A DNA stretch of 63,281 nt, counting the filler, from Candidatus Rokuibacteriota bacterium (GTDB lineage: Bacteria > JAUVQV01 > DATDCY01), in NCBI GenBank assembly GCA_031406795.1. It is 10 parts of 10 records of this genome, joined end to end, with 100 filler letters (N's around TTAATTAATTAA, not from the genome) between each part and the next. Parts side by side here need not be neighbours in the genome. Positions count along the whole stretch, not along the records: positions 35,782 to 38,429 come from JANOHV010000038.1; 9 more parts are not named here. The stretch is one strand, 5' to 3'. Below, piece by piece: positions 1 through 63,281 of the stretch. Numbering within the stretch: position 1 is the first letter of the stretch; each line of letters starts with the position of its first letter. A program made the position numbers and the translations under genes. The notes beneath the pieces were generated by a model. That model had not been told where the DNA came from. It worked only from the letters and a program-made list of their open reading frames with translations, and ran no database searches.

Positions 1-727
1 CGAGCTGACGCGCTTTCACCCGCGCAGTCCGTATGCCGTCGCCAAGGTCTACGCGTACTGGATCACGGTGAACTACCGCGAGAGCTACGGGCTTTTCGGC
101 TGCAACGGCATCCTCTTCAATCACGAGTCGCCCCGGCGCGGCGAGACCTTCGTCACGCGCAAGATCACCCGCGCGCTCGCCGCGATCCTCGCCGGGCGCC
201 AGCGCACGCTGCACCTGGGCAACCTGGACGCCAAGCGCGACTGGGGCTTCGCGCCGGACTACATCGTCTGCCAGTGGCAGATCCTGCAGCAGGACGCACC
301 CGACGACTTCGTGATCGGCACCGGCCAGACGCGCTCGGTTCGCGATTTCGTCGTCGAGGCCTTCACCTACGCGGGCGTCGAGCTGGAGTGGCGCGGCGCG
401 GGCACCGCGGAGGTGGGGCTGGTGCGCTCGCTCGATGCGCGCCGTGTGCCGGCTTCCGCCGGCCTCAAGCCCGGGGATGCGATCGTCCACATCGACCCGC
501 GCTACTTCCGCCCCGCCGAGGTCGACCACCTGCTCGCCGACCCCGCGAAGGCCAAGCGCCTGCTCTGCTGGGAGCCCAAGCTCGCCTTTCGCGAACTCGT
601 GCGCTGCATGAGCGACGCCGACCTGGAGGCCGCGGGCATCCCGCCGCCCGGCGAGGGGCTCGAGATCCTCGCGAAGCACGGCTACGAGTGGATCCTCAAC
701 CGCAAGGCGATCTCCGGGAACCGGTGA
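1..727 (+). CDS. gmd: GDP-mannose 4,6-dehydratase, 5'-partial
   Basis: Frame is open from base 2: [58 protein letters not shown], the Gmd signature motifs. Confidence 0.95.
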
Positions 728-736
728 CATCGGGCA

Positions 737-757
737 GGGAGGGGCTTAACCCCTCCC
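737..757. repeat. REP-like palindrome
   Basis: GGGAGGGG-cttaa-CCCCTCCC; same family as copies at 2382, 17407, 17451, 32947, 33000 and 53651. Confidence 0.7.
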
Positions 758-773
758 GCCTTGGAAGGACGAC

Positions 774-1385
774 ATGACGGAAGACGACCGGAACCTGACC
801 TGGCACCCGCATCAGGTCACCAAGCAGGACCGCTGGCTGCGCAACTCGCACCGCTCCGCGCTCGTCTGGCTCACGGGGCTCTCCGCCTCTGGCAAATCGT
901 CGATCGCCAACGAACTGGAGCAGGCGCTGTTCGTGCGCCAGATCAACACCTTCGTGCTCGACGGCGACAACGTGCGCCATGGCCTGAACAGGGACCTGGG
1001 CTTCTCGCCGGAGCACCGCCGCGAGAACCTGCGGCGCGTCGGCGAGGTGGCCCGGCTGCTGGTCGACGCGGGGATCCTGACGATCGCGGCGTTCATCTCG
1101 CCCTACGTCGAAGAGCGCAACCGCATCCGCGGCCTCTTTGGCGAGGGGGAGTTCATCGAGACCTACGTGCGTTGTTCGATCGACATCTGCGAGCAGCGCG
1201 ACCCGAAGGGCCTCTACAAGAAGGCGCGTCGCGGCGAGGTGCTGGAGTTCACCGGCGTGTCGGCGCCCTACGAAGCACCCGAGGCGGCCGAGATCGTGCT
1301 GCCGACCGACGAATTGACGATCGCCCAGTCGGTCGAACGGATCATCGAGCACCTCGAACACCACCGCATCATCGTCGGCGACTAG
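774..1385 (+). CDS. cysC: Adenylyl-sulfate (APS) kinase
   Basis: WLTGLSASGKS P-loop, LDGDNVRHGL, RDPKGLYKKA, FTGVSAPYE. Confidence 0.95.
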   Translation: MTEDDRNLTWHPHQVTKQDRWLRNSHRSALVWLTGLSASGKSSIANELEQALFVRQINTFVLDGDNVRHGLNRDLGFSPEHRRENLRRVGEVARLLVDAGILTIAAFISPYVEERNRIRGLFGEGEFIETYVRCSIDICEQRDPKGLYKKARRGEVLEFTGVSAPYEAPEAAEIVLPTDELTIAQSVERIIEHLEHHRIIVGD

Positions 1386-1456
1386 CAGGCAGCTGAAAAT
1401 GCATTTTGTGCTGCCTGCTGCGGCCTTGCCGTTCGCAAAGCAGAAGGAGATAGTCC

Positions 1457-2407
1457 ATGAACCGTGTTTTGGTCACCGGCGGCGCCGGCTTTCTCGGCTC
1501 GCACCTCTGCGAGCGGCTCCTCGACGCCGGCAACGACGTGCTCTGCCTCGACAACTACTACACCGGCAGCAAGGCGAACATCGCTCACCTGCTGCCGAAC
1601 CCGCGCTTCGAGCTGCTGCGCCACGACGTCACGGCGCCGCTGCACGTGGAGGTCGACGAGATCTACAATCTCGCGTGCCCGGCCTCGCCGGTGCACTACC
1701 AGCACAACCCGGTGAAGACCACCAAGACCTCGGTCCACGGCGCGATCAACATGCTCGATCTCGCCGGCCGGCTCGGCGCGCGGATCCTGCAGGCCTCCAC
1801 GGGCGCCGTCTACGGCGACCCCCAGGTGCAGCCGCAGCCCGAGACCTACTGGGGGCACGTCAACCCGATCGGCTCGCTGTCGAGCCACGACGAGGGCAAG
1901 CGTTGCGCCGAGACGCTCTTCTTCGATTTCCACCGCCAGCTGAAGCTGCGCATCAAGGTGGCGCGGATCTTCAATACCTACGGCCCGCGCATGCACCCCG
2001 ACGACGGCCGCGTGGTCTCGAACTTCATCGTCCAGGCGCTGCGCGGCGACGACCTCACCGTCTACGGCGATGGCACGCAGACGCGCAGCTTCTGCTACGT
2101 GGACGATATGGTCGACGGCCTGGTCCGCCTGATGAACAGCCCGGATGCCTTCATCGGCCCGGTGAACCTCGGCAGCCCCGCCGAGTGCGCCACGCTGGGG
2201 CTGGCGCGCGAGGTGCTGGCGCTGACCGGCTCGTGCTCCGCGATCGTCCACCAGCCGCTGCCGCAGGACAACCCGCACCGGCGGGTTCCCGACATCACGC
2301 TGGCGAAGAAGGAGCTGCGCTGGGAGCCGCGGATAACCCTCGAGCAGGGGTTGGCGAAGACGGTAGACTATTTCCGCGGCTGCGGGGTTGATCCCCGCCC
2401 GGTTTGA
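1457..2407 (+). CDS. UDP-glucuronate decarboxylase (UXS)-like extended SDR with altered active-site motifs
   Basis: [44 protein letters not shown]. Catalytic motifs deviate (STGAVYG, HDEGK). Confidence 0.85.
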
Positions 2408-2437
2408 GGACGATTTAAAGGAAGAGAGGACCCGAGC

Positions 2438-3733
<1,296 letters not shown>

Positions 3734-3824
3734 ACGAGCAGGCCTACGGGAGCAGCTTCGAGCAGCCGCAACTCGTGTCCCTCCAGGGGCGGTTCGTGCC
3801 GACCAGCCGGCGTTCTCGGGGAAC

Positions 3825-3980
3825 CCCCGCCACCGCGGACGTCTTTCGGAGTTGACCCGCGTGCGCGAGGCCCTCGTCGATTCGTTTGTCTTCGACAACC
3901 GTTACGGCTCCACGGATGAGTCCTGGCGTCGATATTTCCACGCATTCACCTACGCCGCCGTGCTGCGAAGGGGGCGGTGA
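3825..3980 (+). pseudogene. C-terminal half of the small DUF5674-partner hypothetical protein
   Basis: Manual translation gives PRHRGRLSELTRVREALVDSFVFDNRYGSTDESWRRYFHAFTYAAVLRRGR*. No start codon; complements the N-terminal half at 12348-12527. Confidence 0.6.
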
Positions 3981-4305
3981 GATCCTGAGCAGGAGCGAGG
4001 TGTGCGTACCCAAGATCGTCATCGCCGAACTGATCCAGGGCGCACACTCCGAAAAGGACCTGAAGACGATCCGTGAGTTTCTTGACGCATTCACGATCCT
4101 CGTCGAAGGGGAGGACACCTGGATCGATTCCGGGACGCTTTCCTATGCCCTGAAAAAGAAAGGCCGGACCGTCAACCTGGCGGACTGCTACATCGCGACC
4201 CTGGCAAAAGAGAGCGGCTGTTCAATCCTGACCCTGGACAGGCACTTCAACGATATCAAGTACGTCACGGACGTCAAGCTCGTTGCTGTGGGCATACCAT
4301 CATGA
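3979..4305 (+). pseudogene. PIN-domain (VapC-like) toxin, 5'-truncated
   Basis: IVIAELIQG..LADCYIA..ILTLDRHF are present, but the N-terminal 'vDTs' strand is missing. Confidence 0.75.
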
Positions 4306-4311
4306 CTGACG

Positions 4312-4422
4312 CAACAGGGGCTCATCACCGATGGCGAGGGGTGGATGGAAATGATCAAGAGCCGCGACCAGAGTTCACACACGTACAACCAGAACTGGAG
4401 AGTGCTGAGTACAGACTCATAG
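4312..4422 (+). pseudogene. Fragment of HEPN / HI0074-type nucleotidyltransferase substrate-binding protein
   Basis: Manual translation QQGLITDGEGWMEMIKSRDQSSHTYNQ contains an Rx4H HEPN motif. Confidence 0.6.
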
Positions 4423-4423
4423 G

Positions 4424-5080
4424 TCAAGCCGCGTTCTCTGCAAAATCCGCCGCATCATTTTGACGCCGATAGTGGTCAAGGAATTTCTTCTGGGTCGAGT
4501 CGTATGCGCAATCCGTGAAAAATAGCGGGAGGTCTGCGCGTAGGGCATGAGCGACGACGAGCTCTGAAGGCGGCCGTTGCGGATTCATGGTCCGCAGCCA
4601 GCTGCGGAAGCGATTCCAGACGATTGTCGCGTGATTGAGCGCCAGGTGCAGGAGCAGGCCTTGAGCGATGCACCCGAGTTGAAGATAGACGTGGTAGGCG
4701 GTGATCTTGCGCTGGACATCGGCGCGATATTCTTTGCATTTACGGTGCATGCAGATCCAGGCAGCGAAAGTGCAGCGTCACGTTGTTCTCGCCGTAGACC
4801 GGGCTGGGCGCGCTGACGAACTCTCCGGCATCATGGAAAAGATCCTTGAGCCGGACCTTGGCGCCGTAGCGTCGGGGCCGGCCCCGGTGGAGCGAATGCC
4901 CCATGATGTACTCGGGCTTGGTATTGCCTGAGCAGACCTGATGCAGCAGCTTGACCCCAGGCATCTTGCGGCCTTCTTTGGGAGCCTTGATCCCGTCAGC
5001 CAGACAGACCAGGTGGTCCCCGGCCATCACGGGGTGGAAGAGCTTGAGCGCAAGAGTCAGCCAGTTGTCACTCTCCAGTA
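4424..5080 (-). mobile_element. Degraded DDE transposase (IS701/IS4-like), internally deleted and frameshifted
   Basis: Segments LADGIKAPKEGRKMPGVKLLHQ..KPEYIMGH, RGRPRRYG and AYHVYLQLGCIAQGLL..FRSWLRTM lie in two frames. Confidence 0.6.
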
Positions 5081-5281
5081 ATATGTTTCTATTCACTTAT
5101 TTATTCTCGTGCAAGCGTTTTCATGACCAAGGAGCATGGGTATTCAACCTAGCTATCGACGTTTCACGTCACCAGATGCGAAACTTTTTGTCACTCTGTC
5201 GCACTCCTCGCATTTCCACAACCGTCCGAGAGCCACTTCGCCTTGACAGACCTCTTCCTTGCTCGGAGAATCGCCGCCACC

Positions 5282-7027
5282 ATGCGCGAGAGGACGAATA
5301 AAACTACTACACTGCTCCTCGCCGTAACCCTTGCCTTGATCGCGATCCTGCCGTTCGCCCAGTCCGTGCGCCACCCCTTCCTCGCGTTCGACGACGACAC
5401 GTTCGTCACCGAAAATCCCGCCGTGCGCGACGGATTGACGGCGGCTGGCCTGTCCTGGGCCTTCACCTCCTCATATGCCGCAAACTGGCAGCCGCTGGCC
5501 TGGATCTCGCACATGGCGGACGTCGAACTCTACGGCCTCGATCCGGCCGGGCACCACGGCACGAATCTCGCTCTCCACGGGCTGAACGCCGCCCTCCTGT
5601 TCCTCCTGCTGCTGCGCTTGACCGGCGCCAGGAGCCGCAGCTTCGTGGCGGCGGCGCTCTTCGCCATCCATCCCTTGCGCGTGGAGTCGGTGATGTGGGT
5701 GGCGCAACGCAACAACCTGCTCGGCGCGTCGTTCGGCCTTCTCAGCATCCTTGCCTACGCCCGCTACACCGCCCGGCCGACGCCCGGCCGCTTCGCGATG
5801 GTGCTGGTCTGGTTTGTCTCCGGCCTGCTCTCCAAGCCGATCATCCTGACGCTGCCTTTCGTGTTTTTCCTGCTGGATTACTGGCCCCTCGATCGCAGCC
5901 GCCTCCCCTCGACGCCCCCGCGCCGCGGTGGGAAGCCGCTCTTCGAGAAACTGCCCTTTGTCGCTCTGGCCTGCGGTTCCGCGATCGTCACGTACCTCGC
6001 CCAGAGCCGGGGTCATGCCGTGGCGGCACTGGCCACCGTCCCCCTCGAGTGGCGGGTGTCCAACGCCGTCCTCGCATACGCGCGCTATCTCTTCCACATC
6101 GTCTGGCCCGTTGATCTCGTCGTCCTTTACCCGTATCCGGCCGGTCATTTTTCGCTTCCTGCAACGGCCCTCGCCCTGCTCCTGCTGGTGGCCCTCGGGG
6201 CCTGGGCCGTGCGCGTCCGCAATCGATGGCCCGCCGCGCTCGTGGGCTGGTTCTGGTTTCTCGGGATGTTCGTGCCGATGATCGGCGTCGTCCAGGCGGG
6301 CTCGCAGAGCATGGCGGACCGCTACACGTACTGGCCCGCGATCGGTCTCGCGGTAGCCGCCGTCTGGCTGGCGGGGGACGCCGCGGCCGCCCATGGGGTG
6401 CGCGGCGGCGTTCGCGCCGCGTTCGCGGGCACTGTGCTCCTGGCGTGCGGTGTCCAGTCCGCGCGCCTGGCCGCCACGTGGAACAGCGACCTGTCTCTCT
6501 TCGGGAGGGCGGCGGCGCTGACCGGGGAGAACTTCATTGCCGAGCTGAACTACGGCGCGGCGCTCGCCCGGGCGGGCCGGACTGAAGAGGCCCTGGTGCG
6601 CTATCGCCGCGCCATCTCCTTCAATCCCCGCTTTGCGGAGGCTCACTTCAACCTCGCCGTCAATCTGGACCGGCTCGGCCGCGCCGCGGACGCCCGCTCC
6701 GCCTACCTCGAAGCCCTCCGCTGCGATCCCCGCCACGCGGCGGCCCAGAACAATCTGGGCCGGCTGTCTGCCCGCCAGGGAAGGGCCGAGGAAGCCATCG
6801 CGTACTTCAGGGAGGCTCTGAAAAACAACCCGAACCTGATCCCGGCCCACATCAGCCTCGGCTTCGTGCTGGCGCGGCTGGGCAGAGACGAAGAGGCGGC
6901 CGGGCATTTCCGCACCGTCCTGCGGCTCCAACCCGGCAACAACGCCGTCCGGTCGGAGCTGCAGCGGCTCGAAGCCGAGCCCCCGCCTTCCCTGCGCGAC
7001 CGGGCGTCGACCACGGGGCCTCGTTGA
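5282..7027 (+). CDS. TMTC-like GT-C membrane protein with C-terminal TPR repeats
   Basis: FDDDTFV, NWQPL, HPLRVESVMW, MADRYTY, many TM helices, then 4-5 TPRs. Confidence 0.85.
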   Translation: MRERTNKTTTLLLAVTLALIAILPFAQSVRHPFLAFDDDTFVTENPAVRDGLTAAGLSWAFTSSYAANWQPLAWISHMADVELYGLDPAGHHGTNLALHGLNAALLFLLLLRLTGARSRSFVAAALFAIHPLRVESVMWVAQRNNLLGASFGLLSILAYARYTARPTPGRFAMVLVWFVSGLLSKPIILTLPFVFFLLDYWPLDRSRLPSTPPRRGGKPLFEKLPFVALACGSAIVTYLAQSRGHAVAALATVPLEWRVSNAVLAYARYLFHIVWPVDLVVLYPYPAGHFSLPATALALLLLVALGAWAVRVRNRWPAALVGWFWFLGMFVPMIGVVQAGSQSMADRYTYWPAIGLAVAAVWLAGDAAAAHGVRGGVRAAFAGTVLLACGVQSARLAATWNSDLSLFGRAAALTGENFIAELNYGAALARAGRTEEALVRYRRAISFNPRFAEAHFNLAVNLDRLGRAADARSAYLEALRCDPRHAAAQNNLGRLSARQGRAEEAIAYFREALKNNPNLIPAHISLGFVLARLGRDEEAAGHFRTVLRLQPGNNAVRSELQRLEAEPPPSLRDRASTTGPR

Positions 7028-7040
7028 CAGCCGGGGTCAC

Positions 7041-7580
7041 TCAGCGGCGCGTCAGGGCGGCGACGAGGGCGCTGATTTCGGGATACACGAGGCGGGCCTG
7101 CTGCTGCTCCCCCCGGAGGTTTGGATGGACGGCATCCACAAACAGTTCCCGCGCCCGCATGCCGTCATAGAGGTCGATCACCACGACACCCGCCTCCTTC
7201 CCGATGTCCCGGATAATCTGGTTGTTTCGCTTGTGCGCGGCAACGCTCCCCCGGTAAAAGGGGGTCGTCACCGTTTCCCAATCCGGATTCAGCGGTTGCG
7301 TGAACAACACCGTAACGGCGCCGATGTTTTTGGCCAGCGACACGACGGTCCCGAGATTTCTCCGGAAATATTTTCCCGTGGCTTGCGCTGCGTTGCGCAG
7401 GGATTCGTCGTCGTCCGGGTGGGGGTATTGCATGGCGGTCATCAAATCGCCCGGAAGATACTTGTTGACGGACATCGCCAGAAAGCCCGCCACCCTGAGG
7501 GTGTAGCTTTTCCTCATGCCGGCCTTCGCGAATTCGGGGAGTTGCCGAACATTCCATGAGAATCTGAAGAAGGTGTGCGC
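7041..7580 (-). pseudogene. C-terminal part of an SGNH/GDSL hydrolase-like protein (probably 5'-truncated)
   Basis: DxxH motif (FVDAVHPN) near the C-terminus; no GDS block upstream. Confidence 0.5.
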
Positions 7581-7603
7581 CTCACGGTCGCGGCCCTGCT
7601 CAA

Positions 7604-7637
7604 TGCCATTGTCGAGCGGCGCATGGCAATGTATATT
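7604..7637 (+). promoter_or_regulatory. Sigma70-type promoter with overlapping operator inverted repeat for the vapBC pair
   Basis: TTGTCG(7609-14)-17 nt-TATATT(7632-37); TGCCAT/ATGGCA inverted repeat at 7604-09/7623-28. Confidence 0.5.
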
Positions 7638-7663
7638 GGCAATATCAATGGAGGGAGATGCAT

Positions 7664-7927
7664 ATGAGAACAGCCATAGATCGATTTGGGCGGGTTGTGA
7701 TACCGAAATCCATGCGCGAGCGGCTTGGTCTGCGGGCCGGGACAGCCATAGAGATCGAGGAGGACGGCAACCGCATTTCCCTGAGGGCTGTTGAAAACGT
7801 ATCGTTTCTGGCGATGAAGGAGGGCATCCTCGTCTTCATCGGTGAGGCGACGGGTGACATCGAGGCCGCCGTTGCCGCCGACCGCACGGACCGTGCGCTC
7901 CACATTGGCGGGGCGTCTTCCCGGTGA
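7664..7927 (+). CDS. AbrB/MazE/SpoVT-type antitoxin (VapB-like)
   Basis: IDRFGRVVIPKSMRERLGL..GTAIEIE; overlaps the PIN gene by 4 nt. Confidence 0.88.
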   Translation: MRTAIDRFGRVVIPKSMRERLGLRAGTAIEIEEDGNRISLRAVENVSFLAMKEGILVFIGEATGDIEAAVAADRTDRALHIGGASSR

Positions 7928-8358
7928 AGGTCTTCTTCGACACCTCGGTCCTGGTTGCCGCCTACGTGCCCGCGCATCCCCGCCACGAGCGGGCGTTCGC
8001 CCGGGTGCGCCGGGCGCTCTTTGGCGAGGACCGGCTGCTGACGTCCTCCCACAACCTGGCAGAGGTCTACTCCGTCCTGACGACGCTGCCGCTCAGCCCG
8101 CGTATTCCACCATCTGCCGCGGCCCGCATCATCCGCGAAAACCTCGAGTTGCACGCCGAGATCATGCCCGTCACCGTGGCCGATTATCGTGACGTGGTGC
8201 GGCACCTCGGGGACGCAGGCCTGGCGGGAGGGATCGTCTACGACGCCCTGTCCTTCCGCGTGGCCATGCTGGCCGGAGCAGAAGTGCTGCTGACGTTCAA
8301 CCCGAGGGACTTTCGCCGCCTCTGGCCCGACTCGGGAATCAGGATCGAGGAGCCCTAG
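7924..8358 (+). CDS. PIN-domain toxin (VapC family)
   Basis: FFDTSVLV, LAEVYSVL, IVYDAL, LLTFNPRDF. Confidence 0.9.
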   Translation: MKVFFDTSVLVAAYVPAHPRHERAFARVRRALFGEDRLLTSSHNLAEVYSVLTTLPLSPRIPPSAAARIIRENLELHAEIMPVTVADYRDVVRHLGDAGLAGGIVYDALSFRVAMLAGAEVLLTFNPRDFRRLWPDSGIRIEEP

Positions 8359-8443
8359 CGGTTTTCGATATGTTCCGTCAAACCGGGGAATCCGCAGCTT
8401 CGCCCGGGGGTGGGACCCGCTGGTTCTCATCCAGGCGAAGCTA

Positions 8444-8627
8444 TCGCTGATCCTTGAAGAGTACTCGTCACTGATGCTCTACCGGGATGTGGTGGAGCAC
8501 TACGGCGTGCGGCGCCACCCGCTGGCCGGAAGCGGAGGGAACCCTGCTCTACCACGAGTACGCGCCCGGCCGCGAGCGTGAAGTGCCTGGGGCGCAGGCC
8601 GCCTGGAGGTATCTGCTGCGGCCATGA
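8444..8627 (+). pseudogene. Collapsed remnant of an AAA/DUF4143-type ATPase
   Basis: Manual translation gives LILEEYSSLMLYRDVVEHYGVR, then a C-terminal-like ..GAQAAWRYLLRP*. Confidence 0.4.
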
Positions 8628-8877
8628 GAGGCGCGTGACGGTGAACATTTTCCGCGGTGCCCGCCTCTCCCGCGGCGCCGAGAGTTCGCGCGCCGCCCGG
8701 GAGGCCATTGCCGTGTTCCTCGCAAGCCGCTACCTTTGTCTTCAGCGTGGACCCACCGGACGGACGTGCGTGCCGACAGCCCCCTGCCGAACGCCTGCAG
8801 AATTCCTTTGCCATCTGGGATTCGGCGTGCGCCCTGCTTCAGGCGCACCTCGCGCACACCCACCCCGAATGGACATC

Positions 8878-9045
8878 GGACTCGCCTGACGAATGACATC
8901 GACATCGTGGCCGGCATCGCCGCTCCCGAGGATGTGATCATCAAGAAGATGGAATACTACCGCGAAGGCGGGTCCGAGAAGCACCTCCGGGACATCACGG
9001 GGATTCTTCTGACGACCGGCGCCGATATCGACCGCCCCTACAATT
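8878..9045 (+). pseudogene. Internally deleted nucleotidyltransferase (DUF6036/AbiEii-like)
   Basis: RLTNDIDIVA is joined directly to APEDVIIKKMEYYREGGSEKHLRDITGIL; the central part is missing. Confidence 0.6.
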
Positions 9046-9145
9046 GCGGGGCCGCTTGCATCATTGTGGGGTCCTGTTGCGCGCACGATGCCCAACGAGT
9101 AACATCTCTTGGACCATGAACCCATCCCCAACGAAACGGCCTTCG

Positions 9146-9319
9146 ATGAACGAGTCACTCGCACCTGCTTCGCGCGCCGCCGAGAGATCGCGCGCCGCGC
9201 GCGAGAAGGCAGAGCTGGCGATGACTCCGGCGCAGCGGCTCACCCTGGCGCTGGATCTCTCCGACCTCTGCGAGGACCTGGCAGCCGCAGGACGGCACGC
9301 AGCGCGGAAGCGATCGTGA
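9146..9319 (+). CDS. Small helical protein, putative antitoxin partner of the downstream nucleotidyltransferase
   Basis: AMTPAQRLTLALDLSD motif; stop overlaps the GTG start of the next gene. Confidence 0.55.
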   Translation: MNESLAPASRAAERSRAAREKAELAMTPAQRLTLALDLSDLCEDLAAAGRHAARKRS

Positions 9320-9837
9320 ACCGCGCCGGCGTCCTGCGCAAAGTCGCCTTCGACCTCAACGCGCTGCTCGAGGACGGGACGCTCGATCGCTGGGCATTGT
9401 GCGGGGCGCTCGCCCTCGCGGTCTGGGGCGCCCCGCGCGCGACGCTCGACATCGACGTGCTCGCCGATCCCGCGGCAGGCCGGAAGTCGGCCGAAGTCGC
9501 CCAGGGGCTCGTCGGCAAGGGCTGGACGCTCGTCGAGCACGCCCGCCACCACGATGACCCTGTCCCGGAACTCCTGCGGCTGACCTGCGGCGGCGTCGGG
9601 GTCGACATCCTGATCGCGCACCGCACCTGGGAAGCCGCGATGCTCGAGGACGCTTCGATCGTGCCCTGGCATGGTGTCCGCATTCCCAGCGTGCGATCCG
9701 AAGCCCTCGCCGCGATGAAGCTTCGCGCGGGCGGCCCCCAGGATCTTGTAGACGCCGGACGCCTGGAAGGGTTGCCCGGCTTCGATCGGGAGCGTTTCGC
9801 GCTGTGGAAGAAAAGACTTCGAGTTCGCGCGGGATGA
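9316..9837 (+). CDS. Nucleotidyltransferase-fold protein (DUF6036/AbiEii-like)
   Basis: WALCGALALAVWGAPRATLDIDVL..VDIL..LAAMKLRAGGPQDLVD. Confidence 0.8.
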   Translation: MNRAGVLRKVAFDLNALLEDGTLDRWALCGALALAVWGAPRATLDIDVLADPAAGRKSAEVAQGLVGKGWTLVEHARHHDDPVPELLRLTCGGVGVDILIAHRTWEAAMLEDASIVPWHGVRIPSVRSEALAAMKLRAGGPQDLVDAGRLEGLPGFDRERFALWKKRLRVRAG

Positions 9838-9847
9838 ACTCTCAGTA

Positions 9848-10250
9848 TTACTTGAGCAGCAATTTCACCGCGGCGCTGGAGGCGGGATCGATGCTGCCGA
9901 GGGCGTTCAAGCCGCTGGCGATGCGGCGTTGCCACCCGCGGCCGCGTTTCTCGATCGCATCCCAGGCGATCCGGATGTCGCCGGGCCGCTCTGCCGCCAG
10001 GAGCGCGAGAAGTTGCGCGGCCTGCTACAGATCCTTCTGGCGCCTGGTATGCATGAATGCATCGTGTTCGCCGGCAACGATCAGCTTGTGGAGTGCGAAG
10101 CGGGCCGGATCCGGCTCGTCAGGAGGTCCACCCGCAGGCCCGCACCCCGAACCTTGAAGAAGGTCGATGGCTGCCGGGGGTCGAGAGGAGAGACCGGCAG
10201 AAAACCCATCTCGAGTTGGTCGAGCACGGCAGGGAGGTTACCTTCGAGGT
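9848..10250 (-). pseudogene. GSU2403-like nucleotidyltransferase remnant (deletion, frameshift, in-frame TAG)
   Basis: MGFLPVSPLDPRQPSTFFKVRG..RVDLLT, then a frameshift to PDPARFALHKLIVA..QKDL*QAAQLL..RGRGWQRR. Confidence 0.6.
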
Positions 10251-10463
10251 GAGGCAGCGCAGTACGGCACGAACCCGTCTCTGGTTCTGAAGCCGGCCCT
10301 CGAGGAGAGACGCGAGCTCTATGCCGCCGGAGTGGCATGAACGGCACGACGGGAGATCATGATGGACACCAAAGTCAAAATCCGACCAATCTCTACTGCA
10401 TCAACAACAACCACCAACCCGGTGGATTGCAGCGGGAAGACCATGGCGACAATATTACATATC

Positions 10464-10494
10464 ACTAGAAAATAGTTATAGACAATTTTCGAGT
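10464..10494. promoter_or_regulatory. AT-rich imperfect palindrome upstream of the DUF4143 ATPase
   Basis: ACTAGAAAATAGT-tatag-ACAATTTTCGAGT (2 mismatches), about 20 nt before the ATG. Confidence 0.4.
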
Positions 10495-10513
10495 ACTGTC
10501 GAATAATTCAGGG

Positions 10514-11734
10514 ATGATATCACGAGACCTCGAGAGCGTTTTAGCTGCCGACCTGGACCGTTACGATAAAATGTCGTTTGTCGCCGGCCCCCGTCAGACC
10601 GGCAAGACGACGCTCGCCAGGATGTTGATGGGGCGGCATCAGGCCTCGCGCTACTGGAACTACGACATCCCGGAAGACCGCCTGCTGCTCACCCGCACGC
10701 CCTCGTTCTTTAAGGAAATCGACCGTCCCCTGGGCGTCAGGCCGCTGGTGGTCTTCGACGAGTTGCACAAATATCGGTTGTGGAAGTCATACCTCAAGGG
10801 TGCCTTCGACGACGCGCATGCGGACTTCCGATTCCTCGTGACCGGCAGCGGACGCCTCGACCTTTACCGCAAGGGCGGCGATAGCTTGGCCGGGCGCTAT
10901 TTTCTCCACCGCCTGTTTCCGCTGACGATCGGCGAGCTCGCCACGGCCCCGCGGCGCTCGCTCGAGGATTTTCTCGCCGCCCCCGATGAACTGCCGACGG
11001 CCGGCGCGGCATCCCGCGATGCCTGGCATGCGCTTGAGACACTGAGCGGCTTTCCGGAGCCATTCAACACCGGCGAGGAGTCGTTCTATCGGCGCTGGGC
11101 GCAGACCTACCGCAACCAGGTGATCCGCGAGGACATCCGGGACCTCACCCACGTGCACCAGGTCAGCCGGATCGAAACCCTCGCCGCCCTGCTGCGCGAG
11201 CGGGTCGGCGGGCTGCTCTCCACGAACGCGCTACGCGAGGACATGAAGACCGCCTTCGACACCGTCAAGAACTGGCTCGAGATCCTGCAGAACTTCTTCC
11301 TCGTCTTTATGCTGACCCCGTGGCGCGGCTCCCTGGCGCGCGGCTTGCGCAAGGAGCCGAAGCTCTATTTCTATGACTGGGCAGCTGTCCCCGACCCGGC
11401 GGCGCGTTTCGAAAACCTCGTCGCGGTACACCTGCTCCGAGCCGTGACCGCCTGGACCGAGGCCGGCGCCGGCGAGTTCTCACTGCACTTCGTCCGCGAC
11501 CGCGAGAAGAGCGAGGTGGACTTTCTGCTGGTCCGCGGCAAGGCCCCGCTGGTGCTCATCGAGGCGAAGCTCTCTGAGACCGAACCCGCCCCGGCGCTCA
11601 TCAAGATGAAGAAGGCCCTCGGGATCCCGGCGATCCAGCTGGTGAACGTGCCCGGCATCTCGCGGAGAGCCGCCGGGAAAGGGGAGGGGATCCTGGTCGC
11701 CTCGGCCGAGCGCTGGCTGGCGGGTCTGCCGTGA
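10514..11734 (+). CDS. AAA_14 ATPase with DUF4143 and C-terminal PD-(D/E)xK-like domain
   Basis: GPRQTGKTT, VFDELHK, VTGS, SLAGR, GFPE, KLYFYD, FENLV, EVDF..IEAK. Confidence 0.9.
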   Translation: MISRDLESVLAADLDRYDKMSFVAGPRQTGKTTLARMLMGRHQASRYWNYDIPEDRLLLTRTPSFFKEIDRPLGVRPLVVFDELHKYRLWKSYLKGAFDDAHADFRFLVTGSGRLDLYRKGGDSLAGRYFLHRLFPLTIGELATAPRRSLEDFLAAPDELPTAGAASRDAWHALETLSGFPEPFNTGEESFYRRWAQTYRNQVIREDIRDLTHVHQVSRIETLAALLRERVGGLLSTNALREDMKTAFDTVKNWLEILQNFFLVFMLTPWRGSLARGLRKEPKLYFYDWAAVPDPAARFENLVAVHLLRAVTAWTEAGAGEFSLHFVRDREKSEVDFLLVRGKAPLVLIEAKLSETEPAPALIKMKKALGIPAIQLVNVPGISRRAAGKGEGILVASAERWLAGLP

Positions 11735-12009
11735 TCCGCGCAACTGCTCACGTGACCGCGGGCTGCCCACAGGATCTCGTCGACCCCGGCCGGAAAACAC
11801 TCTCGCGGTCTCTCTGAACAAGCACGTGTCCTGGCGAGGCCAAGTTGGCACAACCATGTAAAATTGCTTGAATATATATCTCCCAGCCCTATTATGGCTT
11901 GTGCCGTGACCGCATTGTCATGAGGCGCTCGCCGGCACTCTCCTGCGATGGGATCGGCGGAGGCTCGTGAGCGTTTCTTCCTAGCAACCGTCCCTGGAGG
12001 GGCTGAGCG

Positions 12010-12351
12010 ATGAAGATCGTTCGAGACCGGATTGATATTGCAGAGCTGAAAGACATGGCCGAACGGGGATTCGGGACCCTGGTCAAGGCTGTGGTGGATA
12101 TCGAGGCCGGTTTCATGGCAATCGATGCCGAACTTCACTCGGATCAGGAGGCGCTTCTGCTGGAAAACGGATCGGCGCAGCGCGATCTGTGGGGAATCAA
12201 CCTCTACCCGGACATCGCCGGCGAGGACTGGCTGGAGTTCGACTCGATGATCAATCTGCGTCCGGGGTCCGGCAACAGAAGCCGGGGAGTCGATGACCCG
12301 GCCGTGCGAGAGCGGATCCGGGATATCGTGATGCGCCTGGTGCGGCGATGA
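12010..12351 (+). CDS. DUF5674-family protein
   Basis: LVKAVVDIE..DAELHSDQEALLLENGS..DLWGINLYP..EFDSMINLRP..NRSRGV. Confidence 0.75.
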   Translation: MKIVRDRIDIAELKDMAERGFGTLVKAVVDIEAGFMAIDAELHSDQEALLLENGSAQRDLWGINLYPDIAGEDWLEFDSMINLRPGSGNRSRGVDDPAVRERIRDIVMRLVRR

Positions 12352-12527
12352 CGATCATGCACCGAGAACTCGCCGCCGGCCGCTGGTTCGGGCTGCCGCT
12401 GGTCGAGCAGATGGCCAACATCGGCAGCGAGATCGAGCGGACGATCTCCTGGCGCGGCCGCAATGCGAAGAATAGCACTGCGGCATTCGAGCGAGGGCTT
12501 GAACTGCTCGACCTGACGATCGCGGAC
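12348..12527 (+). pseudogene. N-terminal half of the DUF5674-partner hypothetical protein, truncated at the istA junction
   Basis: HRELAAGRWF..EQMANIGSEIERTISW..AFERGLELLDLTIAD, then reads into antisense istA. Confidence 0.7.
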
Positions 12528-13126
12528 CGCGTCACGCCGCTTTTCAAATTGTCATGGCAGACCAACTCGCTCACCCCGTTAAAGAAGGCAAAGGCGCGCT
12601 CATGCGCGTTGATCCAGTCCGGCAGTTGCTGCGTCCGGGTCGCCTCGGCGTAGGCGTAGCTGGACGCCCCCAGGACGGCAACGAACACCGCTGCCTCGTG
12701 CACGGTACCGTCAGCCGGGTCGGTGATCGGCACCGTCTGCCCGCAGTAATCGACGAAGGTCTTTTCCCCGGCCTTGTGCTCTTGGCGCATCCACAGATGC
12801 AACTTGCCGGCCCAGGCCCGGTACAGATCGCAATACCAGCTGTACTGAAATCCTTGCGGGCACTGCTCCTTGTATTCCTCCCAGAGCAGCGCCAAGGTTA
12901 CGTTTTTCTTGCGACGAAGCTCGTGGTGCACATCGGCCCAGATCGGCAAAGGCCGGCCCGCGGTCGCGATGACCGACAGCGGCGGAAACAACAACTGCTC
13001 GATCCGGGTCTCAGTCAGTTCCTCAGGCAGCGGCCACGACAAGCCAGCTTTCCGCGCTCGCCGCAGGTACTCCCCGACGGTGCTGCGGGCAATCCCGCAA
13101 CTCTTGGCGACCTGTCTGTCGCCAAA
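12528..13126 (-). mobile_element. istA: IS21-family transposase IstA, partial (3'-truncated; 5' end in the gap)
   Basis: HTH (SCGIARSTVGEYL), LLWEEY, YSWYCDLY, MRQEHKAGEKTFVDY, FVAVLGASSY, DNLKSGV. Confidence 0.9.
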
Positions 13127-13226
13127 NNNNNNNNNNNNNNNNNNNNNNNNNNNNNNNNNNNNNNNNNNNNTTAATTAATTAANNNNNNNNNNNNNNNNNN
13201 NNNNNNNNNNNNNNNNNNNNNNNNNN
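13127..13226. other. Artificial contig linker; also at 25216-25315, 28760-28859, 35682-35781, 38430-38529, 52586-52685, 54357-54456, 58936-59035, 61031-61130
   Basis: 44 N + TTAATTAATTAA (stops in all six frames) + 44 N, identical nine times. Confidence 0.99.
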
Positions 13227-13377
13227 AGTCGAACCACTACCGTGCGGACAATTTCCCGCTCACGGTTCAACATGCCGATTACCGTACACAAACACCAAGC
13301 GGGTGTCCAGAGACAAATAATGCTGAGCTTTAGTAATTCCTTAGATCAGTGGATGACAGGGCCCTGGGGAACACCCA

Positions 13378-13434
13378 GATCCGCGCGGACGCGCGGATCC
13401 AGCAGCAGGGGAGGCATTTCAACCGCCGAAAAAG
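13378..13434. repeat. Hairpin plus 40-bp dispersed repeat (second copy at 52686-52725)
   Basis: GATCCGCGC-ggac-GCGCGGATC; 13395-13434 matches 52686-52725 at 38/40. Confidence 0.75.
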
Positions 13435-13443
13435 GTCTCGCCA

Positions 13444-13475
13444 AAGGCTGCCCGGAAGCAATCCCGGGCAGCCTT
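13444..13475 (-). terminator. Stem-loop downstream of hppA
   Basis: 12-bp perfect stem AAGGCTGCCCGG/CCGGGCAGCCTT, 18 nt past the stop; weak U-tract. Confidence 0.55.
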
Positions 13476-13493
13476 GAGCGTCGGGAACGGGAC

Positions 13494-15590
13494 TTATTTC
13501 ATCTTGAGCAGCAGCGGAACAATCAGCAGCGCAACGATGTTGATGACCTTGATCATCGGGTTGATGGCCGGACCCGCGGTGTCCTTGTAGGGGTCGCCGA
13601 CCGTATCGCCGGTGACCGAAGCCTTGTGGCCGTCGCTGCCCTTCTTGTGCATGACGCCCTTGTCATCCATGACGCCGTTCTCGAAGGACTTCTTCGCGTT
13701 GTCCCAGGCGCCGCCGCCCGAGGTCATCGCGATGGCCTGGAAGAGCCCGGTCAGGATCGAGCCGATCAGCATGCCGCCGAGGGCGACGGGACCCGCACCG
13801 GGAGAGATGAAGTTGAACCCGAAGCCGACCACGATCGGAGCGGCCACCGGGATGAGCGCCGGGATCATCATCTCCTTGAGCGCGGACTGGGTGACGATGT
13901 CAACGCACTTACCGTACTCCGGCTTGCCGGTGCCTTCCATGATCCCCTTGATCTCGCGGAACTGACGACGAACTTCGACGACAACGCCACCAGCGGCACG
14001 ACCAACGGCGAGCATCAGCCGGCCGCCGTAGTAGTAGGGGATCGCACCGCCGATGAAGAGACCGGCGATGACGAAGGGGTTCGAGAGGTCGAAGGGAACC
14101 GCGTTCGCTCCCGTGCCGAGCTCCCGGGCGTACTCCGCGAACAGAACCAGGGCGGCGAGGGCGGCCGAGCCGATCGCGTAACCCTTCGTGACGGCCTTGG
14201 TGGTGTTGCCGACCGCGTCGAGCGGGTCGGTGATGTCACGAACCGAGGAGGGGAGCTCAGCCATCTCGGCGATGCCGCCGGCGTTGTCGGTGATCGGGCC
14301 GTAGGAGTCGATCGCGACGACGATCCCGGTCATCGAGAGCATCGAGACCGCCGAGAGCGCGATCGCAAAAAGCCCGCCGCCGGGGTTGCCGGACATGCCG
14401 CCGCCGAGGGCGTAGGCGGAGAGGATCGCCGCGACGATCACGGCCGCGGGCAGGGCGGTCGCTTCCATGCTCATCGCCAGTCCGGCGATGACGTTGGTGC
14501 CGTGACCGGTCAGGCTGGCCTGGGCGATGGCCTTCACGGGACGGTACTTGTTGGCGGTGTAGTACTCCGTGATGACGACGATCAGACCGGTCAACACCAG
14601 GCCGACGACCGCGGTCCAGAACACGGAGCCGGGGCTCATGATCTGCTCGGCCGGGCTGAGCTTGCCGAAGAACCAGGTGGTGACGCCGTAGAAAGCGCCG
14701 GCGGCGAGGATACCGGCAACCGCGAGGCCCTTGTAGAGGGCGCCCATGATGTCCTGGCTCTTGCCCATCCGGACGAAGTAGGTGCCGATGATCGAGGCGA
14801 TGATCGAGACGCCGCCGAGCAGCAGCGGGAACTCGACCCAGGGGCTGGCGGGGCCGAAGATCGACTTGGCGAGCAGCATCGCCGCGACGAGCGTCACGGT
14901 GTAGGTCTCGTAGAGGTCGGCGGCCATGCCGGCGCAGTCGCCGACGTTGTCGCCCACGTTGTCCGCGATGACGGCGGGGTTGCGGGGATCGTCCTCGGGG
15001 ATGCCGGCCTCGACCTTGCCGACCAGGTCGGCGCCGACGTCGGCGGCCTTGGTGTAGATGCCGCCGGCGATGCGCGCGAACACGCTCATCAGCGAGCAGC
15101 CGAAGCCCAGCCCGACCAGCGCGTGGAACGCCTGCTCGGGGGCGGCGCCCTTGACGATCGCGTAGAACCCGGCGATGCCGAGGATGCCGAGGCCGACCAC
15201 GACGACGCCCGTCACGGACCCGCCCTTGAAGGCCAGGCTCAGCGCGGCCTGCAGGCCCCGCGTTGCGGCCTGGGTGGTGCGCACGTTGGCGCGCACCGAC
15301 ACCATCATGCCGATGTAGCCGGCCAGCGCTGAGCCGATAAGACCGACCGCAAAGCCGATCGCCGACCAGGTCCCGATGAAGAACAGCAGACCGAAGATCA
15401 CGATACCGACAATACCGACCGCCTTGTATTCACGGGCGAGGAAGGCCTCGGCACCCTCCTGGACCGCCGCGGAAATCGCCTGCATCCGCGAACTCCCGGC
15501 GTCCTGCTTGATCACCCAGCTGGCGGTGACCAGCGCGTACACCACCCCGAGCACTCCGCACCCCAGTGCGAACATCACGATGTCACTCAT
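13494..15590 (-). CDS. hppA: Membrane-integral ion-pumping pyrophosphatase, K+-independent type
   Basis: [38 protein letters not shown] (Lys at the K+-dependence signature), [10 protein letters not shown]. Confidence 0.95.
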
Positions 15591-15730
15591 GCCACTCTTC
15601 CTCCCCGGTCCCTTGTCTTGAGCCGGCCTCCGCTGGCCAGGCCCGCGCCCCATAACAGGCCTGCAAAGAGCGCAGGCACTCCCAGGCCGTCAGGACTCCA
15701 TCAGGCCCTTTTCGAACTCCAGGGGTTTAA

Positions 15731-15747
15731 AGCACTTTTCATGCCAA
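15731..15747 (-). promoter_or_regulatory. Putative sigma54 (-24/-12) promoter for hppA
   Basis: Minus strand reads TTGGCATGAAAAGTGCT = GG-N10-GC, about 140 nt upstream of the hppA start. Confidence 0.55.
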
Positions 15748-15884
15748 ACACGGAATACCCTTCACCGGGCGCTCGACCGAGTTTTTCACGATGATTGAAC
15801 CGAGGTGTGCGTGTACTCACAAGTACGAGGCGGAAAACCTGACGATCTGTCATGAATAAATGACAGACTGGCAGAACGGCGGCG

Positions 15885-16271
15885 TCAACGCCGCCTTTTC
15901 GACTCCCCTTTTTCCTTGGCGCCGCCGGACGGCGCCTTCTTCTCCGCGGCGCCTGCCTTCTTCTCCGCGGTGGCGGACTCCTTCTTCTCCCCGGCTGCCG
16001 GCTTTTTCTCGGAGGAGACGGCTTCCTGCTTCCCCCCGGCGGTCTCCGCCGCAGGGTGCGGCTTCTCGCCAGCCATTCCCTTCTTGCGCGCGTCGCTCGG
16101 ATAGTCCGTCACGTACCACCCGGAACCTTTGAGAATGAAGGCCGTCTTGGAGATTACGCGCCGCATGCGCTTGCGACAGGTGCTGCATGTCGGACGCGCG
16201 ACTTCGCCGTGCTTGAGAATGAGTTCCCTCTGTGAACCGCAGGTATCGCACTGATACTCGTAAATCGGCAT
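15885..16271 (-). CDS. FmdB-family zinc-ribbon protein with low-complexity tail
   Basis: MPIYEYQCDTC..CSTC..FILKGSGWYVTDY. Confidence 0.9.
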   Translation of the reverse strand: MPIYEYQCDTCGSQRELILKHGEVARPTCSTCRKRMRRVISKTAFILKGSGWYVTDYPSDARKKGMAGEKPHPAAETAGGKQEAVSSEKKPAAGEKKESATAEKKAGAAEKKAPSGGAKEKGESKRRR

Positions 16272-16417
16272 GGCTGCTCCTTTAGTCTGACGAACGGAGC
16301 GTGAATATAGGCGGCTACACCGATAAATGCAAGTCCGGCGGCGCTGCGCGCCAGCCGGATATTGACTTCGGCGCGATCGGCTGTATGATGTCGCCCAGAG
16401 ACAAGAAGCCGAACCGG

Positions 16418-16493
16418 GCGGGCATAGCTCAGTTGGTAGAGTACAAGCTTCCCAAGCTTGGTGTCGCGGGTTCGAATCCCGCTGCCCGCTCCA
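16418..16493 (+). tRNA. tRNA-Gly (anticodon CCC)
   Basis: 76-nt cloverleaf with GCGGGCA acceptor stem, CAAGC-TTCCCAA-GCTTG anticodon arm, GGTTCGAATCCC T-arm and encoded CCA. Confidence 0.97.
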
Positions 16494-16522
16494 CCGTTTC
16501 GTTGCTGATCGGGGGTGCTCCC

Positions 16523-17404
16523 TTGAAGTACCGCAAAGGATCGCCGGCCCGCCCGCAGATTCCGGCAGCACCGCGGGTTGACGCGGGGGCCACGATCGAC
16601 CTGCATTTGCACTCCGTCCACTCCGATGGAGCACTCTCGCCCGCCGATCTGGTGCTGCGCGCCCACGCGGCCGGGGTCACGATCGTCTCGCTGACCGATC
16701 ACGACAGCGTCCGCGGCGTACCTGAAGCCCGGGAAGCCTGTCGGCGCGAGGGAATGACCTTCATCCCCGGCATGGAACTCGGCGTCGGCATCGGTTCCGA
16801 CGAGGTGCACATCCTCGGCTACGGCATCGACACCAAGGGCCGTCCGCTGCAGAACGCGCTCGACCAGCTGGCCGGGGAGCGCATCGACCGGATGGAGAAG
16901 ATGCTGGCCGCCCTGGGGAAGCTCGGCGTCGGGATCACGCTCGAGGACGTGCAGGCGCAGACGGGCGGCCACATCGTCGGGCGGCTGCACCTGGCCGCGG
17001 CGCTGGTGCGTCTCGGTCACGTCGGCAGCCACGGCGAGGCCTTTCAGCGGTGGATCGGGGCCGGCCGGCCGGCCTACGTGCAGCGGCAGCTGCTCACGCT
17101 GCGCGAGGCCATCGATCTCATCCGTGAGGCGGGCGGAGTCGCCGTCGTCGCCCACCCCGGGCTGACCCGGCGCGATGAACTCATCGAATATCTCGTGCGC
17201 CTCGGTGTCCGCGGGCTGGAGGTCTACCACCCCAAGCACGACTTCGTCGATGTCTCGCGCTATCTCAAGATGTGCGCAAAATACGACCTGTTCGCCACCG
17301 GCGGCTCGGATTTTCACGGCGTCGGCGCGCTGGACAAGCCGCCGGGTTCGGCGTCGACACCCGCGGATCAATACGCCAGACTCCTGAAATACATCACGTT
17401 GTAG
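16523..17404 (+). CDS. PHP-domain metal-dependent phosphoesterase (TrpH/YciV-like); start uncertain
   Basis: DLHLHSVHSDG, LTDHD, VHILGY, GRLHLA, AHPG, TGGSDFHG. Confidence 0.9.
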   Translation: MKYRKGSPARPQIPAAPRVDAGATIDLHLHSVHSDGALSPADLVLRAHAAGVTIVSLTDHDSVRGVPEAREACRREGMTFIPGMELGVGIGSDEVHILGYGIDTKGRPLQNALDQLAGERIDRMEKMLAALGKLGVGITLEDVQAQTGGHIVGRLHLAAALVRLGHVGSHGEAFQRWIGAGRPAYVQRQLLTLREAIDLIREAGGVAVVAHPGLTRRDELIEYLVRLGVRGLEVYHPKHDFVDVSRYLKMCAKYDLFATGGSDFHGVGALDKPPGSASTPADQYARLLKYITL

Positions 17405-17406
17405 CC

Positions 17407-17472
17407 GGGCGGGGATCAACCTCGCCCCTACGGCGAAACCGTCTGAGCGCAGAAAGGGGTTCATCCCCTCCC
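17407..17472. repeat. Pair of REP-like palindromes between convergent genes
   Basis: GGGCGGGG-atcaa-CCTCGCCC-CTAC and AGGGG-ttcat-CCCCT. Confidence 0.7.
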
Positions 17473-17478
17473 GACCGA

Positions 17479-18609
17479 CTACCCGTACAAGTACCGCCTC
17501 ATCTTCACGTTCATGATCAGGCCGATCCCCGCGAACGTCGTCAGCACCGAGGAACCGCCGTAACTCAGCAGCGGCAGGGGGATGCCGACAACCGGCAGTA
17601 TCCCCGTGGTCATCCCGATGTTGATCGCGCAGTGCAGGAAGAAAATGGTCGCCACCCCCATCGCCAACAGGCTGCCGGTGAAATCACGGGCCTTCCGCGC
17701 CGTCTGGACCGCCCACAGGATGAGCAGTACCATCAGGGCGATCACCGCCACCGATCCCAGAAACCCCCACTCCTCCGAGACGACCGAGTAGATGAAGTCG
17801 GTGTGCTGCTGCGGCAGGAAATTCAGGCCGCTCTGCGTCCCCTCCATGAAGCCTTTGCCGGTGAGCCCTCCCGACCCGATCGCGATCTTCGACTGGCTGA
17901 TGTGATACCCGGCGCCGAGCGGATCCAGATCCGGGTCGAAGAGCACCCTGATGCGCTTGATCTGGTAGTCGTGCAGCAGGCCCAGCGGGTTGAAGACGCC
18001 GAGCACGTTGAGCCCGAACAGCGCTCCCGCGACCGAGAGGCCGCCGCCGGCGCTCCAGGCGAACAGGCGGACATCCACGCCCGCGACGAAGAGCATGACG
18101 ACGAAGATGCCGGCGATGATCATCGCGGTGCCGAGATCCGGCTGTTTCATCACCAGCAGGAACGGGACCGCCGTCGCGACGACGATCGGCCAGATGTCGG
18201 ACCACGCGAAGGGCGACGGCTTGCGCAGCCCGCTGAAGTAGCGGGCGATGACCAGCACCAGCGCGAGCTTGAAGAATTCCGACGGCTGGATGCTCACCAC
18301 GCCGAGCGAAAGCCAGCGCTGCGCGCCCATGCCGACCATGCCCACCACGTCGACGGCCACCAGCGCCGCGAGCCCGAAACCGTACGCGATCCACGCGAAG
18401 TGCAGAATCACGTGGTAGTCGACGAGCGTCGCCAGCAGCAGCGCCGCGAGCCCCACGCCGAGCCGCCGCAGGTGATCGTAGAAAAGCGGCGACACGCCTT
18501 CGGCCGCATGGGTGGCGCTGTAGACCCCGACCGCGCCGACCGCGGCGAGCGCCAGCGTCAAGCCGAGCATGACCCAGTCGAAGTCGCGCAAGAGCCGCCG
18601 GTCGATCAC
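17479..18609 (-). CDS. rodA: Rod shape-determining protein RodA
   Basis: GAQRW, IQPSEFFK, QPDLGT, SKIAIGSGG, FLPQQHTDFI, LPLLSYGGS. Confidence 0.96.
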   Translation of the reverse strand: MIDRRLLRDFDWVMLGLTLALAAVGAVGVYSATHAAEGVSPLFYDHLRRLGVGLAALLLATLVDYHVILHFAWIAYGFGLAALVAVDVVGMVGMGAQRWLSLGVVSIQPSEFFKLALVLVIARYFSGLRKPSPFAWSDIWPIVVATAVPFLLVMKQPDLGTAMIIAGIFVVMLFVAGVDVRLFAWSAGGGLSVAGALFGLNVLGVFNPLGLLHDYQIKRIRVLFDPDLDPLGAGYHISQSKIAIGSGGLTGKGFMEGTQSGLNFLPQQHTDFIYSVVSEEWGFLGSVAVIALMVLLILWAVQTARKARDFTGSLLAMGVATIFFLHCAINIGMTTGILPVVGIPLPLLSYGGSSVLTTFAGIGLIMNVKMRRYLYG

Positions 18610-20492
18610 GGGGAGTCCTCCGCGTCCGTCGCCGCGGGGAACGCGTTCGCGCGGGCGATCGACTCCTGGAAGTAGCCCAGGCTTTTGAGTTCGGTCAGAA
18701 GTCTGCGTGCAATCGGTGCGCTGACCGCGCCGCCATGGCCGCCGTGTTCGATGATGACGGCGATCGCAACCTGGGTCGTGCCATTCCCGGCGTAACAGAC
18801 GAACCAGGCGTGGTCCTTGGACTTGAGCCCGCCCGCCGCCTGACGCTCGCCCTTCGCGGCCATCCGCACCACCTGCGCCGTGCCGGTCTTTCCGGAGATC
18901 GCCAACCCGGGAACGCGCGCACCCGCCCCCGTGCCGCCCGGTTCGTTCACCACCCCCCAGAGTCCGCCTCGAATCGCGTCGAGCGTTCCCGGTTTCAGTC
19001 GCACCGTGCGCTCGACGATCACCGCTCCGGTCCTGACGGTCGACCCCGCGCCGTCGGCCACCCTGCGGATGAGGTGCGGGCGGTAGACGCTCCCGCCGTT
19101 CGCAACCGTGGCCGCCAGCATCGCCGCCTGGACCGGGGTCACCAGGTCGTAGCCCTGGCCGATCGCCGCGGAGAGCGTTTCGCCCGAGTACCAGGGCTCC
19201 TTGCGCACCCGGCGCTTCCAGGCCGAGTCGGGAATGAGCCCCGGAGATTCGCTCCCCAACTCCAGCCCCGTGGCCTTGCCGAGACCGAACTCCCGGGCCA
19301 CCCGGGCAATCTCATCGATCCCGGCCTTGAGGCCCACCTGGTAGAAATAGACGTCGCAGGATTCCACAAGCGCGCGGTGCAGCGAGACCTCGCCGTGCCC
19401 TTCCTTCTTCCAGCAGCGGAAATCGCGGTTCCCGTAGCGCATGGCGCCGCGGCACGAGAAGCTGGTGGCGGTCGTGATCGCCCCCGACTCGAGCGCGGCG
19501 GCCGCGGTCAATATCTTGAAGACCGATCCGGGCGGGTACTGGGCCTGGGCGATGCGATTCTGCAGCGGGTGACGCTCGTCGTGGCTGAGCCGGTCCCACT
19601 CCTCCTGGCTCAAGCCGTGGCTGAAGCTGTTCGGGTCGATCGCGGGGCTGCTCACGGCGGCGAGCACGCTGCCGTCGCGCGGGTCGATGGCCACCACGGC
19701 GCCCGCGATCCCCGCGAGCAGCTCCTCGGCAACCTGCTGCAGGGCCAGGTCGATGGTCAGCGTCACCGAGTGGCCGGGGATCGGCGGGATGCTCGAGAGC
19801 ACCTTGATCCCGCGGCCCAGCGAGTCGACTTCCATCTGCTGGAAGCCGTCGCGTCCCTTGAGTTCCGCGTCCAACTCCTTCTCGATGCCCATCTTGCCGA
19901 TGTAGTCCCCCATGCGGTAGCCGAGGTCGGCGCGGGCCTTGAGTTCCGCGGCGCTGATCTGCCCCACGTATCCGACCACGTGCGACGCCAGCGTCCCGTG
20001 CGGGTAACTGCGCCGGGGCTCGACCTCGACGAGTACTCCCGGATGCTCGTACCGCAGCGCCTCGAGCGCGGCCACCTCCTGGCGTCCGACGTCGTCCTTG
20101 ACGCGCACCGGCTCGAAGCGTCGGAAGGGCTCGACGGCGCGCACCTTGCCGGCAAGTTCGGCGTGATCGAGACCGAGGGCCGCAGCCACGGCGGCGACCG
20201 TGGCATCGAGATCGCGCACGGCATCAAGGTCGAGACTCACGGAAAAGCTCGGCCGGTTGGTGACGAGGACGTTGCCGTGCCGGTCGAAGACAATGCCGCG
20301 CGGGGCGCGGACTCTGATCAGGGAAATGCGGTTTTCCTCGGCGAGGCGGCTGAAATGCCGGCCGCGGACGATCTGCAGGTAGTACAGACGCAGCACCAGC
20401 AGCCCGAAGACGAGGCTCACCAGCACCGTGAACAACGGCAGGCGCTGGGCGAAAATGCGCTGCTGGAGCTGACCCTGGTCCTCGTGCGTCAC
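18606..20492 (-). CDS. mrdA: Penicillin-binding protein 2
   Basis: YPPGSVFK (SxxK), SCD, KTGTAQ; position in the mre operon. Confidence 0.95.
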   Translation of the reverse strand: MTHEDQGQLQQRIFAQRLPLFTVLVSLVFGLLVLRLYYLQIVRGRHFSRLAEENRISLIRVRAPRGIVFDRHGNVLVTNRPSFSVSLDLDAVRDLDATVAAVAAALGLDHAELAGKVRAVEPFRRFEPVRVKDDVGRQEVAALEALRYEHPGVLVEVEPRRSYPHGTLASHVVGYVGQISAAELKARADLGYRMGDYIGKMGIEKELDAELKGRDGFQQMEVDSLGRGIKVLSSIPPIPGHSVTLTIDLALQQVAEELLAGIAGAVVAIDPRDGSVLAAVSSPAIDPNSFSHGLSQEEWDRLSHDERHPLQNRIAQAQYPPGSVFKILTAAAALESGAITTATSFSCRGAMRYGNRDFRCWKKEGHGEVSLHRALVESCDVYFYQVGLKAGIDEIARVAREFGLGKATGLELGSESPGLIPDSAWKRRVRKEPWYSGETLSAAIGQGYDLVTPVQAAMLAATVANGGSVYRPHLIRRVADGAGSTVRTGAVIVERTVRLKPGTLDAIRGGLWGVVNEPGGTGAGARVPGLAISGKTGTAQVVRMAAKGERQAAGGLKSKDHAWFVCYAGNGTTQVAIAVIIEHGGHGGAVSAPIARRLLTELKSLGYFQESIARANAFPAATDAEDSP

Positions 20493-20500
20493 CCACCCCC

Positions 20501-21007
20501 CTAGGCGCCGGCTGGCGCGAACCGACGGGCGCGCCAGCGCAGGAAAGCACGGCGCGCGAAGACGGCGGCGGGCAGCAGCGCGCCGTTGAGCGCCGCCGCG
20601 GGGGCGATCGTGCCGAGAAAGGGTGCGAGGACGCCCCGGCCCGCGGAAAACACCTCGAGCAGCGCCAGCTGAACCGCGCCCTGAATCAGCGTTGCGAGCG
20701 CCGCGACGATCGCCTGGGTGTTGGGGTTGTCGCAGTCGAGTTGATCGCTGAGCGAGCCGGCGGCGAATCCGAGGAGCCCCTTGGTCAGCAGATTGACCCC
20801 CGGCAGCCCCGCGGAGAATGTGTCTTCGACGAAGCCGAGCGCGATGCCCCAGAGCGCCCCGGCGGTTTCACCGCGGCGCATGCCGCTCGCCAGTACGAAG
20901 AGCAGCACCAGGTCGGGGCGCAGACCGAAGTGGCCGCCCGCCCCGCCGCTCGTCTGAAGCGTCAGCAGTGCGAGCGCGAGCGCCGCAGCGGCCAGGTGGC
21001 TCCTCAT
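20501..21007 (-). CDS. mreD: Rod shape-determining protein MreD
   Basis: Hydrophobic, RPDLVL motif, between mreC and mrdA. Confidence 0.85.
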   Translation of the reverse strand: MRSHLAAAALALALLTLQTSGGAGGHFGLRPDLVLLFVLASGMRRGETAGALWGIALGFVEDTFSAGLPGVNLLTKGLLGFAAGSLSDQLDCDNPNTQAIVAALATLIQGAVQLALLEVFSAGRGVLAPFLGTIAPAAALNGALLPAAVFARRAFLRWRARRFAPAGA

Positions 21008-21831
21008 CCCCCTCCCTCCGGCGAACCGGTCACCACGAGGACTTCCTCGAGGCGCTCCAGGCGCGCCGACGGACGGACATCGACGCTCTGGAAAAGATCG
21101 CCCCCGCGGTTGACCCCGCTGACCTGGCCGATCCAGACCCCTTTCGGGAATTTCCCGCCCATCCCCGAGGTGACGACGTAGTCGCCGACTTCGACTTCGG
21201 CGGACCGGTCGAGGTACTTGAGCTCGCAGCCGGACCCGCCGCGTCCCTGGACGACCCCCTGGTCGCGGGTCCGCTGCACGATCGCGTCGATCCCGGAGGA
21301 ACGGTCGGTGACCAGCAGCACGAGCGCGGAGCGGGGAAAGACCTTGATCACCCGCCCGACCACCCCGTCGGGGGCGAGCACCGCCTGCTGCGGCTCGACA
21401 CCGGCGGAGGAACCCCGGTCGATGAGCACCGTCCGGTACAGCCCGCTCGCATCATGCCCGATGACTCCCGCAGGGATCATCCGGTAGGCGGCGCCGGCGC
21501 GGTATTCGAGCAACCGCTCCAGACGCGACGCCGCGGCGACGCGCTCGCGGCTCTCCTGAACCTCCCGCCGCAGCCCCTCCAGCTCGCGGCGCAGTTCGTC
21601 GTTCTCGCGCCGCAGCCCCGCGCCGCCGAAAAGACCCCAGAAACCGTCGAACCACGAGACGGCCGCCGTCGCCCCCCCCTGCAGCGGGGCGAAGACGACG
21701 GCGGCCGCCGCCTCGAGCGGGCCGCTGCCCGAGGACCGGCGGACGGTCGACGTCACCGACGCGAAGGCGGCAAGCGGCACCAGCAGCACGGTCAACACCC
21801 GGCGCCGGCGCGCGAGAAACCGCCAGAGCAT
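21004..21831 (-). CDS. mreC: Rod shape-determining protein MreC
   Basis: TM + coiled coil (LRRENDELRREL), IDRGSSAG, GVVGRV, VVTSGMGGKFPKG. Confidence 0.93.
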   Translation of the reverse strand: MLWRFLARRRRVLTVLLVPLAAFASVTSTVRRSSGSGPLEAAAAVVFAPLQGGATAAVSWFDGFWGLFGGAGLRRENDELRRELEGLRREVQESRERVAAASRLERLLEYRAGAAYRMIPAGVIGHDASGLYRTVLIDRGSSAGVEPQQAVLAPDGVVGRVIKVFPRSALVLLVTDRSSGIDAIVQRTRDQGVVQGRGGSGCELKYLDRSAEVEVGDYVVTSGMGGKFPKGVWIGQVSGVNRGGDLFQSVDVRPSARLERLEEVLVVTGSPEGGG

Positions 21832-22863
<1,032 letters not shown>

Positions 22864-22991
22864 TCATCTCCCCCTGAAAAGTGTCATGTCATTCGTTCGC
22901 GCGCAGACTGCGGGGTCCTGACGCTGCGGACATCCCTCCGCCCGGCATGTGTTCCCGGATAGCCGGTTCCTGGATGACCGCCGTGCCCGTT

Positions 22992-23963
22992 TCATGAGTG
23001 TTCCAGCACGCTGTTGTTCGTTGTGTCCGCCGGCGGCGCCAGTTGGCGCCAGAGCAGTCCGGCGGCGCCGGTGACGCCGGCGAGATCGCCGAGCGCAGCC
23101 GGTGCGAGGCGAACCCGCGTCGCCAGCGCCACGAACGCCCGGCGGCGCATTTCCTGCTCGGCGGCCGGCAGGAACAGATCCCAGGCGGGCAGCACACCGC
23201 CGCCGATGATGATCAGCTCGACGTTGAGCAGATTGACGAGTGCGGCGAACGCCAGCCCGAGGGAACGGCCGGCCTCACGGTAGGCCTGCCGCGCGTTCGG
23301 GTCCCCTTCGAGCGCCCGGCGGTGGACCTCCTCGGCGGAAACCACTTCCTCCAGCCCGGAGAGTTCACGGTAACTGTCCGCGATCCCGTTGGCCGAGGCA
23401 TAGGTCTCCAGACACCCGGCGTTGCCGCAGCGACAGGTCCGACCGCCGGGTTCGACGGTAATGTGGCCGATCTCGCCGGCCATCCCATCGGCCCCGCGCC
23501 AGAGCTCCCCGCCGAGCACCAGACCGCCGCCGACCCCGGTGCCGAGCGTCAGCAGCACCATGCTCGAGCAGCCCTTGCCCGCGCCGCGCCAGTACTCGCC
23601 GTAGGCCGCGGCGTTCGCATCGTTCTCCAGCAGCACGGGAAGCGCGATCGCCGCCGCGACCCTCTCGCGCAGCGGCACCTCGTGCCAGCCCGGCAGGTTC
23701 GGTGAAGCGACCACGGTGCCCTCGCGGGCCGAGATGATCCCCGGCGCTCCGAGAACCACGCCCCGGACGCACCCGCCGGCTTCGGCGATGCGCGCGCGCA
23801 CCAGCCCGACGGCCGCGACAATGCGCTCGATCACCGGCGCCGGACCTTCCCGGGCCAGGGTCGGTTCGCGGTGGAGTTCGACGATGTCGCCGCCCGCCCC
23901 AACGCCGGCCACCCGGAGATTCGTCCCCCCCAGGTCGACCCCGATAACCACGCTCTCGCCCAC
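22992..23963 (-). CDS. ROK-family sugar kinase (glucokinase-like)
   Basis: GVDLGGTN, ENDANAAA, GTGVGGG, GEIGH..CRCGNAGCLE. Confidence 0.92.
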   Translation of the reverse strand: MGESVVIGVDLGGTNLRVAGVGAGGDIVELHREPTLAREGPAPVIERIVAAVGLVRARIAEAGGCVRGVVLGAPGIISAREGTVVASPNLPGWHEVPLRERVAAAIALPVLLENDANAAAYGEYWRGAGKGCSSMVLLTLGTGVGGGLVLGGELWRGADGMAGEIGHITVEPGGRTCRCGNAGCLETYASANGIADSYRELSGLEEVVSAEEVHRRALEGDPNARQAYREAGRSLGLAFAALVNLLNVELIIIGGGVLPAWDLFLPAAEQEMRRRAFVALATRVRLAPAALGDLAGVTGAAGLLWRQLAPPADTTNNSVLEHS

Positions 23964-23971
23964 GCCCCGCC

Positions 23972-25042
23972 TCAGTCTTCCGCGTCGGCCCGATGGTGGC
24001 GACTGTAGTCCGGCACCAGGGCATCGGCGCCGAGCACCAGCCGGTTGAGCATGACGTGGGCGCCGATCCTCGCGCCGTTGCCGACGATGCACCCTTTGAG
24101 TCGCGCGCCCTCCCCGATCTGCACGCCGTCCCAGAGCACGCAGTTCTCGAGCACGGCCTGCGAACCGATGCGGCAGGAACTGCCGATGACCACGGACTTG
24201 TGCAGCTGGACCCCATCGCCGAACTCCGTCTTCGGGCCGATCAGGGCCCGGCCCAGCGCCAGCAGCCGCTCGCCGGTGCGGACGCCCGGGGCGACCCAGA
24301 GCCCGGTGCCCCGGCGGCGATAGCCGCGATGCACCCACCGCGGGTCGTCGAGCAGATCGCGGTGAGCCTGGAGGTACTTCTCCGAGGTGCCGAAATCGAG
24401 CCAGTAGCCGGGGTGGACATAGCCGTAGAAGGGAATCTTCTCCTGGACAAGACGCGGGAAGAAGTCTCGCTCGATCGAGCAGGGTCCCGGCGGGAAGAAG
24501 CGCAGCAGTTCGGGCTCGATGACGTAGACCCCGGCATTGATGGTGTTGGTGCTGACTTCTTCCCAACTCGGCTTCTCGAGGAAGCCCTGCACCCGGCCGT
24601 CGCGGGCCTGCTGCACGAGCCCGTAGGCAGTGGGGTCCTCCACGGGGGTGAGCACGATGGTCGCCTGCGCGCGCTTGGCCGTGTGGTACGCCAGCACCGC
24701 GCGCAGATCGATGGTGCTGAAGACATCGCCGTTGAGGACGACCAGGGTCCCCTCGCGACCCGCCGCCGCGAACCGCACCGCCCCGCCGGTACCGAGGGGC
24801 TCGTCCTCCACCGTGTAGTCCAGGGAGATGCCGCGCGGGCAGAAACCGCGGATTGCCGCCTGCACATCTTTGGGCCGATAGGAGAGGCTCAGGACCACCT
24901 TGCGGATGCCCGCGGCCCGCAGCGCTTCGAGCTGGTAAGCAAGGAACGGTCTGTTGGCGAGCGGCACGACCGGCTTGGGTCGCGCGAGCGTCAGGGGCCG
25001 AAGGCGGGTGCCTCTCCCCCCGGCGAGAATGATCGCCCACAT
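23972..25042 (-). CDS. NDP-sugar pyrophosphorylase (mannose-1-phosphate guanylyltransferase-like) with LbH tail
   Basis: ILAGGRGTRLRPLT..PKP, EPLGTGG, NGD, FLEKP, INAGVY, GYWLDFG. Confidence 0.9.
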   Translation of the reverse strand: MWAIILAGGRGTRLRPLTLARPKPVVPLANRPFLAYQLEALRAAGIRKVVLSLSYRPKDVQAAIRGFCPRGISLDYTVEDEPLGTGGAVRFAAAGREGTLVVLNGDVFSTIDLRAVLAYHTAKRAQATIVLTPVEDPTAYGLVQQARDGRVQGFLEKPSWEEVSTNTINAGVYVIEPELLRFFPPGPCSIERDFFPRLVQEKIPFYGYVHPGYWLDFGTSEKYLQAHRDLLDDPRWVHRGYRRRGTGLWVAPGVRTGERLLALGRALIGPKTEFGDGVQLHKSVVIGSSCRIGSQAVLENCVLWDGVQIGEGARLKGCIVGNGARIGAHVMLNRLVLGADALVPDYSRHHRADAED

Positions 25043-25315
25043 GCTCAGGTCCTCCTGTCTCTGTCCCGGCCCTTACCAGTCTGTAACGTGTCAGTTTGCC
25101 ACAGGCTTCGGGAACTCGTCAATGAAAGGGCGATGCCCGGGTGCACGACAAGAAAGTGTGAGTTGACATAGGGCTGCGATCTGGCATCATGTCTGTCATA
25201 CAGTTCAAATGACAGNNNNNNNNNNNNNNNNNNNNNNNNNNNNNNNNNNNNNNNNNNNNTTAATTAATTAANNNNNNNNNNNNNNNNNNNNNNNNNNNNN
25301 NNNNNNNNNNNNNNN

Positions 25316-25974
25316 TCCCGCTCGTCGAGGATCCGGGCCAGGTGCAGGAGCCCCGCGCGCTCCCGCAGCGCCCCGAGCTGCGGGGCGAGCGGCTCTTCCT
25401 GGAAGAAGTCCGAGACCACGACAAGGCGGCCCCGGTTGCGGGTGCGCGCGAGGAAATCGGCCGCGGCTTTGCCGAGACGGGTCCCCTGCCCCGTTGGGGC
25501 GCGGGAGAAGAAGCGCAGGCACTCCGCCAGCGACTCGGGACCCCGGTACGGGCCAGCGGCGGCGAGGAGGGTCTCGGCGAAGGCCCCGAGGTAGACGGGG
25601 CGCCGGACGCACAGGCTGAGGAAGGCGAAGGCGGCGGCGCAGCGCGCCCCGAAGAGCGCCTTCTCGCCGCGGCCGGTGCGCATCGAGGCGCTGGTGTCGA
25701 GCAACACGAAGACGGGCCCCTGGCTCTCGGGCGCATAGAGCTTGACGAGGAGCTTCTCGCTCCTGGCGTAGACGCTCCAGTCGAGGTAGCGCGGGTCGTC
25801 GCCCGCCGTGTACGGGCGGTAGGTTTCGAACTCGGGGGTCGCGCCGCCCCCCCCGCCGCGGAACTCGCCCCGCTGGGGGCGGCGCAGCAGCCACGCGGCC
25901 AGCCGGCGCAGCCGCTCGAGCAGCGGGGCGTCGAGCAGCGCCTCCGTCGCGGTGACGGTCGCGGCGGGCGGCAT
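25316..25974 (-). CDS. DUF58 protein, 3'-partial
   Basis: EFETYRPYTAGDDPRYLDW, LLDTSASM, VVVSDF; follows MoxR. Confidence 0.88.
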
Positions 25975-26957
25975 CAGCCCCGCCTGCCGGCGTCCCGCGC
26001 GATCTCGAGCAGCAGCTCGTCAATCGCGACCTTCTGCATCTGGGCCTCGAAGGTGAGCAGGATCCGGTGACGCAGCACGGGGAGCAGCTGTTGCAGGATG
26101 TCCTCGCGGCTCACGTGGAAGCGCCGGTCGCGGGCGCTCTGGACCTTGGCGAGGGCCAGCAGCCCCTGGAGTCCCCGCGGCGAGGCCCCGTACCGGATGT
26201 GGGTGCGCGCGATCGCCGGCGCGTCGGGGTTCTCCGGGTGGGTCGCCCGGACGATGCGGGCGGCGAAATCCAGCACGGGCTCCGCCACCGGGATACCGGC
26301 GATCAGGCCGCGCATGCGCAGCAACCCTTCCCGGTCGAGCACGGCGGCGGCCCGCGGCGCCGCGGGCCCCGTGGTGCGCAGGGCGATCTCCTTGAGCTCG
26401 TCGAGGTTCGGGGAGGTCACGATCAGCTTGCAGAGGAAGCGATCGAGCTGGGCCTCCGGGAGCGGGTACGTCCCCTCGAGCTCGATCGGGTTCTGGGTCG
26501 CGATCACCGAAAACGGCTCCTCCAGCGCGAAGTGCCGGCCGAACACGGTCACTTCGCGCTCCTCCATCGCCTGGAGCAGCGCGGATTGCGTCTTGGGCCC
26601 GGCGCGGTTGATCTCGTCCGCCAGCAGCAGGTGCGTGAAGACCGGGCCGGGCTCGAAGCGGAACTCCCGCTCGCCGCCGCGCATGTCGAGGACGTTGGTC
26701 CCGGTGATGTCCGCCGGCATGAGATCCGGGGTGAACTGGATGCGCGCGTAGTTGAGTCGGAGGACCTCCTTGAGCGTCTTGACCATCAGGGTCTTGCCCA
26801 GCCCGGGGACGCCCTCGAGCAGCACGTGCCCGCCGGCGACCACGGCCGAGATCATGGTCCGGACCGTGTCTTCCTCGCCGACGATGATCGTGCGCACCTC
26901 CCGCTCGACGGCGGCCAGCGACTCGCGGGCCTCTTCCATCTCCTTACCGAGTTCCAA
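25974..26957 (-). CDS. MoxR-family AAA+ ATPase
   Basis: LEGVPGLGKT, RIQFTPDLMPAD, LADEINRA, ATQNPIE.EGTYPLPEAQLDRF. Confidence 0.95.
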   Translation of the reverse strand: MELGKEMEEARESLAAVEREVRTIIVGEEDTVRTMISAVVAGGHVLLEGVPGLGKTLMVKTLKEVLRLNYARIQFTPDLMPADITGTNVLDMRGGEREFRFEPGPVFTHLLLADEINRAGPKTQSALLQAMEEREVTVFGRHFALEEPFSVIATQNPIELEGTYPLPEAQLDRFLCKLIVTSPNLDELKEIALRTTGPAAPRAAAVLDREGLLRMRGLIAGIPVAEPVLDFAARIVRATHPENPDAPAIARTHIRYGASPRGLQGLLALAKVQSARDRRFHVSREDILQQLLPVLRHRILLTFEAQMQKVAIDELLLEIARDAGRRG

Positions 26958-28047
26958 GAGAACCTCCCGTGAAGAGTGACGACAGTTCGTCGAAGTAGCG
27001 GCGGACGTTCTCCCGCACCTCGGGGGCCAGAGTGGCGAAATCGACCTCGATCCGTAGAGCGCCTTCCTTTCCGGTCCCCTGTCCGGAGCCCGGCCCGAGC
27101 AGACCCGAGCCGGCGCCCCGCCCCGGGACGAGATTGAAGGCCACCCGGCCCCGGGGGGCCGTGCCGGCCGGTCCGCCGCCCTTCGTCGCCGTCCCGGCCG
27201 CGGTCGCGCCGACAGGCGTCAGGCCGGAGCCGACGGGAACGGAGAAGAGGCGGGCGGGCTGCGGAAAGTTCGCGCCGCCCCCCGCCCCGGAGCCCGGTCC
27301 GGACGCGCCGCCGCCGGCCTGCCCGGCGGTTTCGGCGAGGTCCGCGGCTCCGCGCGTCAGGTCGGGGTGGGGCTTCTCCGGCGGCGGCGGCGACGAGACG
27401 ACCTTCTGGCCGGCCGGCTCGGGGGAGGGCTTCGGCGCCGGGCGGCCGGCTTCACCGCTCCCCGGGTCGCCGGACGACGGGGCGGACTTTCCCGGGGCGG
27501 AACCCTCCGGAGCGCCGCCTCCCGCGCCACCGGTGACCGCCACCCGGAACTGCCGCACCCACTGCAGCGGCTGCGGCAGGAAGAAGGCGAAGTAGCTCGC
27601 GTAGACCATCCACAGAAAGAGCGGCGGCGCTGCCCAGAGCCAGCGGGGGACCGCCACGGCCGCCGCCGGGTCGACCCCATCGAGGGCGGCCGCGGTCTCC
27701 GCGGCCTGGGCCTCTCGATAGCGGCCGTCGACGTCCCGCCGCGCTCCCAGGTCGAGGAAGCTCGCGAGCCGGTCCTTGAGGCCGAGCGCGCGGTCGGCCT
27801 CCCGCGCCATCCGGGCCGGGCGGGCGCGCAGCGCGGCGCCGGCCACCAGCACCAGGGCGAGATAGATGCCGGTCGTGAGTTCCGGGAGCCGCAGCTGGAA
27901 CGAACGATTCACGATCCTGGTCGCCGCCAGGATCGCATACTGTGCGGCGACGGCGATCAGCAGCGCCTGGAGGCCCCGTCGCACCAGCCATCTCCGGCGC
28001 ACCCCGAGCAGAAAGCCTGCTATCGCCTCGTCCACGCTACGATTCAT
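26944..28047 (-). CDS. Hypothetical membrane protein of MoxR/vWA operons, Gly/Pro-rich C-terminus
   Basis: TM helices, ADRALGLKDRLAS, terminal VRRYFDEL; overlaps both neighbours. Confidence 0.65.
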   Translation of the reverse strand: MNRSVDEAIAGFLLGVRRRWLVRRGLQALLIAVAAQYAILAATRIVNRSFQLRLPELTTGIYLALVLVAGAALRARPARMAREADRALGLKDRLASFLDLGARRDVDGRYREAQAAETAAALDGVDPAAAVAVPRWLWAAPPLFLWMVYASYFAFFLPQPLQWVRQFRVAVTGGAGGGAPEGSAPGKSAPSSGDPGSGEAGRPAPKPSPEPAGQKVVSSPPPPEKPHPDLTRGAADLAETAGQAGGGASGPGSGAGGGANFPQPARLFSVPVGSGLTPVGATAAGTATKGGGPAGTAPRGRVAFNLVPGRGAGSGLLGPGSGQGTGKEGALRIEVDFATLAPEVRENVRRYFDELSSLFTGGSLGTR

Positions 28048-28759
28048 CCCCCCCCATCAACCCCATCTTCTTCATCCGATAGCGCAGACTGTCGCGCGAG
28101 ATACCCAGCAGCTGGGAGGCCCGGGTCTGGTTGTTGCGCGTCTGTTCGAGGGCCTGGCGGACCAAGTCGTCCTCGAGTTTCTCCAGCGAGAGCCCGCCCG
28201 GGGGCAGCGCGAATGCGCCGTTCGCGGCGGCGCCATCGCCCGTTGCCGGTCCCGCCGCGGCCGGCGTGGCGCCGAGGATCTCGGGGGGCAGGTCGTCAGC
28301 CCCGACAACGGTGCCGGTCTGCAGCAGGATCGCCCGCTCGAGCACGTTCTTGAGTTCGCGCACGTTCCCCGGCCAGGGGTAGCGCAGCAGCGCCCGCTCG
28401 GCCTCGGGCGCAAGTCCGGTGACCTGCTTGGCGAACTCCCGGTTGAAGACCTTGATGTAATACTCGGCGAGCGGGACGATGTCCTCGGGGCGCTCGCGCA
28501 GCGGCGGCAGCAGGATCGGCACGACCTTGAGGCGGTAGAAGAGGTCCTCGCGGAAGCGGCCGGCCTTGCGCTCCGCGTCGAGGTCCTTGTTCGAGGCGGT
28601 GACGATGCGCACGTCGACCTGGATGTCCTTGACCCCGCCGATGCGCCGGAAGGCCTTCTCTTCGATCACCCGCAGCAGCTTCGCCTGCAGGTCGAAACGC
28701 ATCTCGGCGATCTCGTCGAGGAAGATCGTGCCGCCGTCGGCCAGCTCGAAGAGCCCCTT
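28037..28759 (-). CDS. Sigma54-dependent transcriptional activator, C-terminal part
   Basis: GTIFLDEI, LQAKLLRV, FREDLFYRL, WPGNVREL, Fis-type HTH. Confidence 0.93.
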   Translation of the reverse strand, partial: KGLFELADGGTIFLDEIAEMRFDLQAKLLRVIEEKAFRRIGGVKDIQVDVRIVTASNKDLDAERKAGRFREDLFYRLKVVPILLPPLRERPEDIVPLAEYYIKVFNREFAKQVTGLAPEAERALLRYPWPGNVRELKNVLERAILLQTGTVVGADDLPPEILGATPAAAGPATGDGAAANGAFALPPGGLSLEKLEDDLVRQALEQTRNNQTRASQLLGISRDSLRYRMKKMGLMGGDES

Positions 28760-28859
28760 NNNNNNNNNNNNNNNNNNNNNNNNNNNNNNNNNNNNNNNNN
28801 NNNTTAATTAATTAANNNNNNNNNNNNNNNNNNNNNNNNNNNNNNNNNNNNNNNNNNNN

Positions 28860-29979
28860 GCGAACTGCCGTTGTGAACCTCGGCTATCCGGCTGCCGAGC
28901 GCCGAGCTGTCGTTCATCTTCGACGCCATGTTGGCGAGAAAGAGCATCTGCCCATCGCTCGAACGGGTGACGAGCGAGAGCTCCTCGCCGCCGTGCATCA
29001 CCTTGAAGCGTGGGTCGCGCATGCCGTCCTTGCCGCCCATCGCCTCGAGGTCTTTCTTCCAGCTCTTGCCGTAGGGCGGGTTCGACATCATGAAGTCGAA
29101 CTGCATGGCGGGGAAGGCATCGTGCGAGAGAGTCGACCATTCGGCGCCCCCGACGATGTGGTCGGCGTTTTCGCCCTCGCCTTTGAGGAGCATATCCGCC
29201 TTGCAGACGGCGTAGGTCTCGGGGTTGATCTCCTGGCCGTAGAGGTGGCAGTTGATCTGAAGCCCACGCTTCGTCGCGATATCCGTGAGTCTCTCCTCAC
29301 CCACAGTGAGCATCCCGCCGGTGCCGGCGGTACCGTCGTAGAGCAGGTAGGATCCGGACTTGAGCTTATCCTCGATCGGCAGGAACACGAGGTTCGCCAT
29401 CAGCCGCACGGCATCGCGCGGCGTCCAGTGCTCGCCGGCCTCCTCGTTGTTCTCCTCGTTGAACTTGCGGACCAGCTCCTCGAAGACCGTGCCCATCGCG
29501 TGGTTGTCGATGCCGGCCGGCGTCAGGTCGATGTCGGGATCCAGGAACTTATTGATCAGCGTGCCCAGCGCGTCGGCCTTGGAGAGCGTCGAGAGCTGGT
29601 TGCGGAACTTGAAATTCTCGAGGATATCCTGGACGTTGGGCGAGAAGCCGTTGAGGTAGTCCTCGAAGTCGGCCAGGAGCTGCTGCTGGCTCCCGCGGGA
29701 CTTGAGATCGCGCAGCGTGAACTTCGAGGTGTTGTAGAACGCCTGCCCCGCGGCGCCGGCGAGCGCGGCGCGCTGTTCGGTGATGCGGGCCTCGTCGAGC
29801 ATCTTCCTGGTGTCGAGCACCGCCTGCTTCGTGGGCTCAAGGACCGCATCCAGGCGCCGCAACACGCACATCGGCAGGATCACATCGGGGTACTTGCCGC
29901 GCTTGAAGAGGTCGCGCAGCACGTCGTCGGCGATCCCCCAGATGAAGGAGACGATCTTGTTGTGGGTTGCCTGGTCCAT
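28860..29979 (-). CDS. hsdM: Type I restriction-modification methyltransferase subunit, 3'-partial
   Basis: FIWGIADDVLRD, AGEHWTPRD, GTGGML, GQEINPETYA, NPPY. Confidence 0.93.
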
Positions 29980-30128
29980 CAGCGATTTCGTCCTCTTACT
30001 TGTGTCTGTTCAAAACAGGAAAGAGGTCGGTGTACCGCCGAGGCCATTGATGTATTTCATGAGAACACAGTATTACATTTTCACGGCATGGCAAACATGC
30101 CGTTCTGGTCCGAGAGAGGAAAAGTGGC

Positions 30129-31557
<1,429 letters not shown>

Positions 31558-31571
<14 letters not shown>

Positions 31572-32622
31572 GGTGCTCCTTCCGGGTGCCGCGCAGCACC
31601 TCGAGAATCTCGTTCGGCGTCGGCACCATGCCGCCCTGGCGGCCGTAGAAGCCGATCGGCACGCGGCAGCCGGAGGCGAGGCGCACGTCGTGCACCATCT
31701 GGCCGTCCGAGAGCTCAACGACGAGGATGCGCTTGACGCGTCTGGCAACCTCGCCGAGCGCCGCCTCCGGGAACGGCCAGAGCGTCACGGGGCGGAACAG
31801 CCCGGCCTTAATCCCTTCGCGGCGCGCCAGGTCGACGACCGAGCGCAGCACGCGCCCGACGATGCCGTAGCCGACGAGCAGCACCTCGGCGTCCTCGAGC
31901 TGGTACTCGCGGTGCTCGGGCAGCGCGGCGGCGGCGCGGGCGTACTTCGCCATCAGCCGGCGGTTGTGCGCCTCGAGATCCTCGTGCGACATGTAGATCG
32001 ACGTGATCAGGTTCGGCCGCGTCGCCGCGTCCCCGCGCACCGCCCAGTCGGGCTTTGGGGGCTCGAACGCGGTTTCGGGAAAGCGCACCGGCTCCATCAT
32101 CTGGCCGACGAAGCCGTCCGCGAGCAGGATCGCCGGCGTGCGGTAGGTCTGCGCCGCCGCGAATGCCTTCAGCGTGAAATCGCACATCTCCTGCGCATAG
32201 GCAGGGGCGTAGACGATCGTGTGGTAGTTGCCGTGACCGCCGCCTTTGACCATCTGGTTGTAGTCGCCCTGCTCCGGCCCGATGTTGCCCAGGCCGGGGC
32301 CGCCGCGCATGATGTCGGCGATCACGCAGGGCAGCTCGGCGCCCGCGAGGTACGAGATCCCCTCCTGCATCAGCGAGAGCCCGGGCCCCGAGGAGGCGGT
32401 CATCGTCAGCTCGCCGGCGGCTGCCGCCCCGAAGACCATGTTGATCGCCGCGGTCTCGGACTCGGCCTGCACGAACGTGCCGCCGATCTTCGGCATCAGG
32501 TTCGCCGCCGCTTCGGTCAGTTCGCTGGCCGGGGTGATCGGGTAGCCGTAGAAGGAGCGGCAGCCGGCGAGGATCGCGGCCTTGACGACCGCCTCGTTGG
32601 CCTTGATGAGCTTCTGTTCCAT
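31558..32622 (-). CDS. vorB: 2-oxoacid:ferredoxin oxidoreductase alpha subunit (VorB-type)
   Basis: [39 protein letters not shown]. Confidence 0.88.
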
Positions 32623-32642
32623 CGTCAGCGCTCCCGCCGGCC

Positions 32643-32882
32643 TCAGGCCGCGGACTCCTCATTGACAGGGGTGACCGCGATCGCATCCGGCTCCGGACAG
32701 GCGTAGTAGCAGAGGCCGCAGCCGGTGCAGCGCCCGTCGGCGACGAACTCCACCGGGTGGTAGCCGAGGCGGTTGAGGGTCTTGCCGGCTCTCAGCAGCT
32801 TCTGGGGGCAGGACTCGACGCAGAGCAGGCAACCCTTGCACTTGTCCGCCCGGATGTCGACGCTTCCCTTCGGTCTGGCCAT
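32643..32882 (-). CDS. 2x[4Fe-4S] ferredoxin (delta subunit)
   Basis: [12 protein letters not shown] and [13 protein letters not shown]. Confidence 0.92.
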
Positions 32883-32946
32883 AGCGGGGGATTGTAGTGA
32901 GGAGCCAAGCGCCGGTCAAGCGCAACCAATTACAGCACGGTAATCC

Positions 32947-33024
32947 GTAGGGGCGGGGTTGATCCCCGCCCGTTGAGCGAATATTCCCGGCAAACAGGCG
33001 GGAGGGGGTGAACCCCTCCCCTAC
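32947..33024. repeat. Inverted pair of GTAG-type REPs (REPIN-like)
   Basis: GTAG-GGGCGGGG-ttgat-CCCCGCCC ... GGGAGGGG-gtgaa-CCCCTCCC-CTAC. Confidence 0.8.
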
Positions 33025-33605
33025 GGTAGAACCCCGACAGCCGTCATGAGCCGGCCGAGCCGCTCCAGCGGCAGGCCGATGACATTCGTCAGCGATCCGG
33101 AAACCTTCGCGACGAGGTGCCTGCCCCGTCCCTGCACCGCGTAAGACCCCGCCTTGTCGAGCGGTTCGCCGGTGGCGACGTAGCGGCGGATGACCGCCTC
33201 GGTGAACGGTTTCATCGCGACCCGGCTGCGTACGACGGCGGTGCGCGCCCGGCCGCCGGCGGCGGGAACGAGAGCCACGCCGGTCAGCACTTCATGGGTC
33301 CGTCCCGACAGCCGCGCCAGCATCTGCCGCGCATCCCGGACGCCGCGCGGTTTGCCGAGAATCGTCCCGTCGAGGACGACCACGGTATCCGCGCCGAGGA
33401 CCCACTGCGCCCCGCACCCCGGGGCGAGTCCCCGGGCGACCGCCCGAGCCTTGGCGAGGGCCAGCCGCCGGACATGGGGACCGGGCAGTTCGCCCGGCAA
33501 CGGACGTTCATCGACGTCGGGGACCCGAATCGAGAAAGCGACACCGAGCCTGCGCAGCAGCAGGCGCCGCCGGGGCGAGGAGGAGGCGAGCACGATCGGC
33601 TTCAT
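33021..33605 (-). CDS. maf: Maf/YhdE nucleoside triphosphate pyrophosphatase
   Basis: LASSSPRR, LALAKA, GADTVV..GKP, DKAGSY, NVIGLP. Confidence 0.93.
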   Translation of the reverse strand: MKPIVLASSSPRRRLLLRRLGVAFSIRVPDVDERPLPGELPGPHVRRLALAKARAVARGLAPGCGAQWVLGADTVVVLDGTILGKPRGVRDARQMLARLSGRTHEVLTGVALVPAAGGRARTAVVRSRVAMKPFTEAVIRRYVATGEPLDKAGSYAVQGRGRHLVAKVSGSLTNVIGLPLERLGRLMTAVGVLP

Positions 33606-33703
33606 ACCACCTCTGCACGCGGCAGGTTTGCCACAGCGCCCGCTCACTCTGCCGGGTACAGAAGTGGAATTCGGTAATGAAATCGATTTCTTGGTGTGGC
33701 TAA

Positions 33704-34186
33704 TCATTGATTAGTGGAAACCGCCAGGAACTTGCGTATGGGCTCCGCGAGAGCCTCGGTACTAAAGTGGGATGACCTGTCAATAACGAGCGTAGATTTG
33801 GCCTCGATTGCCCTGTCTTTATTCTGCTGAAGCCCGTCTGTGGATTCACCAACCACGAATACGACAAATCGCTCTTCGGGGAGATTCAGCGCGCTTGCGC
33901 CTTCGATCACCACCCCGCGGCATCCTTCGAACTGGTCCTTGATCAGCTCCCAGGTCGAACCGACCGCCTCGCGGGGGCCGATGATCCTCGCCACGCGAAC
34001 CGCACCATGGGCGGCGTAGAGGGCCGTATCCTTGCCCGGTTCTCCGGCTCCCCACTCGACCCGACTTGCGCCCTCCCGAGGCGAAATCTTCACGGCGCCC
34101 AGTCCGGGAATCTCCCGCAGCACGCGACAGGCGAGGGTCGTCTTCCCGCAGCCGCTGCCGGTCCCGACAACCGCGATTATTTTCAC
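33704..34186 (-). CDS. Small P-loop protein (MobB-like), function unknown
   Basis: IIAVVGTGSGCGKTT, GAVKI, GKDT, VVIEG. Confidence 0.65.
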   Translation of the reverse strand: MKIIAVVGTGSGCGKTTLACRVLREIPGLGAVKISPREGASRVEWGAGEPGKDTALYAAHGAVRVARIIGPREAVGSTWELIKDQFEGCRGVVIEGASALNLPEERFVVFVVGESTDGLQQNKDRAIEAKSTLVIDRSSHFSTEALAEPIRKFLAVSTNQ

Positions 34187-34248
34187 GCTGCCTCCCGCTC
34201 CTTCGATGGCCGCCGCAACGCCTCATGATACTATGACGACACCGACCC

Positions 34249-35681
34249 ATGCGCAGCAACGCGAACCACCACGAGCCGACTTTGGATTTTGGCCTGCCCG
34301 CAGCGTATGCCGACATCGCGCTGCGGCTGGCGCTCCCCGGGTCGCTCCAGTTCGGCATCCCCGAGCATCTGCGCGGGAGTCTGCGCATCGGCCAGCGCGT
34401 CATGGTCCCCCTGCGCGGCGGTCGCGACGTCGGCTACGTGGTCGGCCTCTCGAGCGAGCCGAAAGTCCGGGGCATCCGCCCGATCGAGCGGGTGCTCGAC
34501 CCCGAGCCGCACGTGCCGCCGGACCTGCTCGAACTCATGCTCTGGATCGCGCACCACTACCTCTCTCCCCTCGGGATGGTACTGCGCGCCGCCATACCGC
34601 AGTCGGTCCACTACGAGGGAACGCACAAGGCGATCGCCCGCGAGCGCCAGATCCTCACCGCGACCCTCGCTCTGCCCTTCGACGAGGCCGAAGCGCTGCT
34701 CCCCGACCTGGCCCGCCGCGCCCCCGCGCAGGCCGAGGCGCTGGCCGGCCTCTGCCGGGGGCAGGGCAAACCGGTCCCGGCGTCCACCTTCAACCGCGCC
34801 GCTCTCGAGGGTCTGCAGAAAAAGGGGCTCGTGACGCTAGCCTGCACCGGGTCCCGCCGCGGCATCCTCCCCCCGCCCGACGACGCGGTGGAGCCCGCGC
34901 CGCTGACGCCCGCGCAAACCGCAGTCTTCTCGCAGATCCTCCCGGCGCTCGCGGGCGGCGCAAAGCCGCTGCTCGTGCAGGGCGTCACGGGCAGCGGCAA
35001 GACCGAGCTCTACCTGCGGGCGATCCGCACGCTGCCGCCCGACCGGCAGGCGCTGCTGCTGGTTCCCGAAGTCTCGCTGACCATCCAGCTGATCCGCCAC
35101 CTGCGCGAGCGGCTCCCCTTCCCGATCGCCGTCTGGCACCACCAGCTCTCGGACGGCGAGAAGTTCGATCTCTGGCGCGCAATCCGCCGCGGCGAGGTAC
35201 GCACGGTCGTCGGCACGCGCTCGGCGCTCTTCGTACCGCTGCCCCGACTCGGGCTGATCGTGATCGACGAGGAGCAGGAGGCCTCTTTCAAACAGGAGGA
35301 GACCCCTTGTTACCACGCCCGGGACGCGGCCATCGTCCGCGCAGCCAATTGCGGCGCCGTGGTGATCCTGGGGTCGGCGACTCCGAGCCTCGAGAGCCGT
35401 CACCTGGCCGAAGAGGGGATCTTCACGCTGCTGCGCCTGCCCGAGCGCTACACCGGCCTGCCGCTCCCGCAGGTCGAGATCCTCGACCTGCGAAACTATG
35501 CCGCCCCCGGCCGCCGCTCGATCGGCCAGCGGGGCGAGGAACCGCGACTGATCGCCCCGCCTCTGCTCGACGCCGCCCGCGAGACGCTCGAGCGCGGCGA
35601 TCAGGTCCTCTTCTTTCTCAACCGCCGCGGCTTTGCGCCCCACACCCAGTGCCGGGCCTGCGGCGCGGGGATCAGCTGCCC
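34249..35681 (+). CDS. priA: Primosomal protein N', 3'-partial
   Basis: GVTGSGKTELY, LVPEVSLT, GTRSA, DEEQ, YHARD, GSATPSLES, LNRRGF..C.ACG. Confidence 0.95.
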
Positions 35682-35781
35682 NNNNNNNNNNNNNNNNNNN
35701 NNNNNNNNNNNNNNNNNNNNNNNNNTTAATTAATTAANNNNNNNNNNNNNNNNNNNNNNNNNNNNNNNNNNNNNNNNNNNN

Positions 35782-36072
35782 CCTGCTGCCCGAGCAGCAC
35801 GTGGAAGCTCTCGGCGATCACCCCGGCGGCCACGCGGCACAGATCCCCGAGCAGCCGCCGATCGTAGCGGAAGTACGCGCGCAGTATCTTGGGGATCGTC
35901 AGCACGATCTGGCTGTGTGCGACCGGCCACAGGACCGTTGAGTGCAGCCACTCGGCAAAGGCCACCGCGCGCTTGGTGTGGCATGAGGTGCAGAAGTAGC
36001 GCCGCTTGCACGAGTACGCCAGCAGATACTCGTGGCCGCAGTCCCGGCAGCGAACGCGAGCGAAACCCTGCG
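35782..36072 (-). mobile_element. IS91-like (Y2) transposase, zinc-binding domain fragment
   Basis: GFARVRCRDCGHEYLLAYSCKRRYFCTSCHTKR..HSQIVLTIPKILR. Confidence 0.85.
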
Positions 36073-36300
36073 TTGTCCTCGGCGTTGTTGACGGTGAACA
36101 GGACCTGCTCGGGAGTGAACCGGACATTCACGGTGTGGAGCACGGCGACGGTGTTGCCGGGCTTCACGCCGAGCCGCACGAGGGCGCCGGCGAGGCGGTG
36201 CGCCCGTTCGCGGAACTGCCGGTAGCTCAGGCGCACCCGATCCTTGTAGACGATCTGCTGCTCCGGGGCGTCAACGAGCGGCGCCTCGAAGAGCTGTTTG
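36073..36300 (-). pseudogene. N-terminal fragment of an acyl-CoA ligase, internally deleted and joined to the transposase fragment
   Basis: QQIVYKD..LSYRQFRERAHRLAGAL..GVKPGNTVAV|LHTVNVRFTPEQVLFTVNNAED. Confidence 0.75.
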
Positions 36301-36432
36301 CGGGTGCCAGGGAAACGTTTGTTGATGTTGACCAAACGTGAGGGGAATGGCGCCATGCCGCCGACTGTTGCTTTTCCGTTGTCGGCACTCAGGAAGCCGT
36401 TTTTCGGTGAAATAAGATCAAGCTTTCAACGG

Positions 36433-36460
36433 TTGCAAAATGCTCTCCGAGGTATATATT
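36433..36460 (+). promoter_or_regulatory. Putative sigma70-type promoter upstream of mtaB
   Basis: TTGCAA(36433-38)-16 nt-TATATT(36455-60). Confidence 0.4.
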
Positions 36461-36705
36461 AAAAACGCAATACGTGATCCCTTGGGCACCTGGTCAGAAG
36501 CCGCGCGGGGGGTAGTGCCTCGAAGTCGCCAAGCCACGGGGAGGAGTCCCTTCGTCTGGAGAACGCCCACAAGGGATCTGTGTGGGGTCCGCGCGGATCG
36601 GATTGCGTTCGGAATTTGTCGGAGCGCAAGGAAGGGAGGAAAGGCATGTAAAGAGGTGTACGCGGGATTGACTGGTGGGATAACTTCACTCAAGGAGACA
36701 ATACG

Positions 36706-38082
36706 ATGTCGAAAAAATTCGCGAAGATGGCGTATGCCAACGCAGACGAGATGATTTTCGGCACTGCCAAGTTTCCCGTCAAGTACGGCCGGGATTTCGA
36801 GGTCGGCGGCGGGTACGTTTACCCTGAGCTCGTTCCCCACCCGAGACCCGGCTCGGAGGAGACGAAGCGCAAGCTGCTCAGAGAGTACGAGCGTATGGTG
36901 AAGGACGTCCTCGACCGGTGCGTCCAACTCGGCATACCCGGTATTCAGGTCGAGCTGGAACACATCTGGCAGATGACCAAGAATCCGGACTGGGGAGGCG
37001 AGATCGCCGGGCAGACGAAGCACCTGATGGAGGACTACTACCGCAAATACGGTCTCAAGAGCGCCATCAGGGCCACGATCGCCGACAACCGCAAGCCCGA
37101 GGAAGAGAACATCAGGGACTGCACCGCCCTCGAGCTGGCTTTCAAGACTTTTGAGACCAGCGCCCGGGAAGGGGCCGACAACCTCTCGATCGAGAGCGTC
37201 GGCGGAAAAGAGATCACCGACTACGCCATCGTGCGCGGCGACATCCGCGGCGTGCTTTTCGGCATCGGCGTGCTCGGAAGCCGGGACATGGAATTCTGCT
37301 GGAAGCGCATCGTCGAGATCGCCAACAAATACAAGGTCACGGCCGGGGGCGACACGGACTGCGCCCAGGCGAACGTCGCCATGTTCATGGCCGGGGGCTA
37401 CCAGGACCGGTCGGTGCCTCACACGTTTGCCGCCCTCACGAGGGCCATCGCGGCGGGCCGTTCCCTGGTGGCGTACGAACAGGGTGCGAAGGGACCGTCG
37501 AAGGACTGCGCCTATGAAGACCCGATCATCAAGGCCATCACGGGCATTCCGATCGCGATGGAGGGCAAGACGAGCGCCTGCGCGCACAGCGATCTTCTCG
37601 GAAATCTCGTCATGGCCTGCTGCGACCTCTGGAGCAACGAGGCCGTGGAGTACCACGACATGTTCGGCGGGACAACCGTCGCGGTTTTCACCGAGATCCT
37701 GGGTTACGACTGCGCCATGATGAACGCGGCCATCGAGCTGGGAACGGCGAAGGCCCTCCAGGAGATGCTGGTGACTTCGGACAAGTACCGCGACACCCAC
37801 GGCTTCATCCTGGCTCCCGACAATGCCTGGGAGATCGGGAATGCGATCGTGGCGAACGACACGAGCTACTATTCGCGCGCCAAGGCCGCCGGCCTGAAGT
37901 CGGGCGAGCTCATGCTCAAGGACGCGAAGCTGAAGATGTCGGCCCACGAGCGCCAGGTTCTCAAGGACGCGGTGGCGGTCCTGGAAGCGCTCCCCGCGAA
38001 GGAAGGAGATTTCATCGACCAGTGCATCGGCGACTACAAGAAGCTGATCCCCGGTTTCAACCCGAAGAATTACGGACTCTAG
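36706..38082 (+). CDS. mtaB: Methanol:corrinoid methyltransferase
   Basis: 458 aa; MAYANADEMIFG, LSIESVGGKE, GGDTDC, GPSKDCAYE, EGKTSACAHSD..GNL..CDLWSNE; RBS AAGGAG. Confidence 0.92.
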   Translation: MSKKFAKMAYANADEMIFGTAKFPVKYGRDFEVGGGYVYPELVPHPRPGSEETKRKLLREYERMVKDVLDRCVQLGIPGIQVELEHIWQMTKNPDWGGEIAGQTKHLMEDYYRKYGLKSAIRATIADNRKPEEENIRDCTALELAFKTFETSAREGADNLSIESVGGKEITDYAIVRGDIRGVLFGIGVLGSRDMEFCWKRIVEIANKYKVTAGGDTDCAQANVAMFMAGGYQDRSVPHTFAALTRAIAAGRSLVAYEQGAKGPSKDCAYEDPIIKAITGIPIAMEGKTSACAHSDLLGNLVMACCDLWSNEAVEYHDMFGGTTVAVFTEILGYDCAMMNAAIELGTAKALQEMLVTSDKYRDTHGFILAPDNAWEIGNAIVANDTSYYSRAKAAGLKSGELMLKDAKLKMSAHERQVLKDAVAVLEALPAKEGDFIDQCIGDYKKLIPGFNPKNYGL

Positions 38083-38109
38083 GCGGTTTCGCAGAGGGGG
38101 TTGAGAGTG

Positions 38110-38429
38110 ATGTCTGTTCAGGCGATGTCAGGAAAAGAGCTCTTCCTCACCGCGCTCAAGGGAGGAAAGGTGCCCCGCCCCGCCGTGTTCTCGGCCGACC
38201 AAACGGGCACGTATGAATTGATGGAAAAGGTATCCGCCTACTGGCCCGAGGCGATCTGCAACGCCAAGGACATGGCCAAGCTGGCAGGGGCCGCTTCCAC
38301 CATTCTCGGGTTTGACGCGGTGAGAGTCCCCTTCTGCCAGACGATCGAGGCCGAAATCCTCGGCTCCATCCTGAGAGAGGGAGGACGCGAGAACGTCCCG
38401 AGTATCAAGAAGCACCGCTACGAGTTCGG
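38110..38429 (+). CDS. mtaA: MtaA/CmuA-family methylcobamide methyltransferase (URO-D fold), 3'-partial
   Basis: QTGTYELM..AYWPEA..MAKLA..GFDAVRVPFCQTIEAEILG; directly follows mtaB. Confidence 0.8.
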
Positions 38430-38709
38430 NNNNNNNNNNNNNNNNNNNNNNNNNNNNNNNNNNNNNNNNNNNNTTAATTAATTAANNNNNNNNNNNNNNN
38501 NNNNNNNNNNNNNNNNNNNNNNNNNNNNNCGTCGAATGATATCAATCGGTGACTCGTGCCGTTGTCGCTCGATCTGTACAAAACGTTGCCTGCCCACCTC
38601 TCAGATTTATAAGATCATCGGACCAGTTTAGGGGATAATCACAAGACGGGCGCAAGCGCGCAAGGCGGCTATGCGCTACGTTCGCTGAGATGAAGCTGAG
38701 GGGAAAGCA

Positions 38710-39240
38710 ATGACCGGAAAAGAATTCCTGAATTCCTTGGCAAAGGGGAAGACGGACATCGTCCAACAACTTCTCGGCATTCTCACTGAAACAGGTTCAG
38801 ACTATTGCCTGATTGGTGGGCTTGCCGTCAACGCATATGTCGAGCCAGTTGTGAGCCTTGACGTCGATATCGTGGTCGCAGTTGGCAACATCGTGGCAGT
38901 GGCCAATGCCGCCAGAACCAATAAAATGAAAGTCGAGGAGTTCCCCCACAGCGTCAACCTCACCGGTTCAGAGTCAGACCTTAGGATTCAGCTTCAAACC
39001 GATCCTCGATACCAGAGCTTCATCGCGAGTGCCAGCGTTAAGGAAATCCTCGGTTACAAGATGAGGGTAGCGTCCTTAGAAAATGTCTTGCAGGGTAAAG
39101 TGTGGGCCTTCATGGATGAGTCAAGGCGGAGAAGCAAGAGGCAAAAAGACCTGGCAGATATTTCAAGAATTATCGAGACATTTCCAGAACTAACAACGAG
39201 TCTTCCACATAAGGTACGAGATCAGTTGCAGGATGAATGA
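38710..39240 (+). CDS. Nucleotidyltransferase-fold protein (DUF6036/AbiEii-like), low GC
   Basis: YCLIGGLAVNAY..SLDVDIVV..RRRSKRQKDLADISR. Confidence 0.8.
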   Translation: MTGKEFLNSLAKGKTDIVQQLLGILTETGSDYCLIGGLAVNAYVEPVVSLDVDIVVAVGNIVAVANAARTNKMKVEEFPHSVNLTGSESDLRIQLQTDPRYQSFIASASVKEILGYKMRVASLENVLQGKVWAFMDESRRRSKRQKDLADISRIIETFPELTTSLPHKVRDQLQDE

Positions 39241-39331
39241 GTAGCGAATTGCCTACGGCACGGTCACGGGAGGCACAAGATGAGAAGGGGATTGCGGTGG
39301 CCGAGAATGGCGCGCCGGCGAAGAAGACCAG

Positions 39332-39499
39332 GTGACCTTCTTCCGCGGCACGTCGCTGCGACCGGTCCCGCTCGGGGGCACGGTGCGCAGCAAGGACGCG
39401 CGCTGGATCGACATCCGCGAAGGCGACCAGCTCGACGAGGCGCAGATGGCGAACTGGGTGAAGCAGGTTCCGGCCGCGTTGCCCGGATGGGTCCCGTAG
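39332..39499 (+). pseudogene. C-terminal fragment of a DUF1801-like protein
   Basis: Manual translation VTFFRGTSLRPVPLGG..KDARWIDIREGDQLDEAQMANWVKQ..LPGWVP*. Confidence 0.55.
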
Positions 39500-39712
39500 C
39501 CGTGATTGTCCTGGCATCGAGCCAGGGGCGGGGCGATGCGCTGACAGGCGATTGGTCGAAGGCAGCCTTATCCCTGTTGCATGCGAAGCATCCAGCGAGT
39601 GTGTGGACGAAGAAGACGCCATATTGGTATCGTTGACGCGCGGACCATGCTGGCGAGTCAAACGTTGGGCACGAACAACCGAAGGAATATTGGCTTGTGC
39701 TAGAATCTCATT

Positions 39713-39869
39713 ATGGATCGGCATCGTAAGCTCCTCGAGCATAATCTTCACGCGGGCGGGGGTCGAAGAAATCATCAACCTACAACCGCTTCATGGCAAG
39801 GCCAAGGGCTACCAGCTCAGGCAGGTCAGAGGTGTCTTTCTGAGGTACGTGATCCATGCGGGGGAATAG
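39713..39869 (+). pseudogene. HicA-like toxin, internally deleted and frameshifted
   Basis: MDRHRKLLE in one frame joins IFTRAGVEEIINLQP..KAKGYQLRQVR in another; the central GSH region is missing. Confidence 0.7.
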
Positions 39870-39872
39870 ACA

Positions 39873-40085
39873 ATGAGCACCAAGTACGAAATCGTCATCT
39901 ACTGGAGTGACGAGGATAAGACCTTCATCGCCGAGGTGCCCGAATTGCCCGGTTGCATGGCAGACGGGCAGTCCTATCAGGAAGCCCTTGCAAATGCCGA
40001 AGTCATCATTCAAGAATGGGTTGAAACAGCCAAGGGACTGGGCAGGGCCATTCCGCAACCTCGGGGCAAGTTGATGTACGCGTGA
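39873..40085 (+). CDS. hicB: HicB-family antitoxin
   Basis: YEIVIYWSDED..FIAEVPELPGCMADG..EALAN..GRAIPQP. Confidence 0.9.
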   Translation: MSTKYEIVIYWSDEDKTFIAEVPELPGCMADGQSYQEALANAEVIIQEWVETAKGLGRAIPQPRGKLMYA

Positions 40086-40331
40086 GATGCACCAAGACTG
40101 CCCAACACTTATAAGGTGTTGTAGCCGACCTGTATTGGCCGCCACGATGTCATTCGGAACAATTGCCTCGTTAGCTTGTGCTAAGGATCATGAACAAATC
40201 AAGGAGCAGCCGACAGATCCAAAGCAAATCGACAAGGCCGAGAGCGATGTGATCTTCGATACCCGACCTCCCCGTCACATTCCATGCTCGCTGCGTTGCG
40301 TCTGGCCGGCTGACGGCGAAGTGGCGGCCGG

Positions 40332-41603
40332 ATGAACCTGCGCTACGGCCTCGACGACAGGCCCCCGGCTGGCCGCATGGTGCTGTACGGGCTGCAATGG
40401 CTGGCGTTGTCGCTGCCGTTCGTCGTGATCGTCGGAACGGTCGCCGCGAGCCACCACTTCGACGACCCCGGGCTGCGGACGCTCTACCTGCAGAAGGCAG
40501 CGTTCGCCGCCGGCCTGATGATGCTGGCCCAGGCTCTGTTCGGTCACCGGCTGCCGCTGGTCGCCGGCCCATCGTCCGCCCTGTTGCTGGGCATCGTGGG
40601 CAGCCGCGCGAGCATCGACGAGCTCTCCACGGCCGCGGCGCTCTGCGGGCTGATGCTGGCCGCCGTGTCGGCCGCCGGTCTCTTCGGGGCGCTGCGGGGG
40701 CTCTTCACCCCGCGGGTGACCGCGGCCGTGGTGTTGCTCATCGCTTTCACGCTGACGCCGACGATCGTCCGGCTTCTGCTCGCGGGACCGGGGGGGACGC
40801 CGGCGGGGCGGCTTTCCTTCGCGGCCCTGTTCGTGCCGGCGTTGTTTATCGCGCATCGGTTTCTGCCGGCGGCGGGGCGATCGCTGCTGATCGTCGCCGG
40901 CATGGCGGCTGGCGGGGCGTTGTACACCGGCATCTTCGGCATCGAGGTGATCGCGGGGAAACCGGCGCTGGCGGCGACGCTCTTCGCCGGCATCACGTCG
41001 CCGGCATTCGACGCCGGGGCGATCGTCTCGGCGCTGTTCTGCTACCTCGCGCTCGCGCTGAACGAGGTGGGTTCGATGCAGGCGGTCGTCCCGCTGCTGC
41101 AGCCGGGGGGAATGGGCGGGCGCATCCGCCGGGGGATGACGGTGACGGGCCTCGCCAACGCCGCCGCCGGGGTGTTGGGGACGATCGGCCCCGTCGACTT
41201 CTCCCTCAGCCCGGGCGTCATCGCCGCTACCGAGTGCGGTTCGCGTTTTCCGCTGATCCCGGCCGCCGGCCTCCTGCTGCTGGTCTCGTTCTCTCCCGCC
41301 CTCCTCGGCATCGCGGGGGCGATCCCGCTGACGGTCGTGGGGGCGATCCTCGTCTACTCGCTCTCCGGGCAGGTCGCCGCCGGGCTTGGCGCAGCGTTCG
41401 CCGGCGGCACGTTCACGTTCGAGGACGGTCTGGTCATCGGGCTGCCGCTGATGGCGGGGACGGTGACCGCGCTGCTCCCGGCGTCGGCGCTGGCTGATTT
41501 TCCCGCCGTCGCCCGCACGGTCGCCGGCAACGGGTTCGTGGTCGGCGTCGTGGCGGTGCTGCTGCTCGATCGGCTCTTCCGGCGCCCGGTGCACAAGGCG
41601 TGA
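40332..41603 (+). CDS. NCS2 (xanthine/uracil permease) family transporter
   Basis: YGLDDRPP..YGLQW, GHRLPLVAGPS, FTPRV, about 12 TM helices. Confidence 0.88.
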   Translation: MNLRYGLDDRPPAGRMVLYGLQWLALSLPFVVIVGTVAASHHFDDPGLRTLYLQKAAFAAGLMMLAQALFGHRLPLVAGPSSALLLGIVGSRASIDELSTAAALCGLMLAAVSAAGLFGALRGLFTPRVTAAVVLLIAFTLTPTIVRLLLAGPGGTPAGRLSFAALFVPALFIAHRFLPAAGRSLLIVAGMAAGGALYTGIFGIEVIAGKPALAATLFAGITSPAFDAGAIVSALFCYLALALNEVGSMQAVVPLLQPGGMGGRIRRGMTVTGLANAAAGVLGTIGPVDFSLSPGVIAATECGSRFPLIPAAGLLLLVSFSPALLGIAGAIPLTVVGAILVYSLSGQVAAGLGAAFAGGTFTFEDGLVIGLPLMAGTVTALLPASALADFPAVARTVAGNGFVVGVVAVLLLDRLFRRPVHKA

Positions 41604-41762
41604 ACCGGAGCAGCGAAAAAGCTGCTGCCGCGGTCTGCTGCATATCTGCCGTTTGAGCCTGAGATCGATGCAATGTAGAATATAGCCATATGGGCGTGCC
41701 CCGGCAGCCAAAGCTGAGATATCCGTAATCCGTTGAGCAATTGCTCGACCAAGGAGGGGAAC

Positions 41763-42269
41763 GTGTCTCTTGACTGGATCCACGCACGACGGAGCATCCG
41801 GAAGTACACCGCCGAACCGGTGAGCGAAACCGACGTCACGGAGATCCTCGAGGCCGCGATGGTCGCGCCGTCGGCCGGGAACCAGCAGCCCTGGCACTTC
41901 GTGGTCAACCGCGACCGCAGCCTGCTCGATGCCATCCCCGGGTTTCACCCGAACTCGCGCATGGTGCTGGAGGCGTCCGTCGGCATCCTGGTCTGCTGCG
42001 ATTCGTCACTCGAGAAGCACGCCGGGTACTGGGTCCAGGACTGCGCCGCCGCCACCGAGAACCTGTTGCTCGCCGTCGTCGCCAAGGGGTTGGGCGCGGT
42101 CTGGTGCGGGGTCTATCCGCGGCCGGACCGGGTCGAGGGTTTCACCCGGCTGCTGGGTTTGCCGGCTCACGTGACTCCGTTCGCCTTCGTGCCGATCGGC
42201 CACCCGGCGGAGAGCAAGCCTCCCGCCCGGCGGTACGCGCCCGAGCGCGTGCATCGCGACCGCTGGTAG
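41763..42269 (+). CDS. Nitroreductase-family protein
   Basis: RRSIRKY, APSAGNQQPWHF, QDCAAATENLLLA..GLGAVW. Confidence 0.92.
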   Translation: MSLDWIHARRSIRKYTAEPVSETDVTEILEAAMVAPSAGNQQPWHFVVNRDRSLLDAIPGFHPNSRMVLEASVGILVCCDSSLEKHAGYWVQDCAAATENLLLAVVAKGLGAVWCGVYPRPDRVEGFTRLLGLPAHVTPFAFVPIGHPAESKPPARRYAPERVHRDRW

Positions 42270-42321
42270 CAACGGACATGAGGCATCATCGTGCCGGGGC
42301 CTTCGCGCCGAAGTAGGCGGC

Positions 42322-42681
42322 ATGCGGGATCCTCGGGAGACGGTCAAGGTCTACTCGACCGGGCAGGGGAGCATCTGCCCGGGGTGCGCCCGGCCCGTCG
42401 CGGGTTGCATCTGCCGGGCGGACAAGGCTGCACCGCGCGGCGACGGCATCGTGCGGGTCGCCCGCGAGACCAAGGGCCGGAAGGGGAAGGGGGTCACGCT
42501 CGTCACGGGTGTCCCCCTCGACGACGACGCCCTGGCCGAACTGGCCAGGCAACTCAAGCAACGCTGCGGCACCGGCGGCACGGTCAAGGACGGCGTCATC
42601 GAGATCCAGGGCGATCACCGCGACCGGCTGGCGGAGGAATTGCGGAGCCAGGGCTACCGGGTCAAGCGGGCGGGGGCGTGA
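42322..42681 (+). CDS. yciH: SUI1/YciH translation-initiation-related protein
   Basis: RETKGRKGKGVT..LKQRCGTGGTVKDGVIEIQGDHR. Confidence 0.93.
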   Translation: MRDPRETVKVYSTGQGSICPGCARPVAGCICRADKAAPRGDGIVRVARETKGRKGKGVTLVTGVPLDDDALAELARQLKQRCGTGGTVKDGVIEIQGDHRDRLAEELRSQGYRVKRAGA

Positions 42682-42709
42682 GCGGGAACTGCGGCAGCGA
42701 CGGCTCCTG

Positions 42710-43576
42710 TTAGGCGCCGAGGCCGTCGAGTCCGATCTGCCCGACCTTCCTTCCCGCCAGCCGGCAGGCCGCCGCCAGCGACTCGCGCAGCGGGCGTCCC
42801 GCGGCGAGCGCCCCGATCATGCCGGCGTTGAAGGTGTCCCCGGCGCCGAGCGTGTCGATGACCGCGGACGGCGCGACGGCCGCGGCGTGATGCAGCGTGC
42901 CGTCGGCCTCGATGGCCCAGGCGCCCTCGCTCCCCCAGGCCGCCGAAAGCAGCGTCTGCGGGACGCGGCCGCGCAGCTCCCGCAGGAATTGCTCGGGCCG
43001 CGGGAAACCCGAGGCCTCGATGAAGCCGCGCGAGAAGAGCACGAGCCGCACCAGCGGGAAGCAGTCCTCGATCCCCGGGCGGACCTTCTCGGCTTCGATC
43101 GACAGCAGCAGGTCGGGCCGGAAGAGGTGGGCGTGGCGCACCATGCGCGCGGTTTCGGGGCCGGGCCGCGCCTCGAAGTGCGTCCAGCGCCAGCGCGCGA
43201 GGTCGAGCCGTGCGAAATCGTCGAGTCCGTATTCGGGGGTGTCGCGGTGGTGAACGATGGTGCGGTGGCCGCCCGGCTGCGAGAGCAGGATCGCCGAGAG
43301 CGGGGGCATCCCGGCGACGCGCCGGCAGGGCGCCAGGTCGACGCCGGCCCGGCGCAGGCCCTCCTCGAGCGGCGCGCCCGCGGGGTGATCGGCGAGGACG
43401 GCGGCCAGTGCGACTTCGTGGCCGAGTCCGCGCAGCACCCGGGCGGTGCTGGCGGCGTTGCCGCCGGCGGCGATGCGCAACGAAGCGGCGCGCAGTTCCT
43501 CGTCTTCGGCCGGATAGCGCGGCACGTCGAAGACGAGGTCGAGCACGGCGGAACCGACGCAGAGGATCCGGGCCAT
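42710..43576 (-). CDS. PfkB-family carbohydrate kinase (ketohexokinase-like)
   Basis: GGNAAS, HFEAR, AWGSEGA, DTLGAGDTFNAG. Confidence 0.9.
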   Translation of the reverse strand: MARILCVGSAVLDLVFDVPRYPAEDEELRAASLRIAAGGNAASTARVLRGLGHEVALAAVLADHPAGAPLEEGLRRAGVDLAPCRRVAGMPPLSAILLSQPGGHRTIVHHRDTPEYGLDDFARLDLARWRWTHFEARPGPETARMVRHAHLFRPDLLLSIEAEKVRPGIEDCFPLVRLVLFSRGFIEASGFPRPEQFLRELRGRVPQTLLSAAWGSEGAWAIEADGTLHHAAAVAPSAVIDTLGAGDTFNAGMIGALAAGRPLRESLAAACRLAGRKVGQIGLDGLGA

Positions 43577-43682
43577 CGCGGCTGCTCTCCCTCCCCGGGG
43601 GCTGAGGCACTCCCGGAGAGTATCGCACAGGATCGGGCGCTCCGTGGCCGCTCGAGCAGCCGGATGAGGTAGTATCCGGGGC

Positions 43683-44483
43683 ATGGCCGCGATCAGGAAC
43701 CCTCTGGATGTCTACGCCTCGCTGCCGAAAACGAACTGCGGGGAGTGCGCGGCGCGGACCTGCCTGGCCTTCGCTTCGGCGCTCGTTCGGGGCGAGAGCA
43801 GAGCCGGCGATTGTCCGCACCTCGCCGCGGCCGGCGCCGCCGCGATCGCCGCGCACCTCGAGGAGCGCAAGCCGGCCTACCATGAGCAGCAGGCCGAACT
43901 GCAGCGCCTGCGGGCCGGGGTGGCCGTGCTTGATCTCGCGTCAGCGGCGGAGCGTCTGGGCGCAACCATGGTGGGCGACAAGCTGGCCGTGAAGAGTCTC
44001 GGCCGGGACTTTCTGATCGACGCGGCGGGCAACATCGCTTCCGATTGCCACACCCACCCGGGGTTGGCCATCCCTCTGCTGCGCTACGTCGTCTCCAGCC
44101 GCGGCGGCCGGCCGGGCGGGATCTGGCTCCCGTTCAGGGACCTGAGCGGCGCAGCCGGGCGCGGCCTGCACTTCGAGCAGATGTGCGAGAAGCCCCTGAA
44201 GCGCCTGGTCGACACTCACACCGAGCTGTTGAAGGACCTCATCGACATCTTCAGCGGGGAGCGCTCGGTGAATCTGTTCGGCTCGGATCTGTCACTCGTG
44301 CTCTACCCGCTCCCGCGGATCCCGGTCCTGATCTGCTACTGGGAGTCGGAGGAGGGGATGGAGTCGTCGCTGCATATTCTTTTCGACGCCACGGCGACGA
44401 ACCACCTGAGTGTGGAGTGGATTCACAGCCTCTGCGCCGGGCTGGTCACGATGTTCGAGAAGATCGCGCTCAAGCACGCGTAG
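43683..44483 (+). CDS. DUF3786 protein with N-terminal [4Fe-4S] (FeS) domain
   Basis: LPKTNCGEC..TCLAFA..CP, W.PFRDL, LYPLPRIP..LFD. Confidence 0.8.
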   Translation: MAAIRNPLDVYASLPKTNCGECAARTCLAFASALVRGESRAGDCPHLAAAGAAAIAAHLEERKPAYHEQQAELQRLRAGVAVLDLASAAERLGATMVGDKLAVKSLGRDFLIDAAGNIASDCHTHPGLAIPLLRYVVSSRGGRPGGIWLPFRDLSGAAGRGLHFEQMCEKPLKRLVDTHTELLKDLIDIFSGERSVNLFGSDLSLVLYPLPRIPVLICYWESEEGMESSLHILFDATATNHLSVEWIHSLCAGLVTMFEKIALKHA

Positions 44484-44501
44484 GCTTCGCGGGCTGCCGT
44501 G

Positions 44502-45407
44502 CTAACGCGGCTCGACTTTCATGGCCGCCAGGAAGTCGTCGCCGTTGCTGCGCCACCAGCGCCGCCAGGCGTTCTCGTCGTACCCGAACTTCTGGCCCGT
44601 GATCTGCTCGAGCGCGGTACCCGCGCTCCGGCGGACGTAGGGTCACCAGTCGTGGAGGGCGTCGAGCAGGGCGTCGCAGGCGGTGCGGTCCTTGATCTTG
44701 CCGAGCGCCGCGGCGATCTCCACCCGCACGCCCGTGCTCCGGTCCTTGTTGAGCAGCTCGACAAGGGCCTCCGCGGCGCCGGGTGTTTGAATCGCGCCGA
44801 GCAGGTTCACGGCTTTCCAGCGCGCGTTCGAGTCGTGCTTGTCGAGAGCGTCGAGCAGCGCCGGTACGGCGGGCGGGCCGATCTCCCTGAGCGCGCGATA
44901 AACGGAGGGCCAGAGCTGGCGGGCAGGGTCGCCGAGGAGCCCGGCGAGGGCTTCCGCCGCCCGCGGGTCCTTCAACGAGGCGAGCGCCTCCGCGGCCTCG
45001 ATGCGTACGCGCAGTTCGGTGTCGTCCAACGCTTCGATCAGTTCCGGCACCGCCGGCGCGCCGATCTTGACGAGTTTCTGCCGCGCCTGCGCCCGGGCTT
45101 CTTTCGCGTCGTCAGCCAGTGCGGCGATCAACTGCGCAATGGCGGCATCGTCCGCCCCTGGCGCCGATTCGGTTACCCGCGGCGGCTGCACAGGGGCAGG
45201 TGTGGGCGCGGGCGCAGCAGAGGGGGGCGGTGCGACGGGTGGACGCGCCGGGGTCGACGACGAGGCTTTCCGCTGCTGGAGCATCCGGTTGAGCATCTCG
45301 AGATCGCGCGCGATCGCCGCCGGCGGCTGGGCGTCACCGGCCCGGGCCGGGGCGACACCGGCGGCCCAAACCCCGAGCAGCAGCAGGATCAACGGCGGCA
45401 GGTGCAT
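44502..45407 (-). CDS. Exported HEAT-repeat protein with an in-frame TGA at 44643-44645 (candidate selenoprotein, or nonsense allele)
   Basis: Signal peptide, Pro-rich linker, PBS-lyase HEAT repeats; the frame continues LHDW*PYVRRSAGTALEQITGQKFGYDENAWRRWW to a TAG at 44502. Confidence 0.75.
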
Positions 45408-45530
45408 CGCTCTCTGGCTCCGCTCCGGGTTTGTTCGTACGATCATAAGCGACCGCACCGTTGCGGGGAAGAGCTTTTTTTTTCGCAGGAGGCGTATCAT
45501 GGCGACAAACAACCGATGGGGGAGGCTGTC

Positions 45531-45950
45531 ATGATCACACGTTCTTCGAGCGCGGTCTGGCAAGGAACCTTGAAGCAGGGCAAAGGCAGCGTCAGGCTGG
45601 GCAGCGGCGCCTACGAAGGTCCGTATACGTTCGCGTCGCGCTTCGAGACGGGCCCGGGGACGAACCCCGAGGAGTTGATCGGCGCGGCGCACGCCGGCTG
45701 CTTCTCGATGTTCCTGTCGGCTCTGCTGACTGAAGCCGGTTTCACCCCCACGCGCATCGCGACCACCGCCACGGTGCACCTGGGCGACGGCCCCACGATC
45801 ACGCTGATCGAGCTGGAGACGCAGGCCGAGGTCCCCAAGCTGACCCAGGAGGCGCTCCAGCAGCACGCGGAGGCGGCCAAGAAGAACTGCCCGGTCTCCA
45901 AGGCGCTGGCGGGGCCGGAGATCAGGATGCGCGCGCAGTTGGTGCCCTAG
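45531..45950 (+). CDS. osmC: OsmC peroxiredoxin
   Basis: AVWQGTLKQGKG, SRFE..GTNPEELIGAAHAGCFSM, AKKNCPVSKAL. Confidence 0.93.
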   Translation: MITRSSSAVWQGTLKQGKGSVRLGSGAYEGPYTFASRFETGPGTNPEELIGAAHAGCFSMFLSALLTEAGFTPTRIATTATVHLGDGPTITLIELETQAEVPKLTQEALQQHAEAAKKNCPVSKALAGPEIRMRAQLVP

Positions 45951-46000
45951 CCCTTCGGATCTCGTGGCGGGAGCGATCGGCGCGGAGGCAGGACATCGCA

Positions 46001-46765
46001 ATGGATACGGACGAACTGATTCGCCTGCACCGCGAGTTTCTGAAAGATTCGGTCCGACTGCGCTTCGATTTCTCCACGACGGGACAGCGCCGCGGCCTCC
46101 CGCCGCCGCCGCTCCAGAAACCCGTTGCGCCGGGATCGAAGATCGTCGCGCTGCCGGGCCCGGAGATGTTCGGCGAACTCGGCGCCGCGAGCCTGCTCTC
46201 GGTTCTCAAGAGCCGCCGCAGCGTGCGGCGCTTCACCGACGCGCCGCTCACCCTCGCAGAGCTGGCATTCCTGCTCTGGGCCACCCAGGGGGTGATCGCC
46301 CAACCCGGCCCAGCCGTGACGCTGCGCACGGTCCCGTCCGCGGGGGCGCGCCACGCGTTCGAGACCTACCTGTACTGCCGCCGCATCGAGGGGCTGGAGG
46401 AAGGGATCTGGCGCTATCTTCCGCTGGAGCACGGGCTGCTCTTCGAGTTCGCCGAGGCGGGGCTGGCCGAGCGCATCGCCGTCGCCTGCCTCGATCAACG
46501 ATTTGTGACGCAGGCGGCGGCGACTTTCTTCTGGAGTGTACTGCCGTCGCGGATGGAGTGGCGCTACGGTCCGGCCGCCCACCGCGTGCTGCCGCTGGAT
46601 GCCGGGCACGTCTGTCAGAACCTCTATCTGGCCGCCGAAGCCATCGGCGCCGGCGTCTGCGCGGTCGGCGCCTACGACCAGCAGGCGCTCGACTCGCTGC
46701 TGCGTCTCGACGGCGAGGAGGAGTTCGTCTTGTACCTGGCCCCGGCGGGGAAGAAGGCCGGGTGA
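46001..46765 (+). CDS. SagB/ThcOx-like FMN oxidoreductase (stand-alone)
   Basis: RRSVRRF, LLWATQG, RTVPSAGARH, WRYG, DAGHVCQNLYLA. Confidence 0.9.
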   Translation: MDTDELIRLHREFLKDSVRLRFDFSTTGQRRGLPPPPLQKPVAPGSKIVALPGPEMFGELGAASLLSVLKSRRSVRRFTDAPLTLAELAFLLWATQGVIAQPGPAVTLRTVPSAGARHAFETYLYCRRIEGLEEGIWRYLPLEHGLLFEFAEAGLAERIAVACLDQRFVTQAAATFFWSVLPSRMEWRYGPAAHRVLPLDAGHVCQNLYLAAEAIGAGVCAVGAYDQQALDSLLRLDGEEEFVLYLAPAGKKAG

Positions 46766-46781
46766 CCGCGGCCGAGAAGCC

Positions 46782-47549
46782 ATGAGTTCGGGGATCGCCC
46801 GCGTCGTCGCCCTCGGGGCGAGCAACCTCACGCGCGGGTTCCAGACGGTGGTTTCTACGGCGCGGACGACCTGGGGGCTCGACGTCCAGGTGCTCGCGGC
46901 CCTGGGCCAGGGGCGCTCCTACGGCGCGCCCAGCAGATTTTTCGGCCGCGTGCTGCCGGGCATCCTCGAGTCAGGCCTGTGGCGGGAACTCGATCGCCTC
47001 GCGCCCGCTCCGACCCGAGCGTTGATCACCGACGTCGGCAACGACATCTTCTATGGATATTCGGCGGCTCGGACGCTGGCGTGGGTCGAGGAGGCCGTGG
47101 GGCGACTCCAGCGGATCACGCCGGACATCGTGCTGACCGACCTGCCGCTCGTGAACATCCGGCGACTTTCCCGGGCCCGGTTCCTGGCGTTCCGTTCGCT
47201 GTTGTTCCCGCGCTGCCGCCTCTCGCTTGCGCAAGTCGCGGAGACTGGCGCGCAGGTCAACGCCGGGGTGGCGGCCCTGGCGGCGGCCCGCGGGCTGCAC
47301 CTGACGCACCTGCAGGAGCATTGGTACGGGGTCGACCCGATCCATATCCGTCCGTCGTTGTGGCGTCTGGCCTGGAGTGAAATCCTCGGGGGCGGCGCGA
47401 AGGACCTGGTGCCGGGCGCCGTCTCCTGGCGTGAGGGCCTGCGGCTCTACCGGATGCCGGCCGAGCGCCAGAGGAACTTCGGGTGGGAGCGGTTCACGCC
47501 GCAGCACGGCACGGCGTTGAAGGCGGGAGGGAGGGTCTGGCTCTTCTGA
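46782..47549 (+). CDS. SGNH-like hypothetical protein
   Basis: ALGASNL, TDVGND, WYGVDPIH (blocks I, III, V). Confidence 0.7.
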   Translation: MSSGIARVVALGASNLTRGFQTVVSTARTTWGLDVQVLAALGQGRSYGAPSRFFGRVLPGILESGLWRELDRLAPAPTRALITDVGNDIFYGYSAARTLAWVEEAVGRLQRITPDIVLTDLPLVNIRRLSRARFLAFRSLLFPRCRLSLAQVAETGAQVNAGVAALAAARGLHLTHLQEHWYGVDPIHIRPSLWRLAWSEILGGGAKDLVPGAVSWREGLRLYRMPAERQRNFGWERFTPQHGTALKAGGRVWLF

Positions 47550-47622
47550 GGGGCGGCCGGCAGGGACGGGGCGAGAGCGGCGGCCGGTCGGGTCCTTTCG
47601 CGGGCCGCGACGGCGGCGCGCT

Positions 47623-48894
47623 TCAGCGCAGGCCGCGGCGCCAGCGGTCCTCGAATTCGGCGACCTCCATGCGCGCTTCGTCGCGGAAGACGTCCGCGAA
47701 CGCGCCGCCGGCGCCGACCCCGGCGATGATGCTGCGCACGGCCCCGAAACCGCGCATCTCCTCGAGCTCGCCGATCGCGAGGCGGGCAGCCGCGTAAGCC
47801 GCCGTGACGCTGCCGCGGCGTCCCATCAAAGCTTGATCGACATCGTTGAGCGAATTCAGACCCTCCGGCGGGTGGTCGGAAAAAAAGGTGCGGATCTGCG
47901 CGCTGTCCCACCCCTGAAACGCGGTCGCCAGTCCTTCGTGGAACCAACGGGGCAGCCCTGCGGGAGCCATGCGGAAGAGGAACGCGTGGGTCATCTCGTG
48001 GAGCAGCACGGACTGGAGGCCGGCGGCCTCCTCCAAGGTTGTCAGCCCGCCGACCGGGATGCGAATCTTGCCGTCGTACAGGCCGCCCGACCAGTCCGGG
48101 GCCTGGGTGACGCTCGTGAAGGCGTTCTTCGCGTAGAGGATCACCGTGAGTTCGCTCCGCGGGTAATCCCCGAGGCGGTCGTGCAACACGTCGAAGGCCT
48201 GGTCCAGCGCCTTGAAGAAACCCTGCACGAGCTCCCGCGGCACTTCCCGCTCGTAGAGGATGACGAAATAGCGGCTGCTTTCGCGTCCCATGCCCTCCTC
48301 GGCGGCCATCTCCCGCCGCCCGCGGGCGATCTTCGCGGCAAGCGCGTGCGATCCGCCGGCTTTCGCCGCCGCCTCCCACTCCCCGACGGCGAGATTCAAT
48401 AACCCCTCGCGGTCGTAAATGTCGCCGGAGAGCTCACGCGCCGTGGCGCTGTCGGGGGCGAGTTCCAGCGCGCGCTCGATTTCGCTGCGGGCGGCTCGCG
48501 TGTCCGCTCCCTGGAAGATGACCGTGGCCAGCAGCAGGCGGTACTCGGCATGCTCCGGCTGGGCTTCGACGGCCTTTTCCAGCCATTCGCGGCTTTGCCG
48601 GAACCGGCCTCCCCGCAGGTGGGAGCGGGCAAGCTCGGCGGCCGCCTGCGCCAGACCCCTGCGGGCCGGCTGCGCGGCGGGTTCGCTCTCCAGCGCCGCG
48701 GCGAAGTCGGCGGCGGCCTCCTCGAAACGGCGGCTCTGCAGCAGTTCGTACCCGCGCTTCACCAGCGCGGCGAAGCTCTCGGCACCGGCGAGTGGCGCCG
48801 GGAGCGCGCCCAGGAGCAGCGTCACGAGCAGGAACGCCACCGGTGCGGCGACGGCCCCGGGGTGTCTCCCCCGGCGTGTCGTGACCGTACCCAT
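47623..48894 (-). CDS. TPR protein with C-terminal peptidase MA-like (HExxH) domain
   Basis: Signal/TM segment, TPRs, WSGGLYDGKIRIP, LLHEMTH, PRWFHEGLA. Confidence 0.85.
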   Translation of the reverse strand: MGTVTTRRGRHPGAVAAPVAFLLVTLLLGALPAPLAGAESFAALVKRGYELLQSRRFEEAAADFAAALESEPAAQPARRGLAQAAAELARSHLRGGRFRQSREWLEKAVEAQPEHAEYRLLLATVIFQGADTRAARSEIERALELAPDSATARELSGDIYDREGLLNLAVGEWEAAAKAGGSHALAAKIARGRREMAAEEGMGRESSRYFVILYEREVPRELVQGFFKALDQAFDVLHDRLGDYPRSELTVILYAKNAFTSVTQAPDWSGGLYDGKIRIPVGGLTTLEEAAGLQSVLLHEMTHAFLFRMAPAGLPRWFHEGLATAFQGWDSAQIRTFFSDHPPEGLNSLNDVDQALMGRRGSVTAAYAAARLAIGELEEMRGFGAVRSIIAGVGAGGAFADVFRDEARMEVAEFEDRWRRGLR

Positions 48895-49023
48895 GGCATG
48901 GTCTCCCCCGTAGGCTGCCCCCATTCTTCGCATGATGTAGCCGCTGCCCGCGGTTGAAGTCAAGGCACGACGGCGACTCACCGCTTTACCTTGGCCCGCC
49001 CCGTCCCTATAATCCCCCCTCTC

Positions 49024-51036
49024 ATGAGTCATGACCCGCACGCCCTGAACCCGCGCCAGCGCGAGGCCGTCCTGCATGGGGACGGCCCGCTGCTGATCCT
49101 CGCCGGCGCCGGCACCGGCAAGACGCGCACGCTCGCCTACCGCATCGCCTACCTCGTGGAGCGCGGCGTCGCGCCCGGAACGATCCTCGCGGTCGCCTTC
49201 ACGAACAAGTCCGCCGACGAACTGAAGGAGCGGGTCAAGAAGCTGCTGCGCAAGGGTTCCAAAGCCCCTTCGGTCTCGACATTCCACTCCTTCTGCGTTC
49301 GCGTGCTGCGCAACGAGATCGAGCACCTCGGCTTCAAGAAGAATTTCACCATCTACGACACCGCCGACCAGCTCTCGGCGCTGAAAGAGGCGCTGCGCGA
49401 GGTGCGCCTGGTCGGCCGCGGCGACGCGGACGCCAAGCGGGTGCTCGCCGCGATCTCGCGCGCGAAGAACGAGGGGCGCGAGCCGGACCCCGGCGACGGC
49501 ACCGACCCGTACGCGATCCTCGCCGCGGAGGCCGCGCCGCGCTACGCGAGCGCGCTGAAGGCCTACAACGCTGTCGATTTCGACGACCTGCTCGTCTTCA
49601 CGCTCAAGCTCTTCCGGGAGTTTCCCGCGGTCCTCGAGCGCTGGCGCGAGCGCTGCCGTCAGGTCCTCGTCGACGAGTTCCAGGACACGAACGCCGTCCA
49701 GTACCAGCTCGTTTCGCTGCTGGCAGGGCCCGGCGGCAACCTCACTGTCGTCGGCGACGATGACCAGTCGATCTACGGCTGGCGCGGGGCGCTGCCCGGC
49801 AACATCCTGGATTTCACGCACGACTGGCCGACGGCGAAGGTGATCACCCTCGACCAGAACTACCGCTCCACCGGCCACATCCTCGCGGCGGCGAACACCA
49901 TCATCCGCAAGAACTCCTCGCGGCGCGAGAAGAACCTCTGGAGCGACCTCGGCGAGGGCGTGCCGGTCACCGTGCTGGCCTGCAAGGACTCCGAGGACGA
50001 GGCCAACGCGGTCGTCGAGCGCATCATCGGCCTGGTCGCCTCCGACAAGGCCAAGCCGGCCGACTGCGCGGTGATCTTCCGCACCAACGCCCAGTCGCGC
50101 TCGTTCGAAGACGTGCTGCGCCGCCACCGGATGCGCTACGTCGTCATCGGCGGCATGCGCTTTTACGACCGCAAGGAGGTGCGGGACCTGATCGCCTATC
50201 TGCAGGCGATCCACAATCCGCTCGACGAGATCGCCCTGCTGCGCGTGGTCAACTACCCGGCGCGCGGGGTCGGCAACGAAACCATCCACCGCCTCCAGGC
50301 GGCGAGTCTCGCCGAGAAGCGGCCGCTCGCCGAGGTCATGGCGAAGGCCGGGGACGTCCCGGGTGTCGGCGAGCGTCAGGCGCGCGCGCTCGGGGAGTTC
50401 CTCGGCTTTCTCGGGCAGATGCGCGAGCGGTTCCGGGCCGGCCACATCGCCGAGCCGACCGAGGAACTCGTGAAGATCATCGGCCTGGAGGACGCCGCGC
50501 GCGCCTCGGTGAAGGATCCGGTCGCCGCCGAGCGCAAGGCCGAGAACGTGCGCGAAGTGGTCGCGGCGCTCGCGAGCTTCGAGAAGGCCGAGCCGGAGTC
50601 CGGCCTCGGCGACTACCTCGCCGGCGTGAACCTCTCCGGCCGCGACGAGGAGTCGGACGATTTCACCGGCGACAGCGTGACCCTGCTCACGATGCACGGC
50701 GCGAAGGGGCTGGAGTACCCGCACGTCTTTCTCACGGGGCTCGAGGAGGGGCTGCTGCCGCACCGGCGCTCCGAGTTCGAGGTCGGCGGCCTCGAGGAGG
50801 AGCGGCGTCTGGCCTACGTTGGCATGACGCGCGCCCGCCGCAGCCTGACGATCACCTATGCCGCCGCGCGCACCAAGTACGCCAAGCAGGAGCGGGCCTC
50901 GCCGTCGCGGTTTCTCGAGGAGCTCCCGGAGGCGGGGGTCCGGCGCGAGGACCGGCGCGACCCGCGGCAGGAGTACGACGACGCGGACGGACACATGACC
51001 CCGCAGGACTTCTTCAGCCGCATCAAGCGGCTCTAG
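49024..51036 (+). CDS. SF1 DNA helicase (UvrD/PcrA/Rep family)
   Basis: LAGAGTGKT, VDEFQDTN, VGDDDQSIYGWRGA, QNYRS, TMHGAKGLE, EEERRLAYVGMTRA. Confidence 0.96.
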   Translation: MSHDPHALNPRQREAVLHGDGPLLILAGAGTGKTRTLAYRIAYLVERGVAPGTILAVAFTNKSADELKERVKKLLRKGSKAPSVSTFHSFCVRVLRNEIEHLGFKKNFTIYDTADQLSALKEALREVRLVGRGDADAKRVLAAISRAKNEGREPDPGDGTDPYAILAAEAAPRYASALKAYNAVDFDDLLVFTLKLFREFPAVLERWRERCRQVLVDEFQDTNAVQYQLVSLLAGPGGNLTVVGDDDQSIYGWRGALPGNILDFTHDWPTAKVITLDQNYRSTGHILAAANTIIRKNSSRREKNLWSDLGEGVPVTVLACKDSEDEANAVVERIIGLVASDKAKPADCAVIFRTNAQSRSFEDVLRRHRMRYVVIGGMRFYDRKEVRDLIAYLQAIHNPLDEIALLRVVNYPARGVGNETIHRLQAASLAEKRPLAEVMAKAGDVPGVGERQARALGEFLGFLGQMRERFRAGHIAEPTEELVKIIGLEDAARASVKDPVAAERKAENVREVVAALASFEKAEPESGLGDYLAGVNLSGRDEESDDFTGDSVTLLTMHGAKGLEYPHVFLTGLEEGLLPHRRSEFEVGGLEEERRLAYVGMTRARRSLTITYAAARTKYAKQERASPSRFLEELPEAGVRREDRRDPRQEYDDADGHMTPQDFFSRIKRL

Positions 51037-51045
51037 GCCGGCGCG

Positions 51046-52434
51046 ATGGCTTTTCTGCCCTTTTTCCGGCGTCGTTCGGGCCCGCGCCGCGTATTCGTGA
51101 TCAGTCTCGACGGGGTGCCGCACTCGTTTCTCGCCCGCCACATTCCCGAGGGGGCTTTCCCCAACCTCGCGCGGCTCTTCGCGGGCGGCGATCTGCGCCG
51201 GATGGCGACCGTGCAGCCGGCGGTCTCCCCCGTCGTCTGGGCGAGCTACGCGACCGGGATGAACCCCGGCCGCCACGGCATCTACGGTCTGGTCGAACGT
51301 CGTCCCGAGGACTACGACATCTTCCTGCCCGGATCGCACGATCTGGCCGCGCCGACCCTGTGGGACGTGCTCGGGAGCGCCGGCAAGTCGACCATCGTCG
51401 TGAACGTCCCGGGCACCTGGCCGCCGCGCCCCGTCCGCGGCGTGCTGATTGCGCCGGCGCGGGCCGCGACTCTCGAGGAGATCGTCTACCCGCACACCCT
51501 CGGGGCCTTCCTGCGCGGCATCGGCTACCGGCTCGACGTCGACACCCGCTCCGGGCAGGAAGGGAACAAGGACGATCTGCTGACCGACCTGGACCTGGTG
51601 CTGCGCAAGCGCTTCGAGGCCGCCTTCTCGCTGCTGCACCGCGAGCCGTGGGACTTCTTCCAGCTCCACATCAGCGAAACCGACCGGATCAACCACTTCT
51701 TCTGGGAGGACTACGAGCGCGACACGCCGGGGTACGGGCGCGCGTTCCTCTCCTTCTACCGCACGCTCGACGCCCTGATCGGCGAGTTGCTGAGCATCGT
51801 GCCGGCGGGAGCCGAGGTGATCGTCCTCTCCGGTAACGGCTTCCGGCGGCTGCGCCGGGAAATCTATCTCAACCGCGCCCTCGAAGAGCGCGGCTGGCTC
51901 GAGTTCGAGCGCGGGGACGGGCGGCGCCTCGGCATGATTTCCCGCGATTCGCGGGCCTACAGCCTCGCCCCCGGGCGCGTGTTCATGCACCTGAAGGGCC
52001 GCGAGCCGAAGGGCGGCATCAGCGGCAGCGAGGAATACCGCGGCTATCGCGACGGCGTCGCCGCGGACCTGCTGCGTCTGACCGACCCGGAGAACGGGCA
52101 GCCGCTCGTCTCCGCGGTACTCAAGGGGGAACAGGTCAACCGCAACCCCGGGTGGCCGGCGTTCCCCCTGCCGGTCTCCGGCCGCCGCCCGGCCCCCTGC
52201 GACATGCTTGTGGTGCCGGCGCCGGGGTACGAGATCAAGGGGCACCTCGACCGGGAAACGATCACGGGTCGCTCCGACATGACGGGGATGCACGCGCCGG
52301 ACGACGCCTTTATCTTCGTGCGCGGCCGCCGTCTCGGGACCCGCGAGCCGGGCATTGAGGACGTTTGTCCGACGGTGCTGGATCTGATGGGGGTGCGCCC
52401 GGACGAACGCCCCGACGGCAGGAGCCTTGTCTAG
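51046..52434 (+). CDS. Alkaline-phosphatase-superfamily (type I phosphodiesterase/NPP-like) protein
   Basis: ISLDG, W.SYATGMNPGRHG, TDRINH, TGMH, IEDVCPTVL, DGRSL. Confidence 0.85.
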   Translation: MAFLPFFRRRSGPRRVFVISLDGVPHSFLARHIPEGAFPNLARLFAGGDLRRMATVQPAVSPVVWASYATGMNPGRHGIYGLVERRPEDYDIFLPGSHDLAAPTLWDVLGSAGKSTIVVNVPGTWPPRPVRGVLIAPARAATLEEIVYPHTLGAFLRGIGYRLDVDTRSGQEGNKDDLLTDLDLVLRKRFEAAFSLLHREPWDFFQLHISETDRINHFFWEDYERDTPGYGRAFLSFYRTLDALIGELLSIVPAGAEVIVLSGNGFRRLRREIYLNRALEERGWLEFERGDGRRLGMISRDSRAYSLAPGRVFMHLKGREPKGGISGSEEYRGYRDGVAADLLRLTDPENGQPLVSAVLKGEQVNRNPGWPAFPLPVSGRRPAPCDMLVVPAPGYEIKGHLDRETITGRSDMTGMHAPDDAFIFVRGRRLGTREPGIEDVCPTVLDLMGVRPDERPDGRSLV

Positions 52435-52584
52435 CAGGCCGCTGAAAAGGGCCCATCTGCGGCGGTGGGCACTTTGCCGCCTGCAAGCGCAGCGAGTGGG
52501 CGGGAACACTGCGGCGTACTGTTCGTACGCCTCATTCCTCAGGACTCGCCCGCCTTGCACCTGGACCCTTTTGAGCGGCCTGCT
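52433..52584. mobile_element. 152-bp MITE-like element with ~28-bp imperfect terminal inverted repeats
   Basis: Left end AGCAGGCCGCTGAAAAGGGCCCATCTGC; reverse complement of right end AGCAGGCCGCTCAAAAGGGTCCAGGTGC; internal GGCGTAC..GTACGCC hairpin. Confidence 0.75.
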
Positions 52585-53167
52585 CNNNNNNNNNNNNNNN
52601 NNNNNNNNNNNNNNNNNNNNNNNNNNNNNTTAATTAATTAANNNNNNNNNNNNNNNNNNNNNNNNNNNNNNNNNNNNNNNNNNNNGGATCCAGCAGCAGA
52701 GGAAGCATTTCAACCGCCGAAAAAGCCGGACTTATTGCAGGAAGCACGGCGTGGCAGAGGGCAAGCATCGCTTGAAGCAGGCATTGCGATCAGATATGAG
52801 CAACGACTTGGATAAACCGGACCAGGCGACAAGCCTGACTTTCCTGATCCGCGCGTTACGCGCGGATTTGGGGATGAGCGGCTGCTCGAAGAGGTTCGGG
52901 TCCTGTCCGGGGCGCGGACAAAAAGGCATCGAGTACTTGCGGCCGAAGGCATAAGACGGGAGGTTAACGCGAAGCCAATTTCGCGTTGACGTCCATCAAG
53001 GTCTTGCCGCGGGGTGGACCTGGTCTTTCAAATGCGTGCCACCATGTCTGAAATTGCGTCTTTACCCCAAGGGTGAAAAAGCATTCAGCGCGGTCGGCGA
53101 CGCCTTGAAGGCATTCGCGCCGGGGCATAAGATTGCGGCGAGACGACTCCAGCGAGGAGGAGATCGC

Positions 53168-53371
53168 GTGAAATTGAAGGTGATCGTGCACGAGACTGAA
53201 GGGGGCGGTTACTGGGCTGAAGTGCCCGGCATCCCCGGCTGCGCCACGCAGGGGGACACGATCGAGGAACTCCACAAGAACCTCTGCGAGGCCGTTGAAG
53301 GTTGTCTCGCGGTTGACGTCGAGCCGCCGAAGGGGCCGGGTAAGGGCCGGATCCTGGAGATCGAGGTGTGA
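53168..53371 (+). CDS. hicB: HicB-family antitoxin
   Basis: KVIVHETEGGGYWAEVPGIPGCATQGDT.EEL..NL.EAVEGCL. Confidence 0.9.
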   Translation: MKLKVIVHETEGGGYWAEVPGIPGCATQGDTIEELHKNLCEAVEGCLAVDVEPPKGPGKGRILEIEV

Positions 53372-53574
53372 AGCCTGTCTCCGGCAAGGATCTGTGTCGG
53401 ATCCTCGAAAAGCACGACTGGGTGCTGCGGCGCATTCATGGTAGCCATCATATCTACGGCAGGCCAGGCAGCATCGTCCGAATCTCGGTTCCCGTGCACG
53501 ACAACCATGCTATTTCGCCCGATCTGGAGCACCACCTCCTAAAGTCCGCAGGATTGCGCGGGCGGGATCTCTGA
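53368..53574 (+). CDS. hicA: HicA-family toxin
   Basis: SGKDL..W..RRIHGSHHIY..ISVPVH; 4-nt overlap with hicB. Confidence 0.9.
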   Translation: MKPVSGKDLCRILEKHDWVLRRIHGSHHIYGRPGSIVRISVPVHDNHAISPDLEHHLLKSAGLRGRDL

Positions 53575-53650
53575 GGCATCGTCGGCTCAATCATCAGCGG
53601 GAGCAAGGCTCAGGCGATCCCCTCGCGAGGTCGCATTCCGTCGTGATTCC

Positions 53651-53675
53651 GGGCGGGGATCAACCCCGCCCCTAC
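53651..53675. repeat. GTAG-type REP (minus orientation)
   Basis: GGGCGGGG-atcaa-CCCCGCCC-CTAC. Confidence 0.75.
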
Positions 53676-53698
53676 GGCTTCGACGGTTGTGCCGTCGA

Positions 53699-54274
53699 TT
53701 ACGGTGCCGGTTCCGCTGTCAACGGCAGTACGGACGTTTCAGGCGGCGTTGCTTTCGGCAGCGGCGGCGCCTTGCCCTTGTACGGCTGCGAAAGGACCGC
53801 GACCGTCGCCGCGATCTCCTCGCCCGTCACCGCCTGGCGCAACTCCTCCATCCGCCGCATGACCTCCTGCCAGCGCAGCCCCTCGGCGGCGCTGACCCAC
53901 TCGAGCTGCAGGCGCTCGGGGCGGATGCCGAGCCGCTCCATGCGCTTCCAGACCTTCTCGACGCGCTTTTGCGTCCAGTGGTTGGCGTCGATGTAGTGGC
54001 AGTCGCCGAAGTGGCAGCCCGAGACGAGCACCACCGGCGCGCCGAGGCGGAACGCCCGCCAGATGAAACTCTCGTCGACGCGCCCCGAGCACATCGTGCG
54101 GATCAGCCGCGCGTTCGGCGGGTACTGCAGCCGCGAGACGCCGGCGAAGTCGGCGCCGGCATACGAGCACCAGTTGCAGGCGAAGGTCACGATCTTTTCA
54201 GCGGGGTTCTCCTCGAGGATCGCGTCGATCTGCCCGGTGATCTGGCGGTCGGCGTAGTGGTTCATGTCGATCGC
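53699..54274 (-). CDS. mvhD: MvhD [2Fe-2S] domain, probably the C-terminus of an HdrA-MvhD fusion (5'-partial)
   Basis: FACNWCSYAGAD.AG..RLQYP, RTMCSGRV, GCHFGDCHY, WVSAAEG; preceded by the HdrA-like tail AIDMNHYADRQITGQIDAIL. Confidence 0.88.
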   Translation of the reverse strand, partial: AIDMNHYADRQITGQIDAILEENPAEKIVTFACNWCSYAGADFAGVSRLQYPPNARLIRTMCSGRVDESFIWRAFRLGAPVVLVSGCHFGDCHYIDANHWTQKRVEKVWKRMERLGIRPERLQLEWVSAAEGLRWQEVMRRMEELRQAVTGEEIAATVAVLSQPYKGKAPPLPKATPPETSVLPLTAEPAP

Positions 54275-54456
54275 GCGTTCCGGCTCGGCGCGCCGGTCGT
54301 GCTCGTCTCGGGCTGCCACTTCGGCGACTGCCACTACATCGACGCCAACCACTGGANNNNNNNNNNNNNNNNNNNNNNNNNNNNNNNNNNNNNNNNNNNN
54401 TTAATTAATTAANNNNNNNNNNNNNNNNNNNNNNNNNNNNNNNNNNNNNNNNNNNN

Positions 54457-54598
54457 GCGTCCCCTCGAGGGAGTGGATGAGGCTGCGCGCCATGATCAAC
54501 ATCGCGAGGCCGCAGGCCATGACGAGCGACACCGCCGCCGCCTGGCCCGTGAGGCGCTTCAGGTCACGGAGCAGCTTGCGGTCGAGGTGCGGAAGCAT
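54457..54598 (-). CDS. FtsX/MacB-like ABC permease, N-terminal fragment
   Basis: LDRKLLRDL..GQAAAVSLVMACG; follows the ABC ATPase. Confidence 0.75.
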
Positions 54599-54727
54599 TT
54601 CAGGAAACTCCAAGAGGGAACTCCAATTTCCAAAAGGCCAAAGGCCAAACAAACGGCCAAATCCACAGGCCTGCAGAAGCTGACTTTGCTTGGCGTCTGG
54701 AATTTGGCATTTGGAGTTTGCCCGGCG

Positions 54728-55480
54728 CTACCAGCGCAGGGTCGCGGGCGCCGCGGGCGCGGGGTTGCGCTGTTCCGACTGCACGCGGCCGTCGGAGAAG
54801 CGGATGACGCGGTCGGCCATGTCGGCCATGACGGCGTTGTGGGTGATGATGACGGTGAGCGCGCCGAGCTCGCGGTTGGCGCGCTGGATGGCCTCAAGCA
54901 CGACGATGCCGGTCTTCACATCAAGCGCGCCGGTGGGCTCGTCGCACAGCAGCACCTCGGGGCGCTTGGCGATGGCGCGGGCGATGGCCACGCGCTGCTG
55001 CTCGCCGCCGGAGAGTTGCGCCGGAAAGTGGTCCATGCGCGCGGCGAGCCCGACCATCGCCAGCGCGGCCTCGGGCGGGAGCGGATTGCTCGCGATCTCG
55101 GTGATGAGGCCGACGTTCTCGCGGGCGGTGAGGCTCGGGATGAGGTTGTAGAACTGGAAGATGAAGCCGACAGACTGGCGCCGGTAGAGCGTGAGCTGCT
55201 CCTCGTCGGCGTGGGTCAGGTCCATGTTGCGGTAGCGCAGCTCGCCGGCGGTCGGGATGTCGAGCCCGCCCAGCTGGTTGAGGAGGGTGGTCTTGCCGGA
55301 GCCGGAGGGGCCGAGCAGCACGACGAGTTCGCCGGCGTTAAGGTCCAGATCCACCCCGTCCAACGCGCGCACTTCGGCCGTGCCGGTGCCGTAGATCTTG
55401 GTGAGACCGCGCACATGGAAGACCTTGCCGTCGCGGGGGGCGGCGGCCGCGCGGGAACCGGAGGCGGGGGCGGGATTCAC
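54728..55480 (-). CDS. ABC transporter ATP-binding protein (LolD/MacB-like)
   Basis: [42 protein letters not shown]. Confidence 0.95.
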
Positions 55481-55612
55481 GGCGGGAGGAAAGAGCCGCC
55501 ACGCTACCGGGGCGCGGGTGCCGCGCAATCAAAAGCCCGGTGATGCGCCCGGCTGTGAGGCCGGGTGATAGCAGGAAGAAGCGGAGGTGCTGGTCGATGG
55601 ACCGCTGGGCCA

Positions 55613-55690
55613 AGGGTGGAGCGCGCTGACCTCAGCGGGCTTTGGCGGTGGTTCCCAAACCAGCGCACTGAGGTCAGTGCGCTCCACCCT
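55613..55690. repeat. Long imperfect hairpin (GGTGGAGCGC-type palindromic repeat)
   Basis: AGGGTGGAGCGCGCTGACCTCAG ... CTGAGGTCAGTGCGCTCCACCCT. Confidence 0.75.
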
Positions 55691-56478
55691 CAAACTGCCT
55701 TGCCCTGCCCGGCCTTCGCGAGGGCCTCCTCGCCCAGCGGCGCGGTGGGCTTGAGAGTGAGGCTTTTGTCGAATTCCCGGGCGAAGTCGCGCTGGTACCG
55801 CCAGTTGAGGAGGGCGATGAGCGTCATTGCGATCAGCGCGCCGAGCGAGGCCAGCGCCATGTCCTTCTGTGCGTCCCACACGTCGCCCTGGGAGCCGAGG
55901 AAGTCGTTGCTGGCGTCGCTGCCGACCACGGTCGCCGTGGCCCATTCCAACAGCTCGTAGAAGGCCGATGTGCTCAGGGTGACGTCCAGCGGCAGGAAGT
56001 AGCCCCAGAAGCCGCGGACGCTGACGAGGCGCAGGAAAATCTCGCGGATGGGATAGGCGATCAGGAACCCGTAGGAGAAATGCACAAGCCGGTCGAAATT
56101 GTTACGCTCGAAACCGAGCTGGAAGTTGAGCGTGGTGCCGAAGAGGGAGTGCCACCAGGCATCGTAGGGCACCTGGGCGTAGGTCCAGTGCGCGCCGGTC
56201 TCGTGCAGGCAATAGAAGAGGAAGATCAGGGTATAGCTCACCCGGGACAGCGGCATGAGCCGGTAGGTGGCCCACAGGAAGAGAATGCCCAGCGCCACCG
56301 GGGCATTCTCCAGCGCCCAGGTGCCCGGCTGGCGCGCCCCGTAGGCGGAGACCAAAATGACCAGCCCCAGCAGGCCCGCCAAAATGCCGGCATAGCGACC
56401 GTGGGGGACGGCCAGCAGGGCGGCCACGAGGGCGTTCGCCCGCTGGCGGGCCCGCGGGAAGCGCTTGGCGGGTTTCAT
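55690..56478 (-). CDS. DUF2238 (YjdF-like) membrane protein
   Basis: WALEN, LHETGAHWTYAQVP, RNNFDRLVHF, YELLEW, FLGSQGDVWDAQKDM. Confidence 0.9.
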   Translation of the reverse strand: MKPAKRFPRARQRANALVAALLAVPHGRYAGILAGLLGLVILVSAYGARQPGTWALENAPVALGILFLWATYRLMPLSRVSYTLIFLFYCLHETGAHWTYAQVPYDAWWHSLFGTTLNFQLGFERNNFDRLVHFSYGFLIAYPIREIFLRLVSVRGFWGYFLPLDVTLSTSAFYELLEWATATVVGSDASNDFLGSQGDVWDAQKDMALASLGALIAMTLIALLNWRYQRDFAREFDKSLTLKPTAPLGEEALAKAGQGKAV

Positions 56479-56734
56479 TCGCAGCAAGCCTGACACGCCG
56501 AAGTCCTGGTCGCCTTTGGCGCCGTCGCAGGCGTATAAACCAGCCGCGGCCTGAATGTAGCAGCGGTGGTAACACCGCTGGCCGGCCGTCTGGCGACGGC
56601 CGCTACAGATTGGGAGGTGGCTGGGTTCTGTGGTGCTGGCATCTTACCGTCACATGACAGACGCGGGCCGGAAGGGTTACGGTTCCCGCAGGAAAATCTC
56701 GCCGTGTCGCGGCCGGGTCTTTGTGCTGTCCGGC

Positions 56735-57682
56735 ATGAATCGAACCGACCGGCTCGTGGCGATGGTGCTCTTCCTGCAAGGCCGGCGCGTCGTGCGCGCG
56801 GCGGAGATGGCGAAGCACTTCGAGGTGACGGAGCGCACGATCTACCGCGACATGGCCGCGCTGGGCAAGGCCGGCGTGCCGATCAGCGGGGAGGCGGGCG
56901 TGGGTTACTGCCTGATGAAGGGCTATCAGCTGCCGCCCGTGATGTTCACGGCCGAGGAGGCCTCGGCGTTGTTCGTCGGCGGCGAGATGGTGAAGCAGTT
57001 CACCGACGCCTCGCTGCACGGACCGATGGCCTCGGCGCTGGACAAGCTGCGGGCGGTGCTCCCGCGCGACCGGCAGGACCATGTCGAGAAACTCGTCAGC
57101 CGGACGATCGTGCGCGGGCGGATGGGGCGGACGCCCGAGGCCGGCACGCAGCGGTGGATGGTGACGGTCCAGCACGGCGTGGTGCTGCGGCGGGTGCTGC
57201 GCATGGCCTACCGCGGGTTGGAGCGCGACGAGGACACGGCGCGCGACGTGGAGCCGCTGGGCGTGGTGTTCTACGGCGGCGCCTGGTACCTGGTGGCGTG
57301 GTGCCGGCTGCGGCAGGGTCTCCGGCATTTCCGGGTGGACCGCATCCAGCGGCTGGAGCTGCTGCCCGTGACCTTTCCCCCACGGGAGGATTTTTCCCTG
57401 GCGGAGCACATGGAGCGCTCGGGGGTGGACGGCGACAGCCGGCCGGTGCGCGTGTGGTTCCATGACCGGGCCCGGGAACGGGCGCAGCGCGACAGCTACG
57501 CCACGCTCGCCGAGGAGAAGCGGCGCGACGGCGGCGCGGAGTACACGCTGTATTCCTACTCGCTCGAATGGACGGCGCAGTGGCTCCTGTCCTTCGGCGA
57601 CCGCGCCGAGGCGGTGGCCCCGGCGAAGCTCCGTTCGCTCGTGCGGACCGCGGCGGAGAAAATCATGAGGCAACACGCTTAG
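56735..57682 (+). CDS. YafY-family HTH-WYL transcriptional regulator
   Basis: MNRTDRL..FEVTERTIYRD..GVGY..LPPVMFT; WYLVAWCRLR..RHFRVDRI. Confidence 0.94.
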   Translation: MNRTDRLVAMVLFLQGRRVVRAAEMAKHFEVTERTIYRDMAALGKAGVPISGEAGVGYCLMKGYQLPPVMFTAEEASALFVGGEMVKQFTDASLHGPMASALDKLRAVLPRDRQDHVEKLVSRTIVRGRMGRTPEAGTQRWMVTVQHGVVLRRVLRMAYRGLERDEDTARDVEPLGVVFYGGAWYLVAWCRLRQGLRHFRVDRIQRLELLPVTFPPREDFSLAEHMERSGVDGDSRPVRVWFHDRARERAQRDSYATLAEEKRRDGGAEYTLYSYSLEWTAQWLLSFGDRAEAVAPAKLRSLVRTAAEKIMRQHA

Positions 57683-57807
57683 GCCGGTTGCTCATTCCGG
57701 CGGAGGCGATACCGCTGATGTCAACTAATAGTATACTTGAGCCGCAGGCTGGCGGGGTTGATGCCACGGGCGCGAAAAAGAGGTGGATTTGGGTGGCCCG
57801 ATTCACT

Positions 57808-57827
57808 CCTGACATAGGGTTGTCAGG
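57808..57827. promoter_or_regulatory. Palindromic operator, likely for the adjacent WYL regulator
   Basis: Perfect CCTGACA-N6-TGTCAGG, 21 nt before the VOC start, followed by the -10-like TAGGAT. Confidence 0.65.
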
Positions 57828-57848
57828 GCGGGGTGGTAGGATGGGGGC

Positions 57849-58226
57849 ATGATCAACGCCACCGCCATCGCCTTCACCGCGTATCCCGTCACTGACATGC
57901 CCCGGGCCCGCGCGTTCTACGAGGGTCTGCTCGGGTTGAAGACCGGCATGATCTTCGATCACGACGGCAAACAGTGGATCGAATACGACATCGGTGCCAG
58001 CACCCTTGGCATCTCGAATATGTCGGCCGACAAATGGAAGCCGTCCGCCGACGGACCCTCGCTGGCCCTGGAGGTGGCGGATTTCGCCGCCGCCGTGGCG
58101 GTGTTGCGCGGGGGCGGGGTCAAGTTTGCCATCGAGCCGATGGACACCGGGGTCTGCGAGATGGCGATCGTGGCCGACCCCGACGGCAACTCCCTCATCA
58201 TTCACCGCCGCAAAGCCGCGCCCTGA
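57849..58226 (+). CDS. VOC/glyoxalase-family protein
   Basis: YPVTDMPRARAFYEGLLG..ALEVAD..DPDGN. Confidence 0.92.
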   Translation: MINATAIAFTAYPVTDMPRARAFYEGLLGLKTGMIFDHDGKQWIEYDIGASTLGISNMSADKWKPSADGPSLALEVADFAAAVAVLRGGGVKFAIEPMDTGVCEMAIVADPDGNSLIIHRRKAAP

Positions 58227-58246
58227 GGGTGGTCGCCGGTTTCCAG

Positions 58247-58363
58247 CAGACTGTCGGACTTCTCAATAAGACCCGCGTATAGCGCAATAATCTCAATAAG
58301 ATTCAAGTGTGAGAGCGAATATGCGGCTATACGCGTCTATAATTTTCTAAGTCCGACAGTCTG
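58247..58363. mobile_element. 117-bp MITE with 15-bp perfect TIRs and 6-bp target duplication
   Basis: CAGACTGTCGGACTT / AAGTCCGACAGTCTG, flanked on both sides by TTCCAG. Confidence 0.85.
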
Positions 58364-58467
58364 TTCCAGACCGGCGACAAACAGCGTCGGCGTGCCCCTC
58401 GACGAGCTCGGGGTCCAGCACCTGGCGAACGGAGAAACCGACGCCCACCCTAAAATCCAATCCCCCC

Positions 58468-58875
58468 ATGCAAACCCGCACCATCACCCTGACCGTCGCC
58501 ACGCCGAACCAGGCCGTGTTCAATTTCCTGGCCGACATCGAGCACCTCCCGCACTGGTCGGGCGGTTTCTGCGAGTGGATCGAGCTGCACCGCGAGGGCT
58601 GGTGGGCCTACACCGCCCTGGGCGAACTGGAGGTGGCAACGAAGGTGGATGACATCGCCGGGACCATCGACCTGCGCCTGGCGCACACCGCCGGGTGGAA
58701 GCTCGTCATTCCCGTGCGCGTCCGCAGCGACGGCGAAGGCGGCGCGCTGGTCCGGCTCACGTGCGCGCAGCCCGCGGGCTTGTCCGACGAGCACTACGAG
58801 CGGTTGCTCGAGTTGTTGCTGGCCGGATTGCGAGACCTCGCCGGACGGTTCCAGGCGGAGCCGGCGGAAAGCTGA
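58468..58875 (+). CDS. SRPBCC/START-like protein
   Basis: TITLTV..VFNFLADIEHLPHW motif and a C-terminal helix. Confidence 0.7.
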   Translation: MQTRTITLTVATPNQAVFNFLADIEHLPHWSGGFCEWIELHREGWWAYTALGELEVATKVDDIAGTIDLRLAHTAGWKLVIPVRVRSDGEGGALVRLTCAQPAGLSDEHYERLLELLLAGLRDLAGRFQAEPAES

Positions 58876-59035
58876 AATGCAACTGGTAGGGGCCGAGCTT
58901 GCTCGGTCCTGATGTACGCCGGCAGGTGAAGGACCNNNNNNNNNNNNNNNNNNNNNNNNNNNNNNNNNNNNNNNNNNNNTTAATTAATTAANNNNNNNNN
59001 NNNNNNNNNNNNNNNNNNNNNNNNNNNNNNNNNNN

Positions 59036-59817
59036 CGTTCGGCGGTGCCGAGAGCCGCTCCGACCTGTGCCGGCTTGCCGCCGACGATCACGACCCGCGC
59101 GTCGGGGAAGGAGGCAAGGATGCGCGGCACCCCGTCGAGGAGCAGGTCGATCCCCTGGTTCTTCTCGAAGGTCCCCGTGTAGAGGATCACCGGCCCGGCA
59201 ATCCCGAGCCGCGCGCGAAGCGCCGCGACCTCCGCCTCGTCGGCTTTTTCCTCGCCCGCGACCGGCTGGTTCTCGATCAGCAGCACGCGCGCCCGCGGGT
59301 CGGCGGCCTTCGCCTGGTCGACGAGGTGCGGGCAGATCGCGATCACCGCGTCGCTGTGGCGCATGACCCAGCGCTCGAAGGCGCGCGCGAAGCCGATCAG
59401 CAGCCCCGAGGTGGTGAACCGGTAGTTCTCGAGCTGCTCCGGCAGGCTCGAGTGCATGTCGTAGATGTGCTTCTTCCCGAAGAGCACGCGCAGCAGCGCG
59501 CCGATGCCCCCCGCCTCCTCGTGCGTGTGCACCGCGTCGTAGCGGCCCGCCAGATAGCGCCAGAGGCTCGCCCAGCAGATCAGGAAATCGAGCGGGAACT
59601 TCACCCCCGAGGGCCCGATCGGGATGTGGCGCAGGCCCGGCCAGCGCCAGACCCGGAAGATGCGCAGGTCGGGGATGTCGACGTCTTCGCCCAGGGGGTA
59701 CGTCACGAGGTCCACCTGGTGGCCGAGATCCGCGAGCGCCTTGATCCGCATGCGGACCGAAAAGGGGGTCCCCCGCGGCTGGAAGAAGGGCTGGGGGGCG
59801 ATCATCAGGATCTTCAC
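59036..59817 (-). CDS. Glycosyltransferase family 4, 3'-partial
   Basis: ILMIAPQPFFQPRGTP, HTHEEA, YDMHSSL, LYTGTFE.NQGIDLL. Confidence 0.9.
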
Positions 59818-59987
59818 GGGCGCACTCCGTCCACGGCCTGTGGGTCGGGGAAACGCTTTGCGGGCTGCATCCTGCGAATTGTAGCAGATGCGGGAACTTG
59901 GCACTGCCCGGGTTCCAGGGTATATTCGCCGGCAGAGTCGCGGCTGACTCGCCACCACGCTACGGGTTACGGAAAGCGGCGCCGGGA

Positions 59988-61030
59988 ATGATACAACGGG
60001 TCGGCAGCAGGGGTTTGGCCCGCGCCGGGTTTGCCCTGCTGTTGGTGATCTTCGTCGGCCTGCGCATCTTCGATCTCACCGCCGACCCGCCCGCCGACCT
60101 GGACGGCAGCGGCGGCATCTATTTCGACGAGGGGATGCTCGCCCAGGGCGCCCGCAACAAGGTGCTCTTCGGGAGCTTCTTTCAGGACGACTGGAACGAT
60201 CTGTACATCACCCCGCTGCTCTCGCTGCTGAAACTCGCGGTGCTCTCGGTGACCGGGGTCGGGCTGCTGCAGGTCCGGGTCATCGCGGTGGCGTTCGGCC
60301 TCGGGTCGCTGCTGCTCTTTTACCTGGTGCTGAGGCGCGGGGCCGGGCGCGAAACGGCGCTGCTCGGCGTCACGCTGCTCGGCTGCAGCCACATCTACGG
60401 AATGTTCAACCGCATTGGGCTCACCGAGACGCCGGTGTGCTTCTTCATGCTGCTCGCCGCGTGGCTCTGGCAGGAGGGCGTGCTGCGGCGACGCGCCCCC
60501 TGGTTCTTCTTCGGCGCCGGCGCGGTCGCCTTCGTCGCCTACACCGTCAAGGCCTTCCCCTATTTCATCCCGGCCCTCGCCCTGGCCAGCGTGCTCGCCT
60601 GGTGGCTGCTCCCCGCCGAAGAGCGCTCGCTGCGGCGTCCCGGGGCGCTGCGGGAGCCCGTGCGGGCCGCCGCGGCGTTCGTCGCCGGGGTCGTTCTGCC
60701 GCTCGCCGTCTGGTATTTCGCCTTCTACCGCCGGTTTGCCGCCTCGATCGAACAGGCGTCGGCCTTCTACCGCGCCCAGCAGATCCCCCGCTCGGCGGAA
60801 GCGCTGCTGAAGGACCTCGTCGGCTCCCCCTTCTTCCGCTACTTCACCGAGACTCCGGTGCTGCTCGCCTTCTCGGTGCTCTTCATCGGGCTCGGCATCC
60901 TGCTCTGGTTCCACCGCCGCGAACGACTGCTCCCCCTGGACCTGTTCTTTTCCTGCTGGTTTGTCGCCCACTTCGCCATGTTCGCCATCCTGCAGTACCG
61001 GCCGGTGCGGTACTACCTGCCCATCGTGCC
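59988..61030 (+). CDS. GT-C (ArnT/PMT-like, GT39/83) membrane glycosyltransferase, 3'-partial
   Basis: YFDEG luminal motif, P..L..L, TE in loop, RYYLP, many TM helices. Confidence 0.8.
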
Positions 61031-61130
61031 NNNNNNNNNNNNNNNNNNNNNNNNNNNNNNNNNNNNNNNNNNNNTTAATTAATTAANNNNNNNNNNNNNN
61101 NNNNNNNNNNNNNNNNNNNNNNNNNNNNNN

Positions 61131-63281
61131 CGCTCCCTGGGTCACGATCTCGACGAGTTTATAGCGCAGGACAGACCCGGACGCACCGGCATCCAGGACG
61201 GTGTAGGTGCCCCCCGAAGAGGACTCGAGCAGGGCGGGGACGAGCTCCGTGGTGACCGGGTTTTCGGCCCCGCGCTCCAGGCGGTACAGATAGAAGCCGG
61301 CCGTCCCGGATTCAGCGGCGGTCTCCCAGGTCACGAGCGCTCCTTCCGCCGTCCGGGTGGCCGTGAAAGCGGCCAGGAAGACGCGCGTCGGTTTCTTGTA
61401 GAAGCCGAAGTCGTTTGCCGGGGAGTCCGTCCCCGCAAGAGTGACAAGGCGTTCCGGGGCGGCGGGCAGCGCCGGCGCGGTCTGGTCCCAGTCGTCGAGA
61501 AAAAGGCTCGTGTCGGTGACCCGCACCGTGTAGGTCCCGTCGGGCAGATCGGGGAAGACGTAGGTGCCGTCGATTGCGGCGACGGTGGTGGCGATCACGA
61601 TCCCGCCGTTGAGCAGGTCGAGCGTGACGCCGGACACCCCGAGTTCGGGAGGGTTGTCGAGCGTGCCGTCCTGATCGGAGTCCTCGAATACGGTGCCGGA
61701 GATGGCGTGGAAGCTCGCATCGCCTTTGTAGCCGAAGTCCGCCGTCAGGTCACTCAGTCCCAGATTGTAGAGCGGTACGCGCACCTGGTGCCCGGCGGCG
61801 GGATCGGTGTCGCCGGTGGTCAGCAAGTACCCGGTCAGGACGGCCTGGCCGGATGGGACGCTGACGAAATAGCGGGTGGCTGCGTTGACCTGGAAGAGGT
61901 AACGGCCGGCGGCGTTGGTGAACTGCGTGACCATGGCCGCCCCGTCGCCCGCGTCGAGCAACCCGTTGCCGTTGAGATCCTGGTAGAGTTCAACGCTCAC
62001 GCCGAGGATACCGGCTTCTCCCGGATCCTGGACGCCGTCCGAGTCGGCGTCGCTCCAGATCTGATCGCCGATGCTTCCCGGGGCGTTGTAGCCGAAGTGC
62101 GTCCCGGTGACGTCCAGCGCCGCCAGCGCGACGATCGTCTCGGCGGCTACGGCCTCCGCGGTTGTGCCGGTGTACGAAAGGAGCCTGCCGTCGGCGTCTT
62201 CGATCGCGATGGTGTAGGTTCCCGGCGCGATGCCGGAGAAGGTGAAGAACCCGTTGACATCGCTGACGGAGGAACCCCGCACCGTGTCGGCGGCATTCAG
62301 CAGGTTGACGCTGACGCCCGGGATTCCCGGCTCGCCGAAGTCCCAGACCCCATCGTTGTCCGCGTCGAACCAGACGCGGTCCGTGATCGATTTGTACGTC
62401 GCGTTCCTGAAGCCGAAATCCACGTCGGTGCGGATCTCGTCCGCCGCCACGGTCTCCGCGTTGCCGTACAGGTGCCCGGCGCTCTGGGGGCCGTTGGTGG
62501 CGACGTACCCCGCGGCAAGCAAAATCTCGTCCCCGTCCTGCGGAATGCCGTTCGCGCCAACGTCCGCGCAGACACGGTAGGTGCCCGGCGCGAGACCGGT
62601 GAACAGGTAGGTGCCGTCGGGCCCGGTCGTGACCGGGCTGAACGGGGCGCCCACCAGGGTGTCGTCGGCAGTGCAGGGCTCCACATCGGCGCCGCTGCTG
62701 GTGGAGAGCGCCATCTTCACACCGCTGATGCCCACCTCGCCGGCATCCTGCGTCCCGTCGGCGTCCGCATCGCTCCAGACATAGTTGCCGATCATTGCCG
62801 TGCCGGGGCTGGCCTTGTACCCGAAATCGACGGTGTCGATGAACTCGTTGGCGCTCGTGATGGTCTGTGGTGCGCTCGGGTTGGCGCCGCCCGACATGAC
62901 CAGTCCCGTCGGGAGCGTGCCGGTGTCCACCCGCACCCGATAGGTTCCCGGCACGAGGCCGGAGAAGAGATAGGTCCCGCGGGAGCCGGTCAGGGCCTGG
63001 GGTTCCGCAGCGTCGATAGCGCCATCGTTGTCCAGATCGAGCCAGACCTGGACGTTCACCAGACCCTGCTCGCCGACGTCGAAGATCCCGTCGCCGTCCG
63101 CGTCGATCCAGACCAGATCGCCGATGGCGCCGCCTTCGATGACGGCGTCGACGGTCCGGGCCGTGACCGGGGGCGTCCTCTCGAAACTCGTCACGGTCAC
63201 GAGATTCACGACGCGATTGACGTCCGGGGGGGTCCGGACCTTCACCTGGTAATCGACGCGGAGCGTCTCGCCGGGAGCCAG
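61131..63281 (-). CDS. Large surface protein with tandem SdrD-B/CnaB-like repeats, partial at both ends
   Basis: Five repeats of IGDxVWxDxDxDGxxDxGExG..GxY.F..L.PG.Y..DFG, then PTRVFLAAFTA..VTWETAAESGTAGFYLYR. Confidence 0.88.

Follow-up and report, generated by a model that had tools for sequence, protein, structure and literature searches.

Methanol methyltransferase genes of the Desulfofundulus kuznetsovii type on a probably acquired island in a Candidatus Rokuibacteriota genome

In Methanosarcina, the methanol methyltransferase genes are arranged as mtaC-mtaB, with mtaA located elsewhere. The described system closest to the locus analysed here is that of the sulfate reducer D. kuznetsovii (Desulfofundulus/Desulfotomaculum), the operon of which (Desku_0050-60, encoding two MtaA, MtaB, and MtaC) is, according to the accessible part of the published study, induced on methanol with cobalt, with methyl-tetrahydrofolate (CH3-THF) as the proposed product (PMC5770442). 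Homologues of this type are found in Thermincola, Desulfotruncus, Desulfosporosinus, Desulfocucumis, and Calderihabitans. As far as the accessible text goes, the MtaB of D. kuznetsovii groups with those of methanogens and horizontal gene transfer was suggested (Sousa et al. 2018, PMC5770442); a bacterial MtaB clade of "methanogen-like" character, possibly derived by horizontal transfer, has been on record since 2018. The acetogen systems, including those of Acetobacterium woodii, Eubacterium, and Moorella thermoacetica (mtaA1-mtaC1-mtaB1), follow the same logic, with the methanol:corrinoid methyltransferase (MT1), a corrinoid protein, and a second methyltransferase (MT2) leading into the Wood-Ljungdahl pathway (PMC13391211, accessible part).

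The mtaB contig and its genes

The window, i.e., the whole stretch of 63,281 nucleotides that was analysed, is made up of 11 contigs of the metagenome-assembled genome (MAG) of a Candidatus Rokuibacteriota bacterium (assembly GCA_031406795.1, hereafter G000), joined by N44-TTAATTAATTAA-N44 spacers, as read from the N runs. Positions 35782-38429 correspond to one entire contig, G000:C183 (2,648 bp), which carries the full mtaB, the first 106 codons of mtaA, and fragments of an IS91-family transposase and an acyl-CoA ligase gene (Table 1). The MvhD/Hdr-type genes and the remaining genes of the window lie on other contigs of the bin, without physical link to C183. The features listed for C183 in the initial annotation, namely a 458-aa MtaB with its motifs, an MtaA-type gene after a gap of 27 nt, the IS91 fragment, and the ligase remnant, were all borne out.

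Table 1. Features of contig C183 and its flanking spacers, in window coordinates.
Feature	Position	Strand	Evidence and remarks
Artificial spacer N44-TTAATTAATTAA-N44	35682..35781	.	Between concatenated contigs; not biology
IS91-family transposase, N-terminal 115 aa (Zn-binding domain)	35783..36127	-	PF14319, 44.5 bits; cut by contig end
Acyl-CoA (AMP-forming) ligase N-terminal remnant, interrupted by IS91 element	about 36070..36356	-	PF00501, 36.6 bits, profile positions 9-53 only
mtaB upstream region	36357..36705	+	No homology to upstream regions of the closest relatives
mtaB, methanol:corrinoid methyltransferase (MT1), complete, 458 aa	36706..38082	+	PF12176, NF040651, 2I2X_A, tree
mtaA, 5' part, 106 codons, URO-D-superfamily MtaA/CmuA-type methyltransferase (MT2)	38110..38429	+	PF01208, NF040654; cut by assembly break
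Artificial spacer	38430..38529	.	Between concatenated contigs

The MtaB protein matches Pfam family PF12176 with 704.6 bits (cut-off 25) over profile positions 2-460 of 460. Its score against the NCBIfam equivalog NF040651 (MtaB_Meth), 710.9 bits, is 9 below the cut-off of 720, which the D. kuznetsovii protein exceeds (727.9); this slight shortfall affects the equivalog assignment and leaves that to the fold family intact. The motifs IESVGGKE, GDTDC, and KDCAYE can all be read in the translation, and residues E163, C219, and C268 do not vary among the 14 MtaB sequences aligned. They align with Glu164, Cys220, and Cys269 of Methanosarcina barkeri MtaB (2I2X_A; 513.9 bits, end to end), which we take to be the zinc ligands. 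A ribosome-binding site, AAGGAGA, is located 7 nt ahead of the mtaB ATG.

As proposed initially, MtaB has more in common with its methanogen than with its acetogen counterparts: its identity is about 51% to the M. barkeri protein, which belongs to the same fold family (233 of 456 aligned positions, counted by hand on the 2I2X_A alignment), and 42-46% to three other methanogen anchors, compared with just 38% for the acetogen Eubacterium maltosivorans, the MtaB of which falls outside the C183 clade. The suggestion of an archaeal-type system new to bacteria, by contrast, did not hold. All stored MtaB representatives, searched exhaustively, are at most 46% identical over full length; named relatives, 70-79% identical, come from the Bacillota and include D. 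kuznetsovii (76%) and Calderihabitans (79%), and all 80 genome loci kept from the 188 confirmed relatives have bacterial record titles. In the MtaB tree, in which the E. maltosivorans protein is the outgroup and Methanosarcina is absent (its distance comes from the 2I2X_A alignment only), the C183 protein falls in an 8-row clade of metagenome sequences (SH-aLRT 93) nested in a 41-row clade (SH-aLRT 98) that includes D. kuznetsovii along with 23 Bacillota rows. The 69-row bacterial MtaB clade (SH-aLRT 99) is sister to the three methanogen anchors. Judging from its sequence, the C183 MtaB is not archaeal and belongs to the bacterial operon type of D. kuznetsovii. By its own terms, the initial annotation would fail if MtaB nested in acetogen or sulfate-reducer clades with a THF-type partner; half of this applies, as MtaB does nest with a characterised sulfate reducer, while a THF-type partner is only putative throughout the clade.

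The mtaA ATG at 38110 lies 27 nt past the mtaB stop codon, and the frame runs to the contig end. The 106-aa fragment matches PF01208 (URO-D) with 38.8 bits and NF040654 (MtaA_Meth) with 93.4 bits; its low scores against TIGR01463 (75, cut-off 235.4, over the first ~100 profile positions) and NF004889 (94.9, cut-off 244) are due to the missing two thirds of the gene. Full-length homologues of 342 aa are 87-92% identical across these 106 residues and served as proxies. The MtaA of D. kuznetsovii is of the same URO-D/MtaA-CmuA type and is 56% identical over the fragment and 52% to the full-length proxy. In agreement with the initial annotation, the profile matches place the MT2 partner, ~342 aa in its full-length homologues, in the URO-D/MtaA-CmuA type, unlike the acetogen MtaA, described in the accessible part of the source as a 29.7-kDa protein (PMC13391211).

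Operon context and the lower-GC region

Conserved neighbourhoods were counted for mtaB loci flanked by at least 4 kb on either side. Where MtaB is 70-79% identical, all 22 loci encode MtaC, CobW, and RamA nearby and 16 encode MtaA; below 70% identity, the counts are 56/56 for MtaC, 48/56 for CobW, 45/56 for RamA, and 48/56 for MtaA. The gene directly after mtaB is mtaA in C183 and its three closest relatives (3/3) and mtaC in the Bacillota-type loci (29/29), confirming that the gene order on C183 is unusual. The metagenome contig L093, with an 86% identical MtaB, encodes a kinase (HK), a sigma-54 regulator, MtaB, MtaA (345 aa), MtaC, CobW, a RamA-like protein, and two CBS proteins.

The last 2.5 kb of a 21-kb contig of the same genome, G000:C153, encode CobW and a RamA-family activase, followed by CBS genes as in L093. 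This CobW is 61% identical to that of L093, beginning at its residue 15, and the activase, found in the search for ramA proposed initially, is 83% identical, intact (553 aa), and scores 749.9 bits against TIGR04270 (cut-off 500), a likeness shared with the Methanosarcina system. The corresponding search for mtaC found none in the assembly: the only two B12-binding_2 profile matches both lie on contig C33, and the best tblastn hit of the L093 MtaC in G000 is a 31% identical paralogue. The mtaC slot, between mtaA and cobW in L093, falls in the gap between the ends of C183 and C153. From synteny with this one metagenome contig, we infer that C183, with the 5' part of mtaA, joins the end of C153, with the truncated cobW and ramA, and that mtaC is present in the host. 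The gene set would then be that of the D. kuznetsovii-type operon (mtaA, mtaB, mtaC, cobW, ramA), with mtaC unassembled.

The first 15 kb of C153 are colinear with the same-genus genome G001 at 82-92% nucleotide identity. After the rhomboid gene, G001 lacks the island region and continues within about 300 bp with homologues of C97:1-554 and of the C64 end. The GC content of C153 is 0.68-0.72 in the backbone and 0.55-0.66 in the last 6 kb; C183, at 0.616, has the same GC content as C97 and the C153 island part. Of the 6 genomes from the host phylum, one encodes MtaB, and so does 1 of 41 relatives searched; the 5 phylum members lacking it include 3 from the host genus that are 78, 88, and 95% complete. 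The mta genes were probably gained by horizontal transfer, as proposed initially, considering this distribution and the lower-GC DNA missing at the matching place in the same-genus genome. Since cobW and ramA lie at the end of a contig with a backbone like that of a same-genus genome, the operon most likely occupies a lower-GC island, with mtaC lost in the assembly gap. We consider it fairly probable that C183 is one end of an acquired chromosomal island carrying an operon of the order mtaB, mtaA, [mtaC], cobW, ramA. Unlike D. kuznetsovii, the host is not a member of the Bacillota, and its phylum has 6 genomes in the collection.

An origin of C183 from some other sediment organism, e.g., a member of the clade with 80-95% identical MtaB, would make the contig uninformative on this MAG. 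Such mis-binning is suggested by its length of only 2.6 kb, the 3% contamination of the bin (99.9% complete), the GC content of 0.616 versus 0.671 for the genome (7th percentile among same-size genome pieces), and the rarity of MtaB in the phylum. Moreover, near-identical MtaB genes occur in bins with differing phylum labels (L036, "Actinomycetota"; L037, "Syntrophomonadaceae"), and L020, labelled "Desulfovibrio," falls inside the Bacillota MtaB clade, indicating that short mta contigs are mobile or readily assigned to the wrong bin. However, the missing downstream genes sit on C153, with its backbone like that of a same-genus genome, the GC content of C183 is that of the C153 island part, and the tetranucleotide distance, a check proposed initially, is unremarkable, 13.5% of 1,407 genome pieces of this length lying at least as far from the mean. 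In addition, the ligase remnant has its best match in the genome in an intact gene (G000:C141:47143-47449; 54% amino acid and 73-80% nucleotide identity, with an internal deletion). Mis-binning therefore appears improbable to us. The presence of an archaeal contig in the bin was a separate candidate and was rejected: the close relatives are all bacterial, the IS91 fragment is bacterial, and the ligase remnant is similar to a gene within the bin.

A Logan contig of run X1 covers positions 35974-36995 with 0 differences and ties the ligase remnant to mtaB; the gaps in this coverage (no X1 contig over 35782-35959 and partial contigs of runs X2-X4) carry no weight. The IS91 fragment scores 48.4 bits against NF033538, under the cut-off of 125 because it is truncated, and as the genome has just one further IS91 remnant, at C222:9290-9487, the copies are unusable for linking contigs.

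The region upstream of mtaB differs from that of related loci, in that the regulator and promoter of the D. kuznetsovii-type loci are replaced by the IS91 fragment and the ligase remnant. Homology to locus L092 begins just 24 nt ahead of the mtaB ATG. The sensor kinase and sigma-54 regulator of the relatives were not found upstream of mtaB in C183, and the L093 kinase and regulator have no homologue in G000 better than 34-38% identity. No sigma-54 promoter was found in C183, where the best consensus match has 4 mismatches, whereas 43 of the 134 related loci carry the exact consensus in the 400 nt preceding mtaB. Because these three elements are missing upstream, expression of mtaB, and with it that of the operon, is uncertain. 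All this would fit a decaying island, in which an IS91-mediated rearrangement has cost the regulator pair, the promoter, and perhaps mtaC, so that growth on methanol is no longer supported. Such decay is nevertheless unlikely, given that mtaB and ramA are intact frames with conserved catalytic columns, that a promoter scan identified one sigma-70-like site (36433-36460) in addition to the good ribosome-binding site, and that the missing genes belong exactly in the gap between two contig ends. Furthermore, Logan contigs of three runs continue mtaA past the right end at 38429, where a depth of ~5-11 and allelic bubbles explain the break.

Host metabolism and the methyl acceptor

Like D. kuznetsovii, the host is an anaerobe bearing dsrAB and Wood-Ljungdahl genes. 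Its DsrA scores 560.7 bits (cut-off 392.85), with the DsrB gene adjoining, and the Wood-Ljungdahl search envisaged initially yielded CdhC/AcsB (acetyl-CoA synthase; 207 bits) and methylene-THF reductase (MTHFR; 117.9 bits). The MvhD-type components that had been attributed to the host are likewise present (7 domain matches). For coenzyme M (CoM) synthesis and mcr genes, also on the initial list, neither ComA nor McrA (PF02679 and PF02249) had a match in the 99.9%-complete genome, unlike in the Methanosarcina system; the search covered these two families.

In the island reading favoured here, the zinc site of MtaB (E163/C219/C268) would activate methanol and methylate the Co(I) corrinoid of MtaC, and the RamA-family protein would re-reduce corrinoid that has slipped to Co(II), with CobW as a putative GTPase metallochaperone. 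Transfer of the methyl group to THF by the URO-D-type MtaA is, from the gene content, the likely route; the resulting CH3-THF could enter the methyl branch of the host Wood-Ljungdahl pathway through MTHFR and acetyl-CoA synthase, and electrons may go to DsrAB-type sulfite/sulfate reduction.

The profile scores also bear on another acceptor. In a real operon, MtaA could pass the methyl group to a thiol, such as a CoM-like cofactor, sulfide, or another small thiol, with the THF step, if any, left to a separate MtrH-family enzyme. The MtaA proxy P0368, 90% identical over the fragment, exceeds the cut-offs of NF004889, "methylcobalamin:coenzyme M methyltransferase" (303.7 versus 244), and TIGR01463 (258.3 versus 235.4). 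A proxy matches the MtaA of M. mazei (4AY7), of the same MT2 superfamily, with 225.9 bits, and the H-x-C...C positions aligning with this CoM enzyme, which presumably bind the thiol-activating zinc of the methanogen protein, are kept in P0368 and in the D. kuznetsovii MtaA. Against the CoM-specific equivalog NF040654, however, the proxies reach only 303.1 and 306.2 and the D. kuznetsovii MtaA 326.4, all below the cut-off of 400, and the host lacks the ComA and McrA matches noted above. MtaA-like proteins outside methanogens are without an assigned role according to the accessible portion of Kountz and Balskus (PMC10418091), whereas THF is assumed in the published D. kuznetsovii models (PMC5770442, accessible part) and in reviews, to the extent that these are accessible. 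MtrH-like proteins are described as methylcorrinoid:pterin methyltransferases (PMC8630106, accessible part), and an MtrH-family gene occurs natively in C33 and, in L093, at a distance of 4 kb from the mta operon; yet MtrH is encoded near mtaB in just 1 of 22 loci of the 70-79% class and 6 of 56 of the <70% class (loci with 4 kb on both sides) and is thus not a regular part of the mta module. On balance, we find a thiol acceptor in this host rather doubtful.

The native cluster on C33 encodes a corrinoid protein, URO-D-family methyltransferases, an MtrH-like protein, and a RACo activase. This composition is the same as that of the Mto/Mtv-type O-demethylase systems (Kurth et al. 2021, PMC8630106, accessible part). 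The cluster lacks MtaB and lies apart from the mta island, on a different contig; with 83-93% nucleotide identity in G001 and G003, it is native to the genus. It could share a THF-directed step or an activase with the island.

As for what the finding means, knowledge of the enzyme family is unchanged: the bacterial clade is widespread, a single scan having yielded 188 species-level genome loci. The finding touches the question of the methyl acceptor of bacterial URO-D-type MtaA. A broader and quite speculative possibility is that, in sulfate-reducing hosts, this enzyme may pass the methyl group to a thiol or sulfide, with MtrH serving folate and the island acting as a mobile cassette that entered a barely sampled phylum; if true, methanol would be linked to methylated sulfur compounds or an unknown thiol cofactor. 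On the island reading that we prefer, methanol methyltransferase potential is added to a bacterial phylum with only six species genomes, and the locus would be a rather clear example of a whole C1 module (MT1, MT2, corrinoid protein, chaperone, and activase) having moved on an island into a sediment bacterium bearing dsrAB and Wood-Ljungdahl genes. As such, it bears on the competitors of methanogens for methanol in freshwater sediments.

Contig C183 and its mta genes

The 63,281-base window falls into 11 pieces separated by identical spacers with N runs, so it is a chain of contigs. They come from a single metagenome-assembled genome, G000, which comprises 278 contigs (4.11 Mb) and has a completeness rating of 99.9% and a contamination of 3%. 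Because these spacers are artificial, adjacency across them is not genomic context. Positions 35782-38429 are exactly one contig, C183 (2,648 bp); the MvhD/Hdr-type genes of the window belong to the same bin without physical linkage to it. The features recognized in the initial annotation (mtaB, an MtaA-type gene after 27 nt, an IS91 fragment and a ligase remnant) all proved correct and have profile matches. Against the NCBIfam equivalog for MtaB, the protein reaches 710.9 bits, slightly below the cut-off of 720, and the Methanosarcina barkeri MtaB chain 2I2X_A aligns with it end to end (513.9 bits). Its residues E163, C219, and C268, invariant in all 14 aligned MtaB sequences, occupy the columns of 2I2X_A positions 164, 220, and 269, which we take to be the zinc ligands.

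Among Logan contigs, those of one public run span 35974-36995 with 0 differences, so the ligase remnant and mtaB truly adjoin, and contigs of three runs extend beyond 38429, indicating that mtaA is cut by the assembly and not in the cell. The fragmentation is explained by low depth over C183 (approximately 5-11) and allelic bubbles.

Coordinates of the features discussed in the text
Feature	Position	Strand	Remarks
mtaB	36706-38082	+	458 aa; Pfam MtaB, whole profile, 704.6 bits
mtaA, MtaA/CmuA-type, URO-D superfamily	start 38110	+	27 nt past mtaB stop; cut at codon 106 by contig end
IS91-family transposase, first 115 aa		opposite mtaB	profile search
Acyl-CoA ligase N-terminus, ~95 aa		opposite mtaB	profile search
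Sigma-70-like site, C183	36433-36460		
Artificial spacers N44-TTAATTAATTAA-N44	13127-13226, 25216-25315, 28760-28859, 35682-35781, 38430-38529, 52586-52685, 54357-54456, 58936-59035, 61031-61130		
Example sigma-54 sites	L013:5850-5865; L015:5890-5905; L044:5811-5826		among loci L012-L171
MvhD/FlpD-domain frame	G000:C6:2804-3172	+	one in-frame TGA
MTHFR	C6:4104-5030		
Native corrinoid methyltransferase cluster (L011)	G000:C33:29001-49000		
Defence-type locus (L185)	C97:1900-11551		GC 0.57-0.62
1,965-aa protein (L186)	C222:1386-7283	-	
Second IS91 (Y2_Tnp) remnant	L186 stretch 8873-9523		C222

Relatives of MtaB and their operons

Among 5.8 billion proteins searched, the best matches of the MtaB are unnamed metagenome proteins (80-95% identity), followed by Calderihabitans maritimus (79%), Desulfofundulus kuznetsovii and Desulfocucumis palustris (both 76%), with many Bacillota metagenome-assembled genomes. 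When one genome of each prokaryote species was scanned, MtaB relatives were found at 188 loci; the 80 kept all bear bacterial titles, with Bacillota at 70-78% identity and Desulfobacterota, Actinomycetota, Chloroflexota, and others at 58-62%. Identity is approximately 51% to M. barkeri MtaB (233 of 456 aligned positions, counted by hand), 42-46% to cluster representatives from Methanobrevibacter smithii, Methanomethylophilus, Methanosphaera, and Hodarchaeota, and 38% to MtaB of the acetogen Eubacterium maltosivorans.

An 84-row IQ-TREE "quick" tree combined the query with 8 proteins, named or metagenomic, taken from the protein search, the complete set L012-L037, alternate loci of L038-L091, 7 loci from metagenomes, and 15 distant representatives; the remaining loci were left out, and the tree holds no Methanosarcina sequence. 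The query groups with unnamed metagenome sequences in a clade of 8 rows (SH-aLRT 93), itself within a 41-row clade (98) comprising 23 Bacillota rows and D. kuznetsovii, Calderihabitans, and Desulfocucumis. A 69-row bacterial clade (99) is sister to three methanogen anchors (94) and the Eubacterium type lies far outside, in agreement with the claimed placement on the methanogen side. Passages of Sousa et al. 2018 (PMC5770442) assign D. kuznetsovii MtaB to one major clade with methanogens, away from acetogens, and suggest horizontal transfer. Given the tree, the identities, and that report, the query is "methanogen-like" only in the sense already in print. The novelty claimed in the initial annotation was overstated, since the clade is large, mostly Bacillota, and includes a characterized methanol-using sulfate reducer; position within a characterized sulfate-reducer clade, one half of the refuting condition named there (the other half being a THF-type partner), is what the 41-row clade with D. 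kuznetsovii represents. The mta genes of C183 are a known kind of enzyme in an unusual host.

Near-identical MtaB genes come from a 2.7-kb contig of an Actinomycetota-labelled bin (L036) and from a bin labelled Syntrophomonadaceae (L037), and a "Desulfovibrio sp." bin (L020) has a Bacillota-clade MtaB; faulty binning or recent transfer between the relatives may account for these placements. Public data also hold fusions (P0435, P0448, P0455, and P0459; 558-591 aa) of an MtaA-type URO-D domain with a corrinoid-binding module (PF02607+PF01208+PF02310), and a 1,238-aa protein (P0197) with a C-terminal MtaB domain (residues 790-1236).

The metagenome locus L093 (17.2 kb of a 39-kb contig; GC 0.48; MtaB 86% identical to the query) has the order sensor kinase, sigma-54 response regulator, mtaB, mtaA (345 aa, URO-D), mtaC (249-aa corrinoid protein), cobW, and RACo/ASKHA activase with a C-terminal 2x[4Fe-4S] domain, next to which two CBS genes lie on the opposite strand. 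L092 and L155 (MtaB 92-93% identical) also have mtaA directly 3' of mtaB. The gene directly downstream of mtaB is mtaA in 3/3 loci with at least 80% MtaB identity, whereas it is mtaC in 29/29 loci at 70-79%; below 70% (n = 107) it is mtaC in 21, ramA in 6, cobW in 3, and other or nothing in 77. Among loci with at least 4 kb of flank at each end, all 22 at 70-79% encode MtaC, CobW, and RamA, and 16/22 encode MtaA; below 70%, MtaC occurs in 56/56, CobW in 48/56, RamA in 45/56, and MtaA in 48/56. Because order varies by class and content is conserved, the unusual order pointed out initially is real, yet it is a local shuffle within a conserved five-gene module.

In 43 of the 134 loci with 400 nt upstream, the coding strand carries an exact TGGCAC-N5-TTGCW (sigma-54) site 64-223 nt before mtaB; counting both strands, the full 1.5 Mb of these loci has only 57. 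An exact consensus occurs 2-5 kb upstream in 13 more loci, and a sigma-54 response regulator is nearby in 14/22 (70-79%) and 44/56 (<70%) well-flanked loci. Judging from these promoter and regulator frequencies, bacterial mta operons seem to be commonly sigma-54 controlled. L093 has the consensus with 2 mismatches 164 nt upstream of mtaB and an adjoining sigma-54 activator. Upstream of mtaB on C183, neither a sigma-54 promoter (best consensus match, 4 mismatches) nor a sigma-54 activator was found; homology to L092 begins 24 nt before the mtaB ATG, and C183 has a sigma-70-like site and a good ribosome-binding site before mtaB.

A probable island in the host genome

MtaB was present in 1 of the 41 relatives searched and 1 of the 6 genomes of the host phylum in the collection, and was not found in three same-genus genomes (78, 88, and 95% completeness). 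This distribution and the GC content of C183 (0.616 vs 0.671 for the genome; 7th percentile of 1,407 same-size pieces) could point to a mis-binned contig from another organism, which we regard as very unlikely: cobW, ramA, and the CBS genes of the operon lie on C153, whose first 15 kb are colinear with same-genus G001 (82-92% nt identity), and GC drops within C153 (from 0.68-0.72 to 0.55-0.66 over its final 6 kb) and within C97 (0.69 to 0.57-0.62 past the first kb, with defence-type genes thereafter). The proposed tetranucleotide comparison found C183 ordinary, 13.5% of the 1,407 pieces being equally far or further from the genome mean.

Positions 11252-13777 of L093 match the extreme end of C153 (21,150 bp; 21149 back to 18633) at 74% nt identity, the level seen for mtaB. 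This end encodes CobW from residue 15 on (61% aa identity to that of L093) and a 553-aa activase (83%; TIGR04270, RamA family, 749.9 bits vs 500), with CBS genes after it, again as in L093. From this synteny, the C183 and C153 ends appear to break within one operon, approximately 1.5 kb apart on the L093 scale, and we infer that they join, the missing piece presumably being the remainder of mtaA and mtaC. Of the partner genes proposed as search targets, ramA has its counterpart in this activase; mtaC was not found in the G000 contigs, where B12-binding_2 gave only two matches, both on C33, and tblastn only 30-31% paralogues. The rest of mtaA was likewise not found on any other G000 contig.

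The last ~2.6 kb of C153 had no match in five relatives except one 116-nt stretch. The G001 counterpart of the rhomboid gene at C153:14444-15190 has, within ~300 bp after it, homologues of G000 C97:1-554 and the C64 end. These data are most simply read as a lower-GC island, at least 10 kb long, beside the rhomboid gene, holding the mta operon and ending in IS91 debris. That the mta island is a decaying remnant is, in our judgement, unlikely. The initial claim of horizontal acquisition fits the presence of MtaB in a single phylum genome, the lower GC, and the lack of this region at the rhomboid locus in G001.

Of C97, only the first 554 nt have a counterpart in the sister genome, next to the rhomboid locus. 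The defence-type locus on C97 encodes an SNF2/ResIII helicase with NOV_C domain, a DUF4062 protein with HATPase_c_4, a protein with Fic-like C-terminal domain, and a DUF499 protein. The large protein of C222 (GC 0.60) combines animal haem peroxidase, cadherin-like, bacterial Ig, RTX, and FG-GAP domains.

Methyl acceptor and host metabolism

The methyl acceptor is the weak link of the mechanism. The MT2 of C183 belongs to the URO-D type (~342 aa) that methanogens and D. kuznetsovii have, unlike the 29.7-kDa MtaA of acetogens (passages of PMC13391211); the partner was thus correctly typed initially, its fragment belonging to the URO-D superfamily. Full-length homologues 87-92% identical over the fragment score above the MtaA/CmuA subfamily cut-offs and below that of the CoM-specific equivalog (303-306 vs 400), and keep the H-x-C...C positions aligned with M. 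mazei MtaA (4AY7). Excerpts of Kountz and Balskus (PMC10418091) describe MtaA-like proteins without assigned role outside methanogens, and the literature passages searched contained no report of a THF assay of a bacterial URO-D-type MtaA. Use of a thiol acceptor by the URO-D-type MtaA appears very unlikely.

G000 encodes DsrA (560.7 bits vs cut-off 392.85) with DsrB, acetyl-CoA synthase (CdhC/AcsB), MTHFR, and seven MvhD-type domains. Of the components sought or expected by the initial annotation, acetyl-CoA synthase and MTHFR of the Wood-Ljungdahl pathway and MvhD-type domains are therefore present; of the mcr and CoM synthesis genes, McrA and ComA were not found by profile search of this 99.9% complete genome. 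On C6, an MvhD/FlpD-domain frame lies directly upstream of MTHFR; its TGA may encode selenocysteine as part of an Hdr/MvhD-MetF-type module.

The native cluster on C33 holds two RACo activases, two corrinoid proteins, five URO-D-family proteins, an MtrH-family protein, CMD, DUF2284, and a CbbQ/VWA pair, and its first 7.8 kb are 83-93% nt identical in same-genus G001 and G003. It shares the make-up of Mto/Mtv O-demethylase systems, in which an MtrH-like protein hands the methyl group to pterin (passages of PMC8630106). L093 has an MtrH-CMD-URO-D block, 75-84% aa identical to that of C33, 4 kb from its mta operon.

C183 is probably one end of an acquired lower-GC island with a D. kuznetsovii-type mta operon, the methyl group presumably going to THF. 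MtaB would methylate Co(I)-MtaC, MtaA would hand the methyl group onward, and RamA would repair Co(II); the same methanol to CH3-THF model has been proposed for D. kuznetsovii (passages of PMC5770442 and the review PMC8048578). The island would thereby add methanol as a methyl donor to the host, with CH3-THF being oxidized via the Wood-Ljungdahl methyl branch, its electrons passing to sulfite/sulfate reduction, or being built into acetyl-CoA.
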